A stretch of 47,034 bases of DNA from contig PETS01000105.1 of assembly GCA_002781265.1 (NCBI GenBank), positions 1 to 47,034 of the forward strand. The letters run 5' to 3'. This stretch comes from Candidatus Falkowbacteria bacterium CG02_land_8_20_14_3_00_36_14. Lineage in GTDB: Bacteria; Patescibacteriota; Patescibacteriia; Patescibacteriales; UM-FILTER-36-11. Below the pieces are notes generated by a model. The model searched no databases, was not told where the DNA came from, and saw only the letters and a list, made by a program, of their open reading frames with translations. Both the position numbers and the translations under genes were made by a program. This document shows positions 1 to 47,034 of the stretch, piece after piece; the stretch's first letter is position 1, and every line of letters begins with the position of its first letter.

Positions 1-132
1 AAAGCTAATAAGTTCCTAAAGCTTGGTTTTATCCTGCTTTGCAAACTGCGATGGAAACTGAAATTTTTTGCATTTCCGATTGAGTTTAAATTAGCTAAAA
101 GGTTTGTAATAAAGTAATAACTTATCAATTTT

Positions 133-255
133 GTCATTGCGGGCTTGACCTGCAATCCAGGAGCGAGCCGCAGGGAACATTTTTATATAAATACTTAATA
201 AATAAATATTCCTTCCATTAACTCCTGGATGTCGGCTCGGGGGCCGGCATGACAG
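133..255. repeat. Inverted pair of GC-rich palindromic elements flanking an AT-rich core, directly upstream of the first GT4 gene
   Basis: Left arm is gtcattgcgggcttgacctgcaatccaggag (133-163). The reverse complement of the right arm (222-253) is gtcatgccggcccccgagccgacatccaggag. They share the gtcat... and ...atccaggag ends and are GC-rich against an AT-rich background. Same gtcatt-type family as 774-846, 38009-38193 and 44826-44939. Confidence 0.55.
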
Positions 256-267
256 ATGGATTTCAGT

Positions 268-1392
268 ATGAAAATATTAAATTTAGGCATAGACAATTCC
301 GTTTTAGATAAAAATTCTAAACTGGCTAAAAGGGCGGTTGCATACGGGGGATTGGTTGAAAAATATATTATCATTGTGCCTTTTGCGGAGGGAAAAATAG
401 TTGATTTGTCGGAAAAAGTAAAAGTTTTTGGAGTAAAAACTAAAAATAAAGTTTTCGGTTTTATTAAAATATATAATTTGGCGAAGCGTTTAATGAAAAA
501 AGAAAAAATCAATCTGATTTCCGTGCAAGATCAGTATTATTTAGGGTTTATGTCTCTGCGATTGGCCAAGAAGTTTAAGATTGGTCTGGAAATCCAGGTG
601 CACGGTTTTGAAAAGTATGGCGGTTTGCGTAAAGTGATTGCCAAATATATCCTGCCACGCGCAAATGCCGTAAGATGCGTTAGTTTACGGCTTAAAAAAG
701 AATTAATTAGTGAATTTAGAGTTAAGGAAAATAATATCACTGTAGCGCAGATATTTGTTGATATAGCTAAAATGTCATTGCGAGGAGCTTTTGCGACGAA
801 GCAATCTCGGCAAGACGCTCTAACCGGGATTGCTTTGCCTTCGACTTATAATGGCAAGGTAGTTTTTTTAACTATTGGAAGATTGGTGCCAGTTAAGAAT
901 ATTGTAATTCAAATTAAGGCGATGGTTGAGGTTATAAAAAAATTTCCTGAAGTTGAACTATGGATTATTGGTGAAGGACCAGAGAAAAATAATTTAGAAT
1001 ATATAATTAATAATTTAGAATTAAGTGAAAAAGTAAAATTATTGGGATGGCAAGGCGATTTGAGAAAATTTTATAGCCAGGCGGATGTATTTATGCTAAC
1101 TTCAAATTATGAGGGTTGGGGATTAGCGGTTATAGAGGCGGCGGCTTATGGATTGCCGATAATAATGACTGATGTCGGTTGCGCCGGGGAAGTTATAAGA
1201 AATAGAGAAAACGGAATAATAATCTCGGTTGGCGATGTAAAAAAACTAGGAGAGGCAATGGTTAAAATAATGGAAAACAAAGACTTGAGAAAAAAATTAG
1301 GAGACAGCGCCTGTGAGGCGGTTAAAAAATTGCCGAACAAGAATGAAACACTTGCTTTATATAAAAAATCTTGGGAAAAAGCTTTAAAATAA
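268..1392 (+). CDS. Glycosyltransferase family 4 (GT-B fold)
   Basis: ORF 256-1392; MKILNLG at 268 is the more typical GT4 start. C-terminal EGWGLAVIEAAAYGLPIIMTDVGCAGEVI matches the E-x7-E GT4 donor-binding motif. IGRLVPVKN is the usual start of the second Rossmann domain. Confidence 0.85.
   Translation: MKILNLGIDNSVLDKNSKLAKRAVAYGGLVEKYIIIVPFAEGKIVDLSEKVKVFGVKTKNKVFGFIKIYNLAKRLMKKEKINLISVQDQYYLGFMSLRLAKKFKIGLEIQVHGFEKYGGLRKVIAKYILPRANAVRCVSLRLKKELISEFRVKENNITVAQIFVDIAKMSLRGAFATKQSRQDALTGIALPSTYNGKVVFLTIGRLVPVKNIVIQIKAMVEVIKKFPEVELWIIGEGPEKNNLEYIINNLELSEKVKLLGWQGDLRKFYSQADVFMLTSNYEGWGLAVIEAAAYGLPIIMTDVGCAGEVIRNRENGIIISVGDVKKLGEAMVKIMENKDLRKKLGDSACEAVKKLPNKNETLALYKKSWEKALK
774..846. repeat. 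gtcattgcg-type GC-rich palindromic element lying in frame inside the GT4 coding sequence
   Basis: gtcattgcgaggagcttttgcgacgaagcaatctcgg...gggattgctttgccttcgac translates as SLRGAFATKQSRQDALTGIALPST in the interdomain linker of the GT4 protein. It is locally GC-rich. Confidence 0.5.
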
Positions 1393-1395
1393 ATT

Positions 1396-2111
1396 ATGAA
1401 AGATATAATATTACTGCCAACTTATAACGAAAAAGAAAATATAAAATTGATAATTCCGGAAATTTTTAATTTATATCCAGATATTTATATATTAGTTATA
1501 GATGACGATTCCCCTGATAAAACAGCGGAAGAAGTAAGATTTTTAATAAAAAAATATCCTATTTATCAATATTAGAAAGAAAGAAAAAAACCGGGTTGGG
1601 CGATGCTTATAAAAAAGCGATAAAAGAGGCGATTAAAAATAAAGATTTAAGGTCTATTATTACTATGGATGCCGATGGATCGCATTCGCCGCAATATCTC
1701 GGAGAAATGTTAGATAATATAAATAATTATGATGTGGTAATCGGTTCTCGTTATATTAAAGGCGGAGGCGTGGAAAATTGGGAGGTATGGAGAAGAAATT
1801 TAAGCAAGTTCGGGAATTTATATGCCAACGCATTAACTGGAATAAAGATTAGCGATTTAACTTCAGGCTTCGTTTGCTATAAGAGGGATATTTTAGAAAA
1901 AGTTGATTTTTCAAAAATTGATTCTAGCGGGTATGCTTATCAGATTGAGATGAAATATTATTTAGTAAATAATTTAAAGGTTAAATATAAAGAAGTTCCT
2001 ATAATTTTTAAAAATCGTCGGGAAGGAGAATCAAAAATTTCCAATCAGATTATCACCGAAGGCATTGTAGCCCCTTTGAAATTATTTATTAAAAAAATAT
2101 GGAAAAAATAA
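1396..2111 (+). pseudogene. Dpm1-like GT2 polyprenol-phosphate hexose synthase, disrupted by a frameshift (or an assembly error)
   Basis: Frame 1 from ATG 1396 gives MKDIILLPTYNEKENI...YILVIDDDSPDKTAEEVRFLIKKYP and stops at TAG 1573-1575. The family continues in another frame from about 1563: LSILERKKKTGLGDAYKKAI...MDADGSHSP...GSRYIKGGG...SGF. The shift lies between 1560 and 1563, next to an A7 run and an atttat stretch. Confidence 0.8.
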
Positions 2112-2974
2112 TCTGTCCGATTTGCGGATCGGATAAAAATAAATTTTTTTGTGAAAAAAATAATTATAAAATTTATTTTTGCTTCCGATGCCGAGCAGGA
2201 TTTGTTTGGCCGGTGCCGGAGACGTCAAAAGATTTATATAGTGAAAGTTATTTTATAAATGATGATAAAGTCAGCGAATTCGGATACACCGATTATGAAA
2301 AAGACAAGGAGCCGATGAAAGGGATATTTGTCAGCTATTTAAAGAAAATAGAGCAAATCACTAAAGGAAGAAAGTTAATTGATATTGGAGCGGCAACGGG
2401 TTATTTTTTGGACTTAGCCAAGGAACGCAACTGGGAAACCTTTGGCATAGAGTTATCGGAATATGCCGCTTCTCGAGCAGGAGAAAAGGGCCATAAAATG
2501 ATTGATGGCCGATTGATTGGCGAAAATATTAACGAAAAGTTTTCCGCCGTTACCATGTGGGACGTATTAGAGCATTTCAACGATCCCAAAAATGAAATTA
2601 GGAAAGCCGGCCGATTATTGGAAGCGGGCGGCGTACTGCTTTTAAACACTATTGATTTTGGAAGTTTATCTTCCCGCTTGATGGGAAGGCGATGGCATTT
2701 AATTGTGCCGCCGGAACATCTTTTTTATTTTTCGCGGAAAAGTTTGTTTTTACTCTTGGAAAGTTCAGGTTTTAAGATAATAGCGGTGGAAAAAATGGGA
2801 AAAAAATTTTCTTTTGCATATATTTTTAAAGTATTATATAATTGGCAGAAATTAATAATTTGGAAAAAATTATCTAATTATTTTAATAATAATAATTTTT
2901 CTAGGAAATTTTACATTCCGATAAATTTAAGAGATAATATTTTAATAATAGCTAAAAAAAATAAAGATGCTTAA
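2099..2974 (+). CDS. Class I SAM-dependent methyltransferase with N-terminal C4 zinc ribbon
   Basis: CPICGS...CFRC zinc ribbon; motif I IDIGAATGYFL; WDVLEHF and LLEAGGVLLL post-I motifs. Confidence 0.8.
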   Translation: MEKIICPICGSDKNKFFCEKNNYKIYFCFRCRAGFVWPVPETSKDLYSESYFINDDKVSEFGYTDYEKDKEPMKGIFVSYLKKIEQITKGRKLIDIGAATGYFLDLAKERNWETFGIELSEYAASRAGEKGHKMIDGRLIGENINEKFSAVTMWDVLEHFNDPKNEIRKAGRLLEAGGVLLLNTIDFGSLSSRLMGRRWHLIVPPEHLFYFSRKSLFLLLESSGFKIIAVEKMGKKFSFAYIFKVLYNWQKLIIWKKLSNYFNNNNFSRKFYIPINLRDNILIIAKKNKDA

Positions 2975-4673
2975 TATAATTAAAAAACATTATTTGATTT
3001 TAATTCTTGCTTTAATTGCAGGAACTTTAACGGCTTTGCCCCAAATTTTAGCGATTAAAAAAATTAATAATTTTCAAGGTATTTATAAGATTGCCAATAA
3101 TGATGAAACTTATTACTTGGCGCGAGGCAGAGATATTATTGACGGCCATAGCCATCTGGGCAACCCGTATTTATTTGAACATAAAAATGAGCAACCAGTG
3201 CAATTTTGGTTGCCGGATTATATATTAGCTAAGCCGTTGGCTATTTTTAATATTAATATTCATTATGGATATTTTTTTTATGATTTTATTTTTCCATTTG
3301 CATTGGTGCTTTTAACTTATTATATAATTTATTTATTAACCAATGAAGTATCTGTTAGTTTTTTGGGAACGGCCTTTTTGCATCTAAATTTATTTTTATA
3401 TGCCTTCGGCAGATCTCCCAGCCCCCAGTTGAATTTTTTATTTTGGCTTTTATTATTTTTATTTTGGCTTAAATTTTTATATCAATCAAATTATAAAAAT
3501 GCCTTTATTATGGGGATATTTTTCGGATTATTATTCCATATATATACTTATTATTGGACTTTTTATATTGTATTTTTTGTTATTTATATTTTAGTAAATA
3601 TAATTTTAAAACGTCATATTGAGTACAAAAAATATTTATTAGTTACATTAATCGTTTTTTGTTTTTCCATTCCTTATTTTATTTCTATGCTTAAAAGTAT
3701 TGGTTTACCATATTATATTGAGTCGCTAACTAGGATAGGAATGGTAAACACCCATTTCCCGTCCGGTAGAAAAATTTTTATGTGGGGCTTTTTAACGCTG
3801 ATTTTATTTTTTATGGCATATAAAAAAAAGGTAATAGATATAAATAATAAATCATTATTATTGCTGAGCGGAATATTAGCGGCAATAATTACGGTAAACC
3901 ATCATTTAATTACGGGTAAGAATTTGCAGTTTTCCAGCCATTATTGGATGCTAAGTGTTTTTATTTTTATTTTTACCTTAGTTTATATTATAAATTTATT
4001 ATTAGAGAAGATAAAATACAAAAAAATTAAATTAGTAATCTTGGTATTGGTTTTTTTATATATATTTTATTATCCCACAACCTATGCCATTAGTATTATT
4101 GAGGGAGACGCTATTTCTTATAGTGAAAATAGTATTAAACAGCAAAATTATGCTCCCATATTCAAATGGCTAAATGAAAATACTTATCCGGACGAGGTGG
4201 TGTTTGCCAATAATGAATTAAGTGGTTTAATACCTGTTTATACTGCCAATAATGTTTTTTATTTTGCCATGGCTGGTCTGCATTTTATGTCCGATAAGGA
4301 GTTTCAAGAAAGGTTTATACTTAATAATTATTGGCATGAGTATAACGAACAATATGCTATAGATAATAAATTTGGTATTTGGGGAGCGTATTATCAGACA
4401 AAATATGACCACGAACAAAGTAAAAATAAAATAAGAAAATTATTTTTTATTCCGCCAAAAGAATATATAAAAATTCCGCAGGAAAAGATAGATAAATTTT
4501 TAGAATTAGCCAAAGAAATTCAAAGCAATGATTTTGAAAGTCAATTAAAAAAATACAGAGTTGATTATTTAATTTGGAATAAGGCGGCCGATCCCGATTG
4601 GAAAATTAACGATCAAAAATTTTTAAGTCTTATTATTCAAGTAGACGATTTAGCTATATATAAAGTTAATTAA
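2967..4673 (+). CDS. Polytopic membrane protein, GT-C-like glycosyltransferase or polymerase candidate
   Basis: 568 aa with about 10 or more hydrophobic segments over the first 370 aa, then a soluble C-terminal domain. It sits next to the Dpm1-like GT2. No catalytic motif recognised with certainty. Confidence 0.45.
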   Translation: MLNIIKKHYLILILALIAGTLTALPQILAIKKINNFQGIYKIANNDETYYLARGRDIIDGHSHLGNPYLFEHKNEQPVQFWLPDYILAKPLAIFNINIHYGYFFYDFIFPFALVLLTYYIIYLLTNEVSVSFLGTAFLHLNLFLYAFGRSPSPQLNFLFWLLLFLFWLKFLYQSNYKNAFIMGIFFGLLFHIYTYYWTFYIVFFVIYILVNIILKRHIEYKKYLLVTLIVFCFSIPYFISMLKSIGLPYYIESLTRIGMVNTHFPSGRKIFMWGFLTLILFFMAYKKKVIDINNKSLLLLSGILAAIITVNHHLITGKNLQFSSHYWMLSVFIFIFTLVYIINLLLEKIKYKKIKLVILVLVFLYIFYYPTTYAISIIEGDAISYSENSIKQQNYAPIFKWLNENTYPDEVVFANNELSGLIPVYTANNVFYFAMAGLHFMSDKEFQERFILNNYWHEYNEQYAIDNKFGIWGAYYQTKYDHEQSKNKIRKLFFIPPKEYIKIPQEKIDKFLELAKEIQSNDFESQLKKYRVDYLIWNKAADPDWKINDQKFLSLIIQVDDLAIYKVN

Positions 4674-4674
4674 A

Positions 4675-5316
4675 ATGAAAAAAGAAATTTCTCTATTAAG
4701 AAAATTTGAGTATGAGGCGATTTCCCAAGTAAAAATTGACGGAAAAATTTTAGATTTGGGCGGAGACAGAAGATCTGGTTATCATGAGCTTATTAAAGGA
4801 GAGTATAAAATTGAAGTCGTTAATATTAATAAAGAAACTGGAGCAGATTTATGCTTTGATCTTGAAAAAGTTTTTCCTATCACGAGCGAAAGCTACGAAG
4901 CGGTTATGTGCGTTAACGTTTTAGAGCATATTTTTAATTATAAAAACGTTTTGGATGAAAGCTTTAGAATTCTTAAAAAAGGAGGGAAATTGGTCGGGGT
5001 AGTACCATTCATTTTTAACGTCCATGGCTCTCCGGATGATTATTTTCGTTTTACTGGAACAGCGCTTAAAAGGATTTTAAAAGAAGCTGGGTTTGCAGAT
5101 CTTCGCGTAGAAGAATTAGGTACTGGCATATTCAGCGTAATATTCCAGATTAAATACGGATTTTTCAGATTTATTTATTTAAGGAAATTAGCTATGAAGT
5201 TTTACATTATGCTTGATAAAATTTTAATACAGAAAATTATTAAATCTTTAAAGCCAAATAATCATTTATCGGAGAAGCATCTTCCTTTGGGTTATTTTTT
5301 CATTGCAAAGAAATAA
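4675..5316 (+). CDS. SAM-dependent methyltransferase (type 11-like)
   Basis: ILDLGGD, CVNVLEHI and LKKGGKLVGVVP motifs in the order typical of class I methyltransferases. Confidence 0.7.
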   Translation: MKKEISLLRKFEYEAISQVKIDGKILDLGGDRRSGYHELIKGEYKIEVVNINKETGADLCFDLEKVFPITSESYEAVMCVNVLEHIFNYKNVLDESFRILKKGGKLVGVVPFIFNVHGSPDDYFRFTGTALKRILKEAGFADLRVEELGTGIFSVIFQIKYGFFRFIYLRKLAMKFYIMLDKILIQKIIKSLKPNNHLSEKHLPLGYFFIAKK

Positions 5317-5318
5317 TT

Positions 5319-6485
5319 ATGAAATTAATCTACATAGTTAACGCAAAAATTCCCACAGACAAGGCTAATGGCTATCAAATATGTAAAATGTGCGAAGAAT
5401 TCGCCAAGGCCGGTTTGGAAGTTGAACTTTGGATCCCGACCAGAGAGAGCCGATTTACGCAAGATTCGTTTGAATATTACGGCCTAGAAAGAAATTTTAA
5501 AATTAAAAAAATTAAAAGTTTTGATTTTATTAAATTCCATAAGTATTTAGGTAAATATAGTTTTTGGATGCAAAGTATTGTTTATCTTTTAAAGTTGATT
5601 TTTAAAAAAGTAGACAAAGACACTATCGTTTATTCTAGAAATCCAGAAATTATTTGGCTTTTTAATTTAAAAGGATATAAAACATTTTTTGAAGTCCATC
5701 GCTGGTCAGAAACAAAGTTGTATTTTTTTGAAATTTTTATAAAAAAAGTTAATAAAGTTATAGTTGTGACAGAAGAACTTAGAAAAAAATGTATGGAGAT
5801 TGGTTTTTCCAAAGATAGGATTATAGTCGCTCCCGATGCGGTTGATTTAAAAATTTTTGATTTGGATATTTCAAAATATGACGCTCGAAAAAAATTAAAT
5901 TTACCAAATAACAAAATTATTTTGGGCTATATGGGAAGTTTCAGAACCATGGGAGAGGAGAAAGGAATAACTGAGATATTAAAATCTTTAAAAATTATTC
6001 AAAAAAAATATCCTAATATTTTTTTTCTAGCTGTCGGGGGCGGAAAAGATGATATAGAATTTTATAGAAATTTAACAAAAATTTTAGGAGTGGGAAATAG
6101 TATTTTATTACTTAGCAAAGTAATAAGATCGGATCTAGCGATTTATCAGAAGGCCTGTGATGTGCTTTTAATGCCGTTTCCCCGAACTAAACATTTCATT
6201 TATTATATGTCACCGTTAAAAATGTTTGAATATATGGCTAGTAAACGGCCAATAATAGCCACTAATTTACCTAGCATAAGAGAGGTATTAAATAGCAGTA
6301 ATTCATATTTAGTAAAACCAAATGACCAGAAAGATCTCGCGCGAGGTATTCGGGAATTATTGCAAGATGATAATTTTTCTCAAAATATATCACTTAAAGC
6401 ATTTCGAGATGTCCAAAATTATACATGGGATAAGAGGGTTAAAAAAATTATTGATTTTATAAAAAATAATAAATTAAGTTTATGA
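5319..6485 (+). CDS. Glycosyltransferase family 4
   Basis: MKLIYIV N-terminus. C-terminal LLMPFP...YYMSPLKMFEYMASKRPIIATNLPSIREVL. Paralog of 8568-9674. Confidence 0.8.
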   Translation: MKLIYIVNAKIPTDKANGYQICKMCEEFAKAGLEVELWIPTRESRFTQDSFEYYGLERNFKIKKIKSFDFIKFHKYLGKYSFWMQSIVYLLKLIFKKVDKDTIVYSRNPEIIWLFNLKGYKTFFEVHRWSETKLYFFEIFIKKVNKVIVVTEELRKKCMEIGFSKDRIIVAPDAVDLKIFDLDISKYDARKKLNLPNNKIILGYMGSFRTMGEEKGITEILKSLKIIQKKYPNIFFLAVGGGKDDIEFYRNLTKILGVGNSILLLSKVIRSDLAIYQKACDVLLMPFPRTKHFIYYMSPLKMFEYMASKRPIIATNLPSIREVLNSSNSYLVKPNDQKDLARGIRELLQDDNFSQNISLKAFRDVQNYTWDKRVKKIIDFIKNNKLSL

Positions 6486-7471
6486 AAGAAGAAAATATTC
6501 GCCCGGCTAAATTAATGGAACGGGTCGATGTATTACAAGTTGAAGACAGAAAAAAGTTGCTAAAGAAAAAAAAGGGATTTATAAAGATCGCTTGCCCGGC
6601 GTGCCAATCGAAAAAACATAAAACATTATTTAAGAAAGACGGTTTTATTTTCGTATCCTGCGAGTCGTGCGAAACAGTTTTTGTCAATCCAAGGCCAAGT
6701 TTTTTTATGTTGGCGGAATATTATGAAAAAGCCAAGAGTTGGAAATATTGGAACGATAAAATTTTTCCTGCCTCGGAAAATTCCAGGCGCAACCAAATTT
6801 TTGCCCCCAGAGCTAAAAAAGTTTCTGCTTTGTGCGACGCGTATAAAGCGAAAAAAGAAATTTTAGTTGATGTGGGAGCGGGCTTCGGAACTTTTTGCGA
6901 GGAGATAAAAAATCTTGGGGTTTTCAAAGAAGTTATCGCTGTTGAACCTTCACGTAGCCTTGCCGAAACTTGCTGTGAAAAGGGAATCAAAGTTATTGTA
7001 AAGCCGATTGAAAAAGCGAATATAAAAAAGGCGAGCGTTATCACTAATTTTGAATTGATTGAACATCTTTTTTGGCCTAAGGATTTTTTGCTGGGTTGCG
7101 CAAGAAATTTATCGCGAGGAGGGTTGATTATAATCACTACCCCCAATATAAAAGGTTTTGATTTACTGACGCTTGGAAAATTTTCCGAGAATATCAGCGC
7201 TCCAAACCATTTAAATTACTTTAATATTGATTCGCTAGGGTATTTATTAAAACAATGCGGCTTTAAAATTATTGAATCGTTAACGCCAGGTAAGTTAGAT
7301 TCTGAACTTGTTAGAAAAAAGATTATTAACGGTTCATTCAATGTCTCTATAAATTCTTTTTTAAAGTATATTCTTATAGATACTTGGGATAAGAATGGTG
7401 ATAGTTTCCAGAAATTTTTAGAGAATAACAATCTTTCTTCACACATGTGGATTGTGGCTAAGAAATTATAA
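6482..7471 (+). CDS. SAM-dependent methyltransferase with N-terminal zinc ribbon
   Basis: CPACQS...CESC ribbon; VDVGAGFGTF motif I; NFELIEHL; LSRGGLIIITTP. Same architecture as 2099-2974. Start overlaps the upstream stop (ATGA). Confidence 0.8.
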   Translation: MKEENIRPAKLMERVDVLQVEDRKKLLKKKKGFIKIACPACQSKKHKTLFKKDGFIFVSCESCETVFVNPRPSFFMLAEYYEKAKSWKYWNDKIFPASENSRRNQIFAPRAKKVSALCDAYKAKKEILVDVGAGFGTFCEEIKNLGVFKEVIAVEPSRSLAETCCEKGIKVIVKPIEKANIKKASVITNFELIEHLFWPKDFLLGCARNLSRGGLIIITTPNIKGFDLLTLGKFSENISAPNHLNYFNIDSLGYLLKQCGFKIIESLTPGKLDSELVRKKIINGSFNVSINSFLKYILIDTWDKNGDSFQKFLENNNLSSHMWIVAKKL

Positions 7472-7482
7472 TTATATAATTT

Positions 7483-8571
7483 ATGAAATTACTTATTTTA
7501 ACACAAAAGGTTGATATTAACGATGATTTATTGGGTTTTATGCATGATTGGATATTAAAATTTGCTGAACATTGCTCTTCTGTAGTAGTAATTTGCTTGG
7601 AGAAGGGTGAATACAAATTGCCTATCAATGTTAGAATTTTATCATTAGGCAAAGAAGAGGTTGGAGGTTGCAATTTGAAAATTTGGAAAAGATTTATTTA
7701 TTTGGTTAGATTTTATAAATATATTTGGTCAGAGAGAGGCAATTATGACGCTATTTTTACACACATGAATAAAGAATATATTATTTTGGGCTGGGCGTTA
7801 TGGGAGCTATGGGGTAAAAAGATAGGTCTTTGGTACGCCCATGGTTATGCCCCTCTTAGTTTAAAAATAGCAGAGAAGTTAACTGATTTTATTTTTACTT
7901 CTACGAAAAGTGGTTGCAGATTAAAAAGTAATAAGATAAATATTATAGGTCAAGGAATTAATGTTAATAAATTTAAGGTAAGTGGGAAAGAGGTTAATAA
8001 AGGTGAAAAATTTCAAATTATAAGTGTTGGTAGGATTTCTCCGTCAAAAAATTATGAAACCTTGATAGCCGCGATTGAAGTTTTGATTAGCAACAATTTT
8101 AAAATGCAAGTGGATATTATAGGCGATGTAGGTATAAAGGAGCAACAGCAATATTTCAATGATTTAAAGGAAATTATTAAAGATAAGTTTTTAGATGAAT
8201 CGATAAAGTTTTTAGGGTCAGTACCAAATAAAGATGTTGTAAATTTTTTACAAAACGCTGATTTATTTGTAAATATGAGTTATACTGGAAGTTTGGATAA
8301 AGCCGTTTTGGAGGCGATGGCTTGCGAAGTGCCAGTTTTAACTTGCAATGAAGCATTTGAAGAAATAATGGGTAAGTATAAGAAAATTTTAATGTACCCC
8401 AAAAAAGATTATAAGCAATTAGCCGAGAAAATTAAGTTTATTATTAGTACTTCTTCGGAGGAGCGACATATTATTGGCGTTGATTTAAGAAGCATAGTAG
8501 TCGATAATCATAGTAGCGAGCAATTAATCAATAAAATCATATCGTTTTATAATTTCGACAAGTTATTATGA
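7483..8571 (+). CDS. Glycosyltransferase family 4
   Basis: ISVGRISPSKN at the start of the second domain; GSLDKAVLEAMACEVPVLT is E-x7-E-like. Confidence 0.75.
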   Translation: MKLLILTQKVDINDDLLGFMHDWILKFAEHCSSVVVICLEKGEYKLPINVRILSLGKEEVGGCNLKIWKRFIYLVRFYKYIWSERGNYDAIFTHMNKEYIILGWALWELWGKKIGLWYAHGYAPLSLKIAEKLTDFIFTSTKSGCRLKSNKINIIGQGINVNKFKVSGKEVNKGEKFQIISVGRISPSKNYETLIAAIEVLISNNFKMQVDIIGDVGIKEQQQYFNDLKEIIKDKFLDESIKFLGSVPNKDVVNFLQNADLFVNMSYTGSLDKAVLEAMACEVPVLTCNEAFEEIMGKYKKILMYPKKDYKQLAEKIKFIISTSSEERHIIGVDLRSIVVDNHSSEQLINKIISFYNFDKLL

Positions 8572-9674
8572 AATTAATTTACTGCACATCAATCGCGTTA
8601 TCAAATAAATTGGCCAATAGAGCGCAAGTTTATTCTATGGCCAAACAATTCCAGAAAAAAATGGGAGAATTTTTTTTCTTGGGAGTTAATTACACCAATA
8701 TAGATGATCGGAAGCTGAATATCATTTGTTTTAATAATAGAAAAAGTTATATTTTAGCGTGGAAATACATAAAATTCATAAAAAATAATAAGATAGATTA
8801 TATTTATTGTCGCGAAGCCAGATTACTTTTTTTTATTATATTATATAGCAAATTATTTCTAAGGTTTAAATTAATATTTACTTATGAGGTTCACTCTTTC
8901 TTTCAGAGAAACATGATTGACGAATTAGTTGATAGATTTTTGTCGCGTTATGTAAATAATTTTATTTTTGTTACTAAAAATCTTGCAGATAGATATATTA
9001 TTAAATATTCAATAAGTAAAAATAAGACCTTAGTATCGCCGGACGGCGTTGATCTGGAAATTTTTAATATTAATTTATCAAAGGAAGGCGCTCGTAAAAA
9101 ATTAGGATTGCCATTTGATAAAAAAATTATTATTTATACGGGGAAATTTAAAACCATGGGAATGGACAAAGGAATAAATGATATTTTAAAAGTTTTAAAA
9201 ATTATAAACGATAATAATTTATTATTCGTAGCGGTGGGCGGTTCAAAAAATGAACTAGATTATTATAATAAATTAGCCAATCAGCTGAATACTCAGGAGA
9301 AAGTTAAATTATTTGGCATGACTACTCAAGATAACCTTGCTATTTATCAAAAGGCGGCCGATGCTTTACTTATGCCTTTTCCCCATAATACCCATTATGC
9401 TTATTATATGTCGCCTTTAAAAATGTTTGAATATATGGCGAGTAAGCAGCCGATTATCGCCTCAGATCTGCCGTCCATTAGGGAAGTTTTAAACAAAAAT
9501 AATTCAATAATAGTCAAACCAGAAAGACCGGACGAATTGGCTAAAGGCGTGAAGATAGCTTTGGAAGATAAAAATTTAGTTAAAAAAATAACCGAGCAGG
9601 CATTTCAAGACGTAGGACGATATACATGGAAGATAAGGGTAGAAGATATTTTGGAATTTATAAAATGTGTATAA
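8568..9674 (+). CDS. Glycosyltransferase family 4 (paralog of 5319-6485)
   Basis: LLMPFPHNTHYAYYMSPLKMFEYMASKQPIIASDLPSIREVLN is nearly identical in pattern to the 5319-6485 protein. ATGA overlap with the upstream gene. Confidence 0.8.
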   Translation: MKLIYCTSIALSNKLANRAQVYSMAKQFQKKMGEFFFLGVNYTNIDDRKLNIICFNNRKSYILAWKYIKFIKNNKIDYIYCREARLLFFIILYSKLFLRFKLIFTYEVHSFFQRNMIDELVDRFLSRYVNNFIFVTKNLADRYIIKYSISKNKTLVSPDGVDLEIFNINLSKEGARKKLGLPFDKKIIIYTGKFKTMGMDKGINDILKVLKIINDNNLLFVAVGGSKNELDYYNKLANQLNTQEKVKLFGMTTQDNLAIYQKAADALLMPFPHNTHYAYYMSPLKMFEYMASKQPIIASDLPSIREVLNKNNSIIVKPERPDELAKGVKIALEDKNLVKKITEQAFQDVGRYTWKIRVEDILEFIKCV

Positions 9675-9736
9675 CTTTTTAACTTATTTCAAATTTTGTT
9701 AAAATTAGCAAAGTTATTCATTTAATTTAATATATA

Positions 9737-9774
9737 TTGACACCCATTGACACTTTTTGACACTTTGCTATACT
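9737..9774 (+). promoter_or_regulatory. Three phased TTGACAC direct repeats plus a sigma70-like promoter
   Basis: ttgacac occurs at 9737, 9747 and 9757, exactly 10 bp apart. The second copy, a 16-nt spacer and tatact (9769-9774) form a -35/-10 pair, about 140 nt upstream of the HTH gene. Confidence 0.45.
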
Positions 9775-9864
9775 TAAAGATGAATTCCACTCCTCTAAAT
9801 ATTTTTTAAAAAGATATAAGGTTTATGACGACAAATTTTATAAAAAAATTGAATAAAATAAAAA

Positions 9865-9893
9865 ATGCCATTTCCCTTTTTGGGAAATGGCAT
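9865..9893 (+). promoter_or_regulatory. Perfect 12-bp stem-loop in the leader of the HTH gene
   Basis: atgccatttccc-ttttt-gggaaatggcat, followed by tattcgtatt, about 23 nt before ATG 9917. Confidence 0.45.
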
Positions 9894-9916
9894 TATTCGT
9901 ATTGTAAATTTATATT

Positions 9917-10165
9917 ATGCCAGAAGAAATAAAGCCAAACGCTGTATATACCACTAAAGAAACAAGAGAATTGTTAAGGATTTCAACTTCTACGATCAAG
10001 CGTATGCTTAAGAAGGGGCTTTTAAGAGCAAATAAAGTCTGCGGGCATTATCGGATTTTAGGCAAGGAAATACTTAGATTGGTTTCACCAGAAGTGGAAC
10101 AAAAGGCAATAGAATCTTATCTTAATATGAAAAAGAAAGTTGTAGACAAGATTAATAAATGGTAA
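9917..10165 (+). CDS. Excisionase/MerR-like helix-turn-helix DNA-binding protein
   Basis: YTTKETRELLRISTSTIKRMLKKGLLRANKV...YRI matches the excisionase-family HTH pattern. Confidence 0.7.
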   Translation: MPEEIKPNAVYTTKETRELLRISTSTIKRMLKKGLLRANKVCGHYRILGKEILRLVSPEVEQKAIESYLNMKKKVVDKINKW

Positions 10166-10215
10166 GGATCACGGTTCTATTTATATAGAGTTTTTAGTGA
10201 TTTATTTTTAATAAA

Positions 10216-12015
10216 ATGATAATATATAATTTTAAAAATAATAAAATTTTTTCTTTTTTGAAATTAATTTATCGCGGATTCGGCCGATATAAAAAAAGGA
10301 TTGTTTTTCTAACGGTGCTTGGTTTTTTAAGCAGTTTAGCGGGCGGTGTGGGAATAAATGCGCTCATCCCTTTATTTTCATTTGTTACGGGGGAGGGCAC
10401 GAACGGGGATGATTTTATATCGCAGGCCATTACAAAGCTTTTTTCTTTTTCCGGCGTCGCTTTTAATGTAAAGTTTTTATTGGTTTTTGTTTGCCTTTTA
10501 TTTGTCTTAAAAGCCGTATTATTGATTTTAAGTAGTTATGTTAGCGTAAAAATTATCGCCGAGTATGAAGCGCGGACGAGAAGTAATTTATTTAAAATTA
10601 TTTTAAAATCTGATTGGCCGTATTTATTAAAACAAAAATTAGGGCATTTGGAAACAGTATTAATGACAAATGTAAAAAACTGTTCGCTCTTGTTAAATCA
10701 TATAAGCACCATTATAATCACATTGGCAAATTTAGTTGTCTACGCTATTATAGCTATAAATATCTCCGCTTATATAACTTTAATAACTATCGCTTTTAGC
10801 GGGCTTATTTTTGTTTTATTCCATCCTGCTATTAACAAAACGAGGCGTATCGCCTACGAAGAAGAAAAAATTAACCGGGATATCGCCCATCACATAAATG
10901 AGAATATATTGGGGATGAAGACGGTTAAGGCGATGCGGGCGGATCAAAGAATTATAAAATTCGCCCAAGACAGCTTTGGGAAGTTAAAGGATATAAGAAT
11001 AAAAACATATTTATTTTCAACATTGCCCAATGCCCTTATGGAGCCGTTTAGTTTGATTTTTATATGCGTTGTCTTCGCTTTTTTCTATAAAACGCCTGGA
11101 TTCAATCTTGCCGCGCTTGTCGCCGTAATTTATTTAATTAGGCAGATTTTTTCATACGCCCAGCAATTACAGAAATATTTGCTTGGTGCGAGCTCTTTAA
11201 TTCCGTATTTAAGAGGCGTGTTAAATTTTGAAGAGCAGGCCTATAATAATAATGAAAAAAATACCGGCTCTGAAAATTTTAAATTTAACCAAATCCTAGA
11301 GTTTAAAAATATAACTTTTTCTTATAATAATAAAAAAAATATATTGTCCAAAGTTAGTTTTATCATAAAAAAGGGAGAAATGGTCGGTCTTATTGGCCCT
11401 TCGGGGGCTGGCAAAACCACTTTGGTGGATTTGATATTGCGCTTATTTCTACCTCTTGAAGGAGAAATTTTATTAGATGGAAAAAATGCCGGTCAAATAA
11501 ATTTGAACGAGTGGAGAGAAAATATCGGCTATGTATCGCAAGACATGTTTTTAAAAAATGACACTATCGCCAACAATATAAAATTTTACGACGATTCTGT
11601 AACGGAAGAAAATATGGAAACTGCGGCCAAAAAAGCGAATATTTATGATTTTATTTTAAGTTTGCCGCAGAAATTTGAAACAATAATAGGGGAGAGGGGA
11701 ATTGAATTTTCCGTCGGCCAGAGGCAAAGAATTGTTATCGCCCGCGTCTTGGCCCAAAGCCCTGAAATTTTAATACTTGACGAAGCGACCAGCGCTCTTG
11801 ACAATAAGTCGGAAGAGAGAATCCAGAAAGTAATTGAAAATCTTGAGGGAAGATTAACGGTTTTTGTCGTGGCGCATCGCTTATCAACAGTGATTAATTG
11901 TGATAAATTATTAGTATTAGATAAAAGCACTATTGTAGAAGAAGGCCGTCCAAGCGAATTATTAAAAGATAAAGATACTTATTTTTATAAAGCTTATAAT
12001 ATCAGAAATAAATAA
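10216..12015 (+). CDS. ABC transporter, fused permease/ATPase (MsbA-like exporter)
   Basis: N-terminal half has six hydrophobic segments. Walker A GPSGAGKTT, signature FSVGQRQR, Walker B ILILDEATSALD, H-loop VAHRLST. Confidence 0.9.
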   Translation: MIIYNFKNNKIFSFLKLIYRGFGRYKKRIVFLTVLGFLSSLAGGVGINALIPLFSFVTGEGTNGDDFISQAITKLFSFSGVAFNVKFLLVFVCLLFVLKAVLLILSSYVSVKIIAEYEARTRSNLFKIILKSDWPYLLKQKLGHLETVLMTNVKNCSLLLNHISTIIITLANLVVYAIIAINISAYITLITIAFSGLIFVLFHPAINKTRRIAYEEEKINRDIAHHINENILGMKTVKAMRADQRIIKFAQDSFGKLKDIRIKTYLFSTLPNALMEPFSLIFICVVFAFFYKTPGFNLAALVAVIYLIRQIFSYAQQLQKYLLGASSLIPYLRGVLNFEEQAYNNNEKNTGSENFKFNQILEFKNITFSYNNKKNILSKVSFIIKKGEMVGLIGPSGAGKTTLVDLILRLFLPLEGEILLDGKNAGQINLNEWRENIGYVSQDMFLKNDTIANNIKFYDDSVTEENMETAAKKANIYDFILSLPQKFETIIGERGIEFSVGQRQRIVIARVLAQSPEILILDEATSALDNKSEERIQKVIENLEGRLTVFVVAHRLSTVINCDKLLVLDKSTIVEEGRPSELLKDKDTYFYKAYNIRNK

Positions 12016-12022
12016 AAAAAAT

Positions 12023-13024
12023 ATGTCTAACATCAATTGTTTAGAAAATAAAACAGTGTTGATTACCGGTGGAACCGGTTCTTTCGGTAAGAATTTTATT
12101 AAGCATCTGCTTATTAATTCTAAGGCTAAAAAAATTATTGTTTTTAGTCGCGATGAATTAAAGCAATTTAATATGGCAAGGGAGCTTAACGACGAAAGAT
12201 TGAGATTTTTTATCGGAGATGTTCGCGATAAAGATAGATTAATGCGTGCTTTTTACGGAGTTGATATCGTAATTCATGCCGCGGCCTTAAAACAGGTGCC
12301 TACCATTGAGTATAATCCTTTTGAAGCCGTAAAAACTAATATTTTAGGAAGCCAGAATGTTATAGACGCCGCGATTGATCAGGGCGTAGAAAAAGTATTG
12401 TTGATTTCAACAGACAAAGCGGCGCAACCTATTAATCTTTACGGTTCGACTAAACTATGCGCGGAAAAATTATTTATCAGCGGAAACGCTTACTCGGGCG
12501 GAAAAACCAGATTTAGCTGCGTGCGCTATGGAAATGTGATTGGCAGCCGGGGAAGCATTGTGGAAACCTTGGTTAATAAGCCGAAGGGCGAAAAAGTGCT
12601 CATTACCGACGAAAGAATGACCAGATTTTGGCTTATACTTGAGCAGAGCTTTGTACTCGTTTTATTCGCCTTGGATAATATGGTAGGCGGGGAAATTTTT
12701 ATTCCTAAAGTTCCGAGCATGAAAATTATTGATATAATAGACATCATTACTCCTGATTCCATAAGAGAGATTATTGGCATAAGACCGGGAGAAAAAGTGC
12801 ACGAAATGCTTTTAACCCGCGAAGAATCAAGGCACGCGGTTGCGCTTGATAAATATTTTGTCATTATTCCCGAGCATAAAGAAATATTTAACATGGATAA
12901 TTTTAAAAAGTATACGGATAAAGGCGAAGGATTGCCCCAGGATTATTATTTTGCCAGCGATACAAATGAAAATTGGCTGTCGGATGACGACTTTAGAGAA
13001 ATTGTTGAAAATTTAAAAGTATAA
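12023..13024 (+). CDS. pseB: UDP-N-acetylglucosamine 4,6-dehydratase (inverting), PseB/FlaA1 type
   Basis: ITGGTGSFGK, KKIIVFSRDELKQ, RFFIGDVRD, IHAAALKQVP..EYNP, STDKAA.PINLYGSTKLCAEK and VRYGNVIGSRGS are collinear with PseB/FlaA1. Confidence 0.9.
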   Translation: MSNINCLENKTVLITGGTGSFGKNFIKHLLINSKAKKIIVFSRDELKQFNMARELNDERLRFFIGDVRDKDRLMRAFYGVDIVIHAAALKQVPTIEYNPFEAVKTNILGSQNVIDAAIDQGVEKVLLISTDKAAQPINLYGSTKLCAEKLFISGNAYSGGKTRFSCVRYGNVIGSRGSIVETLVNKPKGEKVLITDERMTRFWLILEQSFVLVLFALDNMVGGEIFIPKVPSMKIIDIIDIITPDSIREIIGIRPGEKVHEMLLTREESRHAVALDKYFVIIPEHKEIFNMDNFKKYTDKGEGLPQDYYFASDTNENWLSDDDFREIVENLKV

Positions 13025-13026
13025 AT

Positions 13027-14136
13027 ATGCTTCCTTACGGAAAACAATATATAGACAAAAGCGATATTAGTGAAGTGGTTAAAGTTTTGCAATCGGACTT
13101 TTTAACGCAAGGACCGAAAGTTAAAGAATTTGAAGAAAGTTTGGCAAAATATTGCGGCGCTAAATATGCCGTTGCCTGCGCCAACGGAACCGCCGCTCTC
13201 CATTTAGCTTACTTGGCGGCTGGAATTAAAAAAGGCGACGAAGCGATTACCACGCCCAATACTTTCGCGGCGACAGCCAATATGCTTATGGCAATCGGCG
13301 CCAAGCCGGTTTTTTGCGACATCAGATCAGATACGTATAATATTGACGAAGAAAATATTAAAAAATTCATAACTAAGCGGACAAAAGTGATTGTACAAGT
13401 CCATTTTGCCGGACAATCCTGCGAGATGAAGAAAATAAAAAAAATAGCCAAGAAACATAAACTCATAATCATAGAAGATGCTTGCCACGCTTTAGGCGGA
13501 AAATATGAAGGCGAAAAAATAGGAAGTTGTAAGTATTCAGATATGGCAATATTCAGTTTTCATCCTGTAAAATCAATCACTACCGGCGAGGGCGGAGCCG
13601 TTTTAACCAATAATAAAAAATATTACGAAAAATTATTAAGCTTTCGTTCCCACGGCATTCATAAAGATAAAAACGGTAAAAATGTGATGGTGGAACTGGG
13701 GTATAATTATAGGATAACTGATATTCAATGCGCTTTAGGCATAAGCCAATTAAAAAAATTGGATAAATTTATAAAAGAAAGGCAAAGGGTTGTAAAATGG
13801 TATGAAGAAGAATTAGGCGATTTTAAAAAAATAATATTGCCCAATGTTTTACCCGAAAATTATTCCAGCTGGCATATATATGTAATTAGAACCGCTAAGA
13901 AAAACGATAGGGATAAATTAAAAAAATATTTACAAGACAAAGGCATTGGCGTCAATTTTCATTATCCGGCCGTCTATTCGCACCCCTATTATAGAAATAA
14001 TGGATATAAAAATATTAGATTGAAAAATATGGAAGAATATCATACGACTTGTATAACCTTGCCATGCTATACGCAGTTGGAGAGAAAGGATATTAAATAT
14101 ATTGGAGAAGTTATTAGAGAGTTTTTTAAAAAATAA
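13027..14136 (+). CDS. pseC: DegT/DnrJ/EryC1-family PLP aminotransferase, PseC type
   Basis: LPYGKQYIDKSDISEVVKVLQSDFLTQGPKVKEFE N-terminus; FSFHPVKSITTGEGG (PLP lysine); YNYRITDIQCALGISQLKKL. Confidence 0.85.
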   Translation: MLPYGKQYIDKSDISEVVKVLQSDFLTQGPKVKEFEESLAKYCGAKYAVACANGTAALHLAYLAAGIKKGDEAITTPNTFAATANMLMAIGAKPVFCDIRSDTYNIDEENIKKFITKRTKVIVQVHFAGQSCEMKKIKKIAKKHKLIIIEDACHALGGKYEGEKIGSCKYSDMAIFSFHPVKSITTGEGGAVLTNNKKYYEKLLSFRSHGIHKDKNGKNVMVELGYNYRITDIQCALGISQLKKLDKFIKERQRVVKWYEEELGDFKKIILPNVLPENYSSWHIYVIRTAKKNDRDKLKKYLQDKGIGVNFHYPAVYSHPYYRNNGYKNIRLKNMEEYHTTCITLPCYTQLERKDIKYIGEVIREFFKK

Positions 14137-14158
14137 AAAAATCCGCGGGTGAGATTGT

Positions 14159-14773
14159 TTATTCACCGAGTTGCTTCTTAGAAATATAAAGAAGCATGCC
14201 GGGCACTCCGTTGAATGGACCGGGGCAGGCTTGGCCGTATACTGAAACCAACACTGAACCGTCACTTAAGGAGGTGATGCCGTTTCCGAATACATCAGGA
14301 ACAGCAAGGTTTTGATAAAGATAAATTCCGTGTTTTTTTGTAGAACGAAAATTTGTGACAGTCAGAAGACCATAATTTGTTAAGGTAATACCATAAGTGA
14401 ATGGCTCAATTCTATCGCTTGAGTTATAAAATAATGTTTTTTCGTCCGCAACGGAATAGATGGTTGATTGCCATTCATTTACATCGGCTGATGATTTAAT
14501 CGTGAATATTCTGTTTGTTTTATGTTCCCAAAGTGCGGAATGAATCATTGCCATATCATCGCCATCTGGTGGGAGTAGTATTTTGTCCGTAAGCGACCAT
14601 TTGTCTCCAGTATTTTGCGGCGGGGATAGGACAAAAAAGCTTCTTTCCGGATCACCATTTCTAGGGATCCATAATGTTCCGTTGGGTCCGAAGTTCACGG
14701 TTTGCGTGCGGTTGATATCGCTGTCCCTTAAAACATCCGGAAACAACCGTACCGACTGAATTCCATGTTTCAC
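14159..14773 (-). CDS. Hypothetical protein, downstream part of a frame interrupted by an in-frame TGA; GC-rich relative to neighbours
   Basis: Same frame as ORF 14783-15022, separated only by TGA (14780-14782) and two codons. No Shine-Dalgarno before the GTG at 14773. No domain recognised. Confidence 0.5.
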   Translation of the reverse strand: MKHGIQSVRLFPDVLRDSDINRTQTVNFGPNGTLWIPRNGDPERSFFVLSPPQNTGDKWSLTDKILLPPDGDDMAMIHSALWEHKTNRIFTIKSSADVNEWQSTIYSVADEKTLFYNSSDRIEPFTYGITLTNYGLLTVTNFRSTKKHGIYLYQNLAVPDVFGNGITSLSDGSVLVSVYGQACPGPFNGVPGMLLYISKKQLGE

Positions 14774-14782
14774 CCCGCGAAT

Positions 14783-15022
14783 TCATTCAAAATCAAAGAA
14801 ATGAAGCCCGTCGGGAGTTATCTTGACTTTAGCCATGCAAATTGCCGGCGCATAGTAATCCGCGATAGCGATTAGGTTGTACCCATCTTTCGGAATACTC
14901 GCAATGCCAAGCGGCTGGAAACCGAGAAAAATCGGCTCATTTAATTTTTCCAGTGGAACAGTAATGCTTTTCTCCTGATTGGCGAAGCTTTTCGCCATGT
15001 TGGCTAAGTACTGTGAGTCCAT
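14783..15022 (-). CDS. Hypothetical protein, upstream part of the same interrupted frame
   Basis: Strong SD (aaggaggtaaaat) before ATG 15022. The 79 codons end at TGA, and the frame continues into 14159-14773. Confidence 0.5.
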   Translation of the reverse strand: MDSQYLANMAKSFANQEKSITVPLEKLNEPIFLGFQPLGIASIPKDGYNLIAIADYYAPAICMAKVKITPDGLHFFDFE

Positions 15023-15121
15023 ATTTTACCTCCTTAATTAAAATGGTTATTGGTTTAGCGCTTAATTGCGCGTTTTGAAAAGGTCAAATCTAATAATTTA
15101 ATTTAGCATAAACAACGAAAT

Positions 15122-16123
15122 ATGTCAATAAAATTGGTATTTAAAGAAGAAAACGAAGAGCTGTTTTGGAAATATTGGAATGAAATGGCAAAAAAAGCGA
15201 GCTACAGATATTTCCCGACTAATTTAAAAACTTACAATTACGGCGGTAAAAACGACAAAAGTTTTGTTTACTTAGTGAATAATCAGCTGGCGGCTGGAGT
15301 ATTTTTGCCTATTGAAAAAATTGAAAAATTTTTTATTAATGCGCCGATTTTTAAATTTATGGCGGTCAGTAAAGAAATATTTAAAATAATTAATAAAATA
15401 GCGGTAGAAAATGGGATTAAAAAAATAATGTTTGAGATAGACCCATTGGAAAATTATAGTTATAATTATTTGCAGAAGTATGGTTATTTGGATGCGACCA
15501 TTTTAAGCTATGTAGTTGATTTAACGGTTGATGATTTACTGGCGACTTGCCGAAAAGGATGCCGTAACGACATAAAGTCCATTTTAAAGGATAAAAATTT
15601 TTCCGTATTTTTTATTGATAAAAATAATGCGGATTATAACATCCATAAGGAATACAGAGAACTGCATAAAAAATGCGCCGGCAAAGAAACGAGAGCCAAA
15701 AAAACATTTGACTGGCAGTTTGAAAGATTAAAGGAAGGAAAGGCGGTCTTATTCGGTTTAAAATATAAAAATAAAAATATCGCTTATTCGTATTTTGAAT
15801 TTAATAAGGAAAAGGGTGTTTATTATTCTTCCGCCGATGATCCAGATTACGATAGAATGCATATCTACCATATTTTGATTTATTCAGCCATGGAATATTT
15901 AAAGAAAAAAGGAGTCAAGTTTCTTGATATGGGCCAGCCGGCATCGCCCTCGCCGCAGTTTAATTATTACCCCGACAAAAAACAAATTAACATAGCTTTA
16001 TTTAAGAGGGGATTCGGCGGTGAATTTCGGCCTTTATTCAGGGGTATAAAATATTTTTCAGAAGAAGCATTTAAAAAAGATATTAAAGAGTTTATTGATA
16101 ATTATTTTCAAGCCATAGTATAA
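15122..16123 (+). CDS. FemAB-like / GNAT-fold acyl- or aminoacyl-transferase (tentative)
   Basis: CRKGCRNDIKSILKD and the C-terminal ALFKRGFGGEF resemble the R..IRKA and FK.GFGG signatures of FemAB-type transferases. Weak overall. Confidence 0.4.
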   Translation: MSIKLVFKEENEELFWKYWNEMAKKASYRYFPTNLKTYNYGGKNDKSFVYLVNNQLAAGVFLPIEKIEKFFINAPIFKFMAVSKEIFKIINKIAVENGIKKIMFEIDPLENYSYNYLQKYGYLDATILSYVVDLTVDDLLATCRKGCRNDIKSILKDKNFSVFFIDKNNADYNIHKEYRELHKKCAGKETRAKKTFDWQFERLKEGKAVLFGLKYKNKNIAYSYFEFNKEKGVYYSSADDPDYDRMHIYHILIYSAMEYLKKKGVKFLDMGQPASPSPQFNYYPDKKQINIALFKRGFGGEFRPLFRGIKYFSEEAFKKDIKEFIDNYFQAIV

Positions 16124-16127
16124 CAAT

Positions 16128-17084
16128 ATGAGAAAAGATATTAATATTATCATAATCGGCTTCGGTTCAATCGGCCAAAGGCATTATAGGAATTTAGCGC
16201 AGTTAGGTTATAAAAACATAGCCGCGTTTGATGTTGATAAGAAAAAATTAAGTATTAGCAATATTAAAAGAGTTAATAATCTTAATCCAGAAGTTTTAGA
16301 AAAATTTGATTTAGCTTTTATCTGTAATCCGAACAATTTACATATAAAAACCGCTATTCAGTGCGCTCGGGCGGGCTGCCATTTATTTATAGAAAAACCG
16401 CTTTCGCATAATTTGCGAAAAATAGAAAAATTAGAGAGAATTGTTAAGAAAAAAAAATTGGTAAATATGGTTGCTTGTAATATGAGATTTCATCTTTGCT
16501 TAAAATTTATTAAAAATTATTTAGATAAAAATAAATTAGGGAAAATATACGGCATTTACCACGAGTTTGGCTACTACCTTCCTTATTGGCGTTCCGGAAT
16601 GGATTACAGAAAAAATTATGCTGTTAAAAGATCAACCGGCGGAGGAATTATATTGGACGATATTCATGAGTTTGATTTACTTTTTTGGCTTAATGATTTT
16701 ACAAGAGTTAAGGAATCAAAGTTTATTTTTAATAAAGCTAGCAACTTGGAGCTTTCTACTGAAGATAATTGTATTGCTATTTTTAAATTTAACAATAATA
16801 TTTTAGGATATGTTAAATGCGATTATTTACAGCAGGCTTATTCAAGAAGTTGCAAAATAGTTGGAGAAAAAGGTAATTTAGAATGGGATTTTAATGAAAA
16901 TATTGTTTGGTTAAAAACCAAGGATAAAAATAAAAAACTATTTAAAATAAAGAAATATGATTTAAACAATATGTATATTGCCGAAGTAAAATATTTTTTT
17001 AATATTTTAGATAAAAAAGAAGAATCTTTTAATAATATCAGAACCGCAGTAGAAGTTTTAAAATATTGCGTTAATCGTAAATAG
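16128..17084 (+). CDS. Gfo/Idh/MocA-family NAD(P)-dependent oxidoreductase
   Basis: N-terminal Rossmann IIIIGFGSIGQRHYRNL; EKPL motif (LFIEKPLSH). Confidence 0.75.
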   Translation: MRKDINIIIIGFGSIGQRHYRNLAQLGYKNIAAFDVDKKKLSISNIKRVNNLNPEVLEKFDLAFICNPNNLHIKTAIQCARAGCHLFIEKPLSHNLRKIEKLERIVKKKKLVNMVACNMRFHLCLKFIKNYLDKNKLGKIYGIYHEFGYYLPYWRSGMDYRKNYAVKRSTGGGIILDDIHEFDLLFWLNDFTRVKESKFIFNKASNLELSTEDNCIAIFKFNNNILGYVKCDYLQQAYSRSCKIVGEKGNLEWDFNENIVWLKTKDKNKKLFKIKKYDLNNMYIAEVKYFFNILDKKEESFNNIRTAVEVLKYCVNRK

Positions 17085-17088
17085 AAGT

Positions 17089-17853
17089 ATGAAAAATAAT
17101 TATTTATGTATAATTCAAGCGCGAATTAGTTCAACTCGACTTCCGGGTAAAGTTTTGAAAAAAGTTAACGGTATAACTTTACTTGAGTATGAAATTAAAC
17201 GTGTTAAAAAATCTAAAAAAATAGATAAAATCGTGATTGCCACTTCGGATAAAAAAGTGGATGACATAATAGAGAGGTTTTGTAAAAAAATTAGTATAAA
17301 TTGTTTTCGTGGCTCCGAAGAAGATGTCCTGGATAGATATTATCAATGCGCGCTTAAGTACCCAAAATTTAAAAACATTATTAGGGTAACCGGAGACTGT
17401 CCTTTAATTGATTCGAAAGTAATCGATAAAGTGTTGGTTTTTTTTGAAAAAGGAAAATATGATTATGCAAGCAATGTTTTAGAAGAGACTTATCCGGATG
17501 GTATGGATATAGAAGTATTTTCTAAACCCGCCCTGGAAGACGCTGCAAGAAACGCCATGCTTCTTTCTGAGCGGGAACATGTTACTTTGTATATAAGAAA
17601 TAATAAAAAATTCAAAAAGGGAAGCATTAAGGCAAAAAAAGATTATTCAGGTTTCCGTTTAACTGTTGATAATCAAGATGACTTTGCAATAATAAGATTT
17701 TTAATAAAAAATACTGAGCCGAATGCGAATTTTTTAGATTATATTTCTCTACTGACAAAAAATCCAAAAATAATGTTAAAAAATATGCATATTATTAGGA
17801 ATGAAGGCTTATTAAAGTCGCTAAAAGAAGATAAAATAGTTAAAATTTTTTAA
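17089..17853 (+). CDS. SpsF/FlmC-type cytidylyltransferase (CMP-nonulosonic acid synthetase family)
   Basis: IIQARISSTRLPGKVLKKVNGITLLEY...IVIATSD...DVLDRY...RVTGDCPLID is the SpsF-like CTP_transf_3 pattern. Confidence 0.75.
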   Translation: MKNNYLCIIQARISSTRLPGKVLKKVNGITLLEYEIKRVKKSKKIDKIVIATSDKKVDDIIERFCKKISINCFRGSEEDVLDRYYQCALKYPKFKNIIRVTGDCPLIDSKVIDKVLVFFEKGKYDYASNVLEETYPDGMDIEVFSKPALEDAARNAMLLSEREHVTLYIRNNKKFKKGSIKAKKDYSGFRLTVDNQDDFAIIRFLIKNTEPNANFLDYISLLTKNPKIMLKNMHIIRNEGLLKSLKEDKIVKIF

Positions 17854-18722
17854 AAGCTGAAGCCGATTATTATGCCGCCGGCAATTCCCAGTAACAACGC
17901 GATAATTTCAATTTTAGAAATTTGTTTTATTTCTTTAAAAATAAATAAGCCGATTAAGACCGGGAAAATCATTCCGCTGGCCATAAAAATTGGCTGGATA
18001 ACCATAATCGGGGCGCGCTCAAAAGCACTGTAAGAAAGAAGAAGAGATGTCCATATAAATAATGCGATGCCAAAAGCATTTAGCGATTCTGTTGAATGTA
18101 ATTTATAATTATTTTTCTCTTTTTTAGTTAATTTAAAAATAATAAGAGAACCAATCCATGAAGAAAGATACCAGGAAATCCCGAATCCCGTAAATGATAA
18201 GCCCTCCAAGGCAAAGTAGCGCATAAAAAAGGCGACCAATCCCCAAATAAGAGTGTAAATTGTAATCCAGACAAAAAGTTTTTTGTGCGAATCTTGCTTC
18301 TCAATTTTTCTATTTTTAATAATTAATAGTATAACTGCGCAAATAGTTGATAAAATGCCCAGGAGAAGCAAAGGATTAAGAAATTGCAATTCATTGAGAA
18401 AGATAAAACCAAGGAATAAAGCAAAAATATCACTTATGGGCATGAAAATAGATGATTTGCTTTGGCTTATCTCTATAGCGCGCATATGGCTGGAAAAAGC
18501 TAAGCTATTGAAAAAGCCGAGAATAACTACCAGAAAAATAGCCGGAGAAAAAATAAATTTTTTTGTATACAAAAGCAGGGTAAGTGAAAAAATAACGCAG
18601 AATGTATATATTAAAAATTGTTGTTTGTTTTTTAAAGAAGAGTCAGCTACTTTTTTAAAAAAGACAGGATTTAGGATATTGCCGATAATTATCCTTAAAA
18701 TAACCGCTATTTGCCAAGTCAT
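17850..18722 (-). CDS. EamA/DMT-family membrane transporter
   Basis: 290 aa with about 10 hydrophobic helices in two similar halves. The only minus-strand transporter inside the locus. Confidence 0.6.
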   Translation of the reverse strand: MTWQIAVILRIIIGNILNPVFFKKVADSSLKNKQQFLIYTFCVIFSLTLLLYTKKFIFSPAIFLVVILGFFNSLAFSSHMRAIEISQSKSSIFMPISDIFALFLGFIFLNELQFLNPLLLLGILSTICAVILLIIKNRKIEKQDSHKKLFVWITIYTLIWGLVAFFMRYFALEGLSFTGFGISWYLSSWIGSLIIFKLTKKEKNNYKLHSTESLNAFGIALFIWTSLLLSYSAFERAPIMVIQPIFMASGMIFPVLIGLFIFKEIKQISKIEIIALLLGIAGGIIIGFSF

Positions 18723-18786
18723 AGAAATTTATTGATTTATTGGTTATGACATAATTATATATTAAAAAATAAATTAAACAAGCTTA

Positions 18787-21069
18787 ATGTACAGATTCAA
18801 TAAAAGCCATCAATTTTTTAAAAAAGCAAACAAAATCATTCCTTTAGCATCCCAGACTTTTAGCAAGAGTTATTTGCAGTATATTAAAGGACAGGCACCA
18901 TTGTTTGCTGTCCGTGCCAAGGGAGCGCGCATTTGGGATATTGACGGCAATAAATATATTGATTTTATCAACGGACTTTTACCGGTTATTTTAGGATATC
19001 AAAATCTGGCAGTTGATGATGCAATAAATAGGCAGTTAAAAAAAGGCATTGTTTTTTCTTTGTCATCGCCGCTGGAGTATGAATTGGCTGAACTTCTGAT
19101 AAAACATATTCCTTGCGCTGAAATGGTTAGGTTCGGCAAAAACGGATCTGATGTTACTACCGGCGCCGTACGTCTTGCGCGGGCTACAACCGGACGCGAC
19201 CATGTCGCTGCTTGTTATGATAAAGAAACAGAAATACTAACTAAAAGTGGATTTAAAAAATTTAAAGATTTAGATGATAATGAAATAGTAGCTACTCTTA
19301 ATCCTAATACAGGTTATTTAGAATATCATCAAATTTATGCCAAAATAAAATATTATTTCACGGGCAAAATGATTCATTTTCTAGGGCAGAGAGTTGATTT
19401 GCTGGTAACGCCTGATCATAGAATATATAGAAAATTCAGATTAAGAACGGGGCATCATTTTAAAATAGAAGATGCTAATGATGCCTTGAAACGCAAAACC
19501 ATTACGCAAATGACATCAATGTGCAAGTGGAAAGGGAAAATAAAGAATAAATTTTCTATCCTTAAAATAAATCAAACTAGACCGGCAAAAGGCGTTAATT
19601 TTTTTTCAGTCAAAGAATTTGTTAGATTTATGGGTTGGTATCTATCCGAAGGATTTTGCATAGAGCAGAAAAGGGGCAGATACGAAGTATGTATTGCGCA
19701 AGATGAAAAGAATGAAAGAAAAAGTCAAGAGATATTTACAGTGATTAAAAAATTAGGATTTAAACCTTATAGAAATAACCACCATATTTGTTTTAACTCT
19801 AAAGAATTAGTTCAGTATCTTAAGCAATTTGGAAGGTGTAAAGATAAATATATTCCAGAATGGATTAAGAATTTGCCAAAAGATTGTTTGTCTATATTCG
19901 CAGATACAATGATAAAGGGAGATGGTACTTTTGAAAATGGCAGAATAAGAAAATTTTATTCTACCTCTCGTAAATTAATAGATGGAATGCAAGAATTATT
20001 GTTAAAGATTGGTTATTCAACGACAATCTCTGAATATAAAAATACAGGTTTTTCTAAAAATAAAATATATCATTTAAATATTAGCCAAGAGAGATTTTTA
20101 GGATGTTGGTCAAAGGAAAAATATTATAAAGGCAATGTTTATTGCATTAGCGTGCCGAATCATATTATTTTAGTAAGGCGTAATGGTAAAATTATTTGGT
20201 CAGGGAATTGCGGTTACCACGGCTGGCATGACTGGTATATCGGTTCCACCGCGAGAAATTTAGGCGTACCCAAAAGTACGCAAAAGCTCACCCATAAATT
20301 TGAGTACAATAATATTAAATCTTTGGAAAAAATATTTAAAGAAAATAAAAATAAAGTGGCGGCCGTGATAATGGAGCCGATGAATTACATTGAGCCGGAG
20401 AAAAACTTTTTGCAAAAAGTGAAAACGTTAGCGCATAAAAACGGCGCGCTTTTGATTTTTGACGAAGTGATTACCGGTTTTCGCTTTAGCTTGGGCGGAG
20501 CGCAAAAATTATTCGGCGTAACGCCTGACTTGGCCGCGTTCGGAAAATCAATGGCCAACGGCATGCCGATATCGGCTTTGGTGGGCAAGAAGAAATATAT
20601 GAAAAAAATTGAGGACATTTTCTATTCATTTACTAACGGCGGAGAGACGTTGTCCATAGCCGCCGCCATCGCCACCATTAAAGAAATGGAAAAAAAGAAA
20701 GTTATTGAACATATTTGGAAGCTTGGTGCGTATTTAATAAAAGAAACAGATAAATTAATTAAGAAAAATAATTTGGAAGAAGTAATAAAAATTAAAGGTA
20801 AGCCGTGCTGGAGTTTGATGTTCGCTTATCCTTATGGAAAATATTCAGATTTGGAAATAAAAAGTTATCTGCAGCAGGAATTGATTCAAGCCGGTTTTCT
20901 TTGGTACGGTCAGCATAATATGAGTTTTAGCCATACGAAAAAAGATATTAGCGGCTTAGTCAGCGCTTATGCGAATATTTTTCCTAAATTAAAAGAACTT
21001 TTAGATAAGGATAAATTAAGAGGAGCTTTAAATGGCGAACCGATTACTAATATTTTTAAAGTACGATAA
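18787..21069 (+). CDS. Class-III PLP aminotransferase (glutamate-1-semialdehyde aminomutase-like) carrying an intein
   Basis: Exteins: GARIWDIDGNKYIDF, RFGKNGSDVTTGAVRLARATTGRDHVAA | CGYHGWHDWY, DEVITGFR, AAFGKSMANG (PLP lysine). The exteins total 428 aa, as expected for the family. Confidence 0.85.
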   Translation: MYRFNKSHQFFKKANKIIPLASQTFSKSYLQYIKGQAPLFAVRAKGARIWDIDGNKYIDFINGLLPVILGYQNLAVDDAINRQLKKGIVFSLSSPLEYELAELLIKHIPCAEMVRFGKNGSDVTTGAVRLARATTGRDHVAACYDKETEILTKSGFKKFKDLDDNEIVATLNPNTGYLEYHQIYAKIKYYFTGKMIHFLGQRVDLLVTPDHRIYRKFRLRTGHHFKIEDANDALKRKTITQMTSMCKWKGKIKNKFSILKINQTRPAKGVNFFSVKEFVRFMGWYLSEGFCIEQKRGRYEVCIAQDEKNERKSQEIFTVIKKLGFKPYRNNHHICFNSKELVQYLKQFGRCKDKYIPEWIKNLPKDCLSIFADTMIKGDGTFENGRIRKFYSTSRKLIDGMQELLLKIGYSTTISEYKNTGFSKNKIYHLNISQERFLGCWSKEKYYKGNVYCISVPNHIILVRRNGKIIWSGNCGYHGWHDWYIGSTARNLGVPKSTQKLTHKFEYNNIKSLEKIFKENKNKVAAVIMEPMNYIEPEKNFLQKVKTLAHKNGALLIFDEVITGFRFSLGGAQKLFGVTPDLAAFGKSMANGMPISALVGKKKYMKKIEDIFYSFTNGGETLSIAAAIATIKEMEKKKVIEHIWKLGAYLIKETDKLIKKNNLEEVIKIKGKPCWSLMFAYPYGKYSDLEIKSYLQQELIQAGFLWYGQHNMSFSHTKKDISGLVSAYANIFPKLKELLDKDKLRGALNGEPITNIFKVR
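19213..20208 (+). mobile_element. Intein with LAGLIDADG homing-endonuclease domain (332 codons)
   Basis: Begins with Cys (CYDKETEILT). Has TPDH (block B TxxH) and two LAGLIDADG-like motifs, MGWYLSEGF and MIKGDGTF. Ends ...IIWSGN, followed by Cys+1 (CGYHGW). Confidence 0.85.
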
Positions 21070-21689
21070 TGAATAATTTAATAGCAGTATTAAGCACGGG
21101 CTTAAAAAAAAATAAAGATGGGAAGTGGCGCAATACTAATATTGATGAGGCGGATGAACAATGGGGAGCTCCCGGGGGATACCTTCGTGTATTAGCCGCA
21201 AGTTATTTATATAAGGATAGCCCAGACCAATTTATTGTCGCTAGTGGGGGAAAGGGTTGGGAAATTAGTGATGATAATCGACCCCTTTTATGCAAAGTAA
21301 TAAAAGAAGAGTTAGTTAATTTAGGTGTACCAGAAAAAAATATTATTGAAGAAAGAGTTTCTGATAAAACTTTTGGACAATTATGGGAATTACAAAAAAT
21401 TATTATAAATAAAGAAATTAATAAACTTATTATAATTTCTAATATATATCATTTGCCAAGAATACAGGCAATGATTGAAAATATTTCTAAGTTATCTAGA
21501 TTAAAAAAGCTATTAAGTAAAGATAAATTAAAAATAGAAGCAGCAGAAGATATTTTAATGGTAAACGACTCTAAAGAATGGCAAAATAAAATTAAGAATG
21601 CTTATAAGAGCGAGAGAATGAAAAAAATAATTAAAATTGAAAGGCAAGGCGTTAAACAAATTAGAGAAGGAACATATAAATATAGATAA
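21069..21689 (+). CDS. DUF218/YdcF-like protein (tentative)
   Basis: VASGGKGW and ISNIYHLPR resemble the DUF218 SGG and YH..R motifs. Confidence 0.4.
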   Translation: MNNLIAVLSTGLKKNKDGKWRNTNIDEADEQWGAPGGYLRVLAASYLYKDSPDQFIVASGGKGWEISDDNRPLLCKVIKEELVNLGVPEKNIIEERVSDKTFGQLWELQKIIINKEINKLIIISNIYHLPRIQAMIENISKLSRLKKLLSKDKLKIEAAEDILMVNDSKEWQNKIKNAYKSERMKKIIKIERQGVKQIREGTYKYR

Positions 21690-21690
21690 T

Positions 21691-22755
21691 ATGGAAAATA
21701 TAACAATAAAAACCCCAAAAGGGAAAAGAAAAATCGGCTCAGGCAATCCTACATTTATAATTGCGGAGATGTCTGGTAACCACAATCAGGAAATTAAACG
21801 AGCTTATAAGATTATTGACGCCGCAGCTTATGCTGGAGCGGACGCAATTAAGTTGCAGACATATACTCCGGATACAATTACCATTAACTGTGATAAAAAA
21901 TATTTTCAAGTTAAAGTTAATAAAGCTTGGAAAGGGCAGACACTGTATAATTTATACAAAAAAGTATATACTCCGTGGGAATGGCAGCCAAAATTAAAAA
22001 AGTACGCGGAGAAAAAAGGATTGGTTTGTTTTTCCACGCCGTTTGACAATACCGCGGTTGATTTTTTGGAAAAAATGAAAGTAAGTTTGTATAAAGTCGC
22101 CTCTTTTGAAGTGATTGACATTCCCTTATTAAAAAGAATCAGCAAGACAAGAAAGCCGGTAATTATGTCGCGTGGCATGGCTTCGCTTGATGAAATTAAA
22201 TTAGCTATTAAAACATTAAAAAATAATGGTTGTCCAGCCGTGGCTATTCTTCATTGCGTCAGTTCTTATCCGGCAAAGGCGGAAGAAATGAATTTGGCGA
22301 CCATTCCCGACTTGGCTAAAAAGTTAAAAACGATTGTCGGCTTATCTGATCATAATTTGAATTCAGCGATAACAATAGCGTCAGTGGCATTGGGAGCGAA
22401 GATCATTGAAAAGCATTTAACTCTGGCGCGCGCGGACGGCGGCGCGGACGCGGCTTTTTCCCTTGAACCGGATGAATTTAAAATAATGGTTGAGGGGGTA
22501 AGGCAGGTGGAGATTGCAATTGGCAAGCCAAGTTACGGGGCCGGAATAAAAGAGTCGGGGAATGTTATATTTAGAAAGTCATTATTTGTTGTCGGCAATA
22601 TTAAAAAAGGAGAAAAATTTACGGAAAAAAATGTGAAATCAATCAGGCCCGGGCACGGCTTGGAGCCGAAATATTACGATAAGATACTGGGTAAGACCGC
22701 GAAGATGGATATAGAAAAAGGCACGTCGCTTTCATGGAATCTGGTAAAGAGATAA
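21691..22755 (+). CDS. pseI: NeuB-family nonulosonic acid synthase (pseudaminic acid synthase type)
   Basis: PTFIIAEMSGNHNQ, AGADAIKLQTY, FSTPFD, LYKVASFE, LHCVSSYP, GLSDH, and a C-terminal SAF domain (RKSLFVVGNIKKGEKFT..N...RPG.GL). ATG 21691 follows the upstream stop directly and is preferred over 21637. Confidence 0.85.
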   Translation: MENITIKTPKGKRKIGSGNPTFIIAEMSGNHNQEIKRAYKIIDAAAYAGADAIKLQTYTPDTITINCDKKYFQVKVNKAWKGQTLYNLYKKVYTPWEWQPKLKKYAEKKGLVCFSTPFDNTAVDFLEKMKVSLYKVASFEVIDIPLLKRISKTRKPVIMSRGMASLDEIKLAIKTLKNNGCPAVAILHCVSSYPAKAEEMNLATIPDLAKKLKTIVGLSDHNLNSAITIASVALGAKIIEKHLTLARADGGADAAFSLEPDEFKIMVEGVRQVEIAIGKPSYGAGIKESGNVIFRKSLFVVGNIKKGEKFTEKNVKSIRPGHGLEPKYYDKILGKTAKMDIEKGTSLSWNLVKR

Positions 22756-22758
22756 AAT

Positions 22759-23226
22759 ATGGAAAACATCAAAGTTAGAAAAGTTAAAAGAGAAGATTCA
22801 AAAAGGATTTGGGAGATTAGAAATCATCCGCTGGCGCGGCAGAATTCCAATAATCAGGAAGAGACGCCGTTTGCCAAACATAACCAATGGTTTGAAAATA
22901 AATATTTTCGCGGTGGCGATAATCATTGTTTTGTTTTGGAGGGTGAGGGAGAGGTGGTTGGGTATTGTCGGTTTGATTTTGACAGCGACAATTATAACTA
23001 TGTTGTTTCAATCGCCGTTGACGCCGATTATCAGGGAATAGGGCTGGGCAAAGCGCTGCTTAGCGAAGCTTTGGAAGCTTTTGGTGTGCGGGGAAAAGAA
23101 GTGGTCGCGCAAACCCTCAAAAATAATATCCTGTCCGGAAAATTTTTTAAAAAAAATAATTTTAAAATATTTAAAGAAGATGATAATAGCTATTATTTTA
23201 AATATAAAAATAGACTTGTTGTTTAA
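22759..23226 (+). CDS. GNAT N-acetyltransferase, PseH-like
   Basis: IAVDADYQGIGLGKALLSEAL is GNAT motif A. The size and its position after the synthase fit PseH. Confidence 0.65.
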   Translation: MENIKVRKVKREDSKRIWEIRNHPLARQNSNNQEETPFAKHNQWFENKYFRGGDNHCFVLEGEGEVVGYCRFDFDSDNYNYVVSIAVDADYQGIGLGKALLSEALEAFGVRGKEVVAQTLKNNILSGKFFKKNNFKIFKEDDNSYYFKYKNRLVV

Positions 23227-23230
23227 TAAG

Positions 23231-23336
23231 ATTTCGTGGCGAAATGAAGAAATTTTGAGCGAAAAATTAGAAAAGCGACGATGTTTATATGCTAATATAA
23301 ACAGAGGACCTTTTATAATTTTACGCTCAAAATTTC
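23231..23336 (+). other. Nested inverted repeats in an intergenic region (candidate structured RNA or operator)
   Basis: Hairpin atttcg-tgg-cgaaat (23231-23245). Outer perfect 13-bp arms gaaattttgagcg (23249-23261) and cgctcaaaatttc (23324-23336). Inner hairpin gtttatat-gcta-atataaac (23283-23302). Confidence 0.4.
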
Positions 23337-23379
23337 AAATTGCGGCAGAAAGATTATTAAGCGACAAGTCTAATAGTTT

Positions 23380-24891
23380 ATGCCAAATTTGAAAGGAAAA
23401 AAAATATTAATTTTTCAGCAAAGAGGCTGGGGTAGGCGCATCGGCCGTTTTTTGGCCGCGAAATTATACGCCGAAGGATGCAAGTTGGCGGCTTTGACTT
23501 TTAAAAATACAACACATGAATTAATAGTTAAGCAGGATGATGCCAAATATGAAATGATAATCAGCAATGACAAAATTATGAGTCGACCAAAAGATTATTT
23601 AGGGGGAGACAGATATTCCTTAAAGGAAATTTGCGATAAAATCGGAGTGGATTCAATATGGCCGATAGTTTCTACCCTTAGAAATCATGTGAGGTCGTAT
23701 AAAGATAAATATTATTACAGTTTTAAGCAAAACGTTTCTGATGAGGAAATTATTGATTATATAATGGCTGTTTATAAGTATATGAATATTTTTTTTCATG
23801 AGTTTAAGCCAGATGTAATTATTACGCCTAATTTTGTTTCATTCCCTCACGTTATGTTTAATTTGTACGCTAGAAAGCTAAATATCCCGATATTCGCTAT
23901 TACGGATAGTAAAATTAGTGGCTATTATATATTTACTTATGATTATAACGATAGCGACGGGCCATTTTACAGGAGAGTTGATGAGCTTAATTCTGGGAAA
24001 GTTGAAACTGAAAACAGGAAAAAGGCCAAGGAGTATATCAGAGAGTTTAGGGAAAATTTTAAAAAACCCGATTATATGGGCGATAACGAAAGCGAGCCGT
24101 CAATGCTACAAAAAATAAAGAAAGAATTATCGCCGTATGCACAAATAATCCGTTGGTACCTCAAGAAGCAAATTAATGTGCTGGAAAGCACCGGCATTAC
24201 CATTGATTATAAGCCGCCAAGAATTATTCTAAGGGATCATTATTGCCATGAACGCTATAAAAAATTTATGGAACATTATTCTTATTATCCTTTTTCCAAG
24301 GTAAAAAAGTTTGTTTATTTTCCGTTGCAATTCCAACCGGAAGCCACGATTGACGTGATTTCTCCACGCTTTAACAATCAAATAGAAACGGCAAGGCAGG
24401 TTGCTATGTCTTTGCCCGGCGATTACACTCTTGTCGTGAAAGAGCATCCGGGAATGGTTGGTTTAAGGCCGCCGTCTTATATTAAAAAAATAGATAGGAC
24501 GCCTAATATTAAATTAATAGATTATAAAATAACCAGTGAAGAAGTCCTAAAAAAAACTGATTTAATAATATCTCCCAGCGGAACAACAATCGCCGAAGCC
24601 GCTTTCTTTAAAAAGCCGGTTATTCAGCTGGGAAATTTGGGAACTACCTTGAAACTACCGAATGTGTTTAAATATACGGATATGACTTCCTTGCCTAAAA
24701 AGATAAAAGAAGTTTTAGAAGTTAATTTAAATACTAATGATTACGAGAGGAGGCTTGAAAATTATGTTGCGGCTGTTTTTGACGTTACATTTAATTTTAA
24801 TTACATTAAAGCATGGGAAAAGGGAACAGGAGATTTGGAAAAACTTTGGGTTTTTTATAGAAAAGAAATAGAAAATAGTTTAATAAATTAA
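23380..24891 (+). CDS. Capsule polysaccharide biosynthesis protein-like (KpsS/KpsC Capsule_synth-type) putative glycosyltransferase
   Basis: VYFPLQFQPEATIDVISP...VVKEHPGMVG...TDLIISPSGTTIAEAAFFKKPVIQLG resembles the Capsule_synth family pattern. Confidence 0.5.
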   Translation: MPNLKGKKILIFQQRGWGRRIGRFLAAKLYAEGCKLAALTFKNTTHELIVKQDDAKYEMIISNDKIMSRPKDYLGGDRYSLKEICDKIGVDSIWPIVSTLRNHVRSYKDKYYYSFKQNVSDEEIIDYIMAVYKYMNIFFHEFKPDVIITPNFVSFPHVMFNLYARKLNIPIFAITDSKISGYYIFTYDYNDSDGPFYRRVDELNSGKVETENRKKAKEYIREFRENFKKPDYMGDNESEPSMLQKIKKELSPYAQIIRWYLKKQINVLESTGITIDYKPPRIILRDHYCHERYKKFMEHYSYYPFSKVKKFVYFPLQFQPEATIDVISPRFNNQIETARQVAMSLPGDYTLVVKEHPGMVGLRPPSYIKKIDRTPNIKLIDYKITSEEVLKKTDLIISPSGTTIAEAAFFKKPVIQLGNLGTTLKLPNVFKYTDMTSLPKKIKEVLEVNLNTNDYERRLENYVAAVFDVTFNFNYIKAWEKGTGDLEKLWVFYRKEIENSLIN

Positions 24892-24895
24892 TTTT

Positions 24896-27061
24896 ATGCT
24901 TGATGAAAAATTTTTAAACATGCTTTGTTGCCCGAAACGGTTTTGTCGCGGAGATTTGGAAGAATCGGCGGAAAACGAGGAATCGATTTTAAAATGCAAA
25001 AACTGCGGGGATAAATATTCCATAAAAGAGGGAATTCCTATTTTATTTCCGAACATCAAATATTCTTCAAATATCCACCGCCGACATTGGGATTTAGAAA
25101 TGAACGCAAAAAGTTACGCAAAAAAATATAATAGTTATTTAAAAAAACAGGGGTCAGCCTGGGGGTTGTATACTCATTTATCGGAATTAGAGGCGATAAA
25201 TAAACTCACTAAAGATATTGATTTATCCGGCAAGACTATAATAGACGCCGGATGTGGCAATGGTAGATTGCTTTCCGCTTATCCGGAGGCTAAAAATAAA
25301 ATAGGAATTGACACATCATTATCGTTACTTGAGGAAACAAAAAAAAGAGAACCGAGCTTTTGGCTTATATGCGGCCAGCTTGAAGATATGCCGTTTAAAG
25401 ATTGTATTGCCGATTTTTCTATAAGCATAAGGGTATTCCAGCATTTACAAGCCCCAGAACATGCTTTTTCGGAAATGGTTAGAGTAACGAAGCCATCAGG
25501 ATATATTTCTCTAGAAGTATACAATAAATTTAATTTAAAAGAATTGTACAAAAAATTTCGGATGTCTAAATTAATTAAAAATAGATGGCCGTGGGGTTTG
25601 GATTACGATAGATATTATTCATATAGAGAAATTGAAAAATGGTGTGGGGATAACTTTGTAAAACCAATTAAATATTCAGGAGCTGGCTGGGGAATTTATT
25701 TTTATTTTTTTGAAGTAATACAATTCAGGAGGTTTGCCCCACAGTGGTTCCAAAAAATTGTTTTTAATTTTTTTCTTTACCTTGAAAGAATAATTGGTCT
25801 TTGGCCGTTTTTTTCAAAAACCATGGAAAAAATATGTTTTATCGGAAGCATTCAGGCGAAAGAAAAAAATAGAACATTTTTTAAGAAAATAAGCGACCGC
25901 TTAAAGAGCGTGAGAAAAGAAAAAAAGGCGAAAGAATTTGAAAAAAAATTTGAGAATAGAAATTATTGTTATATAAGAGATGATATGTATCACTTGAAAT
26001 CCTCCATTGACTGGATAAAGAAAGCTCAAGACAATACCGCCGACGCCGGTGTTAGCAGGGGGGTAAGCTTGATTTCAAGTTTAAAAAGCAATAGTCGGGG
26101 CTGGCAACCGTCATATCCGGAAACAACCGGTTATATAATCCCAACAATTTTAAAAGCCGCTGATATGCTTGATGATTATGATTTATTAAGAAGGGCAAAA
26201 TTAATGGCTGATTGGGAATTATCCATTATATTTCGAGATGGGGCAGTGCATGGGGGAAATATAGGGGTAAAATCTAATTGCGCAGTTTTTGATACTGGTC
26301 AAGTTATTAGGGGTCTTTACGCTATTTACAAGAAAACAAATGAAAAGAAATATCTGGACGTAGCTATTAAATCTTCCAATTGGATATTAAATAATGAGAA
26401 CGCAAGAAAAGGAAATTGGACTGAAAATAACGCTTCCTCTGTTGATTCCTCTACGACGACTTATAATATTTACGCGATTGCGCCGATTATAGAAATGGGG
26501 GTAGATATCGGGAATAGCGAATTTAAAGAGCTGGGGAGAAGAGCCGCTGAATTTACCGTCAGTATGCAAAATGATAGCGGTTGGTTTGAAGGCGCTGATT
26601 TTAAGAAAACGGACAGTGCTTTACTACATACAATAGCATATACGATTGACGGGTTGTGGGATGTCGGCATCTTATTAGATGAAGAAAAATTTTTAAATTC
26701 CGCGAAAAAAGGGTTGGACGGAGTTTTATCACAAATGAACGATAGGGGTTTTATTCCGGGGCGTATGGATAGCGATTGGAATGCATCCGCGGATTGGGCG
26801 TGTTTGACCAGTATAGCTCAGATTGGCGTTGCATGCGTAAAAGTTTACAAAAAAGGAGGAAATAAAAAATATTTGGAAGCGGCTTTGAAGGCGAAAGATT
26901 TTTTAAAGACCTGCCAGAATAATTTTAATGATGAACATGGCGGGCTGGGGGCTTTGTGGGGAAGCTGGCCGATTTCCGGCGGTTACGGAAAATATGAAGC
27001 GCTAAATTGGGCGGTCAAATATTTTGCGGATTTATTGATTGCGCTAAGAAGCGTAAATTAA
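24896..27061 (+). CDS. Fusion protein: Trm112-like zinc ribbon + SAM methyltransferase + C-terminal alpha/alpha-toroid-like repeat domain
   Basis: CCPKRFC...CKNCGDKYSIKEGIPILFP; IIDAGCGNGRLL...RVFQHL...KPSGYISLEV. C-terminal 350 aa has repeated helical-pair motifs (ETTGYIIPTILKA, DTGQVIRGLYAIY, LHTIAYTIDGLW, WGSWPISGGYGKYEALNWAVKYF). Confidence 0.6.
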   Translation: MLDEKFLNMLCCPKRFCRGDLEESAENEESILKCKNCGDKYSIKEGIPILFPNIKYSSNIHRRHWDLEMNAKSYAKKYNSYLKKQGSAWGLYTHLSELEAINKLTKDIDLSGKTIIDAGCGNGRLLSAYPEAKNKIGIDTSLSLLEETKKREPSFWLICGQLEDMPFKDCIADFSISIRVFQHLQAPEHAFSEMVRVTKPSGYISLEVYNKFNLKELYKKFRMSKLIKNRWPWGLDYDRYYSYREIEKWCGDNFVKPIKYSGAGWGIYFYFFEVIQFRRFAPQWFQKIVFNFFLYLERIIGLWPFFSKTMEKICFIGSIQAKEKNRTFFKKISDRLKSVRKEKKAKEFEKKFENRNYCYIRDDMYHLKSSIDWIKKAQDNTADAGVSRGVSLISSLKSNSRGWQPSYPETTGYIIPTILKAADMLDDYDLLRRAKLMADWELSIIFRDGAVHGGNIGVKSNCAVFDTGQVIRGLYAIYKKTNEKKYLDVAIKSSNWILNNENARKGNWTENNASSVDSSTTTYNIYAIAPIIEMGVDIGNSEFKELGRRAAEFTVSMQNDSGWFEGADFKKTDSALLHTIAYTIDGLWDVGILLDEEKFLNSAKKGLDGVLSQMNDRGFIPGRMDSDWNASADWACLTSIAQIGVACVKVYKKGGNKKYLEAALKAKDFLKTCQNNFNDEHGGLGALWGSWPISGGYGKYEALNWAVKYFADLLIALRSVN

Positions 27062-27078
27062 TTTTTTAAACCAAATGT

Positions 27079-27765
27079 ATGTATAAAAAACCGTTAAAAA
27101 AATTGCCAAAATTTCTTTTTAATTTGTATGTCCATCGTCTGATAAAATCCTATCCTAATTATCAGCCAATTATTAATAATGGTAAGTTGATTATGGGCGG
27201 AGATAGGAACTGTTTAGACAGATGGGAATTAGTTAAAAAGGAAATTATAGATTATAAAGCAAGTTCAGTTTTGGATATTGGATGCGCGGAAGGGTTTTAT
27301 ATATTACAGGCCGCGAAAGAGTGCGGCTGTGTTTCCCTAGGGATTGATGCGGATATTCGCCGTTTGAATATGGCCCAAAATCAGATATCATTGGAAAAGA
27401 TTGCGCCAGCCGGATTTTTATTAGCCGAGGTTAATGAAGAGTTGATAAATAAATTGCCAAAATTTGATGTTATAGTCTTTATGTCAGTGATGCATCACAT
27501 GATGTATTCCAAGGGAGCGGATTACTGCAAAAATATTTTGATTGCCCTTCGCAAAGCAATAGGAAAAGTAATGATTTTTGAAATGGGTCAATCAAATGAG
27601 TTAAAAAATAAGTGGGCTACGCGATTGCCAAATATGGGCGATAATCCGCATAAATGGATAAGGAATTTTTTACTTTCAGCCGGATTTTCCATGGTTGAAA
27701 AAATCGGCGAAAGCGATTCTTATCAAAAAGATCAAAATAGAGCGATATTTAAAGTTAAACCATAA
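27079..27765 (+). CDS. SAM-dependent methyltransferase
   Basis: VLDIGCAEGFY motif I; VFMSVMHHM. Confidence 0.65.
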   Translation: MYKKPLKKLPKFLFNLYVHRLIKSYPNYQPIINNGKLIMGGDRNCLDRWELVKKEIIDYKASSVLDIGCAEGFYILQAAKECGCVSLGIDADIRRLNMAQNQISLEKIAPAGFLLAEVNEELINKLPKFDVIVFMSVMHHMMYSKGADYCKNILIALRKAIGKVMIFEMGQSNELKNKWATRLPNMGDNPHKWIRNFLLSAGFSMVEKIGESDSYQKDQNRAIFKVKP

Positions 27766-28535
27766 TGAAAATAAAAGTATTGGGAAATAAATTTATACGA
27801 GATACGAAATTTTCTATTTTAAAGGTAGGTAGATATGTGATTAAAATACCTTTTTCTTTTGCCGCTTTGCGAGAAGCAAAAACAGAGGCAGAGAACGTTC
27901 AAGAAGCGGAAAAAGATTTATTTTTTTCTTTATTTTTGCCTCCGTACAAATATTTTTCAGTTATTAAAGTTATCCCATATTTAAGTTTATTTACTGATAA
28001 TCCAAGTTGGCAAAATTTGATAGAGAATTATTTTGCCGCCGCGTTTAAAGATTCTAAACTTTGGGAGAAGAAAAGAATAAAAGATTTATCGGATTTTAGA
28101 TATTTTTTAAGGTTTATTAAAGAGTATGATTTTGAAAGCTATAATTGGTGGGAAAATTATTTAGATAATTTAAAAATTTCTTCTTCTTCGGCGCATGGAG
28201 ATTTTCATATAGATAATATTTTAACAGAAAATAATAAGTTATTTTTTATTGATTGGGCAAGATATAGGCCCCTGTCTTCCCGCTATTTTGATTTAATGGA
28301 GTTTTATATTTTTTCCAAGAAAAAAGAAAAAGAGTCATGGATGAATGCCTGGCAAGAGGAATTTGGCCTTAGCGAGATTTTTAAAATTAATATAAACAGA
28401 AGCCATTGGAACGCATATGGAATATGGAAAACTGCCGAGGAATTAAAAACAATTTATTTAAGGAAAGGATTATATAAATATAAATGTAAAAAATATATAG
28501 AGTTTATCGAAAAATTTAAGGAGATTATTGTATGA
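27765..28535 (+). CDS. APH/choline-kinase-fold small-molecule kinase
   Basis: AHGDFHIDNIL (catalytic HxDxxxxN) followed by FFIDWARY (DW metal-binding loop). Confidence 0.65.
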   Translation: MKIKVLGNKFIRDTKFSILKVGRYVIKIPFSFAALREAKTEAENVQEAEKDLFFSLFLPPYKYFSVIKVIPYLSLFTDNPSWQNLIENYFAAAFKDSKLWEKKRIKDLSDFRYFLRFIKEYDFESYNWWENYLDNLKISSSSAHGDFHIDNILTENNKLFFIDWARYRPLSSRYFDLMEFYIFSKKKEKESWMNAWQEEFGLSEIFKININRSHWNAYGIWKTAEELKTIYLRKGLYKYKCKKYIEFIEKFKEIIV

Positions 28536-29731
28536 ACAAAATAAAAATACTATGCCTTAGTTTTCATACTCCTCCCGCGGTCAGGCCACAGGCCATTTTA
28601 ATCGGCAAAATGATTCCGGAATGGATCAGGCAGGGGTTGGAGCCGGTAATTATTACATACGAAGAAAGCGGTGAGTGGGATATAAATGCCCCTGTATTTA
28701 AGATTAAAAATTTTTGTATAAATAAATTTTTTAATAAGATTCAGCCGCTAAGGGAATTTTTTAGGTATAGATATTACAAAAAATTAACCGATATTATAGA
28801 AGATATAGCTCAAAAAAATAAAATTGATGTTATTTTTTCCTTTGCTAAGCCGATTGACAGTAATATTGTCGGGGCTATGCTGAAAAAGAGATTGAGCCTC
28901 CCCTTTGTTTCTCATTTTAGCGACCCATGGTATGATGATCCGTACAGGTCTTTTCCAAAATTTGAAGAAAAAAAAGTTTTATGGCAGGAAAATTTTATCA
29001 TAAAAAATAGCGATAAAGTTATTTTTACTAATGAAACGGCCAGAAAGCTAGTTATGAAAAAATACCCCGAGTCTTGGTTTAAAAAATCCGGAGTAATTCC
29101 CCATTGCTTTAACCTAAAAGATTATTCGGAGGCCCAAAAAATTGGTTCGGATAAGTTTATCATAAGTCATATCGGCGCTTTTTATAAAAAAAGAAATTCC
29201 GAACCGCTTTTTCAGGCACTTAAAAAAATAATAGATGAGAATCCCGGGCTTGCTCACAAATTTAGAATTGAGTTAGTGGGCGCGGTTAATGATTACGCGG
29301 GTTATAGCGCGAAGGGCATAGAAAATATGGCCGAGGTTTATCACCTAAAAGATAATATAAAAATTATTCCGCCGGTCAGCTACGAGGAGAGCTTAAAATA
29401 TATGAAATCATCTGACTGTTTGGTGGTAATTGACGCTGATATGCCTGGAAGTCCGTTTTTACCGTCAAAAGTTGTTGATTACGCGGGTAGCGGCAATACT
29501 ATTTTGGGCATAACTCCAAAGGGGAGTCCAACGGCCGAGTTTTTGAAAAATTTAGGTTACGGCAGTTTTTCTTACGATGAATCAGACAAGCTTAAGGATT
29601 ACCTGAATAATCTAATAAGTAGCCGAGTTGAGATGAAAGTTAATCAAAGTTTTTTAGAAAGTTTTACTGTTAGTTCAACCACTAAAAAATTAATCAGTTT
29701 TTTTAATGAAGTTTTACCAAAGAATTCTTAA
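28532..29731 (+). CDS. GT-B fold glycosyltransferase (GT4-like)
   Basis: ISHIGAFYKKRN; FLPSKVVDYAGSGNTILGITP resembles the PSKL..Y...G.PIL C-terminal motif. Confidence 0.6.
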   Translation: MNKIKILCLSFHTPPAVRPQAILIGKMIPEWIRQGLEPVIITYEESGEWDINAPVFKIKNFCINKFFNKIQPLREFFRYRYYKKLTDIIEDIAQKNKIDVIFSFAKPIDSNIVGAMLKKRLSLPFVSHFSDPWYDDPYRSFPKFEEKKVLWQENFIIKNSDKVIFTNETARKLVMKKYPESWFKKSGVIPHCFNLKDYSEAQKIGSDKFIISHIGAFYKKRNSEPLFQALKKIIDENPGLAHKFRIELVGAVNDYAGYSAKGIENMAEVYHLKDNIKIIPPVSYEESLKYMKSSDCLVVIDADMPGSPFLPSKVVDYAGSGNTILGITPKGSPTAEFLKNLGYGSFSYDESDKLKDYLNNLISSRVEMKVNQSFLESFTVSSTTKKLISFFNEVLPKNS

Positions 29732-30653
29732 AAAATTTAATAAAGAATTGCTTAAAATGAAAAAAGGAAGATTGGAGATAATCCTTTATCATTTTGTTTC
29801 CGATGAAAATAATATTTTTACCGGTTTTGGCCATAATGTTAAGCCAGTCGTATTTAGAGAACAGATTAAATATCTATCAGAAAATTACACCATTATATCA
29901 TTTGAACAGGCTAAAAATGTTATTATTAATGGTTACAAGGGGCCGTATGTGAGCATTTGCTTTGACGATGGATATTCAAATAATATAATTGAGGCTTATC
30001 CAATATTGGAAGAATTTAAAATCCCCGCGACTATATTTATTTGTCCTTCGGTTTTGGGCAATCGTGATTTGCTTTGGCGGGACAAGATAAGATATATTAT
30101 TAACAGCAATCTTACCAGCCAATTTATTGATTTTCTAAAAAAATGCGATAATTTTTCAAAATATAATTTTTCGCTTTCAGTAAATAATAATTTTTACGGC
30201 TGGTCAAAGAAAGCGTCGGCAATTACCGATATGTCCATTCAAGACGATTTAAATGATTTTTTTAAATTTAAAAATATTAAAGCGCCTGAAATTGCTGCGC
30301 AATGCAATTTGTATATAAAAAAAAGCGATATCGGGGAATTTAAGTACTTGAGTTTCGGCAATCATACTTGGTCGCATCCTCTTATGACATGCCTTGATTT
30401 CTATAAACAAGAAGAGGAGATTTTAAAAGCCCATAAATATTTAGAGGAAGTGGAAATATCCCCATGTGCCTTGTCGTTGCCATTCGCGCCATATAATGCG
30501 GATACTATCGCTATTTGTAAAAAACTTAACTATGATTTTATTTTAGATGTAAGCGATGAGGGCAATATCATCGGCAGAAGAGGGGATGATTTTTTGTTCC
30601 TGCATCGCAAAATGGCCCCTGCCACTTTGAAGGGACTTAAAGCGATAATTTAA
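29706..30653 (+). CDS. Polysaccharide deacetylase (CE4 family)
   Basis: ICFDDGYSNN (TFDDG-type motif) and HTWSHP (metal-binding His motif). ATG 29757 (MKKGRLE) is an alternative start that avoids a 26-nt overlap. Confidence 0.75.
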   Translation: MKFYQRILKKFNKELLKMKKGRLEIILYHFVSDENNIFTGFGHNVKPVVFREQIKYLSENYTIISFEQAKNVIINGYKGPYVSICFDDGYSNNIIEAYPILEEFKIPATIFICPSVLGNRDLLWRDKIRYIINSNLTSQFIDFLKKCDNFSKYNFSLSVNNNFYGWSKKASAITDMSIQDDLNDFFKFKNIKAPEIAAQCNLYIKKSDIGEFKYLSFGNHTWSHPLMTCLDFYKQEEEILKAHKYLEEVEISPCALSLPFAPYNADTIAICKKLNYDFILDVSDEGNIIGRRGDDFLFLHRKMAPATLKGLKAII

Positions 30654-30655
30654 TA

Positions 30656-31435
30656 ATGAAAATAAATACTATGATTGATAACTATGATCCGCAAAAATTA
30701 AAAGGTAGATTTGATAAAGAATCCATACATTGGCAAAAATTATATCAACAAAATGATAATAAAGATCGCATCTATAATAACAAAAAATATCGCCAGCAAT
30801 ATGTCTTGGAAATACTGGGGCCTGGCTCCGGGAAAGTTTTAGATTTAGGATGCGGGGCGGGAAGTTTTTTTGAGCATCTGGAAGGTTTGGGCTACGAGGT
30901 TACGGGCGTGGACTTCTCCCCCGAAATGGTGAAATTGGCAGCGTCCGCCGCCGGCAATTTAAAAAGAAGCCGGGCTGTTCAGGGCGACGTGTTAAATCTT
31001 CCCTTTGAAAGCCGTACCTTTGACGCTTTAATAGCCGTAGGATTGCTTGAGTATTTGCCCAATGACGAAAGTTTTTTAAAAATAGTCGGCAATTTCGTTA
31101 AGCCTGGAGGAAAGATTATTGTCACCTTGCGGAATTCTTTATGCGCAGAAAGAAAGCTTTGGAAGTTTTACCAAAAATTGGGGATTAATGTTAATAAGGC
31201 GGATTATTTTTATCGCGAGCATAATCCGGCGCATTTTAAATTATTTCTTGAATCGCTTGGCTTTAAAAATATCAATATTCGTTTCTGCCATTTTTATCCC
31301 ATGCCTTGGCCATTAAGCAGTTTTTTCTCTTCTTTGAATAATTATTTAGCGCATAAAATGGAGCGCCGGTTTTCTAATAGTGAGAATAAATTTCTTGGCT
31401 CAACCTGCATTGTTAAGTTTGAGGTTCCATTTTAA
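30656..31435 (+). CDS. SAM-dependent methyltransferase (type 11)
   Basis: VLDLGCGAGSF, DALIAVGLLEYL, VKPGGKIIVT. Confidence 0.8.
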   Translation: MKINTMIDNYDPQKLKGRFDKESIHWQKLYQQNDNKDRIYNNKKYRQQYVLEILGPGSGKVLDLGCGAGSFFEHLEGLGYEVTGVDFSPEMVKLAASAAGNLKRSRAVQGDVLNLPFESRTFDALIAVGLLEYLPNDESFLKIVGNFVKPGGKIIVTLRNSLCAERKLWKFYQKLGINVNKADYFYREHNPAHFKLFLESLGFKNINIRFCHFYPMPWPLSSFFSSLNNYLAHKMERRFSNSENKFLGSTCIVKFEVPF

Positions 31436-31460
31436 AATTTTTAAACGTTTTAAAACAATT

Positions 31461-32546
31461 ATGAAAATCGCAATTATTTTAGGCACAAGGCCGGAGATCA
31501 TAAAAATGGCTCCGATTATAAAGGAATTAGATAGTAGGGGGGTTGACTATTTTATTTTACATACGGGCCAGCATTACAGCTATGAAATGGACAGAAAATT
31601 TTTTGAGGACTTGGGATTAAGGGAACCGCATTATAATTTGAATGTGGGCGGCAATGAATACAGAAAGCAGGTCGGGCAGATGATTAGAGAAATTATTAAA
31701 ATACTGGATGAAACAAGGCCGGATGTTATTTTAGTGCAAGGGGATACCAATACGGTTTTAGCCGGAGCGCAGGCGGCCAATAAATTAGGCATAAAAATCG
31801 GCCATCATGAAGCTGGCTTAAGAAGCCATAATTTAACTATGCTTGAGGAAACCAATAGGATAATTACCGACCATATTTCAGATTATTTGTTTTGCCCGAC
31901 AGAAGACGCTAGGAATAATTTAAGAGAGGAAGGAATTAGTGAAGATAAAATTTTTTTAACCGGCAATACCGTTGTTGACGCTTTGCTGCAAAACATTGAG
32001 TTAGCCGATAAAAAAGTTAATATTTTAGAAAAATTGAATTTAAGCAAAGGAAATTATATCGTGGTTACGGCGCATCGGGCGGAAAATGTAGATATTGAGG
32101 AGCGGCTTAAAGGCATTCTTGAGGGGCTTGGACTTGTCGCCAAGAGTTTAGGTTTGCCTATTATATATCCAATGCACCCGCGAACGATGAATAATATAAA
32201 AAAATTAGGGCTGCAAAGCCCAGAAGGAGTGGAAATTATTGAGCCATTGGGATATTTTGAGTTCTTACAGCTTGAAGCAAACGCGAAGTTAATAATAACG
32301 GATTCTGGAGGCGTGCAAGAAGAGGCCTGTATATTAAAAATCCCTTGTGTGACAGTTCGGGATGAAACGGAAAGGCCGGAAACAATCAAGGTGGGTGTGA
32401 ATATCCTCGCCGGCGTGGATTCGGAAAGGATTTTAGAGTGCGTGAAAAAAATGTTAGAGGACGGTAAAGATTGGATAAATCCGTTCGGCGATGGGCAGGC
32501 GGGGAAAAGAATTGTGGATCATCTTTTATCTTTTTTTAACGAGTAA
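31461..32546 (+). CDS. wecB: UDP-N-acetylglucosamine 2-epimerase (WecB/NeuC family)
   Basis: MKIAIILGTRPEIIKMAP, VQGDTNTVLAG, HHEAGLRS, TGNTVVDA, DSGGVQEEA, GDG.AG.RI. ATG 31461 is preferred to the ORF-track start at 31380. Confidence 0.9.
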   Translation: MKIAIILGTRPEIIKMAPIIKELDSRGVDYFILHTGQHYSYEMDRKFFEDLGLREPHYNLNVGGNEYRKQVGQMIREIIKILDETRPDVILVQGDTNTVLAGAQAANKLGIKIGHHEAGLRSHNLTMLEETNRIITDHISDYLFCPTEDARNNLREEGISEDKIFLTGNTVVDALLQNIELADKKVNILEKLNLSKGNYIVVTAHRAENVDIEERLKGILEGLGLVAKSLGLPIIYPMHPRTMNNIKKLGLQSPEGVEIIEPLGYFEFLQLEANAKLIITDSGGVQEEACILKIPCVTVRDETERPETIKVGVNILAGVDSERILECVKKMLEDGKDWINPFGDGQAGKRIVDHLLSFFNE

Positions 32547-32570
32547 AAGAAGAATTTTATCCATTCTAAT

Positions 32571-33941
32571 TTACACCCCCTTTCTGCTTAAAACAGTCGC
32601 TATCGTTTTTAAAATAATAGACAGGTCAAGGTAGATTGACCGGTTTTTTATATAGAAGAGGTCGTATTGCAATTTTTTTATGCTGTCCTCTGGCGAAGGC
32701 GAATGGTATTCTCCGGAAATCTGATCCCAGCCGGTCACCCCCGGTTTGACCAGCATTCTTTCCCGATAAAAAGGAATTTTATCTTCCAGGCCTTTAATAA
32801 GCTCCGGCCTCTCCGGCCGGGGACCGACAAAACTCATCTCGCCTTTTAATATATTTATAATTTGCGGGATTTCATCAATGCGGGTTTTTCTTAAAAAAGA
32901 TCCTAATTTAGTAATGCGCTTGTCATTATTAATAGTCGGAGAGAAATTATTATGGGTATTGGCCATAGTGCGGAATTTATATATTTTAAACTGCTTATTA
33001 TTTTTCCCCACTCTCATCTGCTTAAAGATAATCGTTCCTTTTGATTCCAATTTAATAAAAAGTCCTATTAGGGGCCAAAAAATAATGGTCAGTATTAAAA
33101 TTATTAATGCCAAAATAACATCATAAGCGCGTTTAAAAATATCAAACCAGTTTTTATTGCCTTCGCTTAAATTTTCCAAAAACCACATCTTATTAATAAC
33201 TTCAATCAGCACCCGGCCGGTAATGTTTTCATAAAAATTAGGCAGATTGATATAATTTATTTTTAAAGAAAGGCAATTAAATAAAATTTCGCGCAAATCT
33301 TTTGATTCGTAAGGATTGGCTGTTAATATAATAGTGGATATTTTATCGGCCGCAATTAAATTTTTTAAATTATCCAAGGTTTTTATTATCGGGATATTAT
33401 GGTAATTTTCTATTTCATTATTTCCGGTATCAACTATAAAAGAAACCTTGTAGCCCAGATGGGGTTTTTCCATAAGGACGGCCGCTAGTTCTTTCACCAT
33501 TTTATTCAGCCCGAAGATGGCAATATTATTTTTAGGCAAATGGGATTTTAACAGCCAGTTATAGGTCTGGCGCCAAAGCGAGAAAAGGGTGGCAAATATA
33601 AGAACATAAATTAATAAATTAGTTTTGGGCGCTACTCCTATCTGCGGATTTAAATAAAAAAAAGCGATAGAGAGAAGGCCGGCAATGCCGATGCTCTTAA
33701 AAGCAAGCTGGAAAAATTTTACATTATTAACGGCGCTATGCAGGTCGTAAAGGCGGGCTATGTAAAATATCAAAATCCAGACAACAAAAATAACGGAAAA
33801 CGGGCCAAAATGGTTCTGCCAAACATGGCCGGCCGGCATTTCCCAATATCTTAATAATAAAGTAATATACAGGGAAAAATATAAGATGATAATATCTCCG
33901 GCCAATATCACGACTTGCTTAAATTTAGTTTTACTATTCAT
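32571..33941 (-). CDS. Polyprenyl-phosphate sugar phosphotransferase (WbaP/PglC-type initiating transferase)
   Basis: N-terminal transmembrane helices, a central Rossmann-like region, and a C-terminal KRAYDVILA...RVGKNNKQFKIYKFRTM...DEIPQIINILKGEMSFVGPRPERPE...KPGVTGWDQISG. Confidence 0.9.
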   Translation of the reverse strand: MNSKTKFKQVVILAGDIIILYFSLYITLLLRYWEMPAGHVWQNHFGPFSVIFVVWILIFYIARLYDLHSAVNNVKFFQLAFKSIGIAGLLSIAFFYLNPQIGVAPKTNLLIYVLIFATLFSLWRQTYNWLLKSHLPKNNIAIFGLNKMVKELAAVLMEKPHLGYKVSFIVDTGNNEIENYHNIPIIKTLDNLKNLIAADKISTIILTANPYESKDLREILFNCLSLKINYINLPNFYENITGRVLIEVINKMWFLENLSEGNKNWFDIFKRAYDVILALIILILTIIFWPLIGLFIKLESKGTIIFKQMRVGKNNKQFKIYKFRTMANTHNNFSPTINNDKRITKLGSFLRKTRIDEIPQIINILKGEMSFVGPRPERPELIKGLEDKIPFYRERMLVKPGVTGWDQISGEYHSPSPEDSIKKLQYDLFYIKNRSIYLDLSIILKTIATVLSRKGV

Positions 33942-34009
33942 GATGTTACTATAATTAGTTTATATAAAAAAATCAAGGATTAGCAATATAATATTAAATT
34001 TTACTAATA

Positions 34010-34038
34010 TTGATTTATTATCTGCCGGCTGTTATAAT
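34010..34038 (+). promoter_or_regulatory. Near-consensus sigma70 promoter placed for a leaderless holB transcript
   Basis: ttgatt (34010-34015), 17-nt spacer, tataat (34033-34038), and only 6 nt to ATG 34045. No SD is possible. Confidence 0.5.
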
Positions 34039-34044
34039 CATATT

Positions 34045-35097
34045 ATGAATAAGAGAGTATTTAATTGGCCGCTGGTCGGCAACCGGCAGATTACTGAATT
34101 TTTATCCAGAAGCATAAATAACAACAAACTGGCCGGAACGTATATTTTTGCCGGTCCTGATAATTTAGGGAAAACGACTACGGCCAGCTATTTTTCCCAG
34201 ATTTTGCTTTGTCAAGCCAGGGAAAAAAATATTAAAAATATACCCTGTAATGAATGCTCGTCATGCAAGATATTTCTAGCTGATAGCCTTAAAGAAGACG
34301 CGGAAGAATCAGGCAGCATTCATAGCGATTATTGCATATTAAAGAAAAAGCCGGAGGAAAAAAATATTTCCATAGATGATGCCAGGGATTTTATCCATCG
34401 CCTAAATTTAAGCTCGTTTTTAAATTCTTATAAAATCGGCGTAATCAAGCGCGCCCACCAGCTTAGCCTGGAAGCGGCCAACGCTTTGTTGAAAACCTTG
34501 GAAGAGCCAAAAAAAAATGTCATAATCATATTAATTACTTCCGAAATAGACGCCATTCCCGCCACTCTAGTTTCGCGCAGCCAAATATTAAAATTCAAGC
34601 CGGTACCAGCCGATGTAATTTATGATTATTTGATTAATATTCATAAAGCCCCCAGAAGCGCGGCTAAAAATTTTTCCCGTTCAGCTATGGGCCGGCCGGC
34701 TTTGGCAGTGAAGCTTTTGGAAGATAAGGAATTTTATAATAATTATTATGATCGGGCGATTTCTTTTTTTAAAATTTTACCAGCAGATATTAACGCCAGA
34801 TTTCATATAGCCGGTGATTTGATCGGCCGGGATAATAAGGGGCAGGTAGCCGCCGCCGCGGCCGGAAGAATTATAGAAATATGGAGCGGACTGGTTAGGG
34901 ATTTGCTTTTATTAAAATATAACCATAAAGATATAATCCAGCACCAGTTTTTAGACAAAGAGCTTGAGCAGTCTGCTAATATTTTGGCGGTCGGCGAATT
35001 ATTAAGTTTTAATTCGGTTTTAGAAGAATCAAAAAAATATTTAGATGCTAATGTGCCGCCGAAATTAGTTTTAGAAAATATCGTTATAAAAATTTAA
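34045..35097 (+). CDS. holB: DNA polymerase III delta-prime subunit
   Basis: GPDNLGKTT P-loop, CNECSSCK zinc module, AANALLKTLEEP, SRSQ sensor. Confidence 0.85.
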   Translation: MNKRVFNWPLVGNRQITEFLSRSINNNKLAGTYIFAGPDNLGKTTTASYFSQILLCQAREKNIKNIPCNECSSCKIFLADSLKEDAEESGSIHSDYCILKKKPEEKNISIDDARDFIHRLNLSSFLNSYKIGVIKRAHQLSLEAANALLKTLEEPKKNVIIILITSEIDAIPATLVSRSQILKFKPVPADVIYDYLINIHKAPRSAAKNFSRSAMGRPALAVKLLEDKEFYNNYYDRAISFFKILPADINARFHIAGDLIGRDNKGQVAAAAAGRIIEIWSGLVRDLLLLKYNHKDIIQHQFLDKELEQSANILAVGELLSFNSVLEESKKYLDANVPPKLVLENIVIKI

Positions 35098-35106
35098 AAT
35101 AATTTT

Positions 35107-36180
35107 ATGATTTATAAAAAAACAAATTTTATTTTATTAGTGATGTTGCTGGCGTCCGCTCTTGTTATAACCGGCTGTTCAGTCAAATTTAATACCAATA
35201 AAAATGAAGGCAATAATGGCGGGATTTATTGGTCAAATAGTAAGGGGGATATTTGGCAGCAAAAAGTGCTAATACCTACCACCAGCGGCTTGCCCAACAG
35301 TATCGGCGGCGTGAGCGTTAATGATTTAGTAATGGACCCATCTGACAACAAAGCATTATATTTAGCTTCGTTTGACAATGGCCTAATCTATACCTATGAC
35401 GGAGCCGGCACCTGGCAGATAGCTAAAAATTTAGGGCAGAGAACCATTAATGCCGTAGCCATTGATCCTAATTCCAAGTGTATAATTTACGCCACAACCG
35501 GAAACGAAGTCTATAAATCTACCGATTGCAATCGGACTTGGACCCGAGTCTATATAGATAATAATAGCACGACCGCGGTTTCGGCCGTAGCGGTTGATCA
35601 TTTTGACAGCGCTATAATTTATATCGGCACTTCGCGGGGGGAAATTATTAAAAGTTTTGACAGGGGAGATACTTGGCAGACGCTCTCTAGCTTTAAAAAT
35701 AAAATAAATAAAATTATAATCAGTCCTCATGACAGCCGTAATTTATTTGTTTATATCCAGGGGCTGGGATTGGAAAGATCTTCTGACGGCGGGAACAATT
35801 GGGAGAGCTTAAAGGAAAATTTAAAAAATTTTAAAAACAGCGCTAATATTAATGATATAATTGTTTCTGAAAATACTTCCGGCTTGATATTTTTAGCCGC
35901 TGGCGGAGGATTGCTAAAATCCTCTGATAATGGGAATAATTGGGAAGAAATTAAGCTGATTACTCCCAGCGATTCAATTATAAACGCCATGGCGGTCAAT
36001 CCGCAGAATACTCAAGAAATTTATTATGTTACCAATACTACTTTTTACCGGTCTTTGGACGGAGGGGAAAATTGGAAGACCATAAAGATGCCGACCAGCG
36101 CCATCGGGTGGAAATTATTAATTGATCCGAAAGAGCCGAATATTATTTATTTAGGGATTAAATTACCTCCGAAAAAATAA
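35107..36180 (+). CDS. BNR/Asp-box repeat beta-propeller lipoprotein (Ycf48-like)
   Basis: Lipobox LVITGC. At least five SxDxGxxW repeats (STDCNRTW, SFDRGDTW, SSDGGNNW, SSDNGNNW, SLDGGENW). Confidence 0.75.
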   Translation: MIYKKTNFILLVMLLASALVITGCSVKFNTNKNEGNNGGIYWSNSKGDIWQQKVLIPTTSGLPNSIGGVSVNDLVMDPSDNKALYLASFDNGLIYTYDGAGTWQIAKNLGQRTINAVAIDPNSKCIIYATTGNEVYKSTDCNRTWTRVYIDNNSTTAVSAVAVDHFDSAIIYIGTSRGEIIKSFDRGDTWQTLSSFKNKINKIIISPHDSRNLFVYIQGLGLERSSDGGNNWESLKENLKNFKNSANINDIIVSENTSGLIFLAAGGGLLKSSDNGNNWEEIKLITPSDSIINAMAVNPQNTQEIYYVTNTTFYRSLDGGENWKTIKMPTSAIGWKLLIDPKEPNIIYLGIKLPPKK

Positions 36181-36199
36181 TGAGATAATTTATAATTTT

Positions 36200-36754
36200 A
36201 TGAATCAATTTATTCAAAAAAAAGAGGGGGAATTAAAAAAAACCATTGAATTTTTCAGCAAAGATATAATTGCTTTGCGCACCGGCCGGGCCAATCCGGC
36301 CGTATTGGACGGTATTGGAGTTAATTATTACGGAGTGAAGACGCCTATTAACGGCGTAGCCAATATTAATGTAACCGATGGGCGGAGTTTGGTGGTGGCT
36401 CCTTGGGACAAGAATATTTTAAAAGAAGTGGAAAAAGCGGTTGTGGATGCTGATTTAGGCTTTAGCGCAGTAAATGAAGGCGATAAGATTAGGTTGACAT
36501 TACCGCAAATGACGGAAGAAAATAGGAAAGATTTGGTTAAAAAATTGGATGAGAAGCAAGAATCAACCCGTATTATTATCAGGCAGATAAGAGATGAAAT
36601 AAAAGAAGACATTGAGTTAGCGAAAAAAGATAAAGCTATTGCCGAAGATGATAAATTTAAATTTATAAGCGAACTTGACGAAGAAATTAGGGAAATAAAT
36701 GACAAGATAAAAGAAATGAGGGATAAAAAAGAAGAAGAAATTATGACGATATAG
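36200..36754 (+). CDS. frr: Ribosome recycling factor
   Basis: 184 aa. LRTGRANPAVLDGI, PWDKN, LGFSAVNEGDKIRLTLPQMTEE.R.DLVK. Confidence 0.95.
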   Translation: MNQFIQKKEGELKKTIEFFSKDIIALRTGRANPAVLDGIGVNYYGVKTPINGVANINVTDGRSLVVAPWDKNILKEVEKAVVDADLGFSAVNEGDKIRLTLPQMTEENRKDLVKKLDEKQESTRIIIRQIRDEIKEDIELAKKDKAIAEDDKFKFISELDEEIREINDKIKEMRDKKEEEIMTI

Positions 36755-36812
36755 TTTATAAAGTTATAAAGTTGAAAGTAAATATTTAATTTTATTAAAA
36801 CTGTATTTTTTT

Positions 36813-37970
36813 ATGTTTACCACTATCATTATTTTCATTATCATATTAAGCGCTCTGGTTTTTGTCCATGAACTGGGGCATTTTTTGGTTGCCCGCAAAT
36901 TCGGAGTCAAAGCGGAAGAATTCGGCATTGGTTTTCCTCCCCGCGCTTGGGGCGTATACAAGAGCAAGGACGGACGCTGGAAGCAGGTTAGGGGCGGCCG
37001 GAAAGTGGATGACGCTGCTGACACAATTTATTCAATAAACTGGGTTCCCTTGGGCGGGTTTGTAAAGCTGGGCGAAGATGAAGACGGAGGCGGCGATCCT
37101 AACCATTTTGCCAATAAGCCGATATGGCAAAGGACATTTATGATATCAGCCGGCGTAACTATGAATATAATTTTCGCGGCTGTTATTTTGGCTATCGGCT
37201 TGATGATAGGCCTTCCCCAGGAACTTAATAATGTCAGCCCCCTGGCCAAAGTATCTGATAAGAATATCCAGATAATCCAAGTTTTAGCCGGCTCACCAGC
37301 GGATATGGCCGGCATTAAAATAGGCGATATCATTATCGGCGTTGATAAAGAAAAAATAATTAAAAGCGAAGATTTGCAGAAATATGTTAATGAGCGGACT
37401 GGAGAAGAATTAACTTATCAAATTAAAAGAGGCAATGAAGAAATAGCCATAAAAATAATTCCAATATTAATGGAGGATACCGGCGCCGGAGGCATTGGCA
37501 TCGCTATCGCGGAAATAGGCATAGTAAAATATCCCTGGTATATGGCAATTTGGGAAGGCGTAAAAACCACCATATTATTGACTTGGGCGATAATCGCCGC
37601 TTTTTATAATCTAATCAAGGGCTTAATAATCGGTTCCGGAGTGAGCGCTGATATAGCCGGTCCGGTGGGCATCGCCGCTTTAACCGGACAAGTAACCAAA
37701 TTGGGATTTATTTATATTTTACAGTTTGCCGCCCTTTTATCAATTAATTTAGCTATAATAAATTTTTTTCCTTTTCCGGCCTTGGACGGCGGGCGGGTGC
37801 TGTTTTTAATAATAGAGAAGATTAAAGGGTCGCCGGTTAAGCGGGAACTGGAAACAGCCATCCATAATATCGGGTTTGTGCTGTTGATGATATTGATATT
37901 AGCGGTAACCTACCGTGACATCGCCAAATACAGCGATAAATTTAAAATGCTGTGGGAGAGGATATTCTAA
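36813..37970 (+). CDS. rseP: RIP site-2 metalloprotease RseP
   Basis: HELGHF zinc motif, PDZ segment (AGSPADMAGIKIGDII), and NLAIINFFPFPALDGG C-terminal motif. Confidence 0.9.
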   Translation: MFTTIIIFIIILSALVFVHELGHFLVARKFGVKAEEFGIGFPPRAWGVYKSKDGRWKQVRGGRKVDDAADTIYSINWVPLGGFVKLGEDEDGGGDPNHFANKPIWQRTFMISAGVTMNIIFAAVILAIGLMIGLPQELNNVSPLAKVSDKNIQIIQVLAGSPADMAGIKIGDIIIGVDKEKIIKSEDLQKYVNERTGEELTYQIKRGNEEIAIKIIPILMEDTGAGGIGIAIAEIGIVKYPWYMAIWEGVKTTILLTWAIIAAFYNLIKGLIIGSGVSADIAGPVGIAALTGQVTKLGFIYILQFAALLSINLAIINFFPFPALDGGRVLFLIIEKIKGSPVKRELETAIHNIGFVLLMILILAVTYRDIAKYSDKFKMLWERIF

Positions 37971-38008
37971 TAATTACAACTGCCACTGTCATTCAATCCT
38001 CTCCCTCT

Positions 38009-38193
38009 GTCATTCCCGCGCAGGCGGGAATCTAACGTTGGAAAATATAAAAATTAAGATAATAATAACTAATTAAAAATAAATTTAAAAAGAGAATTTT
38101 CAATAGAGCGAATTTTTGTTGACATGTTTTGAGCTATTACCAGCGTATGGATTCCCTGTCTGCCGACAGGCAGGCCGCCTGCGCGGGAATGAC
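38009..38193. mobile_element. MITE-like element with perfect 19-bp terminal inverted repeats
   Basis: Left end gtcattcccgcgcaggcgg (38009-27) is the exact reverse complement of the right end ccgcctgcgcgggaatgac (38175-93). The core is AT-rich. An internal cctgtctgccgacaggcagg palindrome is present, and a partial gtcattc copy lies at 37988. Confidence 0.65.
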
Positions 38194-38238
38194 AAAAAGA
38201 GAGTTTTATAATCTAAAATAATTACTAATCACAAAAAA

Positions 38239-38571
38239 ATGAACATAAATATAAAAGCGACAAAAATTAAATTAACTCCCGAGGTTAAAGGGTATATTCA
38301 GGAAAAAATGGATATGGTAGAAAAATATTTAGGAGGAATTACTCCTATTAATGCTGATTTTGAGGTGGAAATGACCACTCATCATCATAATAAAGGGGAA
38401 ATATACCGCGCGGAAGTTAATTTATTATTGCCCGGGCAGCTTCTGTGCCTAACCAAAACGGAAAAAGAATTATTAAAAGCCATTGATAAAGTCAAGGACC
38501 ATTTGGAAATAATGATTAAAAAATACAAGGAAAAAAGGATTGACAAAAAACGGAAAGGGCGGGCAAATTAA
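38239..38571 (+). CDS. hpf: Ribosome hibernation promoting factor / RaiA family
   Basis: MNINIKATKIKLTPEVKGYIQEKM..VEKYL, then a beta strand and H-rich loop, and a basic C-terminal tail. Typical short HPF. Confidence 0.8.
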   Translation: MNINIKATKIKLTPEVKGYIQEKMDMVEKYLGGITPINADFEVEMTTHHHNKGEIYRAEVNLLLPGQLLCLTKTEKELLKAIDKVKDHLEIMIKKYKEKRIDKKRKGRAN

Positions 38572-38589
38572 TTTTTTAAAGAAAACGTT

Positions 38590-38931
38590 ATGAAAATTAT
38601 AAAGGATAAAATTTTAATTGAAGAACTGAAAGAGATGTCAGCCAAAATGTTCGGCAATTTAGTAAAAGCGGTTGTTGATGTTGAAAAGAAAATAATGGCA
38701 ATTGACGGCGAGCTTCACGCAGATGAAGAGGCGTTGCTTTTGGAAAATAGTTCGGAGCAGAAAAACCTTTGGGGTATCAACATTTATCCGGAACTATCCG
38801 GCGAAGATTTTATTGAATTTGATTCTATGATAAACTTGCGCCCGGCGCAAGGAAATAAAAGCAGAGGCGTGGATAATACGGAAATAAGGAATAATATTTT
38901 AGCAGTAGTTAATAAATTAATTGCAAGATAA
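38590..38931 (+). CDS. Hypothetical small protein
   Basis: Clean 113-aa ORF, translationally coupled (TAATG) to the next ORF. No domain recognised with confidence. Confidence 0.55.
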   Translation: MKIIKDKILIEELKEMSAKMFGNLVKAVVDVEKKIMAIDGELHADEEALLLENSSEQKNLWGINIYPELSGEDFIEFDSMINLRPAQGNKSRGVDNTEIRNNILAVVNKLIAR

Positions 38932-39257
38932 TGGAAATCCAACATAAACAATTGGCGCAGGGAAGTTGGAAGAAGCTGTCGTTGGTTGAACAAATGGCCA
39001 ATATTGGCAGTGAAGTGGAGCGGGCGATAAAGTGGAAAAATAAAAATAACGTTGAATATAAACAGCTGGCTTTTGACCGCGCTTTGGAACTTCTAGATTT
39101 AACTTTAGTGGATGATAAAAATAAAAAACGACTTAAGGAAATTACGCGCTTGCGGGAAGCGCTGGCTGATTATTTTGTTTTTAAAAATGAATACCACTCC
39201 ACTGATAAAGCCTGGCATAACTATTTTCACGCTTTTAATTACGCGGCCAGAATTTGA
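38931..39257 (+). CDS. Hypothetical small helical protein
   Basis: 108-aa ORF. Its start overlaps the upstream stop by 1 nt. It ends in one of the few TGA stops in the window. Confidence 0.55.
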   Translation: MEIQHKQLAQGSWKKLSLVEQMANIGSEVERAIKWKNKNNVEYKQLAFDRALELLDLTLVDDKNKKRLKEITRLREALADYFVFKNEYHSTDKAWHNYFHAFNYAARI

Positions 39258-39377
39258 TTTATGTTTTTATATGGAAAATCAAAATTTTTTCAAAAATAAA
39301 TATAATTCGCGCGATACTTATAGAATACAGAAACTATCTCAAAAAAATAAATAGGAAAAGAACTTAGATTTTATTTT

Positions 39378-40580
39378 ATGCCGGAAAAATTTGATTTTCT
39401 TAAAATTAAAGATCAGAAAAAATTTGAAAAATTACCCCAAAAGGAGCGGGAGGAAATTATCGGCGAAGCGCAAGAGGAAGCGTCTTTAATAAATGAGATT
39501 GTTGGAGAAAATGGTAGTAAAGAAGATTATGAAATAATCACTAAATTAGCGGAAGAAGAAATTATTTCTAAAAAGGATATAGAAATTTTAAAAGAAAAAT
39601 ATAATAAAAAAATAGATGATATTTTAAATAGCCAATTAACCGTTGAAAATATTGAGACGTTTGCCGATAATGCTTTAACACAAATAACAAGTTTTGTTGA
39701 TGATGTTTTATCGCAATATCAAAAATATCACAATAATAAATTTGCGGTCATAGACCATGCGGAACAAGAGAATCAAGCGCTTGCATTTTTTGGATTGCCA
39801 GATATTCCAAATATTTTGCAATCTATTATTGAAGTAAAAGAAAAAATAGACAATCTTAAAGCATATATTGGTATAAATATAGCGAAAAATAATATAGTTA
39901 TTACTCCACCGGATAATAACAAAAAAATAAATGCGGGAGATGGGCAGGGAATAGAGCAAAAAAGAATGTTTCCGCGCTTTTTAACGCTTCTTTATATTCT
40001 TAAATACGATTTTGATATTTCGCCGAATGAAGCGCCCGCAATAATAGGAATTGTGACGCCTGACATGGTACGGCAAACAACGTATATGCGAATGGAAATA
40101 CCAGTTTTTAACCGCGTGGTTTATCTATGCGACGAAGAAGGAAATGTGAGTTATATTTTTGATGTGGCAAAAATAGAAGAACAAAATCTTACTCTTAATG
40201 AAATAGATATTTACACAAAAATACAAAAAAATCTTCTAATATCTCGCCACCCCGGCATTGGCATTAGAATAAAGCAAACGAATATATGGAGAAACAACAT
40301 AACTTCCGCATTAAGAGAACCGATTTCTGAGGCAAGTTTATTAAAAAACGCAAGACAAATATCCGAATTTAGACGAGGAAAAGGCGAATTTCTTTCTTTT
40401 GAAGAATTTCAGCGTGAAGTAATAAGTTTATATTCCGGAGAAAAAGATGTCCGAAAGTGGTATTGTCAGGAACGGAGGAATCATCCTAATTGGCCAGCAG
40501 ATCCTTATAAAAAATATAAAGACAAAGGATGGGAAGGATGGTCAGAGCTTGTGGGAAAAAATAGATTTAAAAAAATTTAA
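39378..40580 (+). CDS. Hypothetical protein with C-terminal integrase-repeat-like W/Y-rich module
   Basis: 400-aa ORF. Acidic coiled N-terminus. The C-terminal FLSFEEFQREV...RKWYCQERRNHPNWPADPYKKYKDKGWEGWSELVG resembles the module found on phage or homing-endonuclease-associated proteins. Confidence 0.5.
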   Translation: MPEKFDFLKIKDQKKFEKLPQKEREEIIGEAQEEASLINEIVGENGSKEDYEIITKLAEEEIISKKDIEILKEKYNKKIDDILNSQLTVENIETFADNALTQITSFVDDVLSQYQKYHNNKFAVIDHAEQENQALAFFGLPDIPNILQSIIEVKEKIDNLKAYIGINIAKNNIVITPPDNNKKINAGDGQGIEQKRMFPRFLTLLYILKYDFDISPNEAPAIIGIVTPDMVRQTTYMRMEIPVFNRVVYLCDEEGNVSYIFDVAKIEEQNLTLNEIDIYTKIQKNLLISRHPGIGIRIKQTNIWRNNITSALREPISEASLLKNARQISEFRRGKGEFLSFEEFQREVISLYSGEKDVRKWYCQERRNHPNWPADPYKKYKDKGWEGWSELVGKNRFKKI

Positions 40581-40747
40581 AAAATAGAACTGGTAATATA
40601 CAAAATGAATGAAAAACCATGAAATTTACAACTTTTTTTCCTGTGGATTACTAAAAATAGCTTTGTATCCAATATGTGCTGGACTAATACAAAAATTTGA
40701 TTTATTAAGAGTTTAATTATATAATAATTTTATATATAAGTTATTTT

Positions 40748-40772
40748 AAATATCCTTTTGGGATATTTTTTT
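40748..40772 (+). terminator. Weak AT-rich hairpin plus T-run upstream of secA
   Basis: aaatatcc-ttttg-ggatattt followed by tttt. Confidence 0.3.
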
Positions 40773-40788
40773 AAAATACATTATCTAT

Positions 40789-43701
40789 ATGAGCATAATT
40801 ACGAAAATATTCGGTGATCCGAATGAAAAATATATAAAAACTCTGCGTCCGCTGGTTGATAAAATTAATAGCTGGGAAGATAGGTTTAAGGCAATGAGCG
40901 ATGAGGAATTAAAAGGGATGACCGCGGAGTTCAGAAAAAGATTAGGTATGGAGGGGGAGGGGACAAAACACCATAACCTGGATGAAGAATTAAAAAAGAT
41001 TTTACCGGAAGCATTTGCGGTTGTGCGGGAAGCATCCAGGCGAACGCTGGGGCAAAGGCATTATGATGTCCAGTTAATTGGAGGCATAGCGCTTCATCAA
41101 GGTCAAATTGCGGAAATGAGAACTGGAGAAGGAAAAACTCTTGTAGCGACTTTGCCTTTATATTTAAACGCCCTGGCCGGCCGAGGCGCGCATTTGGTTA
41201 CGGTCAATGATTATTTATCCCGCATCGGCGCCGGCTGGATGGCCCCGGTTTATCATCTTTTAGGACTTTCTGTCGGCGTAATAATTCATGACAGCGCTTT
41301 TATTTATGATAAAGAATATACGGATGATTCGCAATTTGACGAGCGGTTAAAGCATTTTCGGCCGATAGCCAGAAAGGACGCCTATGCCCGCGATATTTTA
41401 TACGGCACTAATAACGAATTCGGCTTTGATTATCTGCGCGACAATATGGCGCCTGATTTAAACGCCATGGTGCAAAGAGGATTGCATTATGCCATTGTGG
41501 ATGAAATAGATTCTATTTTAATTGATGAAGCTAGAACTCCTTTAATTATCAGCGCGGCGGCCGAGGAGTCAACCGAAAAATATTTTAAATTTGCCCAATT
41601 AGTGGAACGTTTGCAAGAAAATGTTATATCAGAAAATTCTCTTCAATCAAATGAAAAGCAGGCCGGACAAGGCGATTATAATGTTGATGAAAAGATGCGG
41701 GTCGCTACTTTGACTGAAGTCGGCATTGCTAAGATGGAAAAATGGCTGGGAGTTGATAATATTTATACGGCCGGCGGAGTGCGCGAGGCGCATCATATTG
41801 AACAGGCCCTAAAAGCGCGGGTATTATTCAAGCGCGACCGCGATTATGTAATTAAGGATGGTCAGGTTATCATTGTGGATGAATTTACCGGACGCTTAAT
41901 GCACGGCCGCCGCTACTCAGAAGGACTGCATCAAGCCATTGAAGCTAAGGAAGGCGTAAAAGTACAGAGGGAATCACAAACTTTAGCAACTATTACTTTT
42001 CAAAATTATTTTAGAATTTATAAAAAACTAGCCGGCATGACCGGAACAGCCGCTACTGAAGCGGAAGAATTTTCCAAGATATATAATCTGGAAACAGTAG
42101 TTATCCCCACGCATAAGCCGATGGTGAGAAAAGATTTAAATGATTTGATTTATCGCACTGAAGAAGGAAAATTTAAAGCAGTGATAGAAGACGTAAAGAG
42201 CCGCCACCGGAAAGGCCAGCCGGTGTTAGTCGGCACCATTTCTATTGAAAAAAATGAAATTTTATCGGCCATGATGGAGCGGGAAGGGTTAAGGCCGCAG
42301 GTTTTAAATGCTAAAAATCATTTAAAAGAAGCGCAGATTATTACGCAAGCAGGCAAAATCGGCAGTATTACCATTGCCACCAATATGGCCGGCCGGGGAG
42401 TTGATATAATGCTTGGCGGCAATAAACCGTCTGAAAAAAGCGCTGAATATAAACAGTGGCTGGAAGAGCATAATAGAGTAAAAGAATTGGGCGGTTTGCA
42501 CGTAATCGGCACAGAAAGGCATGAGTCCAGGCGGATTGACAATCAACTGCGGGGACGGTCCGGACGCCAAGGAGACCAAGGATCTTCCCAGTTTTATGTT
42601 TCCACTGAAGATGATTTAATGCGCATATTCGGCGGCGATAGGATGAAATCGCTAATGGCGACTTTGAAGATGCCGGAAGATATGCCGATTGAAAATAAAA
42701 TAATATCCAAATCAATAGAATCGGCCCAAAAGAAAGTTGAAGGCAATAATTTTGATATCAGAAAGCATTTAGTTGAATACGACGATGTTTTAAACAAGCA
42801 CCGGGATGCGATATACAAAAAACGCCGGCAAATACTCAAGATAGCTGGCGGAGAAAATTATAAATTCGAAATTATAAATCCGAAACAAATTCAAAATTCA
42901 AAATTCAAAATTCAAAATTCTTTGTCTGATATTATTATAAGGATGGTGGAAGCGGAAATTGAACAGGTAGTCAGCTTCCATACGGTTGCCGAAAAAATTA
43001 ATGATTGGGATTTGAATGAAATTAAGCAGGTAATGTCCACTATTTTTCCCATTGAAGAAAGTTTGGACAAAAGCTTAAAAGGCTTTGTGTCAGAACCTGA
43101 TAAACTAGATAAAGTAAAGGCCAGAACCGCTATTATTGAATATTTAGCGGATTTAGCTAAAAAATCTTATAAAAATTTGGCAAAAAAAGCGGAAGCAGGA
43201 GGGATAAATTGGGCAGAAATTGCCAAGGCTATATTAATCCGCTCCATTGATACTCTTTGGGTAGAGCATTTAGAGGCGATGACGGTAATGCGCCAAGGCA
43301 TAGGTCTGCGCGGTTATGGCCAGCGCGATCCCTTGGTTGAATATAAAAAAGAAGCTTACGGTCTCTATAATGAGCTGAATAATTTAATCAACAAAGAGGT
43401 TGTTTATAGCATTTATAAAGTCGGGCAAATACGCGAGTTCATAGCTCCGAATATAGCGGATAGAGCCAAAGATTTCATCGCGCCGGCTAAAACCATGGAA
43501 AAGGGCAGCGGCTCTTTCAGCGGTTTTAAACAAGCATTGTCAGGGAATGAATCAGGAACACTAGGACAGAAAAAAGAAACTAATGAAAGAATGGATTTAG
43601 TCCATGAAAAAGTTAAAGACGCCAGCGGCAAAAAAGTCGGCCGCAACGATCCCTGTCCCTGCGGCAGCGGGAAAAAGTTTAAAAAGTGCCATGGAGGATA
43701 G
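40789..43701 (+). CDS. secA: Preprotein translocase ATPase SecA
   Basis: [14 protein letters not shown] Walker A; [19 protein letters not shown]; [10 protein letters not shown]; C-terminal zinc motif [14 protein letters not shown]. Confidence 0.97.
42887..42920 (+). repeat. Heptanucleotide (aaaattc) tandem repeat, about 5 copies, inside secA
   Basis: aaattc aaaattc aaaattc aaaattc aaaattc encodes [12 protein letters not shown]. Confidence 0.8.
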
Positions 43702-43741
43702 AATTAAGAATTTAGAAATAAGAAATTAGAATATAAATTTT

Positions 43742-44242
43742 ATGTCTAAAAAATGCATATTATTTTCCGGCGCGGTTGGCTGTTCAAAAACTCCGACAGC
43801 TACATATTTAAGCCAGCAGTTTGATTTGCCGATTTTAAGCAATGATTCCATTCGCACTGAAATATTGGAAGATTTCGGCAAGCCAAACGAAAATGAATAC
43901 ATGAAACGCAGAGATAGTCGGTTGAATATGATTTTAGGCAGCGGCAAATCATTTATATTAGACGTCAGTATAGACAGGGAATATGAAAGAATAATGAAAT
44001 TATTAAAAAAATATAAATATCGACATATAATTATTAGTTTTGATTTGAGTAAAAAATTATTAATAAAGCTTTATAAAATCAAAGGGTATAAAGAATCCCT
44101 AAAAAGAGTTGACAGTTTAATATTAGATCATGGGAATTTTATTAAAAAATATAATAAAGTTGTCAATTTACATATTAATGACGATAATTTTACTGATCGG
44201 TTAAATATTTCTTTTAACAAAGTAAAAAGTTTTATAAAGTAA
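43742..44242 (+). CDS. Small P-loop NTPase/kinase-like protein
   Basis: ILFSGAVGCSKTPTA is a degenerate Walker A (Ser in place of the second Gly). ILDVS is Walker B-like. Confidence 0.5.
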   Translation: MSKKCILFSGAVGCSKTPTATYLSQQFDLPILSNDSIRTEILEDFGKPNENEYMKRRDSRLNMILGSGKSFILDVSIDREYERIMKLLKKYKYRHIIISFDLSKKLLIKLYKIKGYKESLKRVDSLILDHGNFIKKYNKVVNLHINDDNFTDRLNISFNKVKSFIK

Positions 44243-44403
44243 ATTCATTCTTTTAGTAAATTTTAGCGTAAGATTTTTTATTTTAAAACCACACCGCCTT
44301 GCAATTTTGTTTTATTTATTTTTTTATGCCTGATAATATTTTACAAAAATTATTTCAGCCCAGCGGACGCGGTAAAGTCTGGTGGCTTTTTGCTTTTATA
44401 ATT

Positions 44404-44598
44404 TTATTGGTTATAATCAGCGGAATTATTGATGCCGGCAACTAATCGCCGAAAATTATTTCCTGTATCGGCAAATTCCATTTTCAACAATTTATGCCCG
44501 AAACAGTTGGTCGCCACCGTCGTGTGTTTGTCTTTGTGTATGTCCACGCCAACATACAGGAACTGATTTGGATTCGGCCGCCAGCTCCGCCGGGCCAT
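44404..44598 (-). pseudogene. IS110-family transposase, N-terminal fragment only
   Basis: YVGVDIHKDKHTTVATNCFGHKLLKMEFADTGNNFRRLV matches the DEDD (GIDVxKD) N-terminus of IS110 transposases. Homology stops after about 50 aa. GC-rich relative to the host. Confidence 0.7.
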
Positions 44599-44825
44599 TT
44601 TGAAATATTGTCCATATGTTTTTCCTTAATTTACCAATTAAACACCAGTATCATAGCCTTACCCGCCTTTGGGCGGGCGGCAATATTCTATTGGTTCATT
44701 TTAGTGAAAGCATGAGGCAAATTACTATACCCTTCAAGCCTTAAATGGCAGGTCCGGGTAAACTATTGTTTGCCTTCTGCTTTCACAATATCATGGAGCA
44801 ATATTTTATTTAATTCTCTCATACT

Positions 44826-44939
44826 GGGGTTGGGGGCAAACCTGCCTGCTGGCAGGCAGGGAATTCCCGCCTCGCTCTCGTTTCTTGCCCCGTAGCATCC
44901 CGCGAAAGCGGGATTTGCTTCTGGGGTTCCGCCGCCGAA
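44826..44939. repeat. Cluster of GC-rich palindromic modules from the same family as the 38009-38193 element
   Basis: cctgcctgctggcaggcagggaattcccgcc parallels ggattccctgtctgccgacaggcagg at 38150-38175 when reverse-complemented. atcccgcgaaagcgggat (44897-44914) parallels attcccgcgcaggcgggaat. Confidence 0.6.
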
Positions 44940-44952
44940 TTTCGTTAAAAAT

Positions 44953-45897
44953 TTATTTACCAAACGAGCCAAAGCAAATATTTACCGTTATAAATAATAT
45001 ATAACCTGCCAATAAAATCGCACCCTCGCGCCGATCCATCTTTTTACCGCTATGATAAAAATATGTAAACAATATCAATATAATTCCCAAAAACAAAGCC
45101 ACTATCCAAAATGCCGAATTAGTATCAAAGATAATTGGGCGGATAAGAGCCAAGATTCCCAAAACTAAAACATTGGTAAAAGACGAACTCAACAGGTGGC
45201 TTAAAGAAAGCTCGGATGATTTTTTGCGCCTCGAAGTAATAGCAATGCTTATTTCCGGCAAGTTTGTGCCAATTGAAAAAACAACAAGCCCGATTACCAA
45301 TTGACTAATCTGAATATAATTTAGTAAATCCAAGGTTATCGCTACAATCCAATGCGAAGCAATAAGGATCCCTATAATCCCGACAACAACCAAAATAATT
45401 GACTTGCTGACTCGATTGCTATCGGTTATTTCTATGTGTTTATGATCGCCAAAATGGTTTAAACGGTATAAATAAAAAATAAGACCGGCATATAAACCAA
45501 TCATCGCCAATCCGTCAAAAAAACCATACCTGCCATCAACTCCGAGCAGGACAGGAGAAAAAATAACCAAAACTGTTGGAATCAAAGATGCCAAGCGCCC
45601 GTCAGTGACAATCTTTCTGTTAAGAAGCAAGCTCGCACCCAAAATAAGGCCAAGCATAACAATTATACCGCCAAGTAAATTGCCTACCGATAGAGCCGTA
45701 GCGTTATCTATTGTCGCATTAATACCCAAGGAAAGTTCGGGCAGACTAGTGATGAGGCCGAGTAAAATCCCAAAAACAAACAAACGAATTTTTAAGACAG
45801 CGCCTAAATACTTAATATTTTTTACGGCAAAATTAGCCGACCAACCGAGTGCAATAAACAAAAATAAAAGTGTTAGTAAATCAAGCAACATAGGCAT
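44953..45897 (-). CDS. Na+/Ca2+ exchanger family (CaCA, YrbG-like) membrane protein
   Basis: Two alpha-repeat motifs, SVGNLLGGIIV and GTNLPEISIAI, in a 10-helix protein. Confidence 0.8.
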   Translation of the reverse strand: MPMLLDLLTLLFLFIALGWSANFAVKNIKYLGAVLKIRLFVFGILLGLITSLPELSLGINATIDNATALSVGNLLGGIIVMLGLILGASLLLNRKIVTDGRLASLIPTVLVIFSPVLLGVDGRYGFFDGLAMIGLYAGLIFYLYRLNHFGDHKHIEITDSNRVSKSIILVVVGIIGILIASHWIVAITLDLLNYIQISQLVIGLVVFSIGTNLPEISIAITSRRKKSSELSLSHLLSSSFTNVLVLGILALIRPIIFDTNSAFWIVALFLGIILILFTYFYHSGKKMDRREGAILLAGYILFITVNICFGSFGK

Positions 45898-45899
45898 AA

Positions 45900-46118
45900 T
45901 TATAATTTTTCAATCTCTTTCAGATCTTTGTCCGGTAAATATAAAATAATAAGACCAATAATAATACCGTCCAAAGCAGTTCATGCGTGGCTCCCTCCAA
46001 AAATCCATTTGTCCAATCCATCCAGCACATACCAAATTCCGCGCCAAATAAGTACCAGACCGATAACGATGGAGATGTTTTTCGCAAGATATTGCAATGT
46101 GATTTTTGGTTTTAACAT
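45900..46118 (-). CDS. Small two-helix membrane protein frame containing one in-frame TGA
   Basis: MLKPKITLQYLAKNISIVIGLVLIWRGIWYVLDGLDKWIFGGSHA-TGA-TALDGIIIGLIILYLPDKDLKEIEKL-TAA. The TAA ends 3 nt before the ATG of the exchanger gene. Confidence 0.45.
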
Positions 46119-46162
46119 ATTTGATAAGTTAAATAATAAATTATTCTGGCGTCGCTTTAAAA

Positions 46163-46613
46163 TTATTTCTCTACTATTCTAAATTTACCTGATTTTACTA
46201 ATTTAATACTGTTGTAATTTTTTGGATCGCTAAACTCAAATTGCCAAATAGAATAAACATCTTTACCGCGCTCTTTGTCAAAAAATAAAATCACCACTTT
46301 CTTTTTTATTTTTTCCTGCCATTGTCTAAAAGGATAATAGAGCTGGCGAATAATAACATTTGTCGCGCTAAAACTTTTTGCTTCAATCAACACAACTTGA
46401 TTTTTACCTTCATATCCCGCGTCTACTTCTGTTTGCACGCTTGATACTTTAATCAATTGCTTGTCAACGAAAAATTCGAAATCAGGAGTATATTTTTTGC
46501 CTCTTATTGTTAATAAGATTGTTTTTAAAAAGACTTTGCAGATTTATTTCTAAATCTAAATCTTTTGTTATGAGTTTTTTGACTATTTGATTTTGAATTT
46601 TAAATAAAGCCAT
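46163..46613 (-). pseudogene. PD-(D/E)XK-type nuclease, frameshifted in an A6 run
   Basis: ATG 46613 gives MALFKIQNQ...NNKRQKIYS and stops at 46482-46484. The -1 shifted frame continues KKYTPDFEFFVDKQ...EVDAGYEGKNQVVLIEAKS (PD...D...ExK). The homopolymer is at 46493-46498. Confidence 0.55.
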
Positions 46614-46625
46614 AGTATTTGTATT

Positions 46626-46826
46626 TTATTTAAACAATTCCGCCACCGGCATGACGAGGGCTTTGGCTATTTTTTCTAATGTGTCCACGGTAGGATTCGG
46701 GCTTTCGCCGGTTTCTATCTTTACCACGGTATTTAAAGCCAAATCAGCGTCTTTTGAGAGGCGATCTTGGGAGATTCCTTTTTTAATTCGCAATTTGCGG
46801 ATATTTTCACTGACTGAATTTGCCAT
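46626..46826 (-). CDS. XRE-family helix-turn-helix transcriptional regulator
   Basis: IRKLRIKKGISQDRLSKDADLALNTVVKIETGES.NPTVDTLEKIAKAL is the canonical HTH_3 pattern. Confidence 0.85.
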   Translation of the reverse strand: MANSVSENIRKLRIKKGISQDRLSKDADLALNTVVKIETGESPNPTVDTLEKIAKALVMPVAELFK

Positions 46827-46953
46827 ATTGTTTTGACTTTGATAAACTATTATAATACATTACTTATAGTGAGCGTATGTCAACTTGCTTAATACAATGG
46901 TATCAAAAATATTAAAATTTGGCAAACAAAAAGGGAGTTCTGTAAAGGCTATT

Positions 46954-46993
46954 TAGAAATGTCATACCATTGGGCAAAGTAGAAATGTCATAC
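46954..46993. repeat. Two exact 14-bp direct repeats (tagaaatgtcatac) 26 bp apart
   Basis: Copies at 46954-46967 and 46980-46993. A ttggcaaac / ttgggcaaag / ttggcagcc motif recurs nearby, and a 6-bp hairpin sits at the window edge. Confidence 0.5.
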
Positions 46994-47034
46994 TTGCCTA
47001 ATTTATCTATTTGGCAGCCGTTAAAATCGGCTGT

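Follow-up and report, generated by a model that had tools for sequence, protein, structure and literature searches.

On the minus strand of a surface-glycan locus, between a PseC-like gene and a FemAB-like gene, lies a reading frame that is broken by a single in-frame TGA. The window (the whole 47,034-nt stretch of DNA that we analysed) is contig C111 of a 1.10-Mb genome in 146 contigs, with 36% GC and 94.7% completeness. The original prediction proposed one gene with an internal UGA and left three explanations for it: a fresh pseudogene, a recoding event by readthrough or selenocysteine, or a gene acquired from a donor that reads UGA as sense. Which of these the locus supports, and whether any product of the frame could still function, are the questions addressed here.

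One gene with a stop at codon 80

The frame runs on the minus strand from 15022 to 14159 and is made of 79 sense codons, the TGA, 207 further sense codons (206 had been claimed) and a TAA at 14161-14159. The whole disrupted gene (14159..15022, minus strand, 864 bp) counts 287 codon positions plus the TAA. The in-frame stop was rightly recognised but its position was given 3 nt off: the next codon, ATT, occupies 14780-14782 and the TGA is codon 80 (starting at 15022 - 237), at 14783..14785 on the minus strand (read as 14785-14783), with the altered base at 14783 (A on the minus strand). Apart from this TGA, the frame contains neither a frameshift nor a second stop, and TGG is the codon at the four further Trp positions of the gene. 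The predicted strong Shine-Dalgarno sequence ahead of 79 codons ended by TGA was confirmed as AAGGAGG (15029..15035, minus strand), with a 6-nt spacer before the ATG at 15022-15020. Further upstream, in the 99-bp divergent gap toward the FemAB-like gene, sits a promoter-like site (15100..15128, minus strand; TTGACA, a 17-nt spacer and TG-TAAATT, 10/12 consensus matches); the match is without statistical support, with 3 such sites in the 1.5-kb region vs 5.6 (sd 2.7) expected from shuffles.

With Trp put in at the stop, the joined translation (P0001) served as query against 5.8 billion protein clusters and recovered ~30 single-protein homologs of 271-304 aa, with 39-71% identity and covering 96-100% of the joined query; the few that are named belong to Magasanikbacteria and Falkowbacteria MAGs, and no full-length protein above 71% identity was present among the 5.8 billion clusters. 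These full-length homologs align across the TGA with E-values down to 1e-133, so the continuity of the frame is not due to chance, and the proposal of one gene with an internal UGA (put at ~288 codons) holds at ~287. A profile search of 1.84 billion representatives extended the family to 129 clusters at 50% identity, nearly all of 270-320 aa. As predicted from the sequence, no domain is recognisable: Pfam and NCBIfam gave no match for the joined protein or for either piece, and Pfam on 31 family members returned only scattered single weak matches (Tachylectin, Reg_prop, NHL).

The residue that homologs carry at the stop column, which the original prediction had singled out as a check, is Trp in 28 of the 30 close homologs and His in the other two, inside a conserved x-W-I/V-R-G motif whose Arg (R82) is invariant among 31 aligned sequences. 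Of 108 full-length members of the wider family, 68 have W in the column and most of the remainder A, F, R or Y; Cys is not one of the common residues. In the closest relatives with an intact gene (L003, 71% identity; L004, 70%), the gene converges on a 369-aa DegT/PseC gene, just as it does in the window, and reads GAATGGAT at the site where the window reads GAATGAAT (GAA TGG AT vs GAA TGA AT). Because both of these genes read TGG there, the change is a single G>A transition that turned an ancestral TGG (Trp80) into TGA. TGG also stands at codon 80 in all other family members for which the DNA was read at this place.

To judge what a truncated product would retain, we consider the predicted fold. 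An AlphaFold model from a 31-sequence alignment (pLDDT 89.3, pTM 0.89) is all-beta, with a predicted helix at residues 3-11 and codon 80 inside a predicted strand, 72-81; the N-terminus does not resemble a signal peptide. The model points to an uncharacterised beta-propeller of roughly six blades. The N-terminal remnant of 79 codons (14783..15022, minus strand) would cover ~1.5 of these blades, and it is the sole product expected if termination is normal.

Gene callers annotate a second ORF of 204 codons from a GTG (14159..14773, minus strand), and this arrangement raises the possibility of a functional split protein, in which ribosomes terminate at the UGA, re-initiate at the GTG 6 nt downstream and make 79-aa and 204-aa pieces that assemble into the propeller. 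Short-range termination-reinitiation is known in bacteria, and the GTG (14773-14771, codon 84) lies three codons past the stop at a codon that is GTA, and thus no start codon, in the two nearest homologs (L003, L004). However, the GTG has only GCGGGG directly against it and no properly spaced Shine-Dalgarno sequence, in agreement with the original prediction. Both pieces would also lack codons 80-83 (W80, I81, R82 and G83), of which R82 is invariant and W80 nearly invariant in close homologs, the cut would fall inside a modelled beta-strand of the second blade, and no other family member is split at this point. We consider such a split protein very unlikely. The 204-codon ORF is probably not translated independently, and neither the 79-aa nor the GTG-initiated piece is likely to be functional, given the loss of 208 of the 287 residues and of the invariant R82 in any split product.

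Homologs that exist as two separate genes meeting at this point had been named as evidence that would overturn the single-gene reading. One protein looked like such a case, P0084, which has 203 aa and starts at the equivalent Val. Its DNA reads ...S-TGG-ATC-CGG-GGC-GTG... and its frame is open upstream to the contig end, so it is a truncation at a contig edge and not a split homolog. Three other short proteins were judged edge truncations from their residues, P0093 since it starts without a start codon, and P0128 and P0148 since they end well before the W column.

The TGA allele and its setting in the glycan locus

A TGA is one base away from TGG and the assembly is a MAG broken into 146 contigs, as would suit a single-base sequencing or assembly error, a concern that the original prediction had also raised. 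We fetched 10 independent contigs from different runs, assemblers and studies in at least 5 submissions (Logan SRR6240744; ENA ERZ17910757, ERZ272933xx, ERZ909569 and ERZ17986947); over 4-6.6 kb their identity to the window is 99.89-99.97%. All ten carry the TGA. In addition, the two split products (204 and 79 aa) appear in records for dozens of contigs in JGI, ENA, Logan and NCBI, the 79-aa one being called on 44 public contigs. The TGA is therefore real in the DNA and is no base-call or assembly error, an explanation to which we give practically no credence.

With ten contigs that are 99.9% identical, the TGA allele is that of a single near-clonal population, in which it is fixed and which has been sampled in many metagenomes of groundwater type. 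Among diverged relatives TGA at codon 80 is not conserved, being found only in this lineage. Across 6.6 kb we counted 10 variable sites, namely 8 substitutions (7 nonsynonymous and 1 synonymous, over several genes) and, in PseB, two insertions of 1 nt. Within the propeller gene a single SNP occurs, at 14230 (minus strand; GCC/ACC, Ala265/Thr), and variable sites are not enriched in this gene, as judged from 10 sites in 6.6 kb of a 99.9%-identical population.

The neighbourhood of the gene was examined with Pfam labels taken from the 99.9%-identical contigs. On one side stand an ABC exporter, the PseB-like gene (Polysacc_synt_2) and the PseC-like gene (DegT), and on the other the FemAB-like gene (Acetyltransf_6; 15122..16123), a Gfo/Idh/MocA oxidoreductase and a CTP_transf_3 cytidylyltransferase. 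The original prediction had seen in this setting a GC-rich insert on the opposite strand. Its first half is correct, for the gene has a GC content of 0.43 over 864 bp vs 0.28-0.31 in the immediate flanks and 0.34 in the window; but when the 635 long frames of the genome are ranked, it stands no higher than the 92nd percentile in GC and the 80th in GC3, richer than its neighbours and no outlier. Moreover, it is 0.10-0.21 GC-richer than the flanking glycan genes in every homolog locus examined (L003, L004, L015-L018), with GC3 up to 0.84 in L018. From this recurrence and from its percentile in its own genome we conclude that the contrast is a family-wide composition set against low-GC glycan genes, and not a recent insertion.

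Synteny leads to the same view of the insert. The gene keeps its place by PseC in the closest relatives, and in six homolog loci it lies on the opposite strand among DegT, Acetyltransf_6, GFO_IDH_MocA, CTP_transf_3, NeuB and Aminotran_3 genes. We then compared 19 homolog loci, which include 12 GTDB species genomes (Saccharibacteria, Magasanikbacteria, Falkowbacteria, Moraniibacteriota and one doubtful 'Gammaproteobacteria' MAG), using tblastn with the cluster proteins of the window. A PseB, PseC, NeuB or cytidylyltransferase homolog was found within 10 kb in 13 of them. Among the other six are three contigs shorter than 4 kb, of which two (L029, L038) have no cluster homolog and one (L020) has an ABC exporter homolog only. 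In three Falkowbacteria-type loci an ABC exporter homolog adjoins the gene and no other cluster homolog does, and one long locus, L034, gave no match to a cluster homolog at all. The gene is oriented opposite to the cluster in most of the 19 loci and on the same strand in four. We reject horizontal acquisition as an insert from synteny together with the genome-wide GC percentile.

Other differences were seen in the locus among the near-identical contigs. In five of the ten (L010-L014, positions 1-140), the sequence beyond ~15132 is replaced by the end of a repeat (...GGTAGCTTTGACTCTGCAACAGTACATTTA followed by TTGACAT...), which matches at 98-100% the ends of ~20 contigs of the same genome and internal stretches of C72 and C130 (22 matches on 21 contigs). 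The repeat has the look of an IS-like element present in many copies and polymorphic for its insertion at codon 4-5 of the FemAB-like gene, and it probably explains the fragmented assembly. The insertion point, at window positions 15132-15136, lies directly beside the -35 box of the promoter-like site of the propeller gene. Two public contigs, L011 and L008, carry different 1-nt insertions of A (at 12271 and 12390, the latter in an A5 run), each of which splits the PseB-like gene; these could be assembly errors or real variants in the population. Lesions of this kind at the population level would be in keeping with surface-sugar genes that are still being inactivated or varied in this population.

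Reading of UGA in this genome

We next considered whether the TGA could be recoded by design, either as selenocysteine or under a code that reads UGA as sense (table 4/25), be it the host's own or inherited from a donor. One in-frame TGA in a low-GC genome, in a gene somewhat GC-richer than its neighbours, is what invites this explanation. The genome nevertheless encodes RF2 (prfB, 481.7 bits vs a cut-off of 370), and TGA ends 61 of its 635 long frames (~10%), including four other genes in the window. TGA is not in excess at same-frame junctions between long segments (12/90 vs 9.6% expected), and on inspection the other TGA junctions proved to be separate genes (e.g. YebC/RuvC) or non-coding frames. 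ARAGORN recovered 25 tRNAs in the MAG; with it we found tRNA-Trp(CCA) only, and neither a tRNA with a UCA anticodon nor tRNA-Sec. The genome thus uses the standard genetic code. A donor that reads UGA as sense finds no backing either, given RF2, the regular use of TGA as a terminator, and TGG both at the remaining four Trp codons of the gene and at codon 80 in its relatives.

The prfB gene lies at C19:3096-4148 as an uninterrupted frame of 367 aa, with no internal stop reported. A +1 programmed frameshift site is common in bacterial prfB, and the gene of this genome appears to be without one.

The evidence on selenocysteine points the same way. The stop column is Trp/TGG in homologs and never Cys or Gly. 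When we searched the genome for the selenocysteine machinery, as had been suggested, SelD and SelB gave only paralogs below the cut-off (63.7 bits vs 125; 187 vs 242), an absence that is not absolute in a MAG of 94.7% completeness. The SECIS-like hairpin that had been suggested as a further check did not materialise, for the predicted fold of the 111 nt that surround and follow the stop is no more stable than that of shuffled sequences (MFE -23.6 vs a shuffle mean of -25.6, z=+0.60), and Rfam gave no match downstream of the TGA. Altogether, as far as sequence can show, designed recoding is already refuted, and we regard it as extremely improbable in any of its forms.

Across the stop, at window positions 14754-14786, two EcoRI sites (GAATTC) lie 22 nt apart and could form a 7-bp hairpin that contains the TGA (UGAAUUC with GAAUUCA). 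The equivalent pairing in the nearest homologs is TGGAT/ATCCA, and the TGG>TGA and ATC>ATT changes preserve pairing. We considered this hairpin as a readthrough signal and dismissed it, because its energy is not above that of shuffles and because the stop codon itself is part of it; it is probably a coincidence.

A different matter is whether the stop is leaky, i.e. whether tRNA-Trp(CCA) reads the UGA often enough to supply a tolerated and useful low dose of the full-length propeller. Reading by this tRNA would restore the ancestral residue, and the intact frame, Shine-Dalgarno sequence and promoter-like site, the fixation of the allele and the small share of TGA among stops (only ~10%) are compatible with it. 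The tRNA itself adds a further argument. The sole tRNA-Trp(CCA) of the genome (C21:2967-3038) has C9, a U11:A24 pair in the D-stem and a 5-bp anticodon stem, and in E. coli the A9C and G24A (Hirsh) variants of tRNA-Trp enable or raise UGA readthrough (PMC13092985). By analogy, UGA readthrough might here exceed the usual trace, as C9 and U11:A24 are native to this tRNA.

Several observations speak against a leaky stop, however. The genome encodes RF2 and regularly ends its genes with TGA. Of the 61 genuine TGA stops, 24 are followed by A and 24 by T, the two commonest bases at this place; the TGA at codon 80 is followed by A and so stands in one of the two contexts in which this genome ordinarily terminates, and no stimulatory structure accompanies it. 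The allele, moreover, is not conserved outside one 99.9%-identical lineage. As for the tRNA, a variant with a 4-bp anticodon stem has been shown to decode UGA efficiently (PMC13092985), but the stem is here a normal one of 5 bp with G27-C43 paired, and C9 and A24 stand in a different tRNA body (C9 with A12-U23), which makes the E. coli analogy only a lead. On balance, we hold a tolerated or functional leaky stop to be unlikely. The stronger version, in which the native C9 and U11:A24 tRNA-Trp(CCA) would read UGA as Trp appreciably and the gene would persist as a deliberately low-dosed full-length propeller, is in our view quite unlikely; if it were true, UGA termination would be leaky in general in those CPR bacteria that have such tRNAs.

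Fate of the gene and likeness to known systems

The explanation that accounts best for these observations is a fresh pseudogene created by a recent nonsense mutation, at most a hypomorph through trace readthrough as Trp, and we consider it very probable. Of the explanations first proposed it is the one with support, through the TGG ancestry of the codon, the standard code and the TGA in 10/10 contigs. In this mechanism, a G-to-A transition turned the conserved Trp80 TGG of a single-copy gene, encoding a cytoplasmic beta-propeller of ~287 aa, into TGA. Under the standard code with RF2, ribosomes would terminate at codon 80 and release a 79-residue fragment. Since this fragment would be unable to form a propeller, the gene would be inactivated. 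Rare near-cognate reading of the UGA by tRNA-Trp(CCA) would restore exactly the ancestral residue, which is why a weak hypomorph would be the most that is left. The allele is fixed in the near-clonal population, and a second disabling lesion has yet to accumulate. Both the loss of function and the trace of readthrough are what we infer from the gene and its relatives.

How recent could the mutation be? The window protein departs from the family at 2 of the 56 columns that are conserved at >=90%, which is typical of family members. Codon 176 (14495..14497, minus strand) is AAA (Lys) where 30/30 close homologs have Glu (GAA; E176K, G>A) and 89/108 members of the wider family have Glu; codon 224 (14351..14353, minus strand) is AAT (Asn) where 29/30 close homologs have Asp (GAT; D224N, G>A) and 83/108 of the wider family have Asp. 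The stop and these two changes are all three G>A, and the two residues replaced are near-invariant acidic ones in the close subfamily. In a FastTree phylogeny, the two closest relatives have terminal branches that the one of the window gene exceeds 1.4-1.8 times in length, and Tajima relative-rate tests against these two revealed no significant acceleration (p = 0.17-0.63). A frame that is intact apart from the TGA and this lack of significant rate acceleration argue that the mutation is recent. The intact Shine-Dalgarno sequence, promoter-like site and downstream frame, in an allele fixed in every contig sampled, give the look of a very recent pseudogene, and equally that of a tolerated leaky allele.

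For annotation, the locus should be entered as one pseudogene, instead of two hypothetical proteins. The case matters little for the recoding question: in a genome with the standard code, a point mutation of an ordinary kind has recently, in all likelihood, abolished the function of a gene. What it brings to light is a small unnamed propeller family, defined here by ~129 clusters at 50% identity, without a Pfam family and with a confident model. The family is restricted to Patescibacteria (CPR), where it usually lies in or next to nonulosonic-acid (pseudaminic/legionaminic-type) clusters, and it is patchy, being present in 2 of the 61 genomes of the same order. On account of its linkage to nonulosonic-acid biosynthesis clusters, the propeller is a candidate for an accessory role, as enzyme or factor, in the surface glycosylation of CPR bacteria.

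Comparison with structures of known function adds the fold class. A sequence-profile search of the PDB gave nothing significant, and Foldseek against the PDB returned generic beta-propellers only (probability ~1.0). The six-bladed ones among them, such as C. jejuni Cj1041c (22gv), paraoxonase-1 (4hho), virginiamycin B lyase (2z2n) and P. aeruginosa pseudaminidase (2w38), share the all-beta architecture and a similar size with the model, but at TM 0.33-0.54 and 9-14% identity this is a resemblance of fold class that allows no functional assignment. The pseudaminidase (TM 0.40, rank 31) drew attention as a hint at function, since the gene lies in a pse setting, but it was set aside because it scores no better than dozens of unrelated propellers.

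As to the stop itself, the locus resembles bacterial selenoprotein genes (UGA with SECIS, SelA/SelB/SelC/SelD) in having an in-frame UGA within an otherwise conserved ORF; it differs from them in the Trp column of its homologs and in that neither selenocysteine machinery nor a SECIS-like hairpin was found in the genome or around the stop. With near-cognate UGA decoding by tRNA-Trp(CCA) (PMC13092985) it shares the UGA stop, the ancestral Trp and the C9 and U11:A24 of the tRNA, whereas the canonical 5-bp anticodon stem, the presence of RF2 and the use of TGA as a regular stop set it apart. The closest likeness is to an ordinary nonsense-mutation pseudogene, with a single transition, intact full-length orthologs elsewhere, a standard code with RF2 and the rest of the frame intact. 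From that class it shows no mechanistic difference; it stands out by its uncharacterised family and by the fixation of the allele in a near-clonal CPR population that has been sampled widely.

Follow-up and report, generated by a model that had tools for sequence, protein, structure and literature searches.

What are the 332 extra codons in the middle of an aminotransferase gene, and can they still splice out and move? The reading frame that raises this question lies at positions 18787..21069 of a stretch of 47,034 nucleotides, which we call the window (all features below are on its + strand). It has 760 codons plus a stop and matches Pfam Aminotran_3, and only 428 of its codons belong to the aminotransferase. 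Overall, the insert is a genuine intein of a well-known kind. Amino acids 143-474 very probably form a class-1-type intein with a nested two-motif LAGLIDADG homing endonuclease, placed ahead of the gating loop of the host enzyme.

The host gene and the boundaries of the insert

In the 760-aa product, Pfam found Aminotran_3 in two stretches, together with LAGLIDADG_3; the Aminotran_3 score of the host protein was 165 bits, against a gathering cut-off of 30.5. The N-extein (aa 1-142; 18787..19212) holds the first of the two stretches and, according to the homolog alignment, ends ...TTGRDHVAA. The C-extein (aa 475-760; 20209..21066), delimited by the same alignment and by HemL/GSAM matches, begins CGYHGWHDWY, the equivalent of the gating-loop Tyr-His-Gly of GSAM. 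Further downstream in the C-extein, the Lys of AAFGK (20545-20547) aligns with the GSAM Lys and is the candidate for the Schiff base, as in a class-III (fold type I) PLP aminotransferase. When the exteins were joined in silico (428 aa), they gave a single unbroken match to NCBIfam PRK06209 and to PDB chains of GSAM/HemL. Nevertheless, the joined exteins scored below the curated equivalog cut-offs of both PRK06209 (392.8 against 486 bits) and TIGR00713 (266.8 against 527 bits), and therefore we call the host protein HemL-like only. HemL proper (glutamate-1-semialdehyde 2,1-aminomutase) was rejected on these scores. The neighbours are PseB-like, DegT, GNAT, GFO/IDH oxidoreductase, cytidylyltransferase, EamA, DUF218, NeuB and GNAT genes, which make up a nonulosonic-acid cluster. 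The preliminary description had proposed an intein in a HemL-like aminotransferase of such a cluster, and Pfam, the neighbours, the family profile and the structure model all agree with it.

Elsewhere in the window one gene is frameshifted, so the assembly or the genome is not error-free. Scans of the whole window for tRNA genes and Rfam families gave no matches, and tblastn found no second copy of the intein in it.

The insert occupies 19213..20208 (332 codons, CYDKETEILT...IIWSGN). It begins with Cys and terminates in Gly-Asn, and the next residue is Cys. The codon counts, boundaries and flanking peptides of the preliminary description proved correct to the base. Contiguity of the joined exteins with intein-free homologs had been named beforehand as a decisive check. 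Across the 428 joined residues, the junction VA(A/V)|CGYHGW was free of gaps in all 120 of the closest intein-free homologs, which are 71-89% identical to the joined exteins and come mostly from Patescibacteria. Removal of the insert thus restores the conserved YHG segment by the PLP pocket, as had been proposed. The +1 Cys is native in 116 of the 120, and an intein-free ortholog with 87% identity is located in a syntenic cluster. The insert, for its part, has full-length homologs with E down to 1e-118. Given the gap-free junction in 120 homologs and these full-length relatives, the insertion is not a product of chance. The insertion point lies two residues ahead of the gating-loop Tyr-His-Gly, adjoining PLP, which agrees with the known preference of inteins for highly conserved catalytic sites.

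The intein has a GC content of 0.29, whereas the values of the exteins are 0.41 and 0.37. A composition so unlike the flanks, along with the frameshifted gene mentioned above, might point to an assembly chimera, or to a free-standing endonuclease gene that was fused to the aminotransferase through a sequencing error. However, the identical in-frame architecture recurs at the same codon in assemblies that are independent of one another and represent at least four phyla, and the boundaries restore the conserved motif exactly. We regard the chance of such an artefact as negligible.

Detection and fold of the two domains

The endonuclease part of the insert was recognised directly by Pfam LAGLIDADG_3 (E 7.7e-8; 32.9 bits against a gathering cut-off of 22.5). 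For the splicing part, Pfam Hint models gave no match to the insert alone at E<=1, NCBIfam intein_Nterm reached 16.7 bits (E 0.011), under its cut-off of 24.5, and a phmmer search of the single insert against PDB sequences returned PI-PkoII (E 0.028) as its sole match. Among 60 aligned family members, only 11 had a Pfam Hint match, so that in most of the family Pfam fails to detect the Hint part. Because direct detection of Hint was weak, we utilized a family profile and structure prediction. Against solved inteins, the family profile matched PI-PkoII (2.4e-20), TliVMA (2.4e-18), the AceL NrdHF intein (2.9e-9) and PI-MtuI, and the matches extended to Hint-only parts, namely the Hint regions of AceL NrdHF and PI-MtuI. 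An AlphaFold (AF2) model of the intein, built on an alignment of family members, had a pLDDT of 94.4 and a pTM of 0.92. The top PDB folds for this model were all intein-endonucleases (TliVMA at 1.8e-17, PhoVMA, PI-PkoII, PI-SceI and PI-PfuI); whole inteins matched it at E<=1e-10, and mini-inteins and Hedgehog Hint at about 1e-3. Its inner domain resembles I-DmoI (E 2.5e-6), and its outer domain resembles mini-inteins and Hedgehog Hint. The profile search that the preliminary description had suggested was therefore positive for LAGLIDADG, but for Hint it succeeded through the family profile and the model and not through the direct models.

The nested endonuclease domain covers intein residues ~130-292 (19600..20088), judging from DSSP of the model and from matches to I-DmoI, I-SceI, PI-PkoII and LAGLIDADG_3. 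DSSP gave H133-146/E147-151/E157-162/H168-180/E186-188/E191-195/H197-206 for the first half of the model and H223-237/E238-241/E244-250/H253-265/E269-276/E284-291 for the second. These two alpha-beta-beta-alpha-beta-beta(-alpha) halves correspond to a predicted duplicated LAGLIDADG core fold. The two LAGLIDADG-like motifs reported earlier lie at 19627..19653 (FMGWYLSEG) and 19900..19926 (ADTMIKGDG). Both LAGLIDADG helices close in an acidic residue and Gly (YLSE146G and IKGD237G), and the candidate metal-binding residues Glu146 and Asp237, both kept here, are retained in 54 and 57 of the 60 family members, respectively. In archaeal VMA inteins, an endonuclease that keeps the two acidic residues is active, and the PhoVMA endonuclease has been inactivated by loss of the LAGLIDADG acidic residues (PMC8966425).

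The best structural matches, TliVMA and PhoVMA (PDB 7QSU, 7QSS, 7QST; Foldseek E 1.8e-17 to 3.7e-15, TM 0.66-0.71), share with the present intein a HINT splicing domain and a nested two-motif LAGLIDADG endonuclease. They differ from it in sequence, with an identity of only 15-17%, and in host, since they reside in V-ATPase subunit A and not in an aminotransferase. They also have accessory domains (PMC8966425), whereas the model of the present intein has only a short, partly low-confidence linker between Hint and endonuclease at residues ~110-130. At the sequence level, the best match among solved structures is PI-PkoII, the DNA polymerase intein of Thermococcus kodakarensis (PDB 2CW7). PI-PkoII, PI-SceI and PI-PfuI are likewise bifunctional intein-endonucleases, but they are 454-537 aa long, carry extra DNA-recognition regions and reside in replication or V-ATPase hosts.

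Splicing residues and proposed chemistry

Block A (CYDKETEILTKSG, 19213..19251) opens with the nucleophile Cys1, which is present in all 60 family members, and its T6, E7, L9, T10 and G13 are conserved. The TPDH of the preliminary description is the TxxH of block B (Thr66-Pro-Asp-His69, 19408..19419), with His69 in 60/60 and Thr66 in 54/60 members of the family alignment. Block F (VYCISVPNHIILV, 20137..20175), read according to PMC4031507, has Cys311 at F:4 and His317 as the block-F histidine. Block G (KIIWSGN|C, 20188..20211) has Gly331 as the penultimate and Asn332 as the terminal residue, followed by the +1 Cys, the first residue of the C-extein. The terminal Asn is again found in all 60 members; the +1 residue is Cys in 30, Ser in 23 and Thr in 6 members, and the -1 residue is variable. 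Cys1, the Thr-x-x-His of block B, Asn474|Cys475 (precursor numbering), the HINT fold of the model and a host that is contiguous after removal are all features of a class 1 intein.

The usual penultimate His (G:6) is absent, and Gly331 (Gly473 of the reading frame) stands in its place. The preliminary description was right about this Gly, which is, however, no peculiarity of the present copy: It is conserved in 58 of 60 members and thus the rule in this family. Some inteins with a penultimate Gly, such as that of Chlamydomonas ClpP, reportedly splice poorly. The penultimate His is highly conserved in inteins without being obligatory, and splicing without it is documented (references in PMC4031507). 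A non-His residue before the terminal Asn is shared by the inteins of Chen, Benner and Perler (2000), by that of Chlamydomonas ClpP (Wang and Liu 1997) and by Ssp DnaE (Sun et al. 2005), all as cited in PMC4031507. These known cases are isolated exceptions, whereas in the present family the Gly is conserved.

Position F:4 also deviates from the usual pattern. Asp is the commonest F:4 residue in inteins, and in the alignment block F of PI-PkoII reads VYD, with Asp at F:4, against VYC in the present intein. Across the 60 family members, F:4 is Cys in 39, Asp in 11 and Ser in 7. An obligate F:4 Cys nucleophile defines class 3 inteins (PMC4031507), such as those of mycobacteriophage Bethlehem DnaB and Deinococcus Snf2, and block-F Cys311, not Cys1, might accordingly be supposed to attack the N-terminal splice junction. 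However, class 3 inteins combine Trp(B:12)-Cys(F:4)-Thr(G:5) and have no N-terminal nucleophile, whereas here Cys1 is invariant, B:12 is Ile71 (Leu, Met, Ile or Phe across the family) and G:5 is Ser330 (Ser or Cys across the family). Moreover, Cys is the second commonest F:4 residue among inteins generally (PMC4031507), and it cannot be obligatory in this family because Asp, Ser or Gly replaces it in 21 of the 60 members. We rejected the class 3 mechanism on Cys1, B:12 and G:5, and consider it extremely unlikely.

The missing penultimate His, an F:4 residue other than Asp and the lack of a direct Pfam Hint match could also be the marks of a dead or domesticated intein that does not splice. In that case we would be dealing with a pseudogene, or with an insert that persists as a permanent extra domain of the aminotransferase. 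Nevertheless, these features are common to the whole family, whose members sit in dozens of unrelated, otherwise intact enzymes and keep the invariant Cys1, His(B:10), the terminal Asn and a +1 nucleophile. The reading frame is intact and under purifying selection, and a permanent domain of 332 aa is unlikely to be tolerated because the insertion splits the conserved gating loop by PLP. A loss of splicing is thus very unlikely.

For the class-1-type intein, the conserved residues and established intein chemistry suggest the following course. Cys143 (Cys1) would turn the Ala142-Cys143 bond into a thioester with the assistance of block-B Thr66 and His69, and Cys475 (+1) would accept the N-extein by trans-thioesterification. 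Cyclisation of Asn474 would then free the intein, and an S-to-N shift would give ...RDHVAA-CGYHGW..., the same sequence as in intein-free orthologs. Because the penultimate His is replaced by Gly family-wide, Asn cyclisation should have other helpers, for which block-F His317 and the invariant Arg322-Arg323 are candidates. Since the interruption falls in the PLP-pocket loop, no catalytic activity is expected of the unspliced precursor.

Same-site copies, mobility and the wider family

At E<=1e-30 the family comprises at least 1,485 clusters (50% identity), and a scan using the family alignment placed relatives at no fewer than 565 loci in GTDB species representatives. An exact-peptide scan of GTDB with the single intein as query gave 40 pattern matches and no confirmed relatives. 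The insertion site had not been recognised in the preliminary description. In the literature on inteins in connection with aminotransferases, glutamate-1-semialdehyde or CPR/Patescibacteria/DPANN, we found no description of this allele (host gene and insertion site). The present gene does not stand alone, since a family intein occupies the same position in at least 10 other public class-III aminotransferases, among them those of Omnitrophota, Pacebacteria, Rokubacteria and one Micrarchaeota MAG.

The intein is 72% identical to the Omnitrophota copy and 68% to the Micrarchaeota copy over the full length, and 66% to the Pacebacteria copy over the 100 C-terminal residues compared, whereas the exteins are only 33-43% identical to those of the same three hosts. 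Nucleotide identity jumps from ~0.5 to ~0.75 exactly at both intein junctions. In the Omnitrophota host, too, the GC content of the intein is lower than that of the exteins. The first 30 nt of the C-extein (20209..20238), presumably the 3' half of the homing site or a co-conversion tract, are identical to the Omnitrophota allele in 30/30 positions (P about 4e-4 to 8e-4 on the extein background), despite only 34% identity between the C-exteins. The presumed 5' half in the N-extein flank (19183..19212) is identical to locus L001 in 15/30 nt and varies between hosts. The discordance between intein and extein identities and the identity steps at the junctions therefore indicate horizontal homing, and the sequence comparisons show that the element has passed between phyla and between aminotransferase genes that differ greatly. 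In such homing, Glu146 and Asp237 would bind the metal in the free intein. Its predicted cut in alleles that lack the intein lies near GCTGCT|TGCGGTTACCACGGCTGGCATGACTGGTAT, and repair off an occupied allele would copy the intein in. The intein-less L002-type site reads ...ATCGCTGTT|TGCGGCTATCACGGCTGGCACGACTGGTAT....

The last transfer was not recent, since the intein is absent from all 120 closest orthologs and the nearest known copy, that of Omnitrophota, is already separated from it by a dS of ~1.4. The same two observations would suit an intein that splices but whose endonuclease is now inactive or useless in this lineage, a vertically inherited passenger that is not currently mobile; there are documented cases, such as PhoVMA (PMC8966425), in which the endonuclease of an otherwise intact intein has degenerated. 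However, both LAGLIDADG acids and all family positions conserved at >=90% are kept, and comparison with the Omnitrophota copy gave an overall dN/dS of 0.13; for the endonuclease domain the value is 0.11, and that of the splicing domain is equally low. Only this comparison gave a usable dN/dS, because dS had reached saturation for the Micrarchaeota copy. Past homing between distant hosts is, moreover, indicated by the abrupt changes of identity at the junctions and by the identical 30-nt flank. We therefore hold an immobile passenger to be somewhat unlikely, though a serious possibility.

The wider family allows a bolder reading, which we put forward tentatively and, taken as a whole, consider doubtful. 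The copy may belong to a very large, essentially uncharacterised intein clade with redox-gated splicing. Its signature would be Cys1, TxxH, mostly Cys at F:4 and ...W-S-G-N|C,S,T, without the penultimate His, and most of its members would be missed by Pfam Hint models. The preferred hosts would be metabolic enzymes: GTP cyclohydrolase I, thymidylate synthase, dCTP deaminase, PAPS reductase, sugar dehydratases and the present aminotransferase. The clade would be common in ultra-small CPR bacteria and DPANN archaea, with a crossing between Bacteria and Archaea at the aminotransferase site, and Cys1, Cys F:4 and Cys+1 could render splicing redox-conditional. If this reading were true, the intein would gate the synthesis of a surface nonulosonic-acid glycan post-translationally.

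With the present gene, the list of intein hosts gains a class-III aminotransferase of the nonulosonic-acid (sialic-acid-like) pathway. Such a host had been called uncommon in the preliminary description, and the main text of Novikova et al. 2016 (PMC4760082) mentions no class-III aminotransferase host. But there is a precedent among sugar-nucleotide/envelope-glycan enzymes, since the same text includes inteins in UDP-glucose/GDP-mannose dehydrogenases of Euryarchaeota (COG1004, category M), which have another host fold and another insertion site. The family also provides natural compact inteins (332 aa) that dispense with the penultimate His, and the predicted new LAGLIDADG specificity may be of use to protein engineers or in meganuclease design, as a scaffold. 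If the binning is correct, gene flow across domains in episymbiont-rich communities is cleanly marked by the near-identical element that bacterial and archaeal MAGs share.

Public annotation of the allele is poor: Three NCBI or ENA gene calls begin inside the intein and thereby truncate the enzyme. The truncated public homologs P0014, P0085 and P0001, which start at MVKGDGTF or MGFKPYRN, were considered as degraded or split inteins and rejected; they are gene-calling errors, because the upstream frames are intact in loci L001, L003 and L083.

The interrupted gene and its glycan island

The ORF at 18787-21069 (+), 760 codons long, was confirmed. Its 332-codon insert (nt 19213-20208, aa 143-474) starts with CYDKETEILT, ends with IIWSGN and lies between ...TTGRDHVAA on the N side and CGYHGWHDWY on the C side; the coordinates and motifs of the preliminary description were all correct when the ORF, insert ends and flanks were checked. 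Pfam placed Aminotran_3 in two separate stretches and LAGLIDADG_3 within the insert (E 7.7e-8, over the gathering score).

The window is a segment of bacterial chromosome, with holB, frr, an RseP-like M50 protease, hpf and secA, and most of it is devoted to glycan biosynthesis, with methyltransferases, an ABC exporter and numerous glycosyltransferases of families GT4 and GT2. The interrupted gene is housed in a nonulosonic-acid cluster, which runs from a PseB-like dehydratase (12023) through a DegT aminotransferase (13027), a GNAT (15122), a GFO/IDH oxidoreductase (16128), a cytidylyltransferase (17089) and EamA (17850, minus strand) to the aminotransferase itself, followed by DUF218 (21069) and then by NeuB (21637) and a second GNAT (22759).

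Elsewhere in the window, a frameshift splits a GT2 glycosyltransferase gene at 1396-2111 (+): its N-terminal part (MKDIILLPTYNEKEN...) ends near 1578, and the remainder, ORF 1596..2111 in a different frame, covers only positions 68-167 of the Pfam GT2 profile. Since the break falls among A-runs (1546-1553, 1585-1591), either the gene is a pseudogene or the assembly carries an indel here. The 721-aa ORF at 24896-27061 (+) is an unusual fusion within the glycan island, in which a Trm112p-like zinc ribbon is joined to a SAM methyltransferase domain and the C-terminal region weakly matches (alpha/alpha)6-barrel families (Pec_lyase, GH127, squalene-hopene cyclase C and C5-epimerase C). Four ORFs (2967-4673, 23380-24891, 39378-40580 and 43742-44242, all +) had no Pfam match at E<=1e-3 or 1e-4. 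The first, with about seven hydrophobic segments, may encode a membrane protein of the polymerase or ligase type; no such segment is present in the other three.

The insert as an intein and its host enzyme

Searched alone, the insert matched no Pfam Hint model and gave weak matches to NCBIfam models of intein-containing RNR, DnaB, RpoA'' and GyrA (E 6e-7 to 0.02), to intein_Nterm (E 0.011, under the cut-off) and to PI-PkoII (E 0.028). A profile of its family matched the solved inteins PI-PkoII (2.4e-20), TliVMA (2.4e-18) and, in the Hint N-part, the AceL NrdHF intein (2.9e-9), as well as I-DmoI and PI-MtuI. An AlphaFold2 model built on the family alignment (mean pLDDT 94.4, pTM 0.92) was compared with the PDB by Foldseek. 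All 16 best matches were bifunctional intein-endonucleases, led by TliVMA (1.8e-17), PhoVMA, PI-PkoII, PI-SceI and PI-PfuI; after these, the inner domain matched I-DmoI, and the outer domain matched mini-inteins, BIL and Hedgehog Hint domains. In its predicted mechanism and structure, the insert is an intein of ordinary class-1 type in which a LAGLIDADG endonuclease is nested. Its closest characterised relatives, the archaeal VMA inteins and PI-PkoII, are only 12-17% identical to it.

The joined exteins (428 aa) matched glutamate-1-semialdehyde aminomutases in the PDB end to end (3L44, E 1e-58) and NCBIfam PRK06209 in a single unbroken stretch (residues 3-426). The score was under every curated cut-off, so the host enzyme is HemL-like and not demonstrably HemL. 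The nearest extein homologs (71-89% identity) came predominantly from Patescibacteria/Parcubacteria MAGs, which makes a CPR bacterium the very likely source of the window. The best 120 database homologs were all intein-free, with lengths of 407-450 aa except for one 604-aa GNAT fusion. In a MAFFT alignment none of the 120 had a gap across the junction (positions 135-150), G-Y-H-G was invariant, and 116 carried a native Cys at +1. These results bear out the initial reading of a LAGLIDADG intein in a HemL-like aminotransferase: the two outcomes that the preliminary description named as refuting it were both looked for, and neither occurred. In Synechococcus GSAM, a gating loop in contact with the cofactor or intermediate starts at the equivalent Tyr150-His151-Gly152 (PMC7338781); the insert thus sits two residues ahead of a catalytic-site element. 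P0123, an ortholog with no intein (87% identity), belongs to a syntenic cluster on locus L002, in the order ABC exporter, PseB, DegT ... GNAT, aminotransferase, DUF218, EamA, NeuB, GNAT.

A family of inteins lacking the penultimate His

A homology search returned 375 matches to the insert, and full-length relatives (100% coverage, 30-41% identity) sit inside many unrelated proteins. When 1.84 billion cluster representatives were searched exhaustively with HMMER, 1,485 proteins matched at E<=1e-30, rising to 6,755 at E<=1e-10. In an alignment of 60 family members, Cys1, block-B His69 and the C-terminal Asn332 were present in all 60 and block-B Thr66 in 54. Of the LAGLIDADG acidic residues, Glu146 was present in 54 (with Asp in 5 more) and Asp237 in 57. 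The +1 residue was always a nucleophile (Cys 30, Ser 23, Thr 6), and the -1 residue was variable. At every position conserved in at least 90% of members, the window copy has the consensus residue.

The Gly in place of the usual penultimate His, pointed out earlier, is present; it is not a lesion but a family trait (Gly331 in 58/60). Position 4 of block F is Cys311 (Cys 39, Asp 11, Ser 7 and Gly 3 in the family). His317 in block F is kept in 38/60 members and Arg322-Arg323 is invariant; we infer that these residues are candidate stand-ins for the missing His in promoting Asn cyclisation. A class-3 mechanism is unsupported: against it stand the invariant Cys1, the lack of Trp at B:12 (Ile or another aliphatic residue) and the lack of Thr at G:5 (Ser or Cys).

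The family occupies many metabolic enzymes. Hosts among the 120 matches listed included GTP cyclohydrolase I (about 40), thymidylate synthase (7), dCTP deaminase (4), GDP-mannose dehydratase/epimerase (4), PAPS reductase (2), MCM, RuvC and dCMP deaminase. Some family proteins of 2,500-3,700 aa had up to 9 matching stretches (multi-intein precursors). In the 790-aa P0373 (...GTDNID|CYDDKTEILT...IWCGN|S...), the host looks from its sequence like a phage terminase large subunit, and phages could be a vector for the family's spread.

Bacterial intein hosts are, as the preliminary description held, mostly replication/repair proteins (61.5%), followed by nucleotide metabolism (21.7%); its view that a glycan-biosynthesis host is uncommon needs qualifying, as an envelope-sugar enzyme, UDP-GlcDH, carries 10 inteins in Euryarchaeota (PMC4760082; PMC2874743). 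A limited literature search found no paper on an intein in a class-III aminotransferase or the nonulosonic-acid pathway. We rate host and insertion site as new, with the allele already in public MAGs, unrecognised. The mechanism would not surprise a specialist; interest may lie in how large this His-less family is, which had gone unrecognised, in its leaning towards metabolic enzymes of CPR/DPANN-type genomes, in the one allele that Bacteria and Archaea apparently share, and in the systematic mis-annotation of that allele in public records.

Shared insertion site and horizontal movement

At the same codon, an intein is also present in the class-III aminotransferases of an Omnitrophota MAG (L001, GCA_030018895.1; intact 771-aa ORF, L001:4876-7191), a Micrarchaeota MAG (L003; 777-aa ORF, 2063-4396), a Pacebacteria MAG (L083; intact precursor, ~2864-5188), a Rokubacteria MAG (P0002) and further protein clusters (P0033, P0241, P0243, P0258, P0273 and P0285; +1 Cys or Ser). 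Of the MAG loci, three had their gene neighbourhood read (L001, L083 and L002, the last intein-free), and each is a nonulosonic-acid cluster.

Between the window and Omnitrophota alleles, the intein was 71.8% identical, against 42.7% for the N-extein and 33.7% for the C-extein. The corresponding values were 68% and 34-36% for Micrarchaeota, and 66% (C-terminal 100 residues only) and 33% (C-extein) for Pacebacteria. In 60-nt windows against the Omnitrophota allele, nucleotide identity rose from ~0.5 to ~0.75 exactly at 19213 and dropped just past 20238. These two hosts share every one of the first 30 C-extein nucleotides, including 8/8 degenerate codons (P about 4e-4 to 8e-4 given the background rate in the exteins), which fits a putative co-conversion tract or an endonuclease target under constraint; conservation does not extend to the N-extein flank (15/30 nt). 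The GC content of the intein is below that of the exteins in both hosts (window 0.29 vs 0.37-0.41; Omnitrophota 0.32 vs 0.46-0.48), and dN/dS between the two inteins was 0.13 overall and 0.11 in the endonuclease domain, at a dS of 1.4, near saturation. Taken together, the identity contrasts, junction steps, GC and dN/dS show, at the level of sequence comparison, that the element moved horizontally between divergent aminotransferase genes in the past and was kept under selection for both predicted activities.

The closest GTDB relative of the window intein (68% identity) is that of L003, on a 279-kb contig labelled Candidatus Micrarchaeota (JBBSVO010000006.1); its presence in a DPANN-archaeon bin means either that the gene or the intein crossed between domains or that the contig was wrongly binned. 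In another class-III aminotransferase, P0379, a family intein lies 4 codons downstream of the window site (...VRSGYH|C...GN|SWHSW...), which gives this conserved YHG motif a second insertion point. The public gene calls P0014 (Omnitrophota), P0085 (Pacebacteria) and P0001 begin at an internal Met within the intein (MVKGDGTF... or MGFKPYRN...); because the full precursor ORF is intact upstream, these annotated 395-434-aa 'aminotransferases' are truncated mis-calls.
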